A stretch of 64,000 nt of DNA. Origin: Actinomycetota bacterium. Lineage in GTDB: Bacteria; Actinomycetota; Actinomycetes; JACCUZ01. Every line of letters starts with the position of its first letter. Within the stretch, counting starts at the first letter, position 1. The notes under the pieces were generated by a model. It ran no database searches. It was not told where the DNA came from and saw only the letters and a list, made by a program, of their open reading frames with translations. Below, piece by piece: positions 1 to 64,000 of this stretch. The translations under genes were made by a program, and so were the position numbers. The stretch lies in contig JAVEDI010000037.1 in the NCBI GenBank assembly GCA_030841035.1, positions 314-64,313 on the forward strand, given 5' to 3'.

Positions 1-164
1 CCGGCTCATTCGGGAAGGGCGGTGGCCAACCCCCGTGGTTCGAGCCGGGCGGTTAATCCGTGTCCCCACTGCCCCACTCTTAGCTGCCATCGGTCTCGCG
101 ACTGTTGATGAGGAGCCGCAGGGCTGACGGCCGCTATGTCTGCATCGCGGTCCGATCCTCAGGC

Positions 165-2099
165 TCACTCCACGTCATCGTCGTCCGCCGGCGGGACGAT
201 CGCGATGACGAGCGCAGGCCCAGGGTGCCGCACAGTCGCGATGGTTGGCTGGTCATAAGTGAAGTCGATCTCGTCGTAATCACGCCGATAGGCGGGTGGG
301 AGCTCGTTGTCCGCGATGACGATTTGCAGCTGGCCCCGGTTCGCGTCCGCCTGTGTAACGAGGCGGCGGTACAAAGCGGCGGCGAGGTCCTCAGCGGTGT
401 TCAGCGCGAGCCGTGGGCTGTCGACGAGCAGGAACGCCGGGTAAGAGGTGTCGCGGCGTCGCAACGCGACGGTGAGAAGCGACGTCCAGTACGCGACCTG
501 CGTGGCCGTGATGATGCCGCCACCGGAGCTGACCTGCGCAAACGGGCGGCCATTCAGCAGCGGCAGGTAGTTCGTCGGATGGATCGACGCGTCCTCGACG
601 CCGGGGACACCGAGAGTGAGGACGGTATCGCGGAACTCGTCGGTCAGACTGGCGATGATCTCGCGTCGTCGCTCATCTAGAGTCCCCTGGGCGGCATCCA
701 ACTCGGCTCGAAGCCCATCGCGCTCGATGTGTAGCCGCGCCACCTGCGCGCCAATGTCGTCGGCGCGGTCCCACTGGCGTAGAACTGCCTCAAGCTGCTC
801 CTGCTCCGCGCGTGCCTGTGCGAGCCGCTCAGCGACGTCGTCGAACGCCTGTAGGCGCGGAGAGATCCGATCGGCGGTGCGACGGTCCAGGTTGGCGGAC
901 AGGTCGGCAATGAGCTGCTGCCGCGATGTGATGGCGTCCGATGTGTCCGCGCGCTGCGCCTCGATCGCTACGAGCTGGGCGTCGATCTCGGTCACCTGGT
1001 CCTCGAGCTGGCGCGTCTCGTATGTGTCGTTGGCCGTCGCCGCAACCGGGTCCGGCTGCAGACACAGCCGGCAGGCGCCGCCGGGGACGGCGCGGCCGCT
1101 GAGCGTCTGTGTGCATCGCGGGCAAACACTGAACTCGATGCTCGCCAGTCGCTCACCCGCCTCGCGCATCCGACGGATGCGGGCGATGTCGCCCTCAAGC
1201 CTGCGTTTTTCCTCGGCGTAGTCGGCCTGCTGGCGGACTAGCACAAAAGCGGTGTCGCGGGCGTGTGTCAGTCGTCGCTCGGTGTCGTTGAGTAAGTCGC
1301 GCAGCGCCTGGGTCTCGCGATCGGTGACGGGATCGGCGCCGGCACGCAGTCGTACGCGCTCCTCCTCGGCGTCACGTTGCCGCACCGCCGCGTCGGCGAC
1401 CGCCTCCTCGACGTGGCGGCGATCAGCGGTGCCGCTGTCGCGGAGAAATGTGAGAACCGTCTCATACTGCTGCTCAACGCGTGCAAGCTCACCGTTGAGG
1501 AAGTTGATACGCGATCGCATCTCGAGGATGGCTGGGTTCGTCAGGCCGAACAGCAGCTCAAATACCGCACGACGCTTCGGCTCCCGGTACATCTCCTGGC
1601 TGCTCGCGATGTCTTTGTTGATGCTGGCCTGCGGCACGTACATGAACGTGAACACATCGTTGAACGTGATGCGCGCGCCGGTGTTCGCACTGCTGCCGGT
1701 GCGGGCGGCGGCCCGCATATCGTCGGGCATCCCGAGAGCCGCGAGCAGCAGCGAGCTGAGGCTGGGCAACTGGTCGTCGACGCGGTGGTCGGATAACCGG
1801 TCGCCCGTGACGAGGTCATCGACGCGGACCGCGGCGCGGCGCTGCGGGTCGAGCTCGCGCGAAAGCCTGTATCGCTCCTGACCAACCGCGACATCGAGGA
1901 TGACAGTGACGACGTGCTGCAGCGCGACTGGGGCGAGAAGCCCTTCGCCTCCTACACCAAACTTGACGAGCTCCAGGAGCGTTGTCTTCCCAACGCCCGT
2001 TGGCCCTGCAAGCACGGTGAGGTCCGATGGCAATGTGTACCGAACCTCACCGTTACTCGTGTTGAGGGAGACAGCCTCGAGGCGGAACCGAGTCGTCAT
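165..2099 (-). CDS. SMC/Rad50-like ABC ATPase with coiled coil and zinc hook (LmuB/DdmC-like; candidate defence ATPase)
   Basis: Walker A LAGPTGVGKTTLLELV; Q-loop FMYVPQAS; about 350-aa coiled-coil insert containing CPRC...CRLC hook; ABC signature VSSGGGI; Walker B/D-loop FLLVDSP. Start taken at internal ATG (M45 of the 688-aa ORF), which overlaps the upstream gene's stop as ATGA. Confidence 0.65.
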   Translation of the reverse strand: MTTRFRLEAVSLNTSNGEVRYTLPSDLTVLAGPTGVGKTTLLELVKFGVGGEGLLAPVALQHVVTVILDVAVGQERYRLSRELDPQRRAAVRVDDLVTGDRLSDHRVDDQLPSLSSLLLAALGMPDDMRAAARTGSSANTGARITFNDVFTFMYVPQASINKDIASSQEMYREPKRRAVFELLFGLTNPAILEMRSRINFLNGELARVEQQYETVLTFLRDSGTADRRHVEEAVADAAVRQRDAEEERVRLRAGADPVTDRETQALRDLLNDTERRLTHARDTAFVLVRQQADYAEEKRRLEGDIARIRRMREAGERLASIEFSVCPRCTQTLSGRAVPGGACRLCLQPDPVAATANDTYETRQLEDQVTEIDAQLVAIEAQRADTSDAITSRQQLIADLSANLDRRTADRISPRLQAFDDVAERLAQARAEQEQLEAVLRQWDRADDIGAQVARLHIERDGLRAELDAAQGTLDERRREIIASLTDEFRDTVLTLGVPGVEDASIHPTNYLPLLNGRPFAQVSSGGGIITATQVAYWTSLLTVALRRRDTSYPAFLLVDSPRLALNTAEDLAAALYRRLVTQADANRGQLQIVIADNELPPAYRRDYDEIDFTYDQPTIATVRHPGPALVIAIVPPADDDDVE

Positions 2100-2668
2100 C
2101 GAATCACCTGCCGCTGCGGTCGATCCATGAGGTGAGGCAAGCGCCCATAGATGAGAGTCTTGAGGGCGCTGCCGGTGAGGCCTGCGGAAGCTTCGGCAAG
2201 CGCGGCAGACCTGTCGCCAACGGCCGCCCAATCATCGGTCGCCGCGAGCTCGGAGGCGAGGCGCCGGCCCGCCGCGGTCGGCGCGAGGGCCACGCTGCCG
2301 CGGCGACCGGGCGCGTACCGAAGCAACCCTCGGCCGACGAGCGCGCCGATGATCGAGTAGTAGCGGTCGTCCCACGGGCCGTACTTGTATCGGGTCATCG
2401 GCGCCTCGACATCGGTTGGCTCTTCCTGATCCGCAGGTGCGAGATGCAACCGAGGGTCGTCGCTGCGCAGCATGTCGAGGACGTCAGCGGCTAGAGCCGG
2501 GTACCGCAGGAGGAAGTCGAGCTTGGCGAGCTTGGTCAGCCCATCTAGCTTCCGCGCGTGCCCGGCCGACGAGGCTACGGCGTTCACGAGCAGGAGCACT
2601 CGGGCCTGGTGGTACGCGAGATCGTCGCGGACCAGGAGCAGTTCCTGCGGATCGATGGCTTCGGTCAC
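2096..2668 (-). CDS. small middle component of the tripartite operon (LmuC/DdmB kleisin-like or ABC-3C middle-component candidate)
   Basis: 190-aa ORF between effector candidate and ATPase. GTG start overlaps upstream stop (GTGA) and its stop overlaps downstream ATG (ATGA). No recognisable catalytic motif. Confidence 0.4.
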   Translation of the reverse strand: MTEAIDPQELLLVRDDLAYHQARVLLLVNAVASSAGHARKLDGLTKLAKLDFLLRYPALAADVLDMLRSDDPRLHLAPADQEEPTDVEAPMTRYKYGPWDDRYYSIIGALVGRGLLRYAPGRRGSVALAPTAAGRRLASELAATDDWAAVGDRSAALAEASAGLTGSALKTLIYGRLPHLMDRPQRQVIR

Positions 2669-4104
2669 GTTGGCGCCTCCTGCTCGGCACGGCGGCGGCC
2701 AAGCTCCGAGTCGACGTCGAACGCGTCGCTGAACCAGATTCTGCACCGGTTCGCGAGGTCGGACAGGCCGCCGAGGAGAAGGTCCGGATCCATGTCACCG
2801 GGCAACGACCCGTTCGGTAGCGCATGGGTCTCCGCCTCGAGTTCGCGCCACAAATCCGCTCCCCAGGGGGGAGTGCGCACACCAACGCGGGCCGTCGCGC
2901 GGTCGCTCGCACCGAGCAATGACCGCCGAAGCCGATCCTGCTGCGCTCGGGCTGCCGGGTCGGCGCTGACCCTGGCGCGCCAGTATCGCTGGTAGTCCAT
3001 CCGGAGTTCCTCCGCGCGCTCGATGGCGTTATCCGTGCACCCGCCGACCGACATCTTGACTGCGACCCGGGTCGTGCGCAGCAGCGGCCGCAGGGGCATG
3101 AACCCGAGCGGCCGCCGGGTGGCGACGGCGAGAGCCACGTCGATGTCGGCGAGCGTGACGACGCGCGATGCGAGGTAACGGTCGAGCTCAGCGGAACCTG
3201 AGGTCCCTCCGTCCGGCGCGCGTCTGACAACGTCCGGCAGCGCGCCCCTGGGGATGGGCGCTCCCGCGCGCATCCGCGAACGGAAAAGCGCTAAGACTGC
3301 CTCCCATACCGCGGCGGCCGGCACGTCGGACCGCCCGGCCGCTATGAGCACGGGCTCGACAAACATGCCGGGCGCGGCAAACCCGACATAGGCCCGCCCG
3401 ATGCGCCCTGACTCGATCGTCAACATTGCCAGGAACCGGAGGACCTCGTCGCGCTCCTCGGCTGTCGCGGGCGGCAAACTCTGACGACGCCTGCCGCGCC
3501 TGTCCACGGTGGCACCCGGGCCTGGACGTAGCAACGGCGCCAGATTCGCCACGACGTCCTCGTCCGCGACCACGTCGAGACCCGCACTCGTGTCCTGCGC
3601 CTCGCGCAACGCCACGACTAGGCGCATGAGGGCCGCCGGCGGCCCGGCGGCCAACCCTGCAGTCGTTACCAGTCGGCACGTTGGCCACTCTCCCAGCGCC
3701 CGCCAGCGGTCGCATAGGTGTCGAAGACCGCCATCACCGGCGAGTTGCGTCAGGGTGGTGAACACGCCGACAGCCGGGTCCCGGTGTTTCGCCGACACCA
3801 ACTCGGCGTTCACGCCTTGAACTCGGCACCAGTCCTCGTGGTGCTCGCACACCACCCGGCACCCACCATCGTCGACGAGCCTGCCGTCACTATCCAGCGC
3901 ATCGAGGTACAGGGCGAGCCCATCCGCAGCCGCCATCGCCGCCTGCCACTCGTAACGGTCCGCCGTTTCAGCTCCGGCGTCGTCCGGCGGTGGCGATCCC
4001 AGAACCGCCTCCACGGCCGAACTCGGCTGCTCTGATTGGTCCGCCGACACGCGCTGAAATATAGGGGAGCCGACGAGGTCTGACGGCGAACCGAGATCTC
4101 GCAC
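2665..4104 (-). CDS. hypothetical protein, first gene of tripartite operon (putative LmuA-like effector/sensor; domain not recognised)
   Basis: 479-aa ORF with good coding periodicity and no similarity I can name. Contains a CEHHEDWC segment. Positioned 5' of and coupled to the small and ATPase genes; about 290 bp noncoding separates it from the tRNA. Confidence 0.4.
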   Translation of the reverse strand: MRDLGSPSDLVGSPIFQRVSADQSEQPSSAVEAVLGSPPPDDAGAETADRYEWQAAMAAADGLALYLDALDSDGRLVDDGGCRVVCEHHEDWCRVQGVNAELVSAKHRDPAVGVFTTLTQLAGDGGLRHLCDRWRALGEWPTCRLVTTAGLAAGPPAALMRLVVALREAQDTSAGLDVVADEDVVANLAPLLRPGPGATVDRRGRRRQSLPPATAEERDEVLRFLAMLTIESGRIGRAYVGFAAPGMFVEPVLIAAGRSDVPAAAVWEAVLALFRSRMRAGAPIPRGALPDVVRRAPDGGTSGSAELDRYLASRVVTLADIDVALAVATRRPLGFMPLRPLLRTTRVAVKMSVGGCTDNAIERAEELRMDYQRYWRARVSADPAARAQQDRLRRSLLGASDRATARVGVRTPPWGADLWRELEAETHALPNGSLPGDMDPDLLLGGLSDLANRCRIWFSDAFDVDSELGRRRAEQEAPT

Positions 4105-4391
4105 GCGGCAATCGTCGCCGCCAGCGGGTCTCAGACGCGGCTAGAGGTCGTCGCGGACGACGTACATCGAATCGTGCCGCCCCACAGTGGCACGCCGCTC
4201 CGGGACACCCCCGTACATCGATGCCCACGGGCTGCGTGGTTGGATCTCGGGTCGCTAGCGGGGACATTCGTTGCCAACTCGTGCCGCGGCCTCACGCTTC
4301 GTGTCCGTTGGTTTTCACGGACGGATGACGGACCGGCAGTCAAAAAGCTCGGTCCGATTTGTCCGGACCGAGCCTCTGACCTGCACTTTCT

Positions 4392-4468
4392 TGGTAGCGG
4401 GGGCAGGATTTGAACCTGCGACCTCTGGGTTATGAGCCCAGCGAGCTACCGAGCTGCTCCACCCCGCG
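4392..4468 (-). tRNA. tRNA-fMet (initiator, anticodon CAT)
   Basis: Reverse complement reads cgcggggtggagcagctcggtagctcgctgggctcataacccagaggtcgcaggttcaaatcctgcccccgctacca: 77 nt, CAU anticodon, GGG/CCC anticodon stem, unpaired C1·U72, encoded CCA. Near-identical to E. coli tRNAfMet. Confidence 0.85.
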
Positions 4469-4520
4469 TCGTTGTGTCCCCGACTTTACGTCAGTGGCTC
4501 GCAGACCTGCAAACCGGCGG

Positions 4521-5153
4521 TCACCAGGGCGTGACGACCCGGTCGGCCAGCGGCCGGCCGGCCTCCACCAGTCGGGCGTTCGCCTCGTCGCTGCGCTCGA
4601 CCCACGCGCGCGCCGCCGCCGGCGTACGGCCGAAGTGCTGGTGGCGGGCCACCAGCGACGCGACCCTCGAGGTCTCCTGGGCGACCTCGAGGAACCAGAC
4701 CTCGTCCAGCAGCGGCCTGACCTCGGGCCAGTGCAGCAGGTAGTTGCCCTCGGTCACGACCAGCCGCACCTGCGGTGCCACCGCGATCTCGTCAGGCACG
4801 ACCGCCTCGAGCTCGCGATCGAAGCGCGGCGCGCGCACGACGACAGATGTGTCCTGGCGCAGCCGCCGCAGCATTGCGACGTAGCCGTCCCGGTCGAAGG
4901 TCTCGGGCGCGCCCTTGCGGTCGCCGAGCCCTAGCACCGCCAGCTCTGCGTCGGAGAGGTGAAAACCGTCCATGGGTACGACGACCGCGCCCTCCCCCAG
5001 GTCGCGAACGAGGGCGTCGGCCATCGTGGACTTCCCGGCGCCGGGCGAGCCCACCAGTCCCAGCAGCCGCCGGCCACCGCTGGACACGAGTGCCCGCGCG
5101 GCTGCCATCACCTCCCCCGGATCGAGCAGGGCGGGGCCCGCCGTACCGGACAC
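4521..5153 (-). CDS. P-loop nucleoside/nucleotide kinase family protein (uridine-kinase/PRK-like)
   Basis: GLVGSPGAGKST Walker A at N-terminus; about 210 aa. Confidence 0.55.
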   Translation of the reverse strand: MSGTAGPALLDPGEVMAAARALVSSGGRRLLGLVGSPGAGKSTMADALVRDLGEGAVVVPMDGFHLSDAELAVLGLGDRKGAPETFDRDGYVAMLRRLRQDTSVVVRAPRFDRELEAVVPDEIAVAPQVRLVVTEGNYLLHWPEVRPLLDEVWFLEVAQETSRVASLVARHQHFGRTPAAARAWVERSDEANARLVEAGRPLADRVVTPW

Positions 5154-5162
5154 CCGGAGCCC

Positions 5163-8100
5163 CTATCCCCCGGACGCCGAGGCCGACGGCGACGGGCTCG
5201 TGCCGGCGGACCGGGACGGGGACGGCGAGGGCGACGGCGAAGGGGGTGTCGCCTGCTGCTCCGCGGCCAGCGCCCTGGTGATCGCATCCTGCAGCTGCTG
5301 CTGCGCCGTGCCGTACGCCGCGAAGTCGCCCTTCTGCAAGGCCGCACGGGAGTCACGCAGCGCCTGCTGCGCATCAGCCAACGCCGCGGCCAGTGTCGGG
5401 TTGGTGGCCGTGCCGCCACCGCCGCCCGTGCCTGGGCTGCCGCCCCCGGTGCTGCCACCCCCGGTGGTGCCGCCGCCACCGGCGGGCACGCCACCGGACT
5501 CGCCGGCGAAGACGGCGTCCAGTGCCGCCTGCAGCGTGTCCTCGAACGCGACCCGGTCACCGAAGGAGACGAGGACCTTGCGCAGCAACGGGAAGGACGT
5601 GGTCGCCTCGGCCTGGACGTAGACCGGCTCGACGTAGAGCAACCCGCCGCCGACCGGCAGGGTCAGCAGGTTGCCGTTCTTCACCGTGGTGCCGCGCCGC
5701 AGGATGTTGAGCTGCTCGGCGACCACGTCGTCGGAGATGAACTGGTTCTGCACCTGGGACGGCCCGTTGATCTGCACGGACCGGGGCAGCTGCAGCACCC
5801 GGAACTTGCCGTAGTCGGGACCGGGGTCGGAGCTGACCGCGACGAACGCCGCGAGGTTGTTGCGGTCACCGGTAGGCACGTACGTCGATGTCAGCGAGAA
5901 CGTCGGCGCGCTCTGCCCTGGCATGCGCAGCGTCAGGAAGTACGGCGGCTGCAGGCCTGTGGTCTCCCGGGTCGGGTCCACGGGGACCCGCCAGAAGTCG
6001 CTGCCGCTGTAGAAGTCGCGCGGATTGCTCACGTGGTAGTGCGCGAGCAGCTCACGCTGCACCTTGAACAGGTCCTCGGGGTAGCGGAAGTGCGACATGA
6101 GCTCCGCGCCGATCGACGAGCGCGGCTTGACCGTGTTGGGGTAGGCGTTCTCCCATGTCTTGAGGACGGGGTCCTTCGTGTCCCACTCATAGAGAGTGAC
6201 CTTGCCGGTGTAGGCGTCGACCGTCGCTTTGACCGAGTTACGGATGTAGTTGACCCGTTGCACCGGCGCGACCAGCGCCGTCGACGCGTTGGACTGCGAG
6301 TCGGTGGTGACGACATCGAGGGACTTGCGCGTGGAGTAGGGGTAGCCGTTGCTCGTCGTGTAGCCATCGACGATCCACACGATCTTCTTGCCCACCACCG
6401 CCGGGTAGGGGTCGCCGTCGAGGCTCAGCCAGGGCGCGACCTTCTCCACCCGGGTCTTGGGGTGGCGGTCGTAGAGGATCCGCGAGGCGGGGTTGACCTG
6501 GTTGGACAGCAGGATGTTCGACTCCTGGTACTTGGAGGCGAAGATCAGCTTGCGCCACAACGAGTTGACGGCGACGCCGCCGCCTCCCTTGTAGGTGTTG
6601 TTGCGCTGGCCACCGCTGCCCGTGTCGGTCGGGAAGTCCAGCTCCTGCGCCTGCGCGCCCGGAGGCGCACCCACGATGCTGTACGTCGGCGACTCCTCGC
6701 CGAAGTAGATGCGCGGCTGGAAGCCGTTGATCTCGCCCTGCGGCGGGATGTTCGACGAGACGAAGGACGGCCGGCCGCCGTTGGTCGTGTTGCCCAGTGC
6801 CGCGACGAAGCCGAAGCCGTGCGTGTAGACGGTGTGGTCGTTGATCCAGTTGCGCTGGGCGTCGGGCAGGCCGGTCAGGTCCAGCTCGCGCGCCGCCACG
6901 ACGACGTCCCGCTTCTTGCCTTCGATCGTGTAGCGGTCGACGTCGAGGTCGTCCTGGAAGTCGTAGTAGGCCCTGATCTGCTGAAGGTTCTTGTACGTCG
7001 GGCTCATGATCGCCGGGTCGAGCAGCCGGATGCTGGCCGTCGTGTCGGAGTCGGAGCGCAGCTGACCTGCCGTCGCCTTGGTCGTCGCCGAATAGCTGCG
7101 TACGTCGACGTCGTCGATGCCGTAGGCCGCGCGCGTGGCGTCGATGTTCTTGCGGATGTACGGCGCTTCCTTGGTGCGCTCCGAAGGCTTGACCTCGAAG
7201 CGCTGCACGATCGCGGGATAGATGCCGCCGATCAGCAGCGCGGACAGGACGAGGCCGCCGACGCCGACAGCGGGCAGCAGCCACGTGCGACGGACGATGT
7301 TGGCGAAGAAAAGTGCCGCGCAGATCAGCGAGATGATCGCGAGGATCGTGCGCCCCAGCAGCACGGCGTTGACGTCGGTGTAGGCCAGCCCGCTGAAGTC
7401 GGCCCGGCCGATCCGGCTCTCCTTCACCGCGAGGCCGTAGCGATCCAGCCAGTAGGCCACGGCCTTGAGCAGCACGAAGACCCCGAGCAGCACGGACAGG
7501 TGCACCCGCGCGGCGGGCGTGGCCCGCTCACCGAGCAGCGGCTGCAGCCGCAGGCCGCCGTACAGGTAGTGGGTCACCGCCGCTGCGATCAAGGCGATCA
7601 CGACCGCCGCGAACAGGAAGCTGAGCATGAAGCGGTACCACGGCAGGTCGAAGGTGAAGAACGAGATGTCCTTGCCGAACTGCGGGTCCTTCACACCGAA
7701 GGACGCGCCGTGCCGCCACTCGAGGTAGGTGCGCCACTGGCCCGAGGCCGACGATCCCGCGATCAGGCCGAGCAGGACGGCGATGGCGATGACCACCAGG
7801 CGCTTGTAGGGCTCCAGCGCGGTGCGGTAGCGGTCGAGCTCGGCCTGCCCCGGGATCAGGGCCTGATAGGTCGGGCGGTTGCGATAGGCGATCACGAAGT
7901 TTGCGGACACGGCGACCGCGAAGACGATGCCGAACAGGAAGAACAGCAACGACTTGGCCCGCAGCGTCCGGGTGAAGACGCTGGCGTAGTCGACCGACTG
8001 GTACCACAGCAGGTCGGTGTAGAAGCCGGTGAAGATGCTGAAGCCGATGAGCAGCGCGCCGAGGATCAGCAGTGTGGGAAGCAGCGCCCGCCCGCGACGC

Positions 8101-8171
8101 CGAGGGGGCATCACCGGCCGGCGAGGTGCGCCGGCGGCCCCGGGCGGTCCGCCCGGCATGTCGAAACTCAC
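5163..8171 (-). CDS. UPF0182 family membrane protein
   Basis: About 1000 aa; N-terminal multi-TM region (LLILGALLIGFSIF...) and large extracytoplasmic domain typical of actinobacterial UPF0182. C-terminal G/T/P/S-rich low-complexity tail. Confidence 0.75.
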   Translation of the reverse strand: MSFDMPGGPPGAAGAPRRPVMPPRRRGRALLPTLLILGALLIGFSIFTGFYTDLLWYQSVDYASVFTRTLRAKSLLFFLFGIVFAVAVSANFVIAYRNRPTYQALIPGQAELDRYRTALEPYKRLVVIAIAVLLGLIAGSSASGQWRTYLEWRHGASFGVKDPQFGKDISFFTFDLPWYRFMLSFLFAAVVIALIAAAVTHYLYGGLRLQPLLGERATPAARVHLSVLLGVFVLLKAVAYWLDRYGLAVKESRIGRADFSGLAYTDVNAVLLGRTILAIISLICAALFFANIVRRTWLLPAVGVGGLVLSALLIGGIYPAIVQRFEVKPSERTKEAPYIRKNIDATRAAYGIDDVDVRSYSATTKATAGQLRSDSDTTASIRLLDPAIMSPTYKNLQQIRAYYDFQDDLDVDRYTIEGKKRDVVVAARELDLTGLPDAQRNWINDHTVYTHGFGFVAALGNTTNGGRPSFVSSNIPPQGEINGFQPRIYFGEESPTYSIVGAPPGAQAQELDFPTDTGSGGQRNNTYKGGGGVAVNSLWRKLIFASKYQESNILLSNQVNPASRILYDRHPKTRVEKVAPWLSLDGDPYPAVVGKKIVWIVDGYTTSNGYPYSTRKSLDVVTTDSQSNASTALVAPVQRVNYIRNSVKATVDAYTGKVTLYEWDTKDPVLKTWENAYPNTVKPRSSIGAELMSHFRYPEDLFKVQRELLAHYHVSNPRDFYSGSDFWRVPVDPTRETTGLQPPYFLTLRMPGQSAPTFSLTSTYVPTGDRNNLAAFVAVSSDPGPDYGKFRVLQLPRSVQINGPSQVQNQFISDDVVAEQLNILRRGTTVKNGNLLTLPVGGGLLYVEPVYVQAEATTSFPLLRKVLVSFGDRVAFEDTLQAALDAVFAGESGGVPAGGGGTTGGGSTGGGSPGTGGGGGTATNPTLAAALADAQQALRDSRAALQKGDFAAYGTAQQQLQDAITRALAAEQQATPPSPSPSPSPSRSAGTSPSPSASASGG

Positions 8172-8293
8172 ACGTGGTCCGTTCGTTCAGGGGTCAGCGC
8201 TGCGTACGTCGCCGCGAGAGGTGTGCCCCCTCAACCTACCGAGGGGTGGGGTGAGTTCCCATCCTCGACCGGTGGTCAGGGAGGATCGGGGGC

Positions 8294-8809
8294 GTGAACA
8301 CGCGCCTGTCCCGGCTCACCCTCGACATCGAGCGCCACGTGGCGGGCTCCGGCTGGGACCAGCCTCCGCACCTGTTCGCGCTCGTCGAGACCGCCGACCT
8401 GCTGCGGCGCGAGCCGCAGCTGGCCGAGGGCCTGGGCATCGCGGCCGCCGAGCCGGGCAGCCTCACGCCGGTCGACCAGGGCGACCTGCCGGAGCACCGC
8501 AGCCTCGACGAGCTGCTCGGCGGCATCGTGTGGCCGCCCGAGGTGCTCGGCACAGCACTCGCGGTGGAGCGCCTGATGGTGCCCCCTGCGGCCGAGCGCG
8601 AGATGCCCCAGGACGAGGGCGAGGCCCTGGCCTGGCTCGCGGAGCACCCCGAGCGCCAGGAGGTGCGCATCGTCGTTGCCGTGCTGCGCGACGGCTCGCG
8701 GGAGGCCGCGCTGCGGCTACGGGCCCACGACGACGAGCAGTCGGTCCTCACCGGTCCCGACCTGGTGCCCGGCCTGGCCGAGGCCCTCTCGGGGACGCTG
8801 GCCGACTAG
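8294..8809 (+). CDS. PPA1309-family conserved hypothetical protein
   Basis: 171-aa ORF with GTG start; conserved actinobacterial small protein by recollection of family. Confidence 0.45.
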   Translation: MNTRLSRLTLDIERHVAGSGWDQPPHLFALVETADLLRREPQLAEGLGIAAAEPGSLTPVDQGDLPEHRSLDELLGGIVWPPEVLGTALAVERLMVPPAAEREMPQDEGEALAWLAEHPERQEVRIVVAVLRDGSREAALRLRAHDDEQSVLTGPDLVPGLAEALSGTLAD

Positions 8810-8864
8810 AGCGCGGGGGGCGAGGAGGGGGGCGGCCGCCGACGTAGGGCCAGGTACGTCGACG

Positions 8865-9923
8865 TCAGGCGCAGCTGGGAACCGCCGCCTTCGGGTGGCC
8901 GCGTAGCGCGTTCAGCGAGGACACCGCCGACGTCAGGTCGGGCACCTTGACCAGTCGAAGGCCGTCGGGCACGTTCGCGGCCGCCTCGGCGCAGTTGCCG
9001 GCCGGGGCCAGGAAGATCGTGGCGCCGGCACGCCGGGCGCCGAGCATCTTCTGGGTGATGCCGCCGATCGACCCGATGTCGCCCTGGTCGTCGATCGTGC
9101 CGGTGCCGGCGACGTAGGCGCCGCCGGTGAGCGAGCCCGGCGTCAGCTTGTCGACGATGCCGAGCGCGAACATCAGCCCGGCGCTCGGTCCCCCGACGTC
9201 CTGCAGGCCGATGTCGACGGTGAACGGGTAGTCCGCCTCGTCGCGCGTCGTGATGCCCACGATGGCGTGGCCCTGCGCCTGACCGGTCGTGATGGTGGGG
9301 CTCAGCCGCTCACCGTCCCGCTCGACCGTCAGAGTGACCTGGTCCCCGGGCTTGTGCCGGGTGATGCGCTGGCGCAGCACGGCCCCGCCGTCGACCGGCG
9401 TGCCGTCGACCGCGAGCACCAGGTCACCCTTGCGCACCTTGCCCTGCGACGGCGAGCCCTTGCTGAGCCCGGCGACCCGCACCCGCGTGGTCACGGGGAT
9501 CCCCAGGCTGCGCAGCGCTGCGGTCGTCGCGTTCTCCTGGGAGTCGCGCATCTCCGCGGTGCTCTCCTTCTCCACCTGCGCGGCCGTCTGGCCGGGCGGG
9601 AAGACCTGCTCCTGCGGGATGATCGCGATCGACCGGTCCAGCCAGCCGCGCAACGCGGTCACGAGGTCGAGCTTCTGGCGCGGGCCGCCCAGCACCGAGA
9701 CCGTCGTGAGGTCGAGGTGGCCCCTGTCGGGGTAGGTGCGCCGGCCGTCGATGCGGATCAGCGCAGTGGCCTGGCTGGTGCCGGTGTTGCCGAGCGTGTT
9801 CGTGGTCGGGCCGGGGCTCAGCGCCACGTAGGGCACCGGCAGCAGCGCAGCGATCGCCGAGAGCACGACGACGAGCAAGCCTGCAGACGCAAGGGTGACG
9901 CCACGACGGGACATGAGCGGCAA
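8865..9923 (-). CDS. PDZ domain-containing Lon-like (S16) serine protease, YlbL/SdrC-like
   Basis: N-terminal TM segment, PDZ segment (KGDLVLAVDGTPV), and Lon C-terminal catalytic motif GPSAGLMFALGIVDKL. Confidence 0.75.
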   Translation of the reverse strand: MPLMSRRGVTLASAGLLVVVLSAIAALLPVPYVALSPGPTTNTLGNTGTSQATALIRIDGRRTYPDRGHLDLTTVSVLGGPRQKLDLVTALRGWLDRSIAIIPQEQVFPPGQTAAQVEKESTAEMRDSQENATTAALRSLGIPVTTRVRVAGLSKGSPSQGKVRKGDLVLAVDGTPVDGGAVLRQRITRHKPGDQVTLTVERDGERLSPTITTGQAQGHAIVGITTRDEADYPFTVDIGLQDVGGPSAGLMFALGIVDKLTPGSLTGGAYVAGTGTIDDQGDIGSIGGITQKMLGARRAGATIFLAPAGNCAEAAANVPDGLRLVKVPDLTSAVSSLNALRGHPKAAVPSCA

Positions 9924-10227
9924 ACCTACGACAGGGCGTCGTGCGACGCGTTACGCGAATGTCCGGGGCGACGCGCGGGGGTAGGGGGCTCGAAGGCGGC
10001 CTTGAAGCGCTCGTGCTCGAGCACCGTGTCGTGGGTGTCGGCGCGCGGCCGCTCCCGGCTCGCCCACCGCACCCAGAGGGCGGCAAGCACCAGGGCGGCG
10101 ACGGGGATGGCCAGCCATGCCAATGCCGACATTGCTCGGTAGACCTCTTTGCTGGTTGGCCCGTCTGGCGCGACGGGGTGGTTGCCCGGTCCAGGCTAAC
10201 GCGCGCCGAGGCGGGCCGCCGGGACCA

Positions 10228-10653
10228 TCAAGGCAGACCCACCCATTCGTCGGACCCGTCCTCGAACATCTGGTGCTTCCAGATGGGCACGGTCGCCTTG
10301 AGGTCGTCGATCAGGTCACGGGCGGCCGCGAAGGCCTCGCCTCGATGCGCGCAGCTGGCCGCCACGACGACGGCGAGGTCACCGACGGCGAGGTCACCGA
10401 CCCGGTGCACGACGGCGAGCGCGCGTGCGTCGTGGGCGGCCGCGACCCGCTCGGCCACCGCGCGCATCGCGTCCGTGACGGTGGGATGGGCCGAGTAGCC
10501 GAGGCCACCGACCCCCTTCCCGTCGTCGTGGTCGCGCACGGTGCCCACGAACAGCACCGTGGCGCCGGACCCGGCCTCCGACACTGCCGCGAACACCTCG
10601 TCGATCGACAGCGGCTGCTCGCGGACGTCGAGCAGCCGGATGACCTCACCCAT
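10228..10653 (-). CDS. moaE: molybdopterin synthase catalytic subunit MoaE
   Basis: MoaE-like motifs (HRVGDLAVGD...VVVAASCAHRGEAF...IWKHQ). The longer 305-aa ORF is read-through; internal ATG chosen. Confidence 0.7.
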   Translation of the reverse strand: MGEVIRLLDVREQPLSIDEVFAAVSEAGSGATVLFVGTVRDHDDGKGVGGLGYSAHPTVTDAMRAVAERVAAAHDARALAVVHRVGDLAVGDLAVVVAASCAHRGEAFAAARDLIDDLKATVPIWKHQMFEDGSDEWVGLP

Positions 10654-10666
10654 CGCACTCACCCAT

Positions 10667-11734
10667 TCAGCTTCGCCTCTTCCGGCGCGCACGCCGCACC
10701 AGAGCCGCCGTACCCACGACCGCCACCGCTGCCCCTGCCGCACCGATCGTGGCGTCGCGCTTGCCCACCCGGCGCGACGCGAGGGCGTGGTGGCCGGCCA
10801 CCTGCTCGAGCAGCACCCCGAGCGCCGTGGGGTTGTCGTACGTCGGCCGCCAGCCCGCCTGGCGGAGCCGGGTGGCCGGCACGACCCAGGGGTGCACGAC
10901 GTACTGCAGGTCGCTCGCGGGTGCCGGGATGATGCCGAGCCGGTGCAACCGCTCCGCGGTCCCGAAGGCCAGCGCCGAGGGCAGCTCGATGCGGCGCATG
11001 CCGGAGACGAGCTCCACCTCCGACTGTTCCATCCAGCCCTCGCACGCCACGGTGACGTTGCCGGTGACCTGCTCCAGCGCGGCGAGCTCGAGCGCCGACA
11101 CGAGGTCGTCGACATGGCAGAACTGCCAGTGCGGCCGGGAGTCACGGACCACCAGCAGGCGGGGGGCCTCGAAGTGGCGGGTGAGGAGGCTGTCGATGTC
11201 CGGCCCGACGACGGTGGCCGGCCGGAGCACTGTCACCGAGAGCCCGCGGTGCGACCGCGGCGCCTGCTGGGCCAGCTGCTCGATCTCGAGCAGGTCCGAC
11301 AGCAGCGCACCGTCGGGCAGCGCACGCAGCGGGGCGTCCTCGTCGAGCGGCACGGCGTTCTCGGGCAGCGCGCCGTAGACCATGGCCGAGGTGACCAGCA
11401 CCACCCGTCGTACGCCGGTGGCGGCCGCCGCCGTCAGCACCGTCTGGGCGCCGCGCAGGTTCCGCTCGCTACGTGTCGCGGCGTCGCCCTCGAGGCCGGG
11501 ATCGAAGGCGAGGTGCACGACGGTGTCGACCTTGCCCAGCCGGCTGACCAGCACCGGGTCGCGAACGTCGAGGACCCGCCACGTCACGCCGGGCACGTCG
11601 CCCCGGCGCTCGTCGATGGCGATGACCTTGCCGACGTCGCTGCGCGTCGCCAGGGCTCGCGCGAGCGCCTCGCCGACGCCGGACGCCGCCCCGGTCACGG
11701 CGATGACCGGCTTGCGGGTGCGCCGAGAGCGAAC
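10667..11734 (-). CDS. NAD-dependent epimerase/dehydratase (SDR family)
   Basis: Rossmann motif VIAVTGAASGVGEAL near N-terminus and extended SDR fold. Start uncertain: ORF extends to 11854. Confidence 0.6.
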   Translation of the reverse strand, partial: VRSRRTRKPVIAVTGAASGVGEALARALATRSDVGKVIAIDERRGDVPGVTWRVLDVRDPVLVSRLGKVDTVVHLAFDPGLEGDAATRSERNLRGAQTVLTAAAATGVRRVVLVTSAMVYGALPENAVPLDEDAPLRALPDGALLSDLLEIEQLAQQAPRSHRGLSVTVLRPATVVGPDIDSLLTRHFEAPRLLVVRDSRPHWQFCHVDDLVSALELAALEQVTGNVTVACEGWMEQSEVELVSGMRRIELPSALAFGTAERLHRLGIIPAPASDLQYVVHPWVVPATRLRQAGWRPTYDNPTALGVLLEQVAGHHALASRRVGKRDATIGAAGAAVAVVGTAALVRRARRKRRS

Positions 11735-11865
11735 GGTCGCCGTCCCCTCGGTCGGCGGGGAACTCACGCGCACACCGCAGAGGTTGGCGAGGTAGCTACG
11801 GTGGGTGGTACTGGCGGCACGGTCGTCATGGTGCCCCCATCCTGTCAACGACACGAGGTGAAGGC

Positions 11866-13230
11866 GTGGGTGACATCCCGTTCGGCTTCGGCCCCGGCGC
11901 CGGAGGCGACCCCGAGAAGCGGCGCGACGAAGGCGCAGACGCCGACCCGTTCGCCGCCATCTTCGGCGGAGGGCAGCCCGGTGACATCGGCGCGGCGTTC
12001 CAGCGACTGGGCCAGCTGCTCTCCTGGCAGGGCGGTCCGGTGAACTGGGACCTGGCCCGCGACGTGGCCCGCCAGGCGGTGGCCGCCGCGGGTGACCGCT
12101 CGGTCAGCGGCGCGGAGCGGGCAGAGATCTCCGACGCCATGCGGCTGGCGGAGCTGTGGCTCGACGCGGCCACCGCGTTCCCGGCGGGGGCCACCTCGCC
12201 CGAGGCCTGGAGCCGCGCGGAGTGGGTCGAGGCCACCCTGCCGGCCTGGCGTCACCTCGTCGACCCGGTGGCGGCCAAGGCGGTCGAGTCGATGGGCTCG
12301 ATGCTCTCCGGAGAGGGCGGCCCGATGGCCGCGATGGGCGCCGCGCCGGAGCAGCTGCAGCGCCTGCTCGGCGCGACCGGTCCGCTGCAGCAGATGATGC
12401 GCGGTCTCGGTGGCGCCATGTTCGGCAGCCAGATCGGCCAGGCGCTCGGGTCGCTCGCCACCGAGGTGGTGGGTTCCACCGATGTGGGGCTCCCCCTCGC
12501 CCCCGGCACCAAGGCCGCGCTGCTCCCGCAGAACGTCGCGGCGTTCGGTCAGGGCCTCGGCGTGCCCGCCGACCAGGTGCGGCTCTACCTGGCGCTGCGC
12601 GAGTCCGCCCACCACCGGCTCTTCGCCCACGTCCCGTGGCTGCGCGCCCACCTGGTCGAGGCGGTCAGCGCCTACGCGCAGGGCATCAGCGTCGACACCT
12701 CACGTCTCGAGGAGCTCGTCGGCCGCATCGACCCCACCAACCCCGAAGCCATCCAGCAGGCGTTGACCGGCGGGTTGTTCGAGCCGGAGGACACGCCGCA
12801 GCAGAAGGCCGCCCTGGCGCGGCTGGAGACCGCCCTGGCCCTGGTCGAGGGCTGGGTCGACGAGGTCGTCGACGCTGCCGCGCGGCCGCACCTGCCGGCC
12901 GCGTCCGCGCTGCGCGAGACCGTGCGCCGGCGCCGCGCGAGCGGCGGTCCCGCCGAGGCGACGTTCTCCTCCCTCGTCGGCCTGCAGCTGCGGCCCCGGC
13001 GGCTGCGCGAGGCGGCGGCGCTGTGGGGTGCCGTGCTCGCGGTCCGCGGGACCGAAGGTCGCGAGGCAGTCTGGGGCCATCCGGACCTGATGCCGACCGG
13101 CGAGGACCTGGACCAGCCCGACGCCTTCGCGTCCGGATCGAGCTCCGCACCGCTGGACCTGTCGGGGCTGGAGGACACCGCGGCACCCCCGGAACCGGGC
13201 GCCGGGCCCCGATCCGAGGACGGCGGGTGA
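11866..13230 (+). CDS. zinc-dependent metalloprotease (DUF2342 family)
   Basis: Length, acidic N-terminus and conserved HHRLFAHVPWLRAHL region typical of actinobacterial DUF2342 proteins. Confidence 0.55.
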   Translation: MGDIPFGFGPGAGGDPEKRRDEGADADPFAAIFGGGQPGDIGAAFQRLGQLLSWQGGPVNWDLARDVARQAVAAAGDRSVSGAERAEISDAMRLAELWLDAATAFPAGATSPEAWSRAEWVEATLPAWRHLVDPVAAKAVESMGSMLSGEGGPMAAMGAAPEQLQRLLGATGPLQQMMRGLGGAMFGSQIGQALGSLATEVVGSTDVGLPLAPGTKAALLPQNVAAFGQGLGVPADQVRLYLALRESAHHRLFAHVPWLRAHLVEAVSAYAQGISVDTSRLEELVGRIDPTNPEAIQQALTGGLFEPEDTPQQKAALARLETALALVEGWVDEVVDAAARPHLPAASALRETVRRRRASGGPAEATFSSLVGLQLRPRRLREAAALWGAVLAVRGTEGREAVWGHPDLMPTGEDLDQPDAFASGSSSAPLDLSGLEDTAAPPEPGAGPRSEDGG

Positions 13231-13802
13231 ACCGACTGCACGCCGACGCGGTGCGAGTGCTGCGGGCGTGGCGGTCCGACGAGCAGGCGGGCACCGGGCA
13301 GGAGCGGCTGCGACAAGAGTTCCTCGAGCACCTGGGGGGACACCGCGACGGCGTGCTGCGCTCCTGCGTGCCCGCGCACCTCACAGCGAGCGCCCTGGTG
13401 CTCGACGCGACGGGCGAGCGGGTGCTGCTCACGCTGCACCGCAAGGGCGGCTTCTGGGGCCAGTTCGGCGGTCACTGCGAGCCGGGCGACCAGAGGCTGG
13501 CGGACGCGGCGCTGCGCGAGGCACGTGAGGAGTCGGGGATCGCCGACCTGCTGCTGGCGGGCGACGAGCCGGTCGACCTCGACCGCCACGCGCTGTCGGG
13601 CGCCTTCGGCAGCTGCCGGGAGCACCTCGACGTGCGGTACGCGGCCGTCGCGCCCGCCGGTGCCGAGCCGGTCGTGAGCCACGAGTCGCACGACGTCGTG
13701 TGGTTCGCGCACGACGCGCTGCCCCCCGGGGCGGTGCCCGACCTCGCTCGGCTCGTGGAACGGGCGCGGGCCGCGCTCAGCGCCACAGCAGCGCGCGGGT
13801 GA
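13227..13802 (+). CDS. NUDIX hydrolase
   Basis: Nudix box GGHCEPGDQRLADAALREAREESG. GTG start overlaps upstream stop. Confidence 0.7.
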   Translation: MNRLHADAVRVLRAWRSDEQAGTGQERLRQEFLEHLGGHRDGVLRSCVPAHLTASALVLDATGERVLLTLHRKGGFWGQFGGHCEPGDQRLADAALREAREESGIADLLLAGDEPVDLDRHALSGAFGSCREHLDVRYAAVAPAGAEPVVSHESHDVVWFAHDALPPGAVPDLARLVERARAALSATAARG

Positions 13803-14412
13803 CCTCCCAGCCCTCGAGACCCGGATCGAGGTGGCGGACGTCGTCCGTGGCACGCACCCGGTGCCAGCCGGGGCCCACGGAGACCGACGTACGTCGGGGG
13901 GCGGCCGCGCACAGCGCTGCGAGGGCGCCGTCGGCATCGAGGTCGGCGCCGGCGTCGGGCAGCCACGGGGGCAGCGGCGAGCGGGTGGCCAGCGCCACCA
14001 GCCCGCCACCGGCGGCCGGCAGTACGGCGACCGCCGCGGAGCCCAGCGCGCGGTGCAGCTTGCCGACCAGCAGCCCGGGCAGGTCGGGCGCATCGGCGAC
14101 GAGGACCGTCAGCTGGTCGACCTGCGCGCTCCCGCCGGCCACCGCCTGCAGCGCCCGCCGGCCCGGGGGCCCGTCGCCGGCCGGCAGGTCCAGCACCGGC
14201 GTCCCGGGCCAGGTCAGACCCTGCACCCGGGGCCGCAGCGGGTCCTCGGCGGCCACGACCACCACCGGCTCGACCAGCTCGAGCATCGCGACGGTCTCGT
14301 AGACGTCCTCGAACATCGCAGCGCGCAGCTCGTCCGAGGGGGCGGCCGAGGACTGGGACCGGGACGGCTGCTCCGGCGGGGTGACGAGGATCGCCACGAG
14401 GCGCCGCGTCAC
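13777..14412 (-). CDS. DUF2064-like (MobA-like NTP-transferase fold) hypothetical protein
   Basis: About 211 aa, Ala/Leu-rich; weak resemblance to the DUF2064 family. Confidence 0.35.
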   Translation of the reverse strand: MTRRLVAILVTPPEQPSRSQSSAAPSDELRAAMFEDVYETVAMLELVEPVVVVAAEDPLRPRVQGLTWPGTPVLDLPAGDGPPGRRALQAVAGGSAQVDQLTVLVADAPDLPGLLVGKLHRALGSAAVAVLPAAGGGLVALATRSPLPPWLPDAGADLDADGALAALCAAAPRRTSVSVGPGWHRVRATDDVRHLDPGLEGWEVTRALLWR

Positions 14413-15020
14413 GGGTCGACGTCGTCGACGTGGGCTGCGCGCCGACGCTCGGGCTCGTCGCCTTCCTCGGTCTCGGGTCCCTCCTCCCCGTCGACGTCGT
14501 CCGCCATCGCCAGCCCGGTCGCCGCGGAGACGCCCTCGAGGAAGCCGCGGGCGCGCTCGGCCCGCGGGTAGGCGCTGACCTCGGCCCAGAACTGCGGCCC
14601 GTGGCCCGGCACGAGCAGGTGCACCAGCTCGTGCACCAGCACGTAGTCGAGCACCCAGCCCGGCATCCCCTGCAGCCGCGCGGAGATCCGGACGGTGCCG
14701 TCAGCCGGCGTGCACGACCCCCACCGGGCGCCCTGGTTGGTGACCCACCGCACGCTGCTCGGCTCGGCGCGCCCGCCCAGGTAGCGTCGCGAGAGCGCGC
14801 TCGCCCGGGCCAGCAGCTGCGCGTCGCCCGGGCGCAGCCGGCGGTCCTGGCGGGCCAGCCGCTCGAGCATGACGGCGACCCAGCGCCGCTCCTCGGCGGG
14901 CGACATGCGGGCCGGGATCAGCACGATGGTGCGCTCACCGTCGCGATAGGCCGACACGGTGCGCCGCCGGCGTGCGCTGCGGCGCACCTCGACCCGCGGG
15001 GCCCCGGACGACGCAGACAT
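14409..15020 (-). CDS. M48/YgjP-like (DUF45) metallopeptidase
   Basis: HELVHLLVPGH zinc-binding motif; about 200 aa; acidic C-terminal tail. Start taken at an internal Met. Confidence 0.6.
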   Translation of the reverse strand: MSASSGAPRVEVRRSARRRRTVSAYRDGERTIVLIPARMSPAEERRWVAVMLERLARQDRRLRPGDAQLLARASALSRRYLGGRAEPSSVRWVTNQGARWGSCTPADGTVRISARLQGMPGWVLDYVLVHELVHLLVPGHGPQFWAEVSAYPRAERARGFLEGVSAATGLAMADDVDGEEGPETEEGDEPERRRAAHVDDVDP

Positions 15021-15375
15021 GGCCGAAACGCTAGCGACTTTCTGCCGTCCACAGCCGGTGGATCGCATCACCGCAGGTCAGCCCCGCATTTCTGGTTTTC
15101 CCACAGCTGTGTCCCCAACGCGTGAACCGCTCCTCCACAGCGACACCCCGCCGGGTCCCCACCGCGTCCACAGGGCCATCCACAGGGCGCTCCCACGGAT
15201 CGTTGACGCTGCCCGCGCCCACTCCTACGGTTGCGCCGACGAGGCCCCTGGGTGAGGCCCCGGACGCTCGCAAGGGGAAGGCGGGCGTCCGGGTCCGCAC
15301 CCGGGGCCTCGTGTCGTACCCGGTCCGTCGTGCCCGCTTCGCGTCGGCTGCTCGCCGGTGACCGCGACCGTGCCG

Positions 15376-16215
15376 CTACCGGCCGGTGAAGCGCGGCGTA
15401 CGCCGCTCCCGCGCCGCGCGCAGACCCTCCTGCAGGTCCGCGGTGGCCAGCGTCACCGGCTGAGCGAGCGCCTCCCACTGCAGCGCCGCCTCGTAGGAGC
15501 CCGGCGGGCTCTGCAACGCTGCCTTGGTGAGCCTGGTGGCCACGGGGGCGGCGGCCGCGACCTTCGCGGCGATGGCGAGGGCCTCCTCGAGCAGCGTCTC
15601 CCCGGGGAAGGCCTGGTTGACCAGGCCCAGGCCGACGGCCTCGGCCCCGGTCACGACCCGACCGGTCAGCAGCAGCTCGCGGGCGACCCCGAGCCCCACC
15701 ACCTCGGGCAGCAGGTAGGTGGTCGCCATCCCGGGGTGCATGCCCAGCGACGTGAACGGCACCGCGAGGCGGGCGTCCTGCGCCGCGTAGCGCAGGTCGC
15801 AGGACAGGGCGAGCGCCAGACCGGCCCCGACCGCGGGGCCGTTGATCGCGGCGATGCTCGGGACCTCGAGCGTGCGCACGGCCAACCAGGTGCGGTAGAA
15901 GGGCAGCATCCGGTCGCGCAGGGCGTCGACCGACGCCTCGGGCTCGGCGCCGATCCACGACAGGTCGCCGCCCGCACAGAACGAGCTCCCCTCGCCGGTC
16001 ACGACCACCGCCCGCACCGAGCGGTCCTCCCGCAGCGCGGTCATGGCCCGACCCCACGACTCGGTCATCGCCCCCGACATCATGTTGCGCCGGTGCGGGA
16101 GGTCGAGCGTGACCAGCACGACACCCTCGTCGCGCCGCTCGACCCGGAGGTCGGTGAGGCCGCCCAGGGGGTCCCCGCCACCACCGGCGTACGTCTGCTG
16201 CTGCGGGTCCGTCAT
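15376..16215 (-). CDS. enoyl-CoA hydratase/isomerase family protein
   Basis: Crotonase fold motifs (VVTGEGSSFCAGGDL; AAINGPAVGAGLALALSCD). Confidence 0.8.
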   Translation of the reverse strand: MTDPQQQTYAGGGGDPLGGLTDLRVERRDEGVVLVTLDLPHRRNMMSGAMTESWGRAMTALREDRSVRAVVVTGEGSSFCAGGDLSWIGAEPEASVDALRDRMLPFYRTWLAVRTLEVPSIAAINGPAVGAGLALALSCDLRYAAQDARLAVPFTSLGMHPGMATTYLLPEVVGLGVARELLLTGRVVTGAEAVGLGLVNQAFPGETLLEEALAIAAKVAAAAPVATRLTKAALQSPPGSYEAALQWEALAQPVTLATADLQEGLRAARERRTPRFTGR

Positions 16216-16411
16216 GCCGCCGCAGGCTAGTGCGCCCCCGGCGCCGAGGGGACCCGGCCTGCCCGAGCGCGCTGCCCCGCGCCGTGGCGCGCCAGCCCCT
16301 GCGGCCCCCCGGGTCGCACGCTGCGCCGCAGGCCTGCTCTAGGGTGGCGGCAGGTCCGGATCACGGCACGAACCCCGCCGGACGAGGATTCCGACCGATC
16401 GAGGAGGACCC

Positions 16412-16570
16412 GTGGCTGAGAGCTACACCGGAGACGCGTACTGCGTGAAGTGCAAGGAGAAGCGCGACTTCACCGGCGAGGTGAAGGTCAGCGAGTCTGG
16501 TCGTCGCATGGCGCAGGGCATCTGCCCGGTCTGCGGCACCAAGCTGAACCGCATCCTCGGCAAGGCCTGA
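16412..16570 (+). CDS. small zinc-ribbon protein (DUF5679-like)
   Basis: 52 codons, GTG start preceded by GAGGAGG SD; CVKCK...CPVCG tetra-Cys. Not in ORF track because of its short length. Confidence 0.5.
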   Translation: MAESYTGDAYCVKCKEKRDFTGEVKVSESGRRMAQGICPVCGTKLNRILGKA

Positions 16571-16750
16571 GGCGCGACGACGCGGGGCCGAGCGGCCGCT
16601 GCGGCTGAGCGCCGCGGCCGTGCCGACGGTCCGACCGAGCAGCACCACTGAGCCGACCCGGAGGGGGCGGTCCCGAAGGGGGCCGCCCCCTCCGCCGTGC
16701 CCGCCGCCGTACGCTCGCCGACGTCGGCGGACCAGCGCAGGGAGGTGTCG

Positions 16751-18031
16751 GTGAGCGAGGCGGTGTCGCGGGTGCTGGACGAGGTCGACGCCGCACTGCC
16801 GGCCGCCGTCACGCTGCTCACCGAGCTGGTCGCGACGCCCAGCATCGGCGGCACCGACCCGGAGCACGAGATCCAGGGCCGCCTCGCGAGCGACCTGCGC
16901 GCGGCGGGCCTGGAGGTGGACCACTGGCGGCTGCCGCTCGGCGAGCTGTTCGCCCGGCCGGACTTCCCGGGCGTGGAGGTCGACCGGGCCGAGGCCTGGG
17001 GACTGGTGGGGCGCCTGCCGGGTGACGGGTCGGGCGAGGGACGCTCGCTGCTGCTCAACGCCCACGTCGATGTCGTGCCGATCGGCGACCCGGGCGCGTG
17101 GTCGCGCCCCGATGCGTTCTCCGGGCACGTCAGCGGCGACACCCTGTTCGGCCGCGGCGCCTGCGACATGAAGGGCGGCCTGGTCGCGGCCCTCACGGCG
17201 GTGCAGGCGGTGCGCCGCAGCGGGGTGCGGTTGCGCGGCGACCTGCTGCTGGCCTGCGTGCCCGGCGAGGAGGACGGCGGTCTGGGCACCTACGCCATGT
17301 TGCACCGCGGCTGGCGCGCGGACCTGTGCGTGGTCCCGGAGCCCACCAGCCTGGGTCTGGTCACCGCGAACGCCGGGGCCCTGACCTTCCGGCTGCGGGT
17401 CCCCGGCCGCGCCACCCACGCGTCGCGGCGCTCCGAGGGCGTCAGCGCGGTCGAGAAGTTCCTGCCCGTCTGGGCGGCGCTGCAGCGCCTCGAGCAGCGG
17501 CGCAACACCGATCCGGATCCGTTGATGGCCCGCTGGCCGATCGCCTACCCGCTCTCGATCGGGCGGGTCACCTCGGGCGACTGGGCCTCGTCCGTGCCCG
17601 ACCTGCTCATCGCCGAGGGACGCCTGGGCGTCGCGCTCGGCGAGCCGCCGGCCCACGCGCGGGCGGCGCTGGAGGAGGCCGTCGCAGAAGTGTGCGCCGA
17701 CGACCCGTGGCTGCGCGAGCACCCGGTGCTCGTCCAGTGGTGGGGTGGTCAGTTCGCCTCCGGTCGGCTGCCGCAGGACAGCGACCTGGCCGACCGGGTC
17801 GACGCGGCGCACCGGACCGTCACCGGCGCCGCCAGCCCGTCCCGCAGCGGCGCCCCCTATGGGAGCGACCTGCGGCTGCTCAGCGGGATCGGCGGCATCC
17901 CCACCCTGCACTACGGGCCCGGTGACGCGCTCCTGGCGCACGCGCCGGACGAGAGCGTCCCGCTCGGTGAGGTCGCCACCACCGCGCGCGCCCTGGCCGT
18001 GCTGGCGCTCGACGTGTGCGGCGCCGCCTGA
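16751..18031 (+). CDS. ArgE/DapE-family M20 deacylase
   Basis: M20 motifs: HVDVVP, GACDMKGG, EEDGG. GTG start after GGGAGG SD. Confidence 0.75.
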   Translation: MSEAVSRVLDEVDAALPAAVTLLTELVATPSIGGTDPEHEIQGRLASDLRAAGLEVDHWRLPLGELFARPDFPGVEVDRAEAWGLVGRLPGDGSGEGRSLLLNAHVDVVPIGDPGAWSRPDAFSGHVSGDTLFGRGACDMKGGLVAALTAVQAVRRSGVRLRGDLLLACVPGEEDGGLGTYAMLHRGWRADLCVVPEPTSLGLVTANAGALTFRLRVPGRATHASRRSEGVSAVEKFLPVWAALQRLEQRRNTDPDPLMARWPIAYPLSIGRVTSGDWASSVPDLLIAEGRLGVALGEPPAHARAALEEAVAEVCADDPWLREHPVLVQWWGGQFASGRLPQDSDLADRVDAAHRTVTGAASPSRSGAPYGSDLRLLSGIGGIPTLHYGPGDALLAHAPDESVPLGEVATTARALAVLALDVCGAA

Positions 18032-18146
18032 GGCATGCGCCCGACGGCGTACGTCGACCGTGCTCGCTGTGGACGGCGGGACCGGTGGACGACCCGAGGT
18101 CTGTCACGCTCGGGCAGCCCTGCCCCGCACCCCGAGGACCTCGCCG

Positions 18147-19220
18147 ATGGGACCCGCGCCGACGCCGCCCGACCGGCCTTCGCTCAAGTCGGCGCTGCGC
18201 CGCGTCTGGCGCGACAGCGCCACGCTGCAGCTGGGCGTCGACCCGCACCGGGCGATCGTCATCAGCGGGCTGGACGAGACCTCGGCCCGGCTCATCGAGC
18301 GCCTGGACGGCACCCGCGACCACGACGCGCTGCGGCACGCGGCGGCCGAGCTGGGCCTGGCTGCGGCGCGCCTCACGGAGCTGGTGACCCTGCTCGACCG
18401 GGCCGGCGCCCTCGACGACGGCCCGGCCGAGCGCGGCGTCGCCGGGCTGACGCCGCGCGACCGGGAGCGGCTGGCGCCGGACCTCGCGGCCGCGTCGCTG
18501 GTGAGGGGCGGGCGCGACGGCGGGGCCGGCGTGCTCGAGCGGCGCAAGGACAGCGCCGTCGCCGTCCACGGCGCGGGACGGGTCGGCGCGTCGGTGGTCT
18601 CGCTGCTCGCGGCCGCGGGCGTCGGGACCGTGGTCATCGAGGACGCAGCGCTGACCCGCGGCTGCGACACGGCGCCGTGCGGTGCCACGGCCACCGACGT
18701 CGGAGCGCGCCGCCACGACACGGCGCTGCGCGCCGCGCGGCGGGTGGCGCCCGGCGTGCGTGCCCGGCTGGCCGCGGGGCGCGAGCAGCCCGACCTGGTC
18801 GTGCTCACCCCCGACGAGCGGGGCCTCGAGGACCTGCCCGACCGGCTGCTGCGCCGGGGGGTGCCCCACCTGTTTGCCACGGTGCGCGACGGCACCGGCG
18901 TGGTGGGCCCGCTGGTGCTGCCCGGTCGGTCGTCCTGCCACCGCTGCCACGACCTGCACCGGACCGACCGTGACCCGGCCTGGCCGCGGGTCGCCGCCCA
19001 GCTCGCCGGCCGTACGCCGCAGGCGACGACCCCGTGCGACGTCGTGCTCGCGACGGCGGTGGCGGCCCAGGCCGCGGCGCAGGTGCTGGCCCACCTCGAC
19101 GGGGACCGACCGCCGCCGACGGTCGACGGCACGATCGAGATCTCGCAGGCCGACGGACGGACCCGCCGCCGCGGCTGGACGGTGCACCCGCTGTGCGGCT
19201 GCGGGTGGGCCCAGCCGTGA
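18147..19220 (+). CDS. ThiF/MoeB-like E1 adenylyltransferase-family protein with N-terminal extension
   Basis: Rossmann GAGRVGASVVSLLAAAGVG; C-terminal CHRCH...CGCG cysteine cluster; about 130-aa N-terminal extra domain. Confidence 0.6.
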   Translation: MGPAPTPPDRPSLKSALRRVWRDSATLQLGVDPHRAIVISGLDETSARLIERLDGTRDHDALRHAAAELGLAAARLTELVTLLDRAGALDDGPAERGVAGLTPRDRERLAPDLAAASLVRGGRDGGAGVLERRKDSAVAVHGAGRVGASVVSLLAAAGVGTVVIEDAALTRGCDTAPCGATATDVGARRHDTALRAARRVAPGVRARLAAGREQPDLVVLTPDERGLEDLPDRLLRRGVPHLFATVRDGTGVVGPLVLPGRSSCHRCHDLHRTDRDPAWPRVAAQLAGRTPQATTPCDVVLATAVAAQAAAQVLAHLDGDRPPPTVDGTIEISQADGRTRRRGWTVHPLCGCGWAQP

Positions 19221-19229
19221 CGGCGACCG

Positions 19230-20210
19230 TCAGAGGCAGCGGGCGTTGGTCGGGAGGTAGTGGACCCGGTTGTGTCGGGTGATGCGGATCGCCCGCACCG
19301 AGATGTTGTCGGTCTCGTTCGACTCGCGCAGCACGTCGAGCGGGTCGGCCTGCTGCCACAGGCAGTAGGTGCCGGCTCCCACGGCGCGCGGCAGCCGCAG
19401 CGACTGGCCGGGCAGGAAGGCGTCGTAGAGGTCGCTCCACCCGGTGCTGATCCCCTGTCGGCGGTCGCGGCTGCACGCCCCGTAGAACGCCTTGAGGGTG
19501 CCGCCGGGCATCAGCCGGCTGTCCCTCAGGCAGAAGCTGACCTTGCGGTGCCCCGCGAGGACGGTGGGGTCACCCGCCTTCGTGAGCCAGTAGCGCGCGC
19601 TGGCGTCCACGTGCCAGTGGTGGTGGGCCGGGTGGAAGTGCATGCAGCCCGAGGGCCGGAAGACCCGCCGGTGCTCGGTCGACCTCCGGAACCTCCCGTT
19701 GCCGTCGGAGTCCTGGTAGACGGCCTGGTCGACACCGCGCTCCCCCGGCGGGCACGTCGCGCGGGGCCGGGGCACGATCTCGAGCGGGCCGGGGCCGATG
19801 TTGGCCAGCGCCGAGCCGAAGCGCAGTCGTCGCTGCTGGCCGCGGACCACCACGTGCACGTGGATGGGCAGCCGGCTGCGCATGTTGGGCAGCAGCGGAG
19901 AAGGCCCGACGTCGGTCGGGGTCGGCGTCGGAACGGGCACCGTCGGGGTCGGGGTCGGGGTCGGCGTGGGGGTCGGGGCCGGCGTGTCGGTGCCCGTGAC
20001 GGCGACCAGGGCAGCCAGCCCGGGGGATGGCCCCGCGGCGCCCTGCGACCCGGCGGCCACCACCACGGCCACCACGGCCAGCGCCACCGCACCGGACGCG
20101 CCCGCAGCGCGCCACCCACGTCGACTCTGCGACGTCCCCGTGCCCAGCCCCACCCTGGTTCCCCTGACCCTTGCGCATGCGGGACAACGTCGTCCCAGGC
20201 GGACGATCAT
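19230..20210 (-). CDS. secreted lysyl oxidase (LOX) family copper amine oxidase homologue
   Basis: Signal peptide with RR; (PT)n linker; LOX-like histidine cluster HFHPAHHHWH and conserved Cys/Tyr spacing. Start uncertain. Confidence 0.6.
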   Translation of the reverse strand: MIVRLGRRCPACARVRGTRVGLGTGTSQSRRGWRAAGASGAVALAVVAVVVAAGSQGAAGPSPGLAALVAVTGTDTPAPTPTPTPTPTPTVPVPTPTPTDVGPSPLLPNMRSRLPIHVHVVVRGQQRRLRFGSALANIGPGPLEIVPRPRATCPPGERGVDQAVYQDSDGNGRFRRSTEHRRVFRPSGCMHFHPAHHHWHVDASARYWLTKAGDPTVLAGHRKVSFCLRDSRLMPGGTLKAFYGACSRDRRQGISTGWSDLYDAFLPGQSLRLPRAVGAGTYCLWQQADPLDVLRESNETDNISVRAIRITRHNRVHYLPTNARCL

Positions 20211-20298
20211 GACGAACCCTACGTCGCCGGGCGGCGTCCCTGACGCAAGGGCACGCGCGGCACGCCCTGCTGCCCCATGTCGACGTACGTCGGTGACA

Positions 20299-21624
20299 AT
20301 GGCAGCTGTGACCGACCTGCCGCGCCGCGCCGTGACCCGCGGGGTCAAGCTGGCCGGCCTGCCGTTGGGCTACGCGGGGCGGGCCACCCTTGGGTTCGGC
20401 AAGCGGCTCGGTGGCCGTCCCGCCGAGGCGGTCGCCGCCGAGCTGCAGGCCCGTACGGCGGAGCAGCTGTTCAAGGTGCTCGGCGAGCTCAAGGGCGGCG
20501 CGATGAAGTTCGGGCAGGCCATGTCGGTCTTCGAGGCGGCGATGCCGGAGAACCTCGCCGGGCCCTACCGCGAGACGCTGACCCGGTTGCAGGAGGCGGC
20601 GCCGCCGCTGCCCGCCCGCACCGTGCACTCGGTGCTGGCCCGCGAGCTGGGCCGGTCCTGGCGGCGGCGCTTCGAGTTCTTCGACGACCGGCCGGCCGCC
20701 GCCGCGTCCATCGGGCAGGTGCACCGGGCGGTGTGGGCCGACGGGACACCGGTCGCGGTCAAGGTGCAGTACCCGGGCGCCGGGGCCGCCCTGCTCTCCG
20801 ACCTCAACCAGATCGCCCGCATGAGCCGGCTGGTGGCGCTGCTCGTGCCGGGCCTGGACGTCAAGCCTTTGGTGACCGAGCTGAAGGAGCGGGTGGCCGA
20901 GGAGCTGGACTACCGGCTCGAGGCCGCGAACCAGGCGGCGTTCGCGGCGGCGTACGCCGGTGACCCGGACGTCCTGGTGCCCGCCGTCGTGGCCGGCTCG
21001 GACCAGGTGCTGATCACCGAGTGGGTCGACGGCACGCCGCTGTCACAGATCATCACCTCGGGCAGCCAGCGCCGGCGCGACCGCTCGGGTGTGCTGCTGG
21101 CGCGGTTCCTGTTCTCCGGGCCGCAGAAGGCGGGACTGCTGCACGCCGACCCCCACCCGGGCAACTTCCGGCTGCTGGGCGACGGACGGCTCGCGGTCCT
21201 CGACTTCGGCGCGGTGAACCGGTTGCCGGCCGGCCTGCCGGGGCCGATCGGCCGGTTGCTGCAGCTCGCGGTGGCCGGCGACTCCGACGCCGTGCTCGAC
21301 GGGCTGCGCGAGGAGGGCTTCGTCAAGCCGTCGATCCGCCTGGACGCCCAGCGGTTGCTGGACTACCTGGCCCCGCTGCTGGAGCCGGTGCGGGAGGACA
21401 CCTTCCGCTTCGACCGCGCGTGGCTGCGCGCCCAGGCGGCGCGGGTCGCCGACCCGCGCTCGCCGGCGTACAGCACCGGCCTCCAGCTGAACCTGCCGCC
21501 GGAGTACCTGCTCATCCACCGCGTCACCATGGGCGCGATCGGGGTGCTCTGCCAGCTGCACGCCGAGGGGAACTGGCGTGCGGAGCTCGAGCGCTGGCTG
21601 CCCGGGTTCGACGCGACCGCCTGA
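20299..21624 (+). CDS. ABC1/UbiB (AarF) atypical kinase family protein
   Basis: ABC1 motifs AAASIGQVHRA, VAVKVQYPG, GLLHADPHPGN. Confidence 0.8.
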   Translation: MAAVTDLPRRAVTRGVKLAGLPLGYAGRATLGFGKRLGGRPAEAVAAELQARTAEQLFKVLGELKGGAMKFGQAMSVFEAAMPENLAGPYRETLTRLQEAAPPLPARTVHSVLARELGRSWRRRFEFFDDRPAAAASIGQVHRAVWADGTPVAVKVQYPGAGAALLSDLNQIARMSRLVALLVPGLDVKPLVTELKERVAEELDYRLEAANQAAFAAAYAGDPDVLVPAVVAGSDQVLITEWVDGTPLSQIITSGSQRRRDRSGVLLARFLFSGPQKAGLLHADPHPGNFRLLGDGRLAVLDFGAVNRLPAGLPGPIGRLLQLAVAGDSDAVLDGLREEGFVKPSIRLDAQRLLDYLAPLLEPVREDTFRFDRAWLRAQAARVADPRSPAYSTGLQLNLPPEYLLIHRVTMGAIGVLCQLHAEGNWRAELERWLPGFDATA

Positions 21625-21642
21625 GGGTCCCACCGGGCGCGG

Positions 21643-21798
21643 TCACCACCAGTCGCTGTCCAGCTTGCCCTCGATGGCCCGCACGTTCTCGCGGCTGCAC
21701 TGCTCGCAGTAGAGCCGGGTCGCGCCGCGCTCGACCGACGTCGCCCAGCTGAGCGGCTGCTCGTCCTCGGTGCGCCCGCACAGGGCGCAGGTCACCAT
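21643..21798 (-). CDS. small tetra-Cys (CxxC...CxxC) protein
   Basis: 51 codons, MVTCALCG...CEQC. Immediately downstream of, and convergent with, the ABC1 kinase gene. Confidence 0.35.
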   Translation of the reverse strand: MVTCALCGRTEDEQPLSWATSVERGATRLYCEQCSRENVRAIEGKLDSDWW

Positions 21799-21840
21799 GG
21801 CCTGCCCATGGCGTCATCCTGGCCCAGGGCGGCCGCGGCG

Positions 21841-23532
21841 TCACGGGTCGACGCGGGTCGGCCGGCGCCGCGCCTCCGGGTCGGCGCTGATGCCGTCGGG
21901 GCGCCACGGCAGCTCGTGCCGGTAGGGGGCACGCGTCACCTGCTCGCCCTCCCCCGCGACGACCCGTGCGGTGTTGGCCAGCGACTCGGACCCGGCCCGC
22001 AGGTACTTGGTGTGATCGGCGAAGTCGAGCCTGCCCGGGTTGCGCGTCGGGTCCTCGGCCTGGAAGCGCACCGCGGCGAAACGCTGGTGCGAGGGGTCGA
22101 GCCCGAACCGGTCCAGGTAGCTCACCGGGTCCCGGCTGCTCGCGCCGACGAAGACGTGCCCGGCCGGCACGTGCAGCTGCGCGGCACGGCCGACGCCGGC
22201 ACCCGGGCTGCCGAGCAGGACCGCGTCGTCGACCCCGACCGGCCCGGCTCGCAGTGCCACGCCGACCACCGTGCTGCCGTAGCTGTGGCCGATCACGGTC
22301 AGGTGCGGGGCGACCGGCCGGGAGGCCGTGGCGAGCAGGTCACCGCTCAACCGGGCGCCACCGACCGTCGCGGGCGTGCTGGAGGCGACCGTGGTGTAGC
22401 CCGGTGCGGCGTAGCCCAGCCACGCCACCGTCGCGGTGCTCTCCCGCGGTGCGACGCGCCGCGCGGTGCCGCGGACGCGAGCCGCGTCCTCGACCAGGCC
22501 GGGCAGGCCGTGCACCACGTCGGTGCCCATGCCGGGCACCACGAACGCCACGTTGTCGGCCGTGTCGGGGTCACCGACCGCGACGAGTGCCCGGCCCCGC
22601 CCGCCGAAGGCCCCGGGCGAGAAGCCCAGCAGCCGTACGACGACCGGCGCTCCCGTCACCGGGTCCCCCGCGGACCTGGCCCGGGCCATGGCCCCGGCGA
22701 CCACGAGCGCCGCCTGCCGGCGACGACGTACGTCGTCGGTGACCGAGCGGTCTCCCGGGTCCGCCAGGTAGCGGGCCAGGAGCCGCTCGTTCGCTGCGTC
22801 CAGCGCCGCGGCCGGAAGGCCGGCCAGCCGGCCCACCTGTCGGGGACGGGTGCGCAGCAGCCTGGCCTGCTCGTCGCTGGTCAGCCACGACCACCACGAG
22901 CGCACCAGGACTGCGGGGGTGCCGGCCAGGGGCACCGCGCCCGCGCCACCACCGGTCACCGAACGGGCCCGCTGCGCCGCCAGCATCGGCAGGAGCCCGA
23001 CCAGGGCCGGCTCGCGCGCCGCCGGCCCGACCGAGCGCCCGGTCGCAGTGCGCCGGGCCGGCACGACCGCATCCGCCACCGCGAGCAGCCGCCGACCCGC
23101 CAGCACCGCCTGGTCGCCCAGCCGAGCCATCGTCTGCGCGCGCCGCGCCTGCAGGACGGCCAGCTCCGCGTCGGTGCCGGGGGGCTGCCGGACGAGGGTG
23201 TGGACCCGTCGCGCGTCCAGCCGTGCGAGCTCGTCCGTCGCCTGCTCGACCGCCCCGGCGTAGTCACGCAGGACGGCGGCCGCGGCCGACAGGAGACCCG
23301 GGAGCCGGTCGACCAGGCGAGCGGCGGCGACCAGCTCGCCGGCGGCCGCGGCCGCGGCAGTCCCCTGCCAGCCCTGACCGAGCCGGGCGCTGTCGCGCGA
23401 CAGCGCGCGACCCGCCTCGGCAGCGCGGCTGGCCAGGTGCCCGCAGCGGCGGGCCAGCTCGGCGAGCTCGCTCGGGTCGTCGCGCGGTGCTGCCTCGCCC
23501 TCGACCGGCGACGGTGCTCGCACCACCCTCAA
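21841..23532 (-). CDS. alpha/beta hydrolase with N-terminal helical domain (DUF1023-type)
   Basis: C-terminal hydrolase nucleophile elbow GHSYGS; long Ala-rich helical N-domain. Confidence 0.55.
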   Translation of the reverse strand: MRVVRAPSPVEGEAAPRDDPSELAELARRCGHLASRAAEAGRALSRDSARLGQGWQGTAAAAAAGELVAAARLVDRLPGLLSAAAAVLRDYAGAVEQATDELARLDARRVHTLVRQPPGTDAELAVLQARRAQTMARLGDQAVLAGRRLLAVADAVVPARRTATGRSVGPAAREPALVGLLPMLAAQRARSVTGGGAGAVPLAGTPAVLVRSWWSWLTSDEQARLLRTRPRQVGRLAGLPAAALDAANERLLARYLADPGDRSVTDDVRRRRQAALVVAGAMARARSAGDPVTGAPVVVRLLGFSPGAFGGRGRALVAVGDPDTADNVAFVVPGMGTDVVHGLPGLVEDAARVRGTARRVAPRESTATVAWLGYAAPGYTTVASSTPATVGGARLSGDLLATASRPVAPHLTVIGHSYGSTVVGVALRAGPVGVDDAVLLGSPGAGVGRAAQLHVPAGHVFVGASSRDPVSYLDRFGLDPSHQRFAAVRFQAEDPTRNPGRLDFADHTKYLRAGSESLANTARVVAGEGEQVTRAPYRHELPWRPDGISADPEARRRPTRVDP

Positions 23533-23810
23533 CCCCGCGGGTCGGCGCCGGTCAGCGCCTGCTCGGTGCTGTCGTAGACCTCGGCACCGGCGCGCAGCCG
23601 GCGCGCCACCAGCGCCAGGTCCAGCGCGACGACCTCGAACGCGTCCGCCACGGCATCGCTGAGCACGCCGAGCCCGTGGGCCACCACCTGCTCGCGCAAC
23701 CCGTCGGGCAGCCGCGCGCAGCCGGCCGCCAGCTCACGCAGCCCGTAGGCCGCCGCGACCGCGCGGTGCGCGGCGGCGTCGACGAGCCGGGTGTCGACCT
23801 CGATGTCCAC
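23529..23810 (-). CDS. small hypothetical protein coupled upstream of DUF1023 hydrolase
   Basis: 93-aa ORF with 4-nt overlap on the hydrolase start. Confidence 0.35.
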   Translation of the reverse strand: MDIEVDTRLVDAAAHRAVAAAYGLRELAAGCARLPDGLREQVVAHGLGVLSDAVADAFEVVALDLALVARRLRAGAEVYDSTEQALTGADPRG

Positions 23811-23898
23811 GGCTCGAGGCTAGGAAGACCGGTGCCGTCCGTCCGCGCGGTTGTCCACCGGTCCGGTCATCCACCACTGACCCACGGGCGCCGGCCGG

Positions 23899-24813
23899 TC
23901 AGGGCAGCGGCGGACCCTTCTCCAGCATCCCGGCCGCGAGGTCGCCCAGCTGCTCGACCCGGGCAAGGACGTCCTCGGCCCGGAACTGCAGGTCTGCGGC
24001 GCGCCGCGCGCTCTCGACCTCGTCCCAGGTGACCGGCGTGGACACCCACGGCTGGTCGCGGGCCCGCAGCGAGTACGGGGCGACGGTGGTCTTGGCGGCG
24101 CTGTTCTGGCTCCAGTCGAGGAAGACCTTCCCGTCACGCAGGTTCTTGGCCATCCGGGACAGCACGAGGCCGGGGTGCGCCTTCTCGAGCGCCTTGGCCA
24201 TGTCGTGCGCGTAGTCCGACGTACGCCGGTCGCTGGACGGCGTGATCGGCGCATACACCTGCAGGCCCTTGGACCCGCTGGTCTTCACGACAGGTGTCAA
24301 CCCGTCAGCGGCCAGGCACTCACGCACCAGCTGCGCCACCTGGGCGCACTCCAGGATGCCGGCAGGTGCGCCCGGGTCGAGGTCGACGACCAGCAGGTCG
24401 GGGGCGCGGACCGCTCCGCGCGGCCCCACGGACCACTGCGGCACGTGCAGCTCGATCGCGGCCAGGTTTGCCGCCCACACCAGGGTGGCGAGGTCGTCGA
24501 CCACGACGTAGTCGACCTCCTCACGGTTCTTGCTGCTGCCCGGTGCCGGCAGCCGCACGGTGCGCACCCACTGCGGCGTACCCCGCGGCGCGTTCTTGGC
24601 GAAGAAGCCCTTGCGCTGCACGCCGTCGGGGTAGCGCACGAACGAGGCGGGCCGGTCCCGGACGTGCGGGACGAGCGCCGGCGCGATGCGGGCGTAGTAG
24701 TCGATCACCTCCCCCTTGGTGAAGGCGGCCTGCGGGTAGAGCACCTTGTCCAGGTTGGTCAGCGACAGCCGCCGCCCTGCGACCTCGACCGTCGACCGGT
24801 CCCCCTCCGCCAC
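23899..24813 (-). CDS. NHEJ LigD polymerase (primase-polymerase) domain protein, standalone
   Basis: LigD PolDom signatures (VEVAGRRLSLTNLDKVLYP, KTSGSKGLQVYAPI). GTG start preceded by GGAAGGGG SD. Confidence 0.75.
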   Translation of the reverse strand: MAEGDRSTVEVAGRRLSLTNLDKVLYPQAAFTKGEVIDYYARIAPALVPHVRDRPASFVRYPDGVQRKGFFAKNAPRGTPQWVRTVRLPAPGSSKNREEVDYVVVDDLATLVWAANLAAIELHVPQWSVGPRGAVRAPDLLVVDLDPGAPAGILECAQVAQLVRECLAADGLTPVVKTSGSKGLQVYAPITPSSDRRTSDYAHDMAKALEKAHPGLVLSRMAKNLRDGKVFLDWSQNSAAKTTVAPYSLRARDQPWVSTPVTWDEVESARRAADLQFRAEDVLARVEQLGDLAAGMLEKGPPLP

Positions 24814-24915
24814 CCGTTCGCCCCTTCCGGTCCTCCAGCGCTGCGCGCACCCGCTCAGGTCACCATGATCCCCACCGCCTCGAGCGCCCGAACGCGGCAG
24901 CGGCCCCCCTCCTTC

Positions 24916-24968
24916 GTGATCGTGAGGGGATCCGGCACCTTTTCGGTGCCGATCCGCCTCACGATCAC
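24916..24968. repeat. 53-bp imperfect palindromic repeat, copy 1
   Basis: GTGATCGTGAGGGGATCCGGCACCTTTTCGGTGCCGATCCGCCTCACGATCAC. Second copy at about 28447..28499 differs by a single base. Confidence 0.7.
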
Positions 24969-25093
24969 GGGGAGAGGCGGGCACGCGAAGGGCCCCGGCC
25001 ACCTGCTGGTGGCCGGGGCCCTCCCGGTGCGCCCCCGGTCGGTCCGGGAGCGGGTACAGCTGCCTCGGCCGCGTACGGTGACCACCCTTCAGG

Positions 25094-25363
25094 TCACCGT
25101 ACGGCGGCAAGGGTGAGGAGGCGGCGCGCGCGCACAGTAGCCTCCTCGGCGCGCCGCTGTGCCCGCAAGGCACGTACGACGCGGCGGGAGCGCTCCTGGC
25201 GCAGGAGCTCCTCGCGACGGGCCGAGGCATGAGCCCGGGCCAGGTCTTCATGGATCAGTAGCATTGCCTTACCCCTGTTCAGGATGTCGTTCATGGTCTG
25301 CGGTCGTAGCCGGGCGGGACCCTCGAGGTCCGGTCCGTCGACGGACGAGTGGGCGATGGTCAT
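25094..25363 (-). CDS. small Arg-rich hypothetical protein overlapping whiB7 stop
   Basis: About 89-codon ORF; ATG overlaps the whiB7 TGA (ATGA). Confidence 0.3.
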   Translation of the reverse strand: MTIAHSSVDGPDLEGPARLRPQTMNDILNRGKAMLLIHEDLARAHASARREELLRQERSRRVVRALRAQRRAEEATVRARRLLTLAAVR

Positions 25364-25677
25364 GCCGCGACCTGCGACTTGCGGGGACGACCACGCGGAC
25401 GTTTGCGCGGCACCACGGCTCCCTGCACGAACCACTCCCCACCCCAGACCCCCCATGGCTCGCGGCGCTCGAGGGCGCCGGCCAGGCAGCCGAGGCGGGC
25501 GGGACAGTTGGTGCAGAGGGACTTGGCGTACTCGACGTCTGCGGGTGACTCGGCGAAGAAGGGCTCCGGGTCGTTGGTACGGCACGGGAGCTGGTCGTCC
25601 CTGAGTGTGTTCGAGGTCGGCTGCCCGGGAAACGCTGACGCGACGTCCGCCTCCCGGGTGAGCACGGCGAGCTGCAT
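25360..25677 (-). CDS. whiB7: WhiB-family transcriptional regulator, WhiB7-like (C-terminal AT-hook)
   Basis: Four Cys (C-x20-C-x2-C-x5-C), G[V]WGG turn motif, C-terminal AT-hook RKRPRGRPRK. Located downstream of uvrD2 exactly as in mycobacteria. Confidence 0.75.
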   Translation of the reverse strand: MQLAVLTREADVASAFPGQPTSNTLRDDQLPCRTNDPEPFFAESPADVEYAKSLCTNCPARLGCLAGALERREPWGVWGGEWFVQGAVVPRKRPRGRPRKSQVAA

Positions 25678-25770
25678 CGGGGTCACCTCCTTGTTCTGTG
25701 TGGTGGTCAGTCGGCTGGTGGCTGGCTGGGCACTGGCTCGGGTCGTCACTTGTGATGACTTCCTGCTCGG

Positions 25771-25802
25771 TCCGGACTGGTCGGTCCGGACTGGTCGGTC
25801 GG
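25771..25802. repeat. tandem direct repeat (TCCGGACTGGTCGG)x2+ in whiB7 leader
   Basis: Two full 14-bp units plus a partial one, between the leader terminator and the whiB7 RBS. Confidence 0.6.
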
Positions 25803-25806
25803 AGGG

Positions 25807-25849
25807 CAAACAAAAAGGCCGCGGATCCCGGGTGTCGGGTTCCGCGGCC
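25807..25849 (-). terminator. intrinsic terminator/attenuator hairpin in whiB7 leader
   Basis: On the minus strand, GGCCGCGGA-N15-TCCGCGGCC (perfect 9-bp stem with nested CCCG/CGGG) followed by TTTTTGTTTG. Lies about 130 nt upstream of the whiB7 start and about 25 nt downstream of the uORF stop. Confidence 0.55.
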
Positions 25850-25876
25850 TCGAGGGCTGCCGGTGAAGGAGTGGTC

Positions 25877-26155
25877 CTATACCGGCGGACTCCAGGAGCG
25901 GATCCCCGCGACGCCGTCGAACACGACATCACTGATCGGGAGCAGAGTGGTGGCCTCGTGCGTGGCGGTGGGCGCGATCGCGGGCACACGGGTCCCCTGG
26001 AACGTGCCACCGGTAGCCGCCGCGTAGCCGGCGAGAAGGCCGCTGGTCACCGACGTGCGCATGAGCTCGACCTGGGCCAGGCCCTCGATCGGGAGCGAGG
26101 CGGCCGGGCGCAGACGAGCGGAGCCCGTCCACCGCTGGGTCATGGTCTTCTCCAT
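25877..26155 (-). CDS. leader uORF (92 codons) of whiB7 attenuator
   Basis: ATG preceded by GAGGAGG SD at an 8-nt spacing; stops just before the terminator hairpin. Confidence 0.4.
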   Translation of the reverse strand: MEKTMTQRWTGSARLRPAASLPIEGLAQVELMRTSVTSGLLAGYAAATGGTFQGTRVPAIAPTATHEATTLLPISDVVFDGVAGIRSWSPPV

Positions 26156-26221
26156 CAGGGCCACCTCCTCGTCTGCTCTCGCGCGAGCCCGCAGATGCGG
26201 GTGCGTCAGTTCGTGTGAATG

Positions 26222-26250
26222 AGAGTAGAGGCGACGGCAGTCACGTGCAA
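26222..26250 (-). promoter_or_regulatory. candidate sigma-70-type promoter for whiB7 leader (TTGCAC-N17-TACTCT)
   Basis: Hexamers with a 17-nt spacer on the minus strand, overlapping the last codons of uvrD2 and about 50 nt upstream of the uORF SD. Confidence 0.3.
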
Positions 26251-36292: not shown

Positions 36293-39200
36293 GTCGTCAC
36301 CGCCCGACCGTCGTCCTGCACCGGGCAGCTGGTGCGCACCGGGCAGAAGGTGCAGTAGTCGTTGCCCATGGCCTGGAAGGCGGAGCCGGCCATGCCCTCG
36401 GCCACCTGCGTGACGAGCTGCCGGGCCCAGCCCGGATCGGCGTAGCTGGACAGTGGGGGCTGCTGCTGCTCGCGGGCTGCTCGCGCCAGCGCGCCCTTGC
36501 CCAGCTGCACCAGCGCCGCGCCGCCGCTCTCGTGCAGACCGGCCTCGGCGAAGGCGCCTTCCTCGGCGGCGAGCTGATAGGCCGCCAGCTGCGCGTGAGC
36601 CTCGAGGTCGGCGCCGGCCACCGCGCGGGAACCGGTCTTGAAGTCGATGACCACGGCTCGGCCGAGCACGTCGCGCTCCAGCCGGTCGACCTGGCCCCCG
36701 ACGACCGCACGGCCGACCGCGGCGGTGAAGTCGATCTCGGTGGCGACGACCTCGCGCTTGTTCTCGGCCAGCCACCGGGCCAACCGGCGGACCATGCCGC
36801 GCGCCCGGTCGGCCGCCTGCGCGGCGACCCAGCCGCGACCGAGGTCGACGGTCGGCAGCAGCGCGTCGAGCCGGGCCAGCAGCGCCTCCTCGGTGGCGGA
36901 GGCGTCGTCGAGCGCGGCTTCGGCGACCGCGTGGACGAGGGTGCCGACGTTCTGCTGGGTGGTGGTCGTCTCCGTGCCACCGACGTGCTCGAGGAACCAC
37001 CGCAGCTCGCAGCGGGTGAACGATTCGACCTTCGAGGGCGAGACGCGCACCTGCTCGTCGGGCTCCCGCACGGGGCGCTCGTCGGAGACCGGCGCCAGGC
37101 CCCACCAGGACTGCGGCGCCGCGCCACGTGCCCCGGCCCGCGCCAGCCGGGACAGCTGCGCGGCCGCCGCTCGGCGTCGGGCGTCGTGGTCCTCGCCGAG
37201 GTGCCCGTGGGTGGGGTGGCCGTCGGCCCCGGCGGCGATGAGCGAGCGGCGCAGCTCGGCGACCAGGCCGGCCAGGCTCAGCGGCCGGCTCACGGTCGCG
37301 ACCGGCCGCTCGGTCTCCCCCGCCGGCAGGGGGTCGAGCTCGTCGAGGAAGCGCGAGGGCACCAGGCCTTCACGCTCGCTGGCCACCGCGGTGACCAGCA
37401 GCCGCCGCCGGGCGCGCGTGACGGCGACGTAGAACAGCCGGCGTTCCTCCTCGAGCAACCGGGTCAGGGTGGTCACCGCGGCCACCTCCGGGGGCAGCTG
37501 CTCCGCGCCCGGCCGCAGCAGGTCGACCAGCCGCTCGGTGCCCAGGAAGGACCCGCGCATCCGGGCCGACGGCCAGAGGCCCTCCTGAACGCCCGCGACG
37601 CAGACGAGGTCCCACTCGAGTCCCTTGCTGGCGTGGGCGGTCAGCAGCGACACCGAGTCACCGGAGGGCGCCCGTGCGGAGAGCGAGTCGGCGGGGATCT
37701 GCTGGCCCAGCAGGTGCTCGAGGAACACCACCGATCCGGCTCCGGGCAGCCGGTCGCAGAACCGCGCTGCGCTCTCGAAGAGCGCGACGACCGCGTCGAG
37801 GTCGCGGTCGGCGGCTGCGCCGGCCGGCCCACCCTCGAGGCTGGCCCGCTCCCACCGGTCGGACAGCCCCGAGGCGGCCCATACCTTCCACAGGACGTCC
37901 TCGACGCTGGCCCCCGGCCGGGCATGCTCCTCACGGCCCAGCGCCAGCAGGCGCCCGACGCGCTCGGCCGGCCGGGCAACCGGCGTCGGAAGGGTGATGA
38001 GGACTCGCGGGTCGACCAGCGCCTCGACGACCAGCGCGCCGGAGGCCCGGCGGCCGCCCACGTCCAGCTCGGCCCGACGCAGCTCCTGGCGCAGCCGGCG
38101 CAGCCCGATCACGTCGGCACCGCCCAGCGGCGAGGTGAGCAGCTCGACCGCAGCGGTCTCGTCCAGCCGCGCCGGGTCGACGATGCACTGCAGCAGCGTC
38201 AGCATCGGCCGCACGGCAGGCTGCACCACCAGGGGGACCTCCTCTGCGGCCACGTCGACCGGCACGCCCGCCGCCCCGAACGCGCGCCGCAGCACCGGCA
38301 GCGAGCGCACGGTGGAGCGCACGATCACCGCCATCTGCGACCACGCGACACCCTCGACAAGGTGTGCCTGCCGCAGGCGCTCCGCGAGGTAGGCCGCCTC
38401 CTGGGTCTCGGACCGCAGCACCGCCACGGACAGGTCACCGGCGGGCAGCCCGTCGGCCGCCTCCAGGCGGCGGTGCAGACCACGACCGCCGAGGTTGGCC
38501 GCGACCCGGCGGGTGGCGCCCAGCAGATCGGCCCCGCTGCGCCGGCAGGTGGTCAGCGCCACCACCGGCGCCGGCTCGCCACCGGGACGGCGAAAGTGCT
38601 CGGTGAACCGCTCGATGCCCTCGACGTCGGCGCCGCGGAAGCCGTAGATCGACTGGTCGGGATCGCCGACCGCCACCAGGTCGCGGCCGTCGCCGGCCAG
38701 CAGCTGGAGCAGCTCGAGCTGAGCCGGGTCGGTGTCCTGCAGCTCGTCGACGAAGACGACCTGGCGGGCGGCCCGCTCCCGGGCCAGCAAGGCGGGGTCG
38801 GACAGCCACAGTGACACGACCGCCCGGATCAGCTCCGCGGGGTCGTAGGCGGCGGCGTCACGGAAGCTGGTGACCTCGCCGTACTGCCGCATGAACCGTG
38901 CCGCGGCCCGCCAGTCGTCGCGCTTGTGCCGACGCCCGAGGGCGTCGAGCTCGCGCGCGGTGAGCCCGCGCTCGTAGGCCCGCATCAGCAGGTCGCGCAG
39001 CTCCTGCACGAAGCCGCGGGTCTTGAGCGCCGGCTGCAGCCGGGCCGGCCAGGCGTCGGGGCGCTCGAGCAGGTCGCCGTCGAGCAGGTCGCGGATCACC
39101 AGGTCCTGCTCCGCGCCGGACAGCAGCCGCGGGGTCGGTTCGCCGCGCAGCGCAGCCTCGCGCCGCAGCACACCGAACGCGTAGGAGTGGAACGTGCGCG

Positions 39201-39531
39201 CCACCGGTTCCTTGGTGGCCCGGCCCAGCCGGGTCGTGATGCGCTCGCGCAGCTCGACCGCGGCCTTGCGGGCGAACGTCAGGACCAGCACCTGCTCCGG
39301 GTCGAGCCCCCGCTCGATGCGGGCGACGACGCCCTCCACGATGGTCGTCGTCTTGCCGGTGCCGGGCCCGGCCAGCACCAGCAGCGGCCCGCTCTCGTGG
39401 TCGATGACCTGCTGCTGGCCGGGGTCGAGCACCGGGGGGGCGAGCACGCGCGGTGCGGGCCGCACCAGGGAGTAGGGCGTCGCGGGCGGCCCGGTGCGTC
39501 GGGGCGCCCCACGGGACCCCGTCGGCGACAT
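36289..39531 (-). CDS. adnA: helicase-nuclease AdnA
   Basis: Walker A AGPGTGKTTT; C-terminal nuclease with DYCTFCPVRTSCP iron-sulfur-type Cys cluster; paired with adnB. Confidence 0.8.
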   Translation of the reverse strand: MSPTGSRGAPRRTGPPATPYSLVRPAPRVLAPPVLDPGQQQVIDHESGPLLVLAGPGTGKTTTIVEGVVARIERGLDPEQVLVLTFARKAAVELRERITTRLGRATKEPVARTFHSYAFGVLRREAALRGEPTPRLLSGAEQDLVIRDLLDGDLLERPDAWPARLQPALKTRGFVQELRDLLMRAYERGLTARELDALGRRHKRDDWRAAARFMRQYGEVTSFRDAAAYDPAELIRAVVSLWLSDPALLARERAARQVVFVDELQDTDPAQLELLQLLAGDGRDLVAVGDPDQSIYGFRGADVEGIERFTEHFRRPGGEPAPVVALTTCRRSGADLLGATRRVAANLGGRGLHRRLEAADGLPAGDLSVAVLRSETQEAAYLAERLRQAHLVEGVAWSQMAVIVRSTVRSLPVLRRAFGAAGVPVDVAAEEVPLVVQPAVRPMLTLLQCIVDPARLDETAAVELLTSPLGGADVIGLRRLRQELRRAELDVGGRRASGALVVEALVDPRVLITLPTPVARPAERVGRLLALGREEHARPGASVEDVLWKVWAASGLSDRWERASLEGGPAGAAADRDLDAVVALFESAARFCDRLPGAGSVVFLEHLLGQQIPADSLSARAPSGDSVSLLTAHASKGLEWDLVCVAGVQEGLWPSARMRGSFLGTERLVDLLRPGAEQLPPEVAAVTTLTRLLEEERRLFYVAVTRARRRLLVTAVASEREGLVPSRFLDELDPLPAGETERPVATVSRPLSLAGLVAELRRSLIAAGADGHPTHGHLGEDHDARRRAAAAQLSRLARAGARGAAPQSWWGLAPVSDERPVREPDEQVRVSPSKVESFTRCELRWFLEHVGGTETTTTQQNVGTLVHAVAEAALDDASATEEALLARLDALLPTVDLGRGWVAAQAADRARGMVRRLARWLAENKREVVATEIDFTAAVGRAVVGGQVDRLERDVLGRAVVIDFKTGSRAVAGADLEAHAQLAAYQLAAEEGAFAEAGLHESGGAALVQLGKGALARAAREQQQPPLSSYADPGWARQLVTQVAEGMAGSAFQAMGNDYCTFCPVRTSCPVQDDGRAVTT

Positions 39532-39611
39532 GAACCCATCCCACCATGCAGGTCGGACACATCCGGGGCCCTTGCTGCGTCGTCACCGGCAGGGCCTTGC
39601 GTCCTCGAGTC

Positions 39612-39755
39612 TCAGTAGCCCCCGCCGCCGCCGCCCTTGTCGTCGGTCTGCGTCGCGGTGCTGCTGGGCTGGTCACCGGGTGCGGTGGGGGTGCCGTTGC
39701 CGCAGCCGGTGAGCAGGGTGATCGCGATGAGGCAGCTGGCACACAGGATCCTCAT
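39612..39755 (-). CDS. small lipoprotein (47 aa)
   Basis: MRILCASCLIAITLLTGC lipobox signal, then G/T/P-rich mature peptide. Confidence 0.35.
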   Translation of the reverse strand: MRILCASCLIAITLLTGCGNGTPTAPGDQPSSTATQTDDKGGGGGGY

Positions 39756-40147
39756 GGCCGTCCTCCGTCACGAGCGTCTCCGAGGTGGCGAGCCGTCCGC
39801 CGGTCGCGACCGACCCGTGCCCTCGATGGTACGACGACCTCGCGCCCGTCCCAGCGCGCCCGCGCCATGTCGACCCGGGTGCCGTCGGGTCGCATCGGCG
39901 CCCCGTCCGCGCGCAGCCGAGCCAGTGCCTCCTGCTCGAGGCCGGGGGCGGGCGCCCCGTCGGCGTGCAGGACGCGCCACCAGGGGACCGTCCCGCCGCT
40001 GCGCGACATCACCCGCCCGACCTGACGCGCCCCGCCCTGGCCGACGTACTCCGCGACGTCGCCGTAGGACATCACCGAGCCGGGCGGGATCGACTCCACG
40101 ACGGCGAGGACGCGCTCCTCGAAGTCCTCGCCGTCCTCAGCCGGCAT
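39752..40147 (-). CDS. MGMT-family alkyltransferase-like (Atl) DNA-binding protein lacking catalytic Cys
   Basis: YGDVAEYVG...ARQVGRVM...VPWWRVL replaces the PCHR motif; comparable to M. tuberculosis Rv3204. Confidence 0.6.
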   Translation of the reverse strand: MPAEDGEDFEERVLAVVESIPPGSVMSYGDVAEYVGQGGARQVGRVMSRSGGTVPWWRVLHADGAPAPGLEQEALARLRADGAPMRPDGTRVDMARARWDGREVVVPSRARVGRDRRTARHLGDARDGGRP

Positions 40148-41477
40148 CGGAGGCCGCCGTCACGGGGCCGAGGGCGGCCAGCTCGTCACCCACCCGCGAC
40201 GCGTCTCCGACGACCACGGTGGCCAGCCGCGCCGGGGCGAGGAACTGGTGGGCCTGCGCCCGTGCCTCGTCCACGGTCACCGCCGCGAGCCGCTCGGGGT
40301 GCTCGCGCAGCCACGAGACGTCCAGCCCGTCGGCCAGCAGCGTCTCGAGGGTCGCGGCGAGACCTGCCTGGGTGGCGGTCGACAGGGCGAGCAGGCCGGC
40401 GGTGTAGCTGGCGGCGCTCTGCAGCTCGGCCGCGGTGACGGGCAGCGTCGCCATGCGGCCGAGCTCGTAGCCGATCTCGACGAGCGCGGGTGCGGTCACC
40501 TCGGTCGCGACGTCGACCTCGAGCACCACGGCCGAGGCGCTCGCACCGTGGCTGAGGGCAGACCGGGCACCGTAGGTGTAGCCCTTGTCCTCGCGGATGT
40601 TGCGCATCAGCCGGGAGGCGAAGTAGCCGCCGAAGACGACGTTCGCCAGCTCGAGCGCGGCATAGTCGTCGTCGGTGCGACGCAGTGCCGGACCGCCGAG
40701 CCGGAGGTTGGACTGCACCGCGCCGGGGCGGTCGACCAGGGTGAGGTCCCCGCCGGTCGGCGTGGCCGGCGCGGGCGCCGCGGCGGTCGCCTCGCCGGCC
40801 CAGCCCTGCAGCGCTCGCTCGACCTGGTCGAGGGTCCGGGCAGGGCTGATGTCGCCGACCAGCACGAGCAGGCTGCCCTCCGGCACGACCCAGCGGCGGT
40901 GCAGCGCGCGCACCGACGCAGCGGTGACGGCCGCTGTCTCCTCGGGGCTGGGCAGGTCGCGGCCGTACGGGTGCCCGGGGTAGAGCCGGTGGCGCAGCGC
41001 CTCGGCGGCCGCCTCGGCCGGCTGGGCGAGCCGCTGGCGCAACCGGGTCTGCAGCCGCGCGACCTCGCCCTCGACCGCGGCTTTGGGATAGGACGCCTCC
41101 GTCACGACCTCGGCCAGCAGCTCGAGCAGCCGTGGCAGGCCGTTGCTCAACGACTCGCCGCGAACCAGCAGCCGGTCAGGGTCGCTGGAGACCCCGAGAG
41201 CACCGCCGACCTCCTGCAGGGCGACGGCGAGCCCGGTGCGGTCGTGCTTCGCGGTGCCGTGCAGCATCGTCGCGTCGAGCACGAGACGCTTCGGCAGGTG
41301 ATCGGCGCGGCGCGCGGCGAACGGCACGCGCAGCCGCGTGTGCACCATCGGCACCCCTGCCCGGCGTACGGCGACGACCCGCAGGCCGTTGCCGAGCACG
41401 CGCTCGGCGACCGTGGGCTGCTTGGCGCGCCGTGGCTTGCCGAGGTCGGGTACGGGGCGCGCGGCCGGGCGCTTCAC
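40137..41477 (-). CDS. M16 (pitrilysin) family peptidase, probably non-catalytic partner subunit
   Basis: M16 fold length and motifs without HxxEH. Confidence 0.65.
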   Translation of the reverse strand: MKRPAARPVPDLGKPRRAKQPTVAERVLGNGLRVVAVRRAGVPMVHTRLRVPFAARRADHLPKRLVLDATMLHGTAKHDRTGLAVALQEVGGALGVSSDPDRLLVRGESLSNGLPRLLELLAEVVTEASYPKAAVEGEVARLQTRLRQRLAQPAEAAAEALRHRLYPGHPYGRDLPSPEETAAVTAASVRALHRRWVVPEGSLLVLVGDISPARTLDQVERALQGWAGEATAAAPAPATPTGGDLTLVDRPGAVQSNLRLGGPALRRTDDDYAALELANVVFGGYFASRLMRNIREDKGYTYGARSALSHGASASAVVLEVDVATEVTAPALVEIGYELGRMATLPVTAAELQSAASYTAGLLALSTATQAGLAATLETLLADGLDVSWLREHPERLAAVTVDEARAQAHQFLAPARLATVVVGDASRVGDELAALGPVTAASDAG

Positions 41478-42808
41478 CGCTGTCCTCCCGCGATCAGGTC
41501 GAGCCTCGCCCGCCGGTCGGGGCGCAGCGTGCGTGCGGCCTGCACCACCTGCTCGGCGGTGACGGCACCGATGCGCGCCGGCAGCTCGCCGACGAGCCCC
41601 GGCTCCTGCCGTTGCTGCTCGAGCGACGCCATCGCGAGCGTGCGGCCGAGCACGAAGTCGTTGCGGGACAGGAGGGTCGCCGCCGTGCGGGCCTGGACGC
41701 GCCCGAGCTCGTCGTCGGTCAGCCCGTCGCGCACCAGGCGCGCGAGCTCGTCGTCGATGGCGGACACCACCTGATCGCTGGTCGCGTCGGCCGCGTGGTG
41801 GGCCGTGACGACGAACGCCGTGGGATCGCGGACGTCGAACGCGTCCTCCATGAAGCCGAGGCTCGCCGACACGTCGGAGGCGAGGTGGTCGTCGTGCACC
41901 AGCCGGGACCGTAGCCGGGACGCGTCACCGCGGGTCAGCAGCTCGGCGAGCACGACGAAGGGGAGGTACGCGTCGAGGTCGGCGACCGGGTCAGGCACCC
42001 GCCAGCCGAGCGCCACGGCGGGGGTGGCCGCGTTCCGGTCGACGTGCTCGGCGCGACGCTCCTCGGTGAGGTCCGGTTCGGAGAAGTCCGGGCGCGGCGG
42101 CGTGGTGCGACGCGGGATGTCGCCGAAGTGCTTCTCGACGAGAGCGAGCGCCTCGTCGGGGTCGATGTCACCCCCGATCGCGAGCACGGCGTTGCCCGGC
42201 GCGTAGTAGCGCTTGAAGAACTCCGACGCGTCCTCGACCGTCGCGCCTTCGAGGTCCTCGAACGCGCCGTAGCCGTTGTGCGCGTTGGGAAAGGTGTCGA
42301 AGAGCACCGGCGGCAGCGTCAGCCACGGGAAACCGCCGTACGGCTCGTTGAGGATGTTGACCCGGATCTCTTCCTTCACCACGTCGATCTGGTTCCGGAG
42401 GTTCTCCTCGGTGACCCGCGGCGAGCGCATCCGGTCGGACTCGAGGAACAACGCACGCTCGAGGGCGTTGGACGGCAGCACCTCGTAGTAGTTGGTGTAG
42501 TCCAGCCGCGTCGAGCCGTTGAACGTGCCGCCCGAGGAGATGACGTAGTTGACGTGCTCCATCTTCTCCAGCGACGCCGACCCCTGGAACATCAGGTGCT
42601 CGAAGAGGTGCGCGAAACCGGTGCGGCCCTCGGGCTCGGACCGGATGCCCACGTCGTAGTAGACGGCGACGGCGACCACGGGCGCCGACCGGTCGGGCGC
42701 GAGGACGACCCTCAGCCCGTTGCGCAGCTTGTGGCGACGGACGTCGTACGAGGTCGTGGGGACGGTGAGCGAAGCAGGCACTCCCGGACCGTACCCGGTC
42801 CAGGTCAC
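41474..42808 (-). CDS. M16 (pitrilysin) family zinc peptidase
   Basis: Inverted zinc motif HLFEHLMFQGS (HxxEH). Confidence 0.75.
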   Translation of the reverse strand: MTWTGYGPGVPASLTVPTTSYDVRRHKLRNGLRVVLAPDRSAPVVAVAVYYDVGIRSEPEGRTGFAHLFEHLMFQGSASLEKMEHVNYVISSGGTFNGSTRLDYTNYYEVLPSNALERALFLESDRMRSPRVTEENLRNQIDVVKEEIRVNILNEPYGGFPWLTLPPVLFDTFPNAHNGYGAFEDLEGATVEDASEFFKRYYAPGNAVLAIGGDIDPDEALALVEKHFGDIPRRTTPPRPDFSEPDLTEERRAEHVDRNAATPAVALGWRVPDPVADLDAYLPFVVLAELLTRGDASRLRSRLVHDDHLASDVSASLGFMEDAFDVRDPTAFVVTAHHAADATSDQVVSAIDDELARLVRDGLTDDELGRVQARTAATLLSRNDFVLGRTLAMASLEQQRQEPGLVGELPARIGAVTAEQVVQAARTLRPDRRARLDLIAGGQR

Positions 42809-42837
42809 CGTCGCGTCCCGCGGACGCGGGTGACCGG

Positions 42838-44025
42838 TCAGTACGTCGGCTGGGAGGGGTCGATCTGGTTGACCCAGGCGATCACGCCGCCACCGACATG
42901 GACGGCATCGGAGAAGCCCGCTCCCTTGAGCACCGCGAGCGCCTCGGCGGAGCGGGCGCCGCTCTTGCAGTGCAGCACGACCTGCTTGTCCTGCGGCAGC
43001 TCACTCAGGGCGTCACCGTTGAGGATGCGGTCCTTGGGGATCAGCGTGGAGCCGGGGATGGACACGATCTCGTACTCGTTGGGCTCGCGCACGTCGACGA
43101 GGTAGAAGTCCTTGCCGGCGTCGAACATCGCCTTGAGGTCCTTGACCGAGATGGTCGAGCCCTTCGCGGCCTCGGCTGCTTCCTCGCTGATGGTGCCGCA
43201 GAACGCCTCGTAGTCGATGAGGCCCGTCTCGAGGGTGATCTCGGGGTTCTTGCCGCAGACCGGGCACTCCGGGTCCTTGCGCACCTTGACGCTGCGGTAC
43301 TGCATCTCCAGCGCGTCGTAGACCATCAGCCTGCCGACGAGGGGGTCGCCGATGCCGGTGATGAGCTTGATGGCCTCGTTGACCTGGATCGAGCCGATGC
43401 TCGCGCATAGCACACCGAGCACGCCGCCCTCGGCGCAGCTGGGGACCATGCCGGGAGGCGGCGGCTCCGGGTAGAGGCAGCGGTAGCAGGGACCGTTCTC
43501 GGCCCAGAAGACGCTGGCCTGGCCGTCGAAGCGGTAGATCGAGCCCCACACGTACGGCTTGCCCAGCAGCACCGCTGCGTCGTTGACCAGGTAGCGGGTC
43601 GCGAAGTTGTCGGTGCCGTCGACGATGAGGTCGTAGGGAGCGAAGATGTCCAGCACGTTGGTCGAGTCCAGCCGCTCCTCGTGGAGCACGACGTCGACGT
43701 AGGGGTTCGCCTCCTCGATCGACTCCTTGGCGCTGACCGCCTTCGGCTTACCGATGTCGGACTGGCCGTGGATGATCTGGCGCTGCAGGTTCGACTCGTC
43801 GACCACGTCGAAGTCGATGATGCCGAGGGTGCCCACACCGGCAGCCGCCAGGTAGAGCAGGGCGGGCGAGCCGAGACCACCGGCGCCCACGACGAGCACC
43901 TTGGCGTTCTTCAGCCGCTTCTGACCCGTCATGCCGACGTCGGGGATGATCAGGTGTCGCGAGTAGCGGCGCACCTCGTCGACGGTGAGCTCGCTGGCAG
44001 GCTCGACGAGCGGGGGCAAGGACAC
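42838..44025 (-). CDS. moeZ: adenylyltransferase/sulfurtransferase MoeZ (MoeB-rhodanese fusion)
   Basis: SLPPLVEP N-terminus as in M. tuberculosis MoeZ, GAGGLGSP Rossmann, CxxC pairs, C-terminal rhodanese (CKSGARS). GTG start 5 nt after GGAGGA; ORF read-through upstream rejected. Confidence 0.8.
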   Translation of the reverse strand: MSLPPLVEPASELTVDEVRRYSRHLIIPDVGMTGQKRLKNAKVLVVGAGGLGSPALLYLAAAGVGTLGIIDFDVVDESNLQRQIIHGQSDIGKPKAVSAKESIEEANPYVDVVLHEERLDSTNVLDIFAPYDLIVDGTDNFATRYLVNDAAVLLGKPYVWGSIYRFDGQASVFWAENGPCYRCLYPEPPPPGMVPSCAEGGVLGVLCASIGSIQVNEAIKLITGIGDPLVGRLMVYDALEMQYRSVKVRKDPECPVCGKNPEITLETGLIDYEAFCGTISEEAAEAAKGSTISVKDLKAMFDAGKDFYLVDVREPNEYEIVSIPGSTLIPKDRILNGDALSELPQDKQVVLHCKSGARSAEALAVLKGAGFSDAVHVGGGVIAWVNQIDPSQPTY

Positions 44026-44098
44026 GCGTTCCTCCGGTGTTCGGGTGGTCTCCCCAGTCTCAACCGGGTGTGCTCCGGTCAGATTCCCCTGCCAGCAT

Positions 44099-44815
44099 AT
44101 GGACATGCCCCGGACCAGTGGTCGCTCCCGCGTGCCCGTGGTCGGCATCACGTCGTACGTCGAGGTCGCCCGCTGGGGCGTCTGGGACCAGCGGGCCGTG
44201 GTGCTGCCGTACGCCTACGTGGACGCCGTCGAACGGGCAGGCGCCCGGGTGCTGGTGCTGCCGCCCTCGCCGACCGGCGCCGCGGAGACGGTCGACCGGC
44301 TCGACGCCCTGGTGCTGGCCGGAGGAGCCGACCTGGACCCGGCGACGTACGGCGAGACGCCCCACGCCGAGACGATGGGCATCCGGGAGGACCGCGACGA
44401 GGGCGAGGCGGCGCTGCTGCAGGAGGCGTTGGGACGGGACCTGCCCGTTCTCGGCATCTGCCGTGGGATGCAGCTGCTCGCCGTGGCACACGGCGGGTCG
44501 CTGATCCAGCACCTGCCCGACGTGGTCGGACACGACCGGCACCGCCCGCGCCCGGGCCTCTACGGTCGCCACGAGGTGCGGCTGGCCCCCGACAGCCGGG
44601 CACACGGCGTGCTCGGCGCGCGGGTCGACGTGCCGTCCTACCACCACCAGGGCGTGGCCTCCCCCGGGTCTCTCACGGTGAGCGGCTGGGCCGACGACGA
44701 GACGCCGGAGGTGCTCGAGGACCCCGGCCGGCGGTTCGCCCTCGGCGTGCTGTGGCACCCGGAGGCCGACAACGATCCGCGACTGTTCGACGCCCTCGTC
44801 GCCGCCACCGGCTGA
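44099..44815 (+). CDS. gamma-glutamyl-gamma-aminobutyrate hydrolase family (class I glutamine amidotransferase-like, PuuD-like)
   Basis: GICRGMQLL catalytic Cys, HH/E triad context. Confidence 0.7.
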   Translation: MDMPRTSGRSRVPVVGITSYVEVARWGVWDQRAVVLPYAYVDAVERAGARVLVLPPSPTGAAETVDRLDALVLAGGADLDPATYGETPHAETMGIREDRDEGEAALLQEALGRDLPVLGICRGMQLLAVAHGGSLIQHLPDVVGHDRHRPRPGLYGRHEVRLAPDSRAHGVLGARVDVPSYHHQGVASPGSLTVSGWADDETPEVLEDPGRRFALGVLWHPEADNDPRLFDALVAATG

Positions 44816-44831
44816 GGCCGGGCTGCCGGCG

Positions 44832-45596
44832 CTACAGCGGGGTGACGTAGGCACCGGAGATGCCACCGTCGACGAGGAACGTCGACGCGGTCATGAACGA
44901 GGAGTCGTCGCTGGCCAGGAACGCGACCGCCGCGGCGATCTCGGAGGGCTCGGCGAAACGGCCCAGCGGCACGTGCACCAGCCGCCGCGCGGCCCGCTCC
45001 GGGTCGGCCGCGAACAGCTCCTTCAGCAGGGGCGTGTTCACCGGTCCCGGGCAGAGCGCGTTGACCCTGATGCCTTCGCGGGCGAACTGCACGCCCAGCT
45101 CGCGGCTCATCGCGAGCACCCCGCCCTTGGACGCCGTGTAGGAGATCTGCGAGGTGGCGGCACCCATCACCGCGACGAACGACGCGGTGTTGATGATCGA
45201 CCCGCTGCCCTGCTTCTGCATGTAGGGCAGCACGTGCTTGCAGCAGAGGAACACCGAGGTGAGGTTCACCAGCTGCACCCGCTCCCAGGCGTCGAGCCTG
45301 GTCTGGAGGATCGAGTCGTCGTCGGGCGGCGAGATGCCGGCGTTGTGGAACGAGATGTCGATGCGGCCGAACGTGTCGTAGGTGTCGGCGAACAACGCAG
45401 CGACCTGCGAGTCGCTCGTGACGTCGACGGCGACGAACCGGCCGCCCACCGCCTCGGCAGCCGACGTACCAGCCGCCTCGTCGTAGTCGGCACAGACCAC
45501 GCGCGCCCCCTCCTGCGCGAGCCGGTGAGCCGTCGCGAGGCCGATGCCGCTGCCGGCACCGGTGACAACGGCGACACGATCCTGCAGGCGGTTCAC
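44832..45596 (-). CDS. SDR-family oxidoreductase
   Basis: TGAGSGIG, NAG, YxxxK motifs. Confidence 0.8.
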   Translation of the reverse strand: MNRLQDRVAVVTGAGSGIGLATAHRLAQEGARVVCADYDEAAGTSAAEAVGGRFVAVDVTSDSQVAALFADTYDTFGRIDISFHNAGISPPDDDSILQTRLDAWERVQLVNLTSVFLCCKHVLPYMQKQGSGSIINTASFVAVMGAATSQISYTASKGGVLAMSRELGVQFAREGIRVNALCPGPVNTPLLKELFAADPERAARRLVHVPLGRFAEPSEIAAAVAFLASDDSSFMTASTFLVDGGISGAYVTPL

Positions 45597-46978
45597 GAGG
45601 GCTCCTCCGTGGCGGGGTCCGTGGCGATGAAGACGTTCTTGACGTCGGTGAAGGCGTCGAGGGCATCGGGGCCCAGCTCGCGGCCGAGGCCCGACTGCTT
45701 CGCGCCCCCGAAGGGTGTCCAGTAGCGCACCGATGCGTTGGAGTTGACCGACAGCGTCCCGGTCTCCACGGCGCGCGCGACGCGCAGCGCCCGGCCCACG
45801 TTCTCCGTCCAGATCGACCCGGACAGCCCGTAGGGCGAGTCGTTGGCGATGCGGATCGCCTCCGCCTCGTCGTCGAACGGGATCACGACCACGACCGGAC
45901 CGAAGATCTCGTCCACCGCGGCCGCAGCTGCGGGGTCGACGGGCGCGAGCACGGTCGGCGGGTACCAGAAACCGGGTCCGTCGGGCGCCGTCCCGCGGAA
46001 CGCCACAGGTGCGTCGTCCGGCACGTAGGAGGCGACCTTCGCGCGGTGCTCGGCGGTGATCAGCGGCCCCATCTCGGCCGTGTCACGCGTCGGGTCCTCG
46101 ACCCGCACGCCCTGCACCGCAGGCTCGAGCAGAGCGAGGAACCGGTCGAACACCGAGCGCTGCACGAGGATGCGGGAGCGCGCGCAGCAGTCCTGCCCGG
46201 CGTTGTCGAAGACGGCGTAGGGAGCCGCGGCCGCCGCGCGTTCGAGCTGGGCGTCGGCGAAGACGATGTTGGCGCTCTTGCCTCCGAGCTCCAGCGTGAC
46301 GGGCTTCACCTGCGCCGCGCAGCCCGCCATGATCGCCTTGCCCACATCGGTCGACCCAGTGAAGACGATCTTGCGCACGTCGGGGTGGTCGACCAGCCGC
46401 TGCCCCACCACCGATCCCTTGCCGGGCACCACGAGGAAGACGTCCTCGGGCAGGCCGGCGTCCCGAGCCAGCTCCGCCAGCCGCAACGCGGTCAGCGGCG
46501 TCACCTCGGCCGGCTTGAGCACGACGGTGTTGCCCGCTGCGAGGGCCGGGGCGAACCCCCAGACCGCGATCGGCATCGGGAAGTTCCACGGCACGATGAT
46601 GCCGACGACGCCCAGCGGTTCCTTGAAGGTGACGTCCACCCCGCCGGAGACCGGGATCTGCCTGCCGAACAGCCGCTCCGGCGCGCCCGAGTAGTAGTCG
46701 AGCACGTCCCGGACGTTGCCCGCCTCCCACCGCGCGTTGCCGATCGTGTGGCCGGCGTTGGCGACCTCCAGCTCGGCGAGATGCTCCCGGTCGGCATCGA
46801 CGGCCGCGGCGAAGCGGCGCAGCAGGCGCGCGCGGTCGCCGGGCGGGACCGCACGCCACCCGACGTACGCCGCCGCGGCGCGCGCGATCGCCGCGTCGGT
46901 GTCCTCGGCCGTGGCGGACGGAACCGTCGCGACGACCTGTTCGGTTGCGGGATTGACGACGTCGTGGGTGGCGGTCAC
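45593..46978 (-). CDS. aldehyde dehydrogenase family protein
   Basis: ALDH motifs (ELGGKSA; catalytic Cys region GQDCCA). Confidence 0.85.
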   Translation of the reverse strand: MTATHDVVNPATEQVVATVPSATAEDTDAAIARAAAAYVGWRAVPPGDRARLLRRFAAAVDADREHLAELEVANAGHTIGNARWEAGNVRDVLDYYSGAPERLFGRQIPVSGGVDVTFKEPLGVVGIIVPWNFPMPIAVWGFAPALAAGNTVVLKPAEVTPLTALRLAELARDAGLPEDVFLVVPGKGSVVGQRLVDHPDVRKIVFTGSTDVGKAIMAGCAAQVKPVTLELGGKSANIVFADAQLERAAAAAPYAVFDNAGQDCCARSRILVQRSVFDRFLALLEPAVQGVRVEDPTRDTAEMGPLITAEHRAKVASYVPDDAPVAFRGTAPDGPGFWYPPTVLAPVDPAAAAAVDEIFGPVVVVIPFDDEAEAIRIANDSPYGLSGSIWTENVGRALRVARAVETGTLSVNSNASVRYWTPFGGAKQSGLGRELGPDALDAFTDVKNVFIATDPATEEPS

Positions 46979-47030
46979 GAGGTCCTCTCTAGCGCATCGT
47001 CCTCAACCAGGACCCATGAGGTGGTCCTGC

Positions 47031-48392
47031 TCACATGCGCTCGAAGCTGCGGTAGCGCTCCCAGTCGGTGACCGCGGCGTTGAAGGACTTGAGCTCCACA
47101 CGTGCCATGTTCGCGTAGTGGTCGACAACGTCTTCACCGAAGGCCTCGCGCGCGATCGCGCTGCCCTCCCACAGCTCGAGCGCCTCCTGCATCGTGGCGG
47201 GCACGTGCTGCGCGTCGACGTGGTAGGCGTTGCCGCCGAACGCGTCCTCGAGCTCGAGCTCGTGGTCGATGCCGTACAGGCCGCCGGCCACCAGCGCGGC
47301 GCAGGCGAGGTAGGGGTTCACGTCGCCGCCGGGCACCCGGTTCTCGAGACGCAGCGAGGGACCGTGGCCGACCAGGCGCAACGCGCACGTGCGGTTGTCA
47401 CGACCCCACTTCACCGCGGTCGGCGCGAACGAGCCCTCCACGAAACGCTTGTAGGAGTTGATGTTCGGTGCGAGGAACAAGGTCAGCTCCCGAAGCGTGG
47501 CGAGCTGGCCGGCCACGTAGTGCCGTCCGAGAGCTGACATCCCGTCCTGGCCCTGGTCGTCGGCCATCACCAGCTCGCCGTCGGTGCCGCGCAGGGAGAG
47601 GTGGATGTGACACGAGTTCCCCTCTCGCGCATCGAACTTCGCCATGAAGGTCAGCGACATGCCCTCCTGCGCCGCGATCTCCTTCGCGCCCGTCTTGTAG
47701 AGCACGTGGTTGTCACAGGTGACGACCACGTCGTCGTAGCGGAACGCGATCTCGTGCTGCCCGAGGTTGCACTCGCCCTTGGCCGACTCGACCGTCATAC
47801 CGGCGGCCGCCATCGCATTGCGGATCCGTCGCAGCAGCGGCTCGACGCGGGCGGTGCCGATGAGCGAGTAGTCGACGTTGTAGAGGTTCACGGGTGTGAG
47901 GTCGCGGTACGCCGAGCGCCACGCATCCTCGTAGGTGTCGCGGAACACCATGAACTCCAGCTCGGTGCCGGCCAGCGCCACCATGCCCCGCTCGGCCAGC
48001 CGGTCCGCCTGCCGCCGCAGGATCTGCCGCGGCGATGCGACGACGTCCGAGCCGTCGTCCCACTTCAGGTCGGCCAGCAGCAGCGCGGTGCCCTCGTGCC
48101 AGGGCACTCGACGCAACGTCGTGAGGTCGGGAACGAAGACGAAGTCGCCGTAGCCGGTCTCCCATGACGACATCGCGTATCCGTCGACGGTGTTCATCTC
48201 CACGTCCACGGCCAGCAGGTAGTTGCAGCCCTCGGTGCCGTGCGCCAGCACCTCGTCGAGGAAGTACTGAGCGTGCAGCCGCTTGCCTTGCAGCCGGCCC
48301 TGCATGTCGGTGAACGCCACGAGGACGGTGTCGACCGATCCCGCCTCGATCTCTGCGCGCAGCTGGTGCACCTCCAACGGTGGTGCAGTCAC
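47031..48392 (-). CDS. glutamine synthetase-family protein (gamma-glutamyl-polyamine synthetase, PuuA-like)
   Basis: GS catalytic-domain motifs and length about 450 aa. Confidence 0.75.
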   Translation of the reverse strand: MTAPPLEVHQLRAEIEAGSVDTVLVAFTDMQGRLQGKRLHAQYFLDEVLAHGTEGCNYLLAVDVEMNTVDGYAMSSWETGYGDFVFVPDLTTLRRVPWHEGTALLLADLKWDDGSDVVASPRQILRRQADRLAERGMVALAGTELEFMVFRDTYEDAWRSAYRDLTPVNLYNVDYSLIGTARVEPLLRRIRNAMAAAGMTVESAKGECNLGQHEIAFRYDDVVVTCDNHVLYKTGAKEIAAQEGMSLTFMAKFDAREGNSCHIHLSLRGTDGELVMADDQGQDGMSALGRHYVAGQLATLRELTLFLAPNINSYKRFVEGSFAPTAVKWGRDNRTCALRLVGHGPSLRLENRVPGGDVNPYLACAALVAGGLYGIDHELELEDAFGGNAYHVDAQHVPATMQEALELWEGSAIAREAFGEDVVDHYANMARVELKSFNAAVTDWERYRSFERM

Positions 48393-50035
48393 CCGGCCGC
48401 CTCAAGGTCGCGCTCGATCTCAGCGAGCTCCTCGGGCGTGCCCTGCACCTTGGGGCCGGTGAACCACCGGCGCGCCGACAGGAGCCACCAGACGCCGGCG
48501 AACAGCAGCACGACGCCGACCGCGATGGGCGCGTAGTTAAACGTGGTCCGCGTGACCGGGTAGTACTGCGGCAGCATGAACAGGACCGTGATGAACCCCA
48601 CCCAGGTGACCGCCGTCCAGCCGATGGGCCGGCTCCATCGACCGAGATGCCAGGGACCGCGCTGGAAGTCGTCACCGGCGCGCAGCCGCAGGAAGACCGG
48701 CATCACGTAGGCGATGTAGAGCCCGATGACGGCGATGGACGTCACCGCGAAGTAGGCGGTCGCATTCCACAGGTAGGGCAGGCCCAGCAGGAACGCGCCC
48801 ACCGCCGCGAACCAGATCGAGTTGGTCGGCGTGCGGGTGCGCGGGTTGATGCGGTGCCAGAACGACGATGCGGGCAGGGCACCGTCGCGGCTGAAGGCGT
48901 AGATCATGCGGGAGTTCGCGGTGACGGAGGACATGCCGCAGAAGAACTGCGCGCCGATCACGATGAGCAGGAGCAACTCGCCGCCGGTGCGGCCGACCGC
49001 GTCGATGAAGATCTGCGCCGGCGGCTGTCCCGTCGGGGTCGCGCGCTCGGCGGTGTAGTTCTGGATCGCGAACGTCACACCGAGCAGCAGGACCCATCCG
49101 GCGATGACCGACACCACGACAGAGTTGACGATGCCGCGTGGCCCGGCGATCGCGGCGTTCTGCGTCTCCTCGGTCATGTGCGCCGAGGCGTCGTACCCGG
49201 TCAGGGTGTACTGCGCCACCAGCAAGCCGAGGAGGAAGACGTACAGCGGCGCGGCGCCGCCCTCCCATCCGGTGTTGTTCACGAACGTGGTGAAGACGAA
49301 GCCGGGTGACTGCAGGTGGTCGCTGAAGAGCAACAGGGCGCCCACGATCACGGTGACTCCGACGACGTGCCACCACACGCTGATGTCGTTGAGCCTCGCC
49401 ACCAAGGCGACACCGAAGGTGTTCAGCAGGCCGTGCAGGAACAGCACGATGCCGTAGATGATGATGATCCGGCCCGGCGTGACCTCCATCCCGAAGGCCA
49501 GGTTGAGGTAGGCGCCCAGGAAGTTGGCCAGCCCGAAGTCGATGCCCGCGGTCACCGCCACCTGGCCCAGCAGGTTGAACCAACCGGTGAACCACGCCCA
49601 GGCCGGGGCGTTCTTCTTGGCCAGCTTCGCCGACCAGTAGTAGAGCCCACCCGCGGTCGGGAAGCTCGAGCACACCTCGGCCATCGCCAGAGCCACGAAC
49701 GTGACCATGATGCCGACCAACGGCCAGCCCCAGGCGAAGGTGACCGGGCCGCCGGCGTCCATGCCGTAGCCGTACAGCGTCAGGCAGCCGGAGAGGACGG
49801 AGATGATGGTGAAGCTGACGGCGAAGTTGGAGAAACCGCTCATCCGGCGCCGCAGCTCCTGGGCGTAACCCAGCTCATGCAGGCGCTGCTCGTCGCTGCC
49901 CGATCGTGGTTCGTGCACTGTGGCCACGTGAGGCTCCGATCCCAGGTCGGTGACGCCCTTACGAACAGGTGGATCATGGGTCTCCCGCGGCACGCGATGC
50001 AACGGCTTCGGCGAAAGTTCTCGCCAGAGACGCAC
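48389..50035 (-). CDS. APC-superfamily amino acid/polyamine permease
   Basis: 12-TM APC profile (SGFSNFAVSF...). Start may be internal, about 49927. Confidence 0.7.
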   Translation of the reverse strand: MRLWRELSPKPLHRVPRETHDPPVRKGVTDLGSEPHVATVHEPRSGSDEQRLHELGYAQELRRRMSGFSNFAVSFTIISVLSGCLTLYGYGMDAGGPVTFAWGWPLVGIMVTFVALAMAEVCSSFPTAGGLYYWSAKLAKKNAPAWAWFTGWFNLLGQVAVTAGIDFGLANFLGAYLNLAFGMEVTPGRIIIIYGIVLFLHGLLNTFGVALVARLNDISVWWHVVGVTVIVGALLLFSDHLQSPGFVFTTFVNNTGWEGGAAPLYVFLLGLLVAQYTLTGYDASAHMTEETQNAAIAGPRGIVNSVVVSVIAGWVLLLGVTFAIQNYTAERATPTGQPPAQIFIDAVGRTGGELLLLIVIGAQFFCGMSSVTANSRMIYAFSRDGALPASSFWHRINPRTRTPTNSIWFAAVGAFLLGLPYLWNATAYFAVTSIAVIGLYIAYVMPVFLRLRAGDDFQRGPWHLGRWSRPIGWTAVTWVGFITVLFMLPQYYPVTRTTFNYAPIAVGVVLLFAGVWWLLSARRWFTGPKVQGTPEELAEIERDLEAAG

Positions 50036-50067
50036 GGATCGGTCGCCGAAGGTGTGTGTCGCTGCGG

Positions 50068-50985
50068 TTACCGTTGCCGCGCCAGGTGTCGACGTACGGC
50101 GGCGGCGACCTCGTGCGGGTGCTCCATCTGCGCCACGTGGCCGCTGTCGGGCAGCATGAGCACCCCCACGTCGGCGAAGCTACGGCTGGCCCGACCCGAG
50201 GTCCGCGGGTCGACCAGCCGGTCGCGCAGCCCGTAGACGAGCAGGGTGGGCGCCTCGACGGCGGCCGCGGCGCTCCACAACCAGCGGCCGCCGTGGCGCA
50301 GGTAGGCGCCGAGCAGGCTGCGCAGTGAGGCCAGCATCGCGTCGGACTCGTGGGTCAGGCGGGCCCGGCGCTCGGCCTCGGCGACCGCCTCCTCGAAGCG
50401 CTGGGCAGGCACGCGCGTGGGATCGGCGAAGCACAGCGCGAGCGTCGCGCGTACGCGGGCCTCGGCGGGGAACCGGCCGAGGCGCCGGGCCAGGCGCTGG
50501 CCGACCCAGGGCGCGGCCAGGGCCGGCAGGTGGACGTTGGACAGCCGGGGCTTGAGCACCGGCAGCGCGGGGGCGACCAGCGTCAGCGTGCGGACCAGGT
50601 CGGGCCGGGCAGCCGCGACCAGCGTCGCGACCGTGCCGCCCAGCGAGTTGCCGATCAGGTGGACCGGGGTGCGCCCGTCGGACTCGAGGAAGTCGACGAC
50701 CACCCGGGCGTGCGTCGCGAGCGCGTAGTCGTCGTCGGGCGGCGGCGGCGACCAGCCGAACCCGGGCAGGTCCAGGGCCGCGCTGTCGAGCCGGTCCTGC
50801 AGCAGGCCCATCAGGTCGGTCCAGTTGGTGGCGGAGCCGCCCAAGCCGTGCACGAGCACGGCCGGCTCGGCGTCGTCCGAGAGACCGGCAGCGCGCCGCA
50901 CGTAGACCTGTCGCGTGCCGGCCTGCTCCAGGGCGCCGGGCCATCTCGGGCGTACGGACTGTGGGCTTGCCACGTCGCTGGTCAC
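50068..50985 (-). CDS. alpha/beta hydrolase
   Basis: GNSLGG nucleophile elbow. Confidence 0.7.
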   Translation of the reverse strand: MTSDVASPQSVRPRWPGALEQAGTRQVYVRRAAGLSDDAEPAVLVHGLGGSATNWTDLMGLLQDRLDSAALDLPGFGWSPPPPDDDYALATHARVVVDFLESDGRTPVHLIGNSLGGTVATLVAAARPDLVRTLTLVAPALPVLKPRLSNVHLPALAAPWVGQRLARRLGRFPAEARVRATLALCFADPTRVPAQRFEEAVAEAERRARLTHESDAMLASLRSLLGAYLRHGGRWLWSAAAAVEAPTLLVYGLRDRLVDPRTSGRASRSFADVGVLMLPDSGHVAQMEHPHEVAAAVRRHLARQR

Positions 50986-51007
50986 GGTCGTGCGAGCGCC
51001 CCGGGGC

Positions 51008-52084
51008 TCAAGAAGCTTCCGGCTCGATCTGCTCGAGCAGCACCTCGAGGCGGCGGTTGACCGCGGCGAGCACGGCGCGGATCACTGCTTGCCGCACGTC
51101 CTCACGCACCACGGCCGCGCCGGTCAGCCGCTGGGTCGACCGGCCCGTGAGCATGGTGACCAGCACCAGGACGGTCTGGTCGGCACCGAGCCGGGTCAGC
51201 TCCACCTGGTCGACCTCGAAGCGGGCACCGCCCTGCACGACCTGCTCGACCGCGCGCAGGGTCGCAGCGGCGACCGACCGGTGCACCCCGCTGGTCGTGG
51301 CCGAGCCCTCGGCCTCGCCGGGGAACGTCTCGCCGTCCATGCCCAGCGTCACGGTCACCGCGACCCCGAGCCCGGCCGAGAGCAGCTGCACCCGCTGGAT
51401 GGCCAACCGGCCGCGGCGCGTCGGCTGCCCGGCAGGCGTGTCCCCCTCGCCCAGCTCGAGCGCGGACTCGCCCTCCTCGGGGATCGAGTCGACCTCGACG
51501 AAGACCTCCGTGGGCGCGCGGGTCGCCGCCGGGCTCGTGGCGGGCGGCTCCTGCCCGGCCGGCTTGACCTCGCGCCACGGCTGCGTGCGCGCGGACTCCT
51601 TGCGGTCCTCCTCCGTGCGCCCGGACCCGTTGCTGGCCGGTTGCGTGCTGGCCGGTTGCGTGCTGGCCGGCTCCTTGCTGGGCGGCTCGTTGCGGATCGG
51701 CTCGTTGCGGGCCGGGTCCTTGCGGGCGGGCTCGACGCGCGCCACCGAGGCGAGAGGCCTCGGGAAGGGGCTGGTCACACGGGGTGCGGGCCGCGCGGCG
51801 GCGATCGGGGTGCGCTCGAGACGGGCGCTCACGGCGGGCCGGCCGGTCTCCTCGAGGACCTGGACCCGGTCGGCGTCCACCGCCAGCCCGAAGCGGCTGC
51901 GCAGCAGCCGGTTGACCGCCCCGGCCACCGCGACCTCGTCGCTGCCCGGCGTGAGCTGCAGGCGCAGTGTGCCGGGCCCGTCGCCGAGCGGCTCGACCGA
52001 GGCGCCGGCGACACCCTCGACGCCGAGCAGCGCCGTCACCAGATTGTCCTGACTCATCAGCTGCACGGGACGAGTGTGGACCAC
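51008..52084 (-). CDS. conserved hypothetical protein
   Basis: 358-aa ORF with a low-complexity central region; no motif recognised. Confidence 0.4.
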   Translation of the reverse strand: MVHTRPVQLMSQDNLVTALLGVEGVAGASVEPLGDGPGTLRLQLTPGSDEVAVAGAVNRLLRSRFGLAVDADRVQVLEETGRPAVSARLERTPIAAARPAPRVTSPFPRPLASVARVEPARKDPARNEPIRNEPPSKEPASTQPASTQPASNGSGRTEEDRKESARTQPWREVKPAGQEPPATSPAATRAPTEVFVEVDSIPEEGESALELGEGDTPAGQPTRRGRLAIQRVQLLSAGLGVAVTVTLGMDGETFPGEAEGSATTSGVHRSVAAATLRAVEQVVQGGARFEVDQVELTRLGADQTVLVLVTMLTGRSTQRLTGAAVVREDVRQAVIRAVLAAVNRRLEVLLEQIEPEAS

Positions 52085-52250
52085 GCCGGGCGATCATGGT
52101 GACGCCTCTGCAGATTCGTCCCGCTCCGCGACCACCACCACCGCCGTACCGGGCTCCCGGGTCCTGCCCGACATGGCCTCTCGGCGCGACGCCGGGTGCT
52201 GCGCGGCTGGCTACGCTGGGGTGCTCCGCCGACCGTCGAGAGGGCGACTG

Positions 52251-52442
52251 ATGAGCGAGCGCGACATCGAAGCTCCCGACGAGGACGCCGCGGAGCAGGC
52301 TGCGGCCGTCGACCTCGACCTCGACGACGAGCTCGGTCCGCAGGGCGCGACGGATCACGAGCAGGGCTCGATCGAGCTCGACCCGGCCGATCGCGCGGAG
52401 CAGGAGCGCGAGGTCCCGCTCGGCGACGACGAATACCGCTGA
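52251..52442 (+). CDS. small acidic hypothetical protein
   Basis: 63 codons, very acidic (D/E-rich), SD-like GAGAGGG upstream. Confidence 0.3.
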   Translation: MSERDIEAPDEDAAEQAAAVDLDLDDELGPQGATDHEQGSIELDPADRAEQEREVPLGDDEYR

Positions 52443-52525
52443 GGGCTACCGCCCTGCTGGTTACCGGCCCGTAGGATCGAGCCCGACCGGTCCCTCAGGG
52501 GCACCGACCAACGCGAGGAGTCACG

Positions 52526-53155
52526 GTGGCGGCCCCCGGCGAAACCCGCAGCCGCAGCACGCGATTGCCCCGGTCGGCGCGGCGCGCGCAGCTGCTCGCA
52601 GCGGCGCAGGAGGTCTTCGTCGCGCAGGGCTACCACGCGGCCGCCATGGACGACATCGCGGAGCGGGCGGGCGTCAGCAAGCCGGTGCTCTACCAGCACT
52701 TCCCGGGCAAGCTCGACCTCTACCTTGCGCTGCTCGACCAGCACGCCGAGGCACTGATCGCCGCCGTCCGGGCCGCGCTGGCCTCGACGACCGACAACAA
52801 GCAGCGGGTCGCGGCCACCATTGAGGCCTACTTCCGGTTCGTCGACGAGGACGGCGGTGCGTTCCGCCTGGTGTTCGAGTCCGACCTGACCAACCAGCCC
52901 GAGGTCCGCGAACGGGTCGAGGCTCTCACCGCGGCCTGCGCCACGTCGGTCAGCGAGGTGATCGGCGAGGACGCCGGCCTGCCGCCGGACCAGGCCTTCC
53001 TGCTCGCCGTGGGCCTGACCGGCATGGCCCAGGTGTGCGCCCGCTACTGGCTGGCCGACGAGGGCACCATCCCTCGTGACGCCGCGGCCCGGCTGCTGGC
53101 GAGCCTCTCGTGGCGCGGCATCGGTGGATTCCCGCGCACCGGTGAGCCGCACTGA
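52526..53155 (+). CDS. TetR/AcrR-family transcriptional regulator
   Basis: HTH (AMDDIAERAGVSKPVLYQHF). Confidence 0.8.
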   Translation: MAAPGETRSRSTRLPRSARRAQLLAAAQEVFVAQGYHAAAMDDIAERAGVSKPVLYQHFPGKLDLYLALLDQHAEALIAAVRAALASTTDNKQRVAATIEAYFRFVDEDGGAFRLVFESDLTNQPEVRERVEALTAACATSVSEVIGEDAGLPPDQAFLLAVGLTGMAQVCARYWLADEGTIPRDAAARLLASLSWRGIGGFPRTGEPH

Positions 53156-53253
53156 CACCGGCGTACGTCGTCGCGCACCGGCCTCGACTAGCCTGGACGC
53201 GCGTCCCGCCACACCGCGTGGGGCGTCGAAGACACGCAGTCCGGAGGTCCCCC

Positions 53254-53481
53254 GTGGAGGTCCGCATCGGCGTCCAGAACGCCGCTCGCGAACTCGTCAT
53301 CGACAGCCCGCAGAGCCAGGACGAGATAGGCCAGGCCGTGGCAGCGGCGCTGTCCGGTGACGCGGGCCTGCTGACCCTCGTCGACGAGGACGGCCGTCGG
53401 GTGGTGGTGCCGGCCGACAAGCTGGCGTACGTCGAGATCGGTGTCCCCGAGACGCGCCGGGTGGGCTTCGGCGCCATGTGA
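53254..53481 (+). CDS. DUF3107 (TB9.4-like) small protein
   Basis: VEVRIGVQN...LVDEDGRRVVVP resembles M. tuberculosis Rv3208A. GTG start after GGAGG. Confidence 0.65.
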   Translation: MEVRIGVQNAARELVIDSPQSQDEIGQAVAAALSGDAGLLTLVDEDGRRVVVPADKLAYVEIGVPETRRVGFGAM

Positions 53482-53486
53482 GCCGG

Positions 53487-54227
53487 CTAGGCCGACAGGC
53501 CCATCACCGCCATCCGCAGGATGTGGTTGTCGGTCAGCCGCGCGAACATCCGGCCGACCTCGGCCAGGTCCGCCCCGGGCCGTTCGGTGCCGCCGACCAG
53601 CAGCGAGGACAGCGCGTCCCGTTCGGCGGCGACCCGCTGGGCCTGGCTGAGCGCCTCACCGACCAGGCGGCGCCCCCACAGGGCCAGCCGCCCGGCCAGC
53701 CGCGGGTCCTCCTCGATGGCGGCGCGGACCCGCTCGACCGCGAAGGCGGAGTGGCCGGTGTCCTCCAGCACCGCCAGGACCAGCTCGCGGGTCGAGTCGT
53801 CGAGGTAGGCGGAGACCTCGCGGTAGAAGTCCTCCGCGATGCCGTCGCCGACGTAGGCCTTGACCAGGCCCTCCAGCCAGTCGGCGGGCGCGGTGCGCTC
53901 GTGGAAGGCCTCCAGAGCCTGCACGAACGGCTCCATGGCCACTTCCGGGGAGGCTCCGAGCTCGACGAGCCGGTCGCGCAGCCGCGCGAAGTGCTGGTAC
54001 TCCGACACCGCCATCGCGGCCAGCGCCGCCTTGTCGGCGATGGTCGGCGCGAACGCCGCGTCGTCGGCGAGCCGCTCGAAGGCGGTCAGCTCGCCGTAGG
54101 CGAGGGCGCCCAGCAGGTCGACGACGGCCTCGCGGTACTGCGTACCGGCCACCGGATCGGCCTCGTCCGGGGAGCCCACGCCGGCAGGGGCGCCACCAGT
54201 GCCGGGGGCCGGCGAGTGCTCCGTCAC
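53487..54227 (-). CDS. ferritin-like domain protein (Rv3210c/MiaE-like)
   Basis: Paired E...ExxH-type helices (EYQHF...; LEAFHER). Confidence 0.55.
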   Translation of the reverse strand: MTEHSPAPGTGGAPAGVGSPDEADPVAGTQYREAVVDLLGALAYGELTAFERLADDAAFAPTIADKAALAAMAVSEYQHFARLRDRLVELGASPEVAMEPFVQALEAFHERTAPADWLEGLVKAYVGDGIAEDFYREVSAYLDDSTRELVLAVLEDTGHSAFAVERVRAAIEEDPRLAGRLALWGRRLVGEALSQAQRVAAERDALSSLLVGGTERPGADLAEVGRMFARLTDNHILRMAVMGLSA

Positions 54228-54283
54228 GAGAGCGCAGCGTAGTCACGCGGCGCTGACCGGGTAGGCTGGGGCGCGAAGAACGG

Positions 54284-56263
54284 ATGCCCGGTCGTAGCCA
54301 CCTCTCGATTTCCCGCGATCGGCTCCGACCACCCGCACCTCCCTTCCGTGCGGCCCGCCTCGATCGCAGCACCGAGGCGCGCGGCCGGGCCGGTGGAGCC
54401 GACGTCCCTCGTCAGGCGCCCCCCGGCTCTCACGCGGTCGGGAGCGACCCGCACGAGAAGGGCATCGTCCTGAACCCCCCGAGCACAGACCAGACCGGGA
54501 TCGACCAGACCGACCCCGACGCCGACGCCGACACCGACATCGACCCCGACACCGACACCGACGAGTCCGGCGACCTCAAGGTCACCGACGCGCGCAAGCC
54601 GGCCGCCGAGCTGAGCTTCGCCGAGCTCGGCGTGCTGCCCGCCACCGTCGCGGCCCTCGAGGACGTCGGCATCACCCACCCCTTCCCGATCCAGGCCCTG
54701 ACCCTGCCGGTCGCCCTGCACGGCCACGACATCATCGGTCAGGCCAAGACCGGCACCGGCAAGACGCTCGGCTTCGGCATCCCGCTGCTGCAGCGCGTCT
54801 TCGTCGAGGGCGACGAGACGTCCGCCGACGGGACCGCCCCGCCCGTGCCGGGCAAGCCGCAGGCACTGGTCGTGGTCCCGACCCGCGAGCTGTGCGTGCA
54901 GGTCACCAGCGACATCGCGAAGGCCGCCACCAAGCGGCCGATCCGCACGCTGTCGGTCTACGGCGGCCGCGCCTACGAGCCTCAGGTCGAGGCCCTGAGG
55001 AAGGGTGTCGAGGTGGTCGTCGGCACCCCGGGCAGGCTCATCGACCTGGCCAACCAGGGCCTGCTCGACCTCGGCCACGTCCGCACCCTGGTGCTGGACG
55101 AGGCCGACGAGATGCTCGACCTCGGCTTCCTGCCCGACGTCGAGCGCATCGTGCGCCTGGTGCCGAGCGGCCGCCAGACGATGCTCTTCTCGGCCACCAT
55201 GCCCGGCCAGATCATCACCCTGGCCCGCCAGTACATGCACCATCCCACGCACATCCGCGCCGTCGACCCCGACGACGGTGGCGCCACCGTCAAGGCCGTG
55301 GAGCAGCACGTGTTCCGCGCCCACGCGCTGGACAAGATCGAGATGTTGGCCCGCATCCTGCAGGCCGAGGGTCGCGGACTCACCCTGGTGTTCTGCCGCA
55401 CCAAGCGGACGGCGGCCAAGGTCGCCGACGAGCTGGCCGACCGCGGCTTCGCCTCCGGCGCCGTCCACGGCGACCTCGGTCAGGGCGCCCGCGAGCAGGC
55501 CCTGCGGGCCTTCCGCGGCGGCAAGGTCGACGTGCTGGTGGCCACCGACGTCGCGGCGCGGGGCATCGACGTCGAGGACATCACCCACGTCGTCAACTAC
55601 CAGTGCCCCGACGACGAGAAGACCTACCTGCACCGCATCGGGCGCACCGCCCGGGCAGGCAAGTCAGGTGTCGCGATCACGTTCGTCGACTGGGACGAGA
55701 CGCCGCGGTGGATGCTCATCGACAAGGCGCTGGACCTCGGCTTCGGTGAGCCGGAGGAGACCTACTCCAACTCCGAGCACCTCTACGCCGAGCTGGAGAT
55801 CCCGCGTGAGGTGACCGGCCGGTTGCCTCGCGCTCAGCGGACCCGCGCGGGGCTCGCCGCCGAGGAGATCGAGGACCTTGGTGAGACCGGTCGCCACGGT
55901 GGGCAGGGCCGGGGTGAGCGGTCGGGCGGCGGCAGTGCAGGCTCGCGCAGCGGCGGGGGGCGGCCCCGCGGCGACCGTGCGACCCGGCCGGCGCGCCCGG
56001 CGCGCGCGGACGAGGGGTCGCGCGAGGACGCCGCCCGCGAGCCGCGACCGCGACGCGACCGGCAGCGCCGGCGTACGCGTGGCGGGACAGCCGAGGAGGG
56101 CCCCGGGCCCGTCCCCGCCACGGCGGAGGGCCCCGGGGCGGCCGCCGAGGGACCGGCCGGCGACGCGGAACGGGTCAGGCGCCGTCGTCGCCGGGGCGGG
56201 CGCAACCGCACCAGCGGGGGCAGCGCCGAGGGCGCGGCGGCGACGGGCGACGGCCCGGAGTAG
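54284..56263 (+). CDS. rhlE: DEAD-box ATP-dependent RNA helicase with R/G-rich C-terminal tail
   Basis: Q-motif F...PIQ, AKTGTGKT, DEAD, SAT, HRIGRTAR, plus about 150-aa RGG/RS-rich tail. Start codon uncertain. Confidence 0.85.
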   Translation: MPGRSHLSISRDRLRPPAPPFRAARLDRSTEARGRAGGADVPRQAPPGSHAVGSDPHEKGIVLNPPSTDQTGIDQTDPDADADTDIDPDTDTDESGDLKVTDARKPAAELSFAELGVLPATVAALEDVGITHPFPIQALTLPVALHGHDIIGQAKTGTGKTLGFGIPLLQRVFVEGDETSADGTAPPVPGKPQALVVVPTRELCVQVTSDIAKAATKRPIRTLSVYGGRAYEPQVEALRKGVEVVVGTPGRLIDLANQGLLDLGHVRTLVLDEADEMLDLGFLPDVERIVRLVPSGRQTMLFSATMPGQIITLARQYMHHPTHIRAVDPDDGGATVKAVEQHVFRAHALDKIEMLARILQAEGRGLTLVFCRTKRTAAKVADELADRGFASGAVHGDLGQGAREQALRAFRGGKVDVLVATDVAARGIDVEDITHVVNYQCPDDEKTYLHRIGRTARAGKSGVAITFVDWDETPRWMLIDKALDLGFGEPEETYSNSEHLYAELEIPREVTGRLPRAQRTRAGLAAEEIEDLGETGRHGGQGRGERSGGGSAGSRSGGGRPRGDRATRPARPARADEGSREDAAREPRPRRDRQRRRTRGGTAEEGPGPVPATAEGPGAAAEGPAGDAERVRRRRRRGGRNRTSGGSAEGAAATGDGPE

Positions 56264-56275
56264 GCCCGGCGGTGG

Positions 56276-56593
56276 CTAGAGCCGGATGCTCAGCCGCACC
56301 CAGGTACGCCGGTCGCACGCCGGGCAGCGCATCCACGACGAGTGCCCGCGCTTGACCAGCGGCAGGTGGATCGAGGGAGCGGCGAGCGAGACCAGTCGGC
56401 GCGGCGTCACGGTGCTGGTGCGCTCGCAGGACGAGCACTCGACGGTGACCGCGCCGAGGGCGGGCGGCTGGTCGGCGACGCTGTAGAGCGAGCGACGCCC
56501 CTGGGGGTCGGACGGTCTGCCGGCCGGGCTCGGCGTGGGCACCTCGGGGCGTCGGGGCCGCAGTCGGTCGAATCCTGCGCCGGGCCTGCTCAC
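56276..56593 (-). CDS. small zinc-ribbon protein translationally coupled to parA
   Basis: 105 aa, CSSC...CPAC. GTG overlaps the parA stop (GTGA). Confidence 0.4.
   Translation of the reverse strand: MSRPGAGFDRLRPRRPEVPTPSPAGRPSDPQGRRSLYSVADQPPALGAVTVECSSCERTSTVTPRRLVSLAAPSIHLPLVKRGHSSWMRCPACDRRTWVRLSIRL

Positions 56594-64000: not shown

What the first reader, a model, noticed from the sequence alone, without database searches (positions are those of the whole stretch)
2665..4104. Putative effector/sensor (gene A) has no recognisable domain
In Lamassu and ABC-3C systems the non-ATPase large subunit carries the toxic or sensing module (Cap4 nuclease, Mrr, Sir2, protease, etc.). Here the 479-aa protein has clean coding statistics, but I cannot match any motif to these modules. 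The only distinctive segment is a Cys/His-rich CEHHEDWC stretch near the N-terminus. It could be a new effector module.
Basis: inference. Interest (0 to 1): 0.6.

Follow-up and report, generated by a model that had tools for sequence, protein, structure and literature searches.

The report
Divergent Cap4-type Lamassu nuclease effector
The "domain-less" protein is a diverged copy of the known Cap4-type DNA-cutting effector (LmuA) of the Lamassu anti-phage system, and its CEHHEDWC stretch is part of the nuclease active site, so it is an ordinary new member of a known family, not a new effector.

The parts
The probable real start is GTG 4014 (449 aa).
   Evidence: ORF listing. Identical public protein of 449 aa. 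PADLOC LmuA PDLC03848, E 1.9e-12, residues 40-463. GC3 of the extension 0.67 against 0.80 for the core.
3655..3987 (-). N-terminal Cap4-type (DUF4297) PD-(D/E)xK nuclease domain, residues about 40-150
3826..3849 (-). CEHHEDWC (residues 86-93): acidic half of the nuclease active site (E87, E90, D91)
   Evidence: E87 and D91 are invariant in 50 close and 41 distant homologues; C93 is present in 3 of 50. D91 aligns with HamA chain D72, which is native D45, a catalytic residue.
3787..3795 (-). S104-A-K106: the (Q/E)-x-K half of the active site, with Ser in the Q/E position
   Evidence: S104 and K106 are invariant. They align with HamA Q58 and K60 at identical spacing, D-13-x-x-K. The equivalent Lys is K57, K68 and K59 in the solved LmuA proteins.
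3463..3654 (-). Helical linker, residues 151-214. It is about 40-50 residues longer than in the ~400-aa relatives and is partly low-confidence.
   Evidence: Alignment A2 shows the insertion relative to the short group. pLDDT dips at residues 197-203.
2665..3462 (-). All-helical LmuA C-terminal domain (ABC-3C CTD), residues 215-479, plus the stop codon
2096..2668 (-). lmuC (190 aa). Its GTG start overlaps the lmuA stop (GTGA) and AGGAGG lies upstream.
   Evidence: PADLOC LmuC PDLC03872, E 8.3e-11. Called gene in the public contig. Junction sequence. Present downstream in 65 of 66 loci at 60-74% identity.
165..2099 (-). lmuB (644 aa), an SMC/Rad50-like ABC ATPase. It has Walker A GPTGVGKT, two CxxC motifs (zinc hook), signature SSGGG and Walker B FLLVDS. 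Its ATG overlaps the lmuC stop (ATGA).
   Evidence: PADLOC LmuB PDLC03862, E 1.3e-75. Motifs. Junction. Present downstream in 65 of 66 loci.
4392..4468 (-). tRNA-Met flanking the islet on the upstream side
   Evidence: ARAGORN. GC is 0.64-0.71 in 1-4500 against 0.72-0.78 beyond.

Best explanation
Gene A is LmuA, the nuclease effector of a three-gene 'short', type II Lamassu system (lmuA-lmuC-lmuB) on a small islet next to a tRNA-Met gene in an actinobacterium. It has two domains. The N-terminal domain is a diverged Cap4/DUF4297 restriction-endonuclease-fold nuclease with active site E87, (E90) D91 ... S104-x-K106. The C-terminal domain is the helical LmuA domain. By homology with the solved Vibrio and Salmonella systems, one LmuA monomer is held inactive through its C-terminal domain by an LmuB dimer plus LmuC. 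When LmuB senses DNA ends or aberrant DNA structures made during phage or plasmid replication, LmuA is released. It tetramerises through its C-terminal domain, which pairs two nuclease domains into one DNA-cleaving site, and the resulting DNA cleavage aborts the infection. Shown here: domain identities, active-site residue equivalence and conservation, and the conserved operon. Inferred by homology: sequestration, the trigger, tetramerisation and the DNA substrate.
Against: The window protein itself has no Pfam or NCBIfam hit, and no HMMER hit to the solved LmuA sequences even with profiles. Identity to solved LmuA is only 9-12%, and global TM-scores are low at 0.2-0.3, most simply because the relative orientation of the two domains differs. 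Ser occupies the position where Cap4 and HamA have Gln, so catalytic competence is inferred, not shown. The linker is about 40-50 residues longer than in related ~400-aa proteins. LmuB here has two CxxC motifs, whereas the solved Vibrio LmuB has no zinc hook, so complex geometry may differ. I could not inspect model coordinates to confirm that E87, D91, S104 and K106 cluster in space. No experiment exists for this clade.
Confidence: 0.82

Rival explanations
1. The nuclease fold is retained but catalytically dead because of the Q/E-to-S change. LmuA would then act as a DNA-binding sensor or adaptor, with toxicity coming from another activity or partner.
For: S104 replaces the Gln of HamA and Cap4 at the metal-site position. 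[quoted passage not shown]
Against: E87, D91, S104 and K106 are all invariant across 41 sequences down to 25% identity, which fits selection on a working active site. The distant members that pass PF14130 carry the same S-x-K. From general knowledge, not tested here, active restriction enzymes of the Cfr10I/NgoMIV type use S-x-K with a Glu recruited from elsewhere; here the invariant E87 and the near-invariant E90 could play that part. No other candidate effector gene is in the operon.
Confidence: 0.08
2. One reading: a new effector module whose CEHHEDWC stretch is a Cys/His metal-binding or redox motif.
For: No direct Pfam or NCBIfam hit. C86 is invariant and H89 is conserved in 45 of 50 close homologues.
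Against: C93 is present in only 3 of 50 and H88 is variable, so there is no conserved Cys/His ligand set. The segment aligns residue for residue with the E...D acidic motif of the HamA Cap4 domain. The fold and both domains are assigned to known LmuA.
Confidence: 0.02
3. It is a Cap4-like nuclease that works outside Lamassu, for example as a stand-alone or CBASS- or Avs-type effector, and only happens to lie next to an SMC-like ATPase.
For: The same nuclease-plus-linker module is found fused to NB-ARC/TPR STAND NTPases and to a VMAP-C domain. Truncated copies lacking LmuC and LmuB exist.
Against: 65 of 66 full-length homologues are followed directly by LmuC and LmuB. The genes overlap by 4 nt. 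The C-terminal domain matches only the LmuA CTD that binds LmuB and LmuC. There is no SAVED or CD-NTase in the neighbourhood.
Confidence: 0.03

Closest known systems
Type II 'short' Lamassu LmuA with Cap4 nuclease: V. cholerae DdmA/LmuA (PDB 9NXX, 9NY1, 9NY5, 9NYG, 9UXL) and Salmonella enterica LmuA (9HQX, 9HR5, 9HQU)
   Same: Two-domain architecture of a Cap4-type nuclease NTD plus a helical CTD, with each domain matched separately. lmuA-lmuC-lmuB gene order. Catalytic Lys at a comparable position (K57, K68, and K106 here, which is K76 from the likely start). LmuB has Walker B hhhhD-S, as in short Lamassu.
   Different: 9-12% identity, with no HMMER-detectable similarity to the solved chains. 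Ser instead of Gln/Glu in the (Q/E)xK motif. The linker is about 40-50 residues longer than in related ~400-aa proteins. LmuB carries two CxxC motifs, whereas Vibrio LmuB has no zinc hook. Restricted to Actinomycetota.
Cap4 (CD-NTase-associated protein 4, PF14130/DUF4297) of CBASS: PDB 7YIB, 6VM6
   Different: Cap4 has a SAVED ligand-sensing domain and is activated by cyclic oligonucleotides. This protein has the LmuA CTD, and no CD-NTase is nearby.
HamA with a fused Cap4 domain (type I-B Hachiman, PDB 8ZUE)
   Same: The only solved protein reached by sequence profile (E 7.7e-5). Its E...DD...QxK motif aligns with E87...E90-D91...S104-x-K106, and its D45 and K60 are experimentally catalytic.
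   Different: HamA pairs with the helicase HamB and has a DUF1837 C-terminal domain. It has Gln where this family has Ser.
Avs3 (antiviral STAND, PDB 8DGC) N-terminal Cap4-like nuclease
   Different: The window protein has no NTPase or TPR part. It is a separate subunit controlled by LmuB and LmuC.

Membership tests
Lamassu LmuA (type II, short) | Encoded in an operon with an SMC/Rad50-like LmuB ATPase and a small LmuC | tested here: met
   PADLOC gives LmuB E 1.3e-75 and LmuC E 8.3e-11. The genes overlap by 4 nt. The order A-C-B is conserved in 65 of 66 loci.
Lamassu LmuA (type II, short) | C-terminal LmuA/ABC-3C domain, the one that binds LmuB and LmuC and mediates tetramerisation | tested here: met
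Lamassu LmuA (type II, short) | Partner LmuB has Walker A, an ABC signature, a short-type Walker B (hhhhD[Q/S/T/E]) and a length near 600 aa | tested here: met
   GPTGVGKT at residue 32, SSGGG at 525, FLLVDS at 556, 644 aa, two CxxC motifs. Criteria are from Haudiquet et al..
Lamassu LmuA (type II, short) | Confers phage or plasmid defence; the effector is sequestered and released on DNA-end sensing | not testable with these tools
   Needs expression, plaque and biochemical assays. Known only for the Vibrio, Salmonella, Bacillus and E. coli systems.
Cap4 nuclease domain (Pfam PF14130 / DUF4297) | Sequence match to the family model above the gathering score | tested here: inconclusive
   The window protein has no hit at E<=1. 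18 of 50 close homologues give sub-threshold hits, best E 0.0038. 8 of 10 distant members of the same HMMER family (E 1e-31 to 1e-42 against the A1 profile) pass the 26.2-bit cut-off. Membership is therefore transitive, not direct.
Cap4 nuclease domain (Pfam PF14130 / DUF4297) | Restriction-endonuclease (PD-(D/E)xK) fold resembling solved Cap4-type domains | tested here: met
Cap4 nuclease domain (Pfam PF14130 / DUF4297) | Catalytic D ... (Q/E)-x-K residues present | tested here: inconclusive
   D91 and K106 are present, invariant and aligned with HamA D45 and K60. The middle residue is an invariant Ser (S104) instead of Gln/Glu. The effect on catalysis is unknown.
CBASS Cap4 effector | SAVED/CARF sensor domain and an associated CD-NTase | tested here: not met

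The most novel reading that the evidence does not exclude
This actinobacterial clade could be a functionally distinct Cap4-type LmuA. An invariant S-x-K active site (with E87/E90 supplying the missing carboxylate), a linker about 40-50 residues longer, and a zinc-hook-bearing LmuB could change metal use, cleavage chemistry or the release and oligomerisation switch relative to the solved gammaproteobacterial systems. The same nuclease-plus-linker cassette is exchanged with Avs-like STAND NTPases and VMAP-C proteins, which would make it a portable effector unit larger than the Cap4 domain alone.
Probability: 0.12. Interest if true: 0.35.

Novelty: new member of a known kind. Interest (0 to 1): 0.15.

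Why it matters
The main value is a correction. A gene flagged as a possible new defence effector is the standard Cap4-type Lamassu nuclease, diverged beyond the reach of Pfam and NCBIfam. The practical point is that most members of this actinobacterial clade are annotated 'hypothetical protein' and could be named LmuA (Cap4-type). The D91 and K106 equivalences give ready-made catalytic-dead mutants for anyone studying Lamassu in Streptomyces and related genera. The invariant Ser at the Q/E position and the sharing of the module with STAND NTPases are minor points for people who study PD-(D/E)xK variation and effector modularity.

Tried and rejected
These led nowhere. (1) Direct Pfam and NCBIfam scans of the three proteins found nothing for LmuA or LmuC and only generic P-loop/SMC hits for LmuB. 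(2) phmmer and hmmsearch against PDB sequences with the protein and with profiles A1, A2 and A3 never reached the solved LmuA chains; only HamA was reached. LmuB and LmuC also gave no PDB sequence hits. (3) I looked for att-like direct repeats of the tRNA 3' end flanking the islet in the longer public contig and found only short chance-level repeats. (4) A promoter and terminator scan of 1-4600 gave nothing above shuffle expectation. (5) I could not retrieve the sequences of the solved LmuA proteins, so a residue-by-residue map onto Vibrio K57 or Salmonella K68 was not possible; the map goes through HamA instead. (6) A Cys/His metal cluster is rejected on conservation grounds. (7) PADLOC output does not name LmuA effector subtypes, so I could not tell which subtype PDLC03848 represents; I only know that PF14130-positive relatives hit it over its full length.

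Full report
OBSERVATION. CEHHEDWC is at residues 86-93, nt 3826-3849. The start is probably 30 codons further in, at GTG 4014. Four things point that way. The identical public protein is annotated as 449 aa. Homologues begin around residues 25-31. Residues 1-23 are modelled with pLDDT below 50. GC3 of the 30-codon extension is 0.67, against 0.80 for the rest of the gene. 'No recognisable domain' is true for Pfam and NCBIfam (0 families at E<=1) and for phmmer against PDB sequences.

CONTEXT. Two more minus-strand genes follow, each overlapping the previous one by 4 nt (GTGA and ATGA). They encode a 190-aa protein (2096-2668) and a 644-aa P-loop protein (165-2099). PADLOC assigns the three as LmuA (PDLC03848, E 1.9e-12, residues 40-463 on model positions 5-367 of 373), LmuC (E 8.3e-11) and LmuB (E 1.3e-75). 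LmuB has Walker A GPTGVGKT, two CxxC motifs, an SSGGG signature and Walker B FLLVDS. Haudiquet et al. give hhhhD[Q/S/T/E] and a length near 600 aa as the marks of 'short' Lamassu. The trio lies just downstream of a tRNA-Met gene (4392-4468), in a stretch of lower GC (0.64-0.71 against 0.72-0.78). In the longer public contig an IS3-type transposase and then argS follow lmuB. I found no att-like repeat.

FAMILY. The protein has 332 word-index homologues and 432 representatives at 50% identity in the exhaustive search. All 78 loci recovered from genomes are Actinomycetota. In 65 of 66 loci with a near-full-length homologue and enough downstream DNA, LmuC (60-74% identity) and LmuB (45-63%) follow immediately in the same order.

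SEQUENCE BRIDGE AND ACTIVE SITE. 18 of 50 close homologues give sub-threshold PF14130 (Cap4_nuclease) hits. Distant ~400-aa members of the same HMMER family (E 1e-31 to 1e-42 against the A1 profile) pass Pfam's gathering score for PF14130 in 8 of 10 cases. They also hit the PADLOC 'LmuA - DUF4297 domain' models, as well as PDLC03848 over its full length. A profile that includes them (A2) hits the Cap4 domain of HamA (8ZUE_A) at E 7.7e-5. The alignment puts CE-x-x-ED...LVS-x-K on CEVTDD...FVQVK, that is E87~E68, D91~D72, S104~Q85 and K106~K87 in chain numbering. The chain has 27 extra N-terminal residues (565 against 538), so these are native D45, Q58 and K60. The authors name exactly these as active-site residues, and D45A or K60A abolishes nuclease activity (PMC11914072). 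The D-13-x-x-K spacing is identical. E87, D91, S104 and K106 are invariant in both the close set (50) and the extended set (41, down to 25% identity). C86 is nearly invariant, H89 is common, H88 is variable, and C93 is present in only 3 of 50. CEHHEDWC is therefore the acidic half of a nuclease active site, not a Cys/His cluster. The only departure from the canonical motif is Ser at the Q/E position. From general knowledge, not tested here, S-x-K occurs in active Cfr10I/NgoMIV-type enzymes, where a Glu is recruited from elsewhere.

MECHANISM (by homology, not shown here). In the solved systems one LmuA is held by its CTD in an LmuA1-LmuB2-LmuC1 complex. Binding of DNA ends and ATP-driven head engagement release it. 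The released LmuA forms a CTD-mediated tetramer in which two nuclease domains make one cleavage site that leaves a 1-nt 3' overhang. Mutating the catalytic Lys (Vibrio K57, Salmonella K68, Bacillus K59) abolishes toxicity and defence. I expect the same here, with K106 as the equivalent Lys.

DIFFERENCES FROM THE SOLVED SYSTEMS. Identity to solved LmuA is 9-12%. The middle catalytic residue is Ser, not Gln/Glu. The linker is about 40-50 residues longer than in the ~400-aa relatives. LmuB carries two CxxC motifs, while Vibrio LmuB has none. None of these takes the protein outside the known kind.

VERDICT. The suggestion of a new module is not supported. This is a diverged, uncharacterised actinobacterial clade of Cap4-type LmuA: a new member of a known kind, of low interest (0.15).

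Noticed in passing
P0262, P0152, P0188, P0159; loci L068, L069, L076 (match at 5001-5909): The first ~300 residues of this LmuA family (nuclease plus linker, without the LmuA CTD) also occur fused to NB-ARC/AAA_16 + TPR STAND NTPases (992-1434 aa, Avs-like) and to a VMAP-C domain. Genomic loci that have only that part of LmuA lack LmuC and LmuB downstream. In L068 the matching region lies in a 567-aa ORF followed by a 1098-aa ORF.
   Followed up: partly
loci L006-L082; window 2096-2668: LmuC is the best-conserved of the three proteins across genomes (60-74% identity, against 45-63% for LmuB and 35-54% for LmuA), although it has no Pfam, NCBIfam or PDB sequence match.
   Followed up: no
window 1-4500; L001 5547-5623 and 10232-11514: The Lamassu trio forms a lower-GC islet (0.64-0.71 against 0.72-0.78) between a tRNA-Met gene and, in the longer public contig beyond the window edge, an IS3-family transposase pair (HTH_Tnp_1 + rve), then argS. 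No flanking direct repeat was found.
   Followed up: partly
L004 7955-9911 (Streptomyces curacoi); L031, L066, L043: In some genomes the LmuB homologue is split or only partly matched; in S. curacoi, for example, it is called as 347 + 220 aa. This suggests frameshifted or decaying copies, although the short L043 match may simply reflect the end of the held sequence.
   Followed up: no
window 4521-5153 (-): A 210-aa ORF with a P-loop (GSPGAGKST) lies between the tRNA-Met and the UPF0182 gene. It has no precomputed Pfam family in the public contig. It is probably a small nucleoside or sugar kinase-like housekeeping gene.
   Followed up: no
window 165-2231 and 2096-2746 (-): The mechanical ORF listing over-extends lmuB (688 against 644 aa) and lmuC (216 against 190 aa) at their 5' ends. 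The shorter starts give 4-nt overlaps (ATGA, GTGA) and match the public gene calls.
   Followed up: yes

Follow-up and report, generated by a model that had tools for sequence, protein, structure and literature searches.

The 563 bp intergenic region that leads from uvrD2 to whiB7 on the minus strand of the 64-kb window (the whole stretch of DNA analysed) very probably is a whiB7 leader in which transcription attenuation depends on the ribosome, as published for whiB7/wblC. In actinobacteria, WhiB7 acts as the master switch for intrinsic resistance to antibiotics that target the ribosome, and its leader senses translation stress; Burian and Thompson in 2018 and Lee, Lee and Roe in 2022 reportedly described uORF-mediated transcription attenuation for the whiB7/wblC leader. 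The complete switch, comprising a putatively autoregulated promoter, a long uORF, an antiterminator and a terminator, is kept almost unchanged in the uncultured soil actinomycete lineage from which this DNA comes, and which is most closely related to soil MAGs and Sporichthyaceae. An earlier note on this sequence had read the region as such an attenuator, and the sequence-level features that we tested were present, except for alanine enrichment. The elements it listed are all in place, but the antiterminator and an A/T tract were missing from its list. What it called a 560-bp leader is the 563 bp intergenic region, of which about 540 nt would be transcribed, since the promoter overlaps the uvrD2 stop codon.

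The gene controlled by this leader encodes a member of the WhiB7 class, which is defined by a four-Cys Fe-S domain, an EPW triplet, a G(V/I)WGG turn and a C-terminal AT-hook (PMC3905903). Its CDS (25360..25677, minus strand; 105 aa plus stop) contains four Cys, the sequence EPWGVWGG and the AT-hook RKRPRGRPRK, and the product ends in RKRPRGRPRKSQVAA. Besides these motifs, the class assignment is supported by Pfam (Whib, 8e-15; AT_hook, 0.0035) and by the top PDB match, M. tuberculosis WhiB7 (7KIF, 2.4e-29), whose alignment spans the AT-hook, while the paralogues WhiB, WhiB1, WhiB3 and WhiB4 scored 3e-8 or worse in the same comparison. The diagnostic AT-hook named in the earlier note is backed by both the AT_hook and the 7KIF matches. 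A Shine-Dalgarno sequence, AAGGAGG (25686..25692, minus strand), was read ahead of the whiB7 ATG at 25677, and the sequence GGAGGTGA(C/A)ACC-ATG at this start is kept among relatives.

For the comparison with relatives, 80 whiB7 loci were collected together with their protein, 79 of them with upstream sequence; 66 leaders were used for the uORF and promoter counts, 74 distinct leaders for the antiterminator fold count and 76 sequences for the folding alignment. The Mycobacteriales leaders compared were those of Nocardia farcinica and Tsukamurella, both of which have this layout and a related hairpin. Upstream of whiB7, the window carries a uvrD2-like gene for a UvrD/PcrA-type helicase (26241..28499, minus strand; stop TGA at 26243-26241), identified by its NCBIfam PcrA/UvrD matches, and the gene order uvrD2-whiB7 is found in 75 of 78 related loci.

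The whiB7 promoter sits within the last uvrD2 codons. It comprises a −35-like hexamer, TTGCAC (26245..26250, minus strand), taken to overlap the uvrD2 stop codon, and, 17 nt from it, a −10-like hexamer, TACTCT (26222..26227, minus strand). This pair, proposed earlier as TTGCAC-N17-TACTCT at 26222..26250, was confirmed by our reading, and TTGCAC is identical in 18 of the 18 closest relatives. Directly 5′ of the −35 hexamer, and also inside the last uvrD2 codons, lies the A/T tract AAGAAAATTGA (26251..26261, minus strand). The layout in which an A/T tract precedes TTGNNN-17/18-TANNNT is shared by 62 of the 66 related leaders. Over both strands of the 64-kb window, TTGNNN-N16-18-TANNNT occurs at just four sites, and the whiB7 site alone has an A/T-rich stretch upstream. 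A simple consensus scan did not flag this promoter because it is too far from TTGACA/TATAAT. From the position of the hexamers we infer a transcription start at about 26215. The A/T motif, its requirement and the AT-hook have been described (PMC3905903), and AAGAAAATTGA is likely the site of the WhiB7 AT-hook, by which the gene would be autoregulated.

Within the leader, a strong Shine-Dalgarno sequence, GAGGAGG (26164..26170, minus strand), stands 8 nt ahead of an ATG at 26155 that opens a uORF of 92 codons plus TAG (25877..26155, minus strand; stop codon at 25879-25877) with the translation MEKTMTQRW...AGIRSWSPPV*. All of these features agree with what had been noticed before, and the gap from the uORF stop to the stem, located correctly and estimated as about 25 nt, was measured as 27 nt. 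A GGAGG-type Shine-Dalgarno sequence precedes the uORF in the 66 leaders analysed. The uORFs that follow vary from 55 to 195 codons (median 87), and in 64 of these 66 leaders a distance of 21-31 nt separates the stop codon from the hairpin. The GC content by codon position (GC1 0.65, GC2 0.61, GC3 0.88) is a coding signature, and the other two frames contain two stops and one stop across the uORF. The encoded peptide uses 18 amino acids, only Cys and Asn codons being absent; a search for runs of codons for a single amino acid found AAA as the longest, and no amino acid is enriched.

The intrinsic terminator hairpin (25815..25851, minus strand) has a core in which GGCCGCGGA (25849-25841) pairs with TCCGCGGCC (25825-25817), with an inner CCCG/CGGG and a 5-nt loop, and it is followed directly on its 3′ side by the U-rich tract TTTTTGTTTG (25807..25816, minus strand). 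The 9-bp GC stem, its nested CCCG/CGGG and the U-tract described earlier were all recovered at their positions, and the stem is longer than 9 bp, with 11 + 4 pairs. The predicted fold has a free energy of −33.4 kcal/mol (z −4.2), and none of 200 shuffles was as good. A simple scan did not flag this hairpin because its loop exceeds 8 nt. The GGCCGCGGA...TCCGCGGCC hairpin is present in one copy each in 78 of the 79 whiB7 loci with upstream sequence, and its arms are near-invariant in sequence over several orders. Across the alignment, 96.8% of the cells are paired, and seven pairs varied on both sides, compared with 1.4 in shuffled alignments (0 of 500 shuffles reached this number). A T-rich tail follows the hairpin in most relatives and is weaker in many Micromonosporaceae. 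Nocardia farcinica whiB7 has the same leader layout, with a compensated variant of the hairpin.

A hairpin with a U-tract in this position could also be read as the terminator of uvrD2, with the whiB7 promoter lying downstream of it and the 92-codon ORF arising by chance in GC-rich DNA. The hairpin does follow uvrD2, which is directly upstream on the same strand here and keeps this position in the 75 loci mentioned above; long chance ORFs are common in the GC-rich window, and the +1 and +2 frames are stop-free in 9 and 25 of 66 leaders. However, the hairpin is located about 390 nt past the uvrD2 stop, the conserved A/T-tract promoter is found exactly at that stop and not at the hairpin, the ORF always has a strong Shine-Dalgarno sequence, its stop is held 21-31 nt from the hairpin although its body diverges freely, and its tail is complementary to a terminator arm. 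No promoter-like site was found in a search between 25807 and 25677, and mycobacterial transcripts were mapped from upstream of the uORF (PMC4128351). Since uvrD2 synteny is so general that it does not discriminate between the two explanations, we turned to the Tsukamurella locus, in which whiB7 has an unrelated divergent gene, and not uvrD2, upstream and keeps the promoter, the uORF and the hairpin. This counters the possibility, which the earlier note had regarded as fatal to its proposal, that the hairpin only terminates uvrD2. Altogether, we consider this explanation highly improbable; a hairpin that additionally halts uvrD2 read-through may exist and is compatible with the attenuator.

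The attenuator requires a second structure that excludes the terminator, and folding predicts one. This antiterminator is a long imperfect stem of 73 nt (25836..25908, minus strand), with the uORF stop codon in its apical hairpin. Its 5′ strand (25908-25890, CGGGGATCCGC..CTGGAG) corresponds to the last ~10 uORF codons, and its 3′ strand (25858-25836) corresponds to the bases preceding the terminator plus the terminator 5′ arm; the segment 25908-25898, GGGATCCGC, is opposite 25845-25836. The fold has a free energy of −40.4 kcal/mol (z −3.86). When the 3′ arm was included, the terminator became the global minimum (−70.9 kcal/mol), as is expected of a kinetically controlled switch. In relatives folded without the 3′ arm, pairing of the uORF tail with the left (5′) arm of the terminator was found in 69 of 74 distinct leaders, and in 40 of 66 leaders no other segment of the uORF pairs with this arm as well as the tail does (median z −2.8). 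In the source leader, the tail is not the single best partner, given that 3 of 72 upstream windows are equal to it, with the best at −174 nt; we dismissed this mid-uORF complement as a product of chance in GC-rich DNA, because the positions of such complements are inconsistent among relatives.

RNAalifold did not recover the outer helix of the antiterminator, for which the clades differ in register: the whole alignment yielded the terminator and the middle helix alone, and the 76 sequences ending before the 3′ arm yielded the middle helix alone. Given these differences in register, we mapped the per-sequence folds to alignment columns and used a sliding-window duplex control. In this comparison 83% of the cells were paired, against at most 50% when the strands were slid, for a structure derived from the same sequences and with pairs that reflect a few clade-level switches. 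In the middle helix, these are switches of CG/UA, AU/GC and GC/AU between clades. Structure prediction and covariation had been proposed earlier as checks, and the covariation supports both of the alternative structures predicted here.

Based on these elements, the switch would operate as follows. RNA polymerase would initiate at about 26215 on a SigA-type promoter, and the A/T tract beside its −35 hexamer is where the AT-hook of WhiB7 is expected to bind and establish a positive feedback. A ribosome would load at the strong Shine-Dalgarno sequence and translate the 92-codon uORF behind the polymerase, so that the uORF would function as a sensor of translation. Left alone, 25908-25890 would pair with 25858-25836 to form the 73-nt antiterminator, which carries the stop codon at its apex. 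A ribosome translating without hindrance would reach the stop codon and occupy the antiterminator 5′ strand; the freed 5′ arm of the terminator would then be available to the 3′ arm (25825-25817), and transcription would end at the GC hairpin with its U-tract, about 130 nt short of whiB7. With a ribosome stalled at an earlier point in the uORF, the antiterminator would form first, the terminator would be blocked, and the polymerase would read through into whiB7. Such stalling, and with it the induction of whiB7, might be caused by ribosome-targeting antibiotics or by the lack of any of the 18 amino acids of the uORF.

The coding signature of the uORF and its strong Shine-Dalgarno sequence would also be expected of a functional small protein co-transcribed with whiB7, in which case the hairpin would be a leaky inter-cistronic terminator and no sensing by the ribosome would be involved. 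The equivalent ORF is indeed a "hypothetical protein" in the RefSeq record of Tsukamurella, and purifying selection acts over the ~28 C-terminal alignment columns, where pN/pS is 0.50. Across the body of the uORF, however, pN/pS is about 1, indels are numerous and the length varies as widely as indicated above, from which the body is seen to evolve neutrally, with constraint on the tail alone. When the uORFs were aligned, a check that the earlier note had advised, conservation extended to the open frame, the Shine-Dalgarno sequence, the stop position and the tail, but not to the peptide body. The uORF peptide matched no family in searches of Pfam and NCBIfam, and the tail, to which conservation is confined, is the stretch that takes part in RNA pairing. 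In addition, published codon swaps in a uORF show that the response is set by amino-acid composition and not by a protein product (Poulton 2023, PMC10274678). We therefore give very little credence to a small protein as the role of this ORF.

The attenuator could also have an additional layer, in which the tail peptide AGIRSWSPPV-stop, with its Pro-Pro, slows termination or release, and/or the C-rich spacer with its TCCG repeat loads Rho. The tail peptide would then be selected, the ribosome would dwell on the antiterminator strand and favor a default OFF state, and Rho loading at the spacer would back up the intrinsic terminator. In the tail, nonsynonymous change is halved and synonymous sites vary just as much as in the rest (pS 0.345 vs 0.341), and the low pN/pS is restricted to the reading frame (0.50, against 1.1-1.3 out of frame). 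Among the 19 clade members, the last five codons differ by synonymous changes alone, and a Pro at −2 or −3 relative to the stop recurs in most clades; the tail reads ...LLPISDVV.FDG.AGIRSWSPPV-stop here and ...GVPPRGRPV-stop in Micromonosporaceae. Nevertheless, the antiterminator engages most of the tail's first and second codon positions in base pairs and leaves the variable third positions in bulges or loops, so that RNA constraint alone could mimic selection on the peptide. The 5′ strand of the apical hairpin is formed by CCGGT, the very bases that encode Pro-Val. As for Rho, the GC skew of the spacer is negative in 19 of 19 clade members, which favors loading, but the C-rich spacer is clade-specific and the family-wide mean skew is −0.05. 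Neither layer is described for whiB7 leaders in the literature that we considered, and we regard their addition to the attenuator as unlikely.

The same spacer contains a tandem repeat with a 14-nt unit in 2.7 copies (25763..25800, minus strand), identified with TRF. The earlier note had listed this repeat as part of the leader; it is present, but it is not conserved, and we rejected it as a conserved working part of the switch because it is absent from relatives. The spacers of relatives show a reiterated (G)TCCG, and the repeat probably arose where the reiterated TCCG motif expanded locally.

The preferred reading, an ordinary whiB7 attenuator, agrees with what is established for other actinobacteria. 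The mechanism has already been published (Dinan 2014; Lee, Lee & Roe 2022; Poulton 2023), the leader is an ordinary copy of it, and it opens no new question. The transcription start site, the uORF, attenuation and the stem-loop were mapped in M. marinum and M. bovis (Dinan 2014, PMC4128351). With the whiB7/wblC leaders, the leader analysed here shares the gene, the uvrD2-whiB7 neighbourhood, the layout of an autoregulated SigA-type promoter with an A/T motif at −35, a long uORF led by a Shine-Dalgarno sequence, and a GC stem-loop with a U-rich tail 3′ of the uORF. In M. smegmatis the uORF has 83 codons, compared with 92 here, and the antiterminator includes its last Ala codon, a GCG (bioRxiv 10.1101/2025.10.10.681568). 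In both leaders the antiterminator involves the 3′ end of the uORF, and the Ala GCG in ...GCG GGG ATC CGC... of our sequence corresponds to that essential last alanine codon. The differences are the length of the leader (~350 nt in M. marinum and M. bovis vs ~540 nt here), the clade-specific tail peptide AGIRSWSPPV and the clade-specific C-rich repeat spacer.

Alanine content is a further difference. Alanine enrichment, reported as universal for the uORFs of ten mycobacterial, Streptomyces and Rhodococcus species (24.1% in M. smegmatis; PMC10274678), is a property of those uORFs and not a mechanistic requirement, and we did not find it here: Ala accounts for 14.1% of this uORF and 14.0% of the 66 uORFs, against 15.7% in the adjacent helicase. 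The absence of enrichment, with 24% in the M. smegmatis uORF vs 14% in ours, suggests that the "alanine-tuned" behaviour proposed for the mycobacterial uORF does not extend to the whole family.

The resemblance to the E. coli leaders trpL, leuL and hisL lies in the three competing RNA segments (antiterminator 5′ strand, shared arm and terminator 3′ arm), in the selection of the fold by the position of the ribosome on the leader ORF, and in a stop codon near the shared structure. In contrast, those leader ORFs have 14-30 codons with a run of regulatory codons, they sense one amino acid, and they control a biosynthetic operon; here, a transcription factor would be controlled in response to general translation stress. 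We rejected the classical amino-acid attenuator class for this leader, given its 92 codons, its 18 amino acids and the lack of tandem regulatory codons. In the erm leaders, vmlR, msrD, vgaA, lmo0919/rli53 and Streptomyces are5sc/tiaA (PMC12421871), as is proposed here, a stalled ribosome flips a terminator/antiterminator or a structure that masks a Shine-Dalgarno sequence, and resistance is turned on. The uORFs of the erm/vmlR/msrD type, however, have 3-20 codons and encode arrest peptides specific for a drug class, whereas the one described here is long, its body is unconstrained, and a broad response is expected.

For annotation, these results argue against labelling the 92-codon ORF as a protein gene, as RefSeq does in Tsukamurella, and against taking the hairpin for the uvrD2 terminator. 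The whiB7 leader has no representation in Rfam 15: a permissive cmscan of 24500-27000 gave sub-threshold chance matches, with no family at the gathering threshold, and the sole match over the leader was Acido-1 (25815-25886, opposite strand; 19 bits vs a threshold of 50). Just upstream of the antiterminator, the predicted folds of this leader and of one relative (L008) contain an additional hairpin within the uORF (25908..25932, minus strand), formed by the codons for SDVVFDGVA, which may act as a pause or folding-guide element.

We read the leader elements on the minus strand of 25200-26500, together with the ORF list. The upstream gene, a UvrD/PcrA-type helicase ORF (NCBIfam), ends with a TGA codon at 26243-26241, which overlaps a −35-like TTGCAC (26250-26245); a −10-like TACTCT follows 17 nt later (26227-26222). 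Directly 5′ of the −35 there is an A/T tract, AAGAAAATTGA (26261-26251), which was absent from the earlier note. A GAGGAGG Shine-Dalgarno sequence (SD, 26170-26164) is located 8 nt 5′ of the ATG (26155) of a 92-codon upstream ORF (uORF) that terminates with TAG at 25879-25877. The 5′ strand of the terminator, GGCCGCGGA (25849-25841), lies 27 nt past this stop, and its 3′ strand, TCCGCGGCC (25825-25817), is followed by the U-tract TTTTTGTTTG (25816-25807); the hairpin includes an inner CCCG/CGGG stem. An AAGGAGG precedes the whiB7 ATG at 25677. The promoter pair, the SD-led uORF and the 9-bp GC stem with its U-tract had all been proposed from the sequence, and each was found in its place; the gap between uORF and hairpin had been put at ~25 nt. 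Folding of the hairpin gave −33.4 kcal/mol (z −4.2), a value equaled by none of 200 shuffles. A consensus promoter/terminator scanner flagged neither the promoter nor the hairpin, because the hexamer match is weak and the loop exceeds 8 nt, and an Rfam search gave no match for the leader region. Counting both strands, the whole ~70% GC window contains only four TTGNNN-N16-18-TANNNT sites, and only that of whiB7 has an A/T-rich stretch upstream.

The whiB7 product (105 aa, minus strand) carries Pfam Whib (8e-15) and AT_hook domains. Its sequence includes four Cys as well as EPWGVWGG and RKRPRGRPRK, the three modules that define WhiB7 (PMC3905903). Of the solved structures, M. tuberculosis WhiB7 (7KIF, E 2.4e-29) matches it best, in an alignment that spans the AT-hook; the remaining WhiB paralogues with solved structures scored 3e-8 or worse.

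A genome-collection scan using the WhiB7 protein yielded 80 related loci. The closest are from uncultured soil actinomycetes (65-90% identity), and others come from Sporichthyaceae, Pseudonocardia, Dactylosporangium, Plantactinospora, Micromonospora, Intrasporangium and further taxa. Of the 79 loci having upstream sequence, 78 contained the hairpin pattern, GGCCGCGGA-N8-24-TCCGCGGCC with at most one substitution per arm, exactly once 5′ of whiB7. Among 66 distinct leaders, a uORF with a GGAGG-type SD (55-195 codons, median 87) stops just 5′ of the hairpin, and in 64 leaders the gap measures 21-31 nt. On the 5′ side of the uORF, TTGNNN-17-18 nt-TA(G/A)NNT is preceded at 2-4 nt by an A/T tract in 62 of the 66. 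TTGCAC itself is present in the 18 closest relatives (18/18). Given this conserved layout, the window leader is typical of an architecture that has been kept across many taxa. Two loci labelled as a Spirochaetaceae MAG (L015) and Candidatus Melainabacteria (L035) carry a typical actinobacterial uvrD2-whiB7 locus with the full leader, so these contigs were probably mis-binned in their source assemblies.

Because uvrD2 is upstream of whiB7 in 75 of 78 loci, synteny cannot decide whether the hairpin merely terminates uvrD2, the reading that the earlier note had set against its own. However, one Tsukamurella whiB7 locus has an unrelated, divergent gene upstream in place of uvrD2 and still keeps AAAAATAAC-TTGTGC-17-TACTGT, an SD-led 67-codon uORF and a hairpin past the uORF stop. 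Nocardia farcinica shares this layout, its hairpin being a compensated variant (GGCCACGG...CCGTGGCC), and a search of the window for a promoter-like site between the terminator and whiB7 found none. These observations argue against a hairpin serving only uvrD2.

Leaders were then folded without the terminator 3′ arm, imitating the nascent RNA. At least 8 of the 14 nt of the 5′ arm paired with upstream sequence in 69 of 74 distinct leaders, the partner almost always lying within the last ~40 nt of the uORF (−27 to −16 relative to the stop codon in the window). The predicted antiterminator (25908-25836, minus strand) is an extended, imperfectly paired stem made up of three elements: an outer helix, formed by GGGATCCGC, at the Gly-Ile-Arg codons, and GCGGAACCC in the terminator arm; a middle helix between CTGGAG and the bases immediately 5′ of that arm; and an apical hairpin, CCGGT...ACCGG, containing the uORF stop codon. 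In the window it reached −40.4 kcal/mol (z −3.86), a value equaled or bettered by one of 200 shuffles, and when the 3′ arm was included, the terminator state was the global minimum (−70.9 kcal/mol). As an alignment-independent control, a 30-nt window was slid along each uORF and its duplex with the 5′ arm evaluated. The uORF tail (its last ~10 codons) was the single best partner in 40 of 66 leaders, versus ~10% by position (median z −2.8), and ranked within the top ~5% in the window. In M. smegmatis, the antiterminator includes the final Ala codon, GCG (bioRxiv 10.1101/2025.10.10.681568), and ...GCG GGG ATC CGC... in the window matches this.

The proposed covariation and structure-prediction check, run on a 76-sequence alignment, supported both alternative folds. 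The terminator was 96.8% paired, with 7 two-sided changed pairs versus 1.4 in shuffles (0/500 matched). The antiterminator was 83.2% paired, versus at most 50% with a slid partner, and three middle-helix pairs change between clades (CG/UA, AU/GC, GC/AU), these values coming from a structure derived from the same sequences and from few clade-level events. RNAalifold alone recovered the terminator but, of the antiterminator, only the middle helix.

In the window and its 18 closest relatives, uORF pN/pS was 0.98 overall and 1.10 without the tail, with many indels. Constraint is limited to the last ~28 alignment columns (0.50 in frame versus 1.34 and 1.08 in shifted frames); across the 19 sequences, variation in the last five codons (W-S-P-P-V) is entirely synonymous, and the core pairing codons are invariant at all three positions. 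The frame nevertheless bears a coding signature: GC content at the three codon positions is 0.65/0.61/0.88 for the window (mean over leaders, 0.67/0.59/0.80), and the two other frames contain a mean of 2.0 and 0.9 stops. Of the expected uORF conservation, the open frame, SD, stop position and tail held, and the peptide body did not. With a pN/pS of ~1 and no family match for the peptide in Pfam or NCBIfam, the uORF is unlikely to encode a small functional protein; the kept elements around a free body are in keeping with a translated sensor, not with a protein-coding gene. That the tail acts as a peptide (Pro-Pro-Val-stop), lengthening ribosome dwell on the antiterminator, seems improbable, because RNA constraint can explain the same data.

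Great variation in uORF length and sequence has been reported (PMC10274678), in agreement with our data, and the M. smegmatis uORF has 83 codons (bioRxiv 10.1101/2025.10.10.681568), so 92 codons are ordinary. The reported alanine enrichment (24.1% in M. smegmatis, same preprint) was found neither in the window uORF (14.1%) nor across 66 uORFs (14.0%); the adjacent helicase has 15.7%. The window uORF codes for every amino acid except Cys and Asn. Its stop is TAG in 19/19 of the clade (25877-25879 in the window), and Micromonosporaceae-type leaders use TAA, TAG and TGA; pairing of the stop-codon AG in a small apical stem (AGGA/UCCU) may explain this fixation. In Tsukamurella tyrosinosolvens (NZ_LR134451.1, 1037-1240), RefSeq annotates the uORF as a 67-aa hypothetical protein, WP_139286280.1, an example of leader ORFs entering protein databases as spurious genes.

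The conserved layout, both folds and their covariation make it very probable that this leader is a uORF-dependent transcription attenuator of the whiB7/wblC type, as originally suggested. From its anatomy and the published model, a ribosome at the uORF stop, covering ~15 nt on each side, would sit on the 5′ strand of both the apical and the middle helix, right next to the outer one, and therefore the antiterminator could not exist. The 5′ arm would then pair with the 3′ arm, and transcription would end at the U-tract, ~130 nt 5′ of whiB7. A ribosome stalled farther upstream would leave the tail free, and the antiterminator would form before the 3′ arm is made, allowing read-through. The AT-hook of WhiB7 would then bind the A/T tract and amplify its own transcription, as described (PMC3905903).

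The switch itself is known, and this is one more instance, in an uncultured lineage. Burian and Thompson in 2018 and Lee, Lee and Roe in 2022 reportedly had already described the whiB7/wblC leader system. Attenuation in whiB7 leaders has been published (Dinan 2014, PMC4128351; Poulton 2023/2024, PMC10274678), and the same mechanism is described in mycobacteria and Streptomyces (PMC10274678; PMC4128351; bioRxiv 10.1101/2025.10.10.681568). The window leader departs from the studied ones in minor respects: it is longer, its uORF lacks alanine enrichment, and both its tail peptide and its C-rich spacer are specific to the clade.

The tandem repeat noted earlier is present (Tandem Repeats Finder; 14-nt unit × 2.7, 25763-25800) and is not conserved in relatives, so it is not a conserved part of the switch. 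A C-rich spacer after the U-tract is common to the clade (GC skew −0.09 to −0.43 in 19/19; ~zero across the whole family) and contains a reiterated (G)TCCG (25763-25806 in the window; same position in L001-L018), of which the 14-nt repeat looks like a local expansion. Speculatively, this spacer, rut-like in composition, could be a Rho loading site. Many close relatives (L003, L005, L006, L008-L011, L013 and L017) share a conserved motif, gagag...ATGGCTCTCC, located past the terminator and 70-90 nt 5′ of the whiB7 start codon. The motif is absent from the window and may represent another small ORF or an alternative WhiB7 N-terminal extension.

A 54-nt near-perfect palindrome with 25-nt arms (GTGATCGTGAGGGGATCCGGCACC...GGTGCCGATCCGCCTCACGATCAC) occurs in two copies with 98% identity (24916-24969 and 28447-28500), ~55-70 nt 5′ of the likely true starts of the ligD polymerase-domain gene and uvrD2, both DNA-repair genes. 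No further copies were found in the 64-kb window or in the 80 related loci, and Rfam gave no match for the first copy (24916-24969). The palindrome could be a shared operator or 5′-UTR hairpin co-regulating both genes. Adjoining it, the ~500 nt that separate ligD from the whiB7 stop are unusually structured and contain two more strong hairpins, at 24976-25035 (28-nt arms, 82% complementarity) and 25063-25112 (21-nt arms, 81%).
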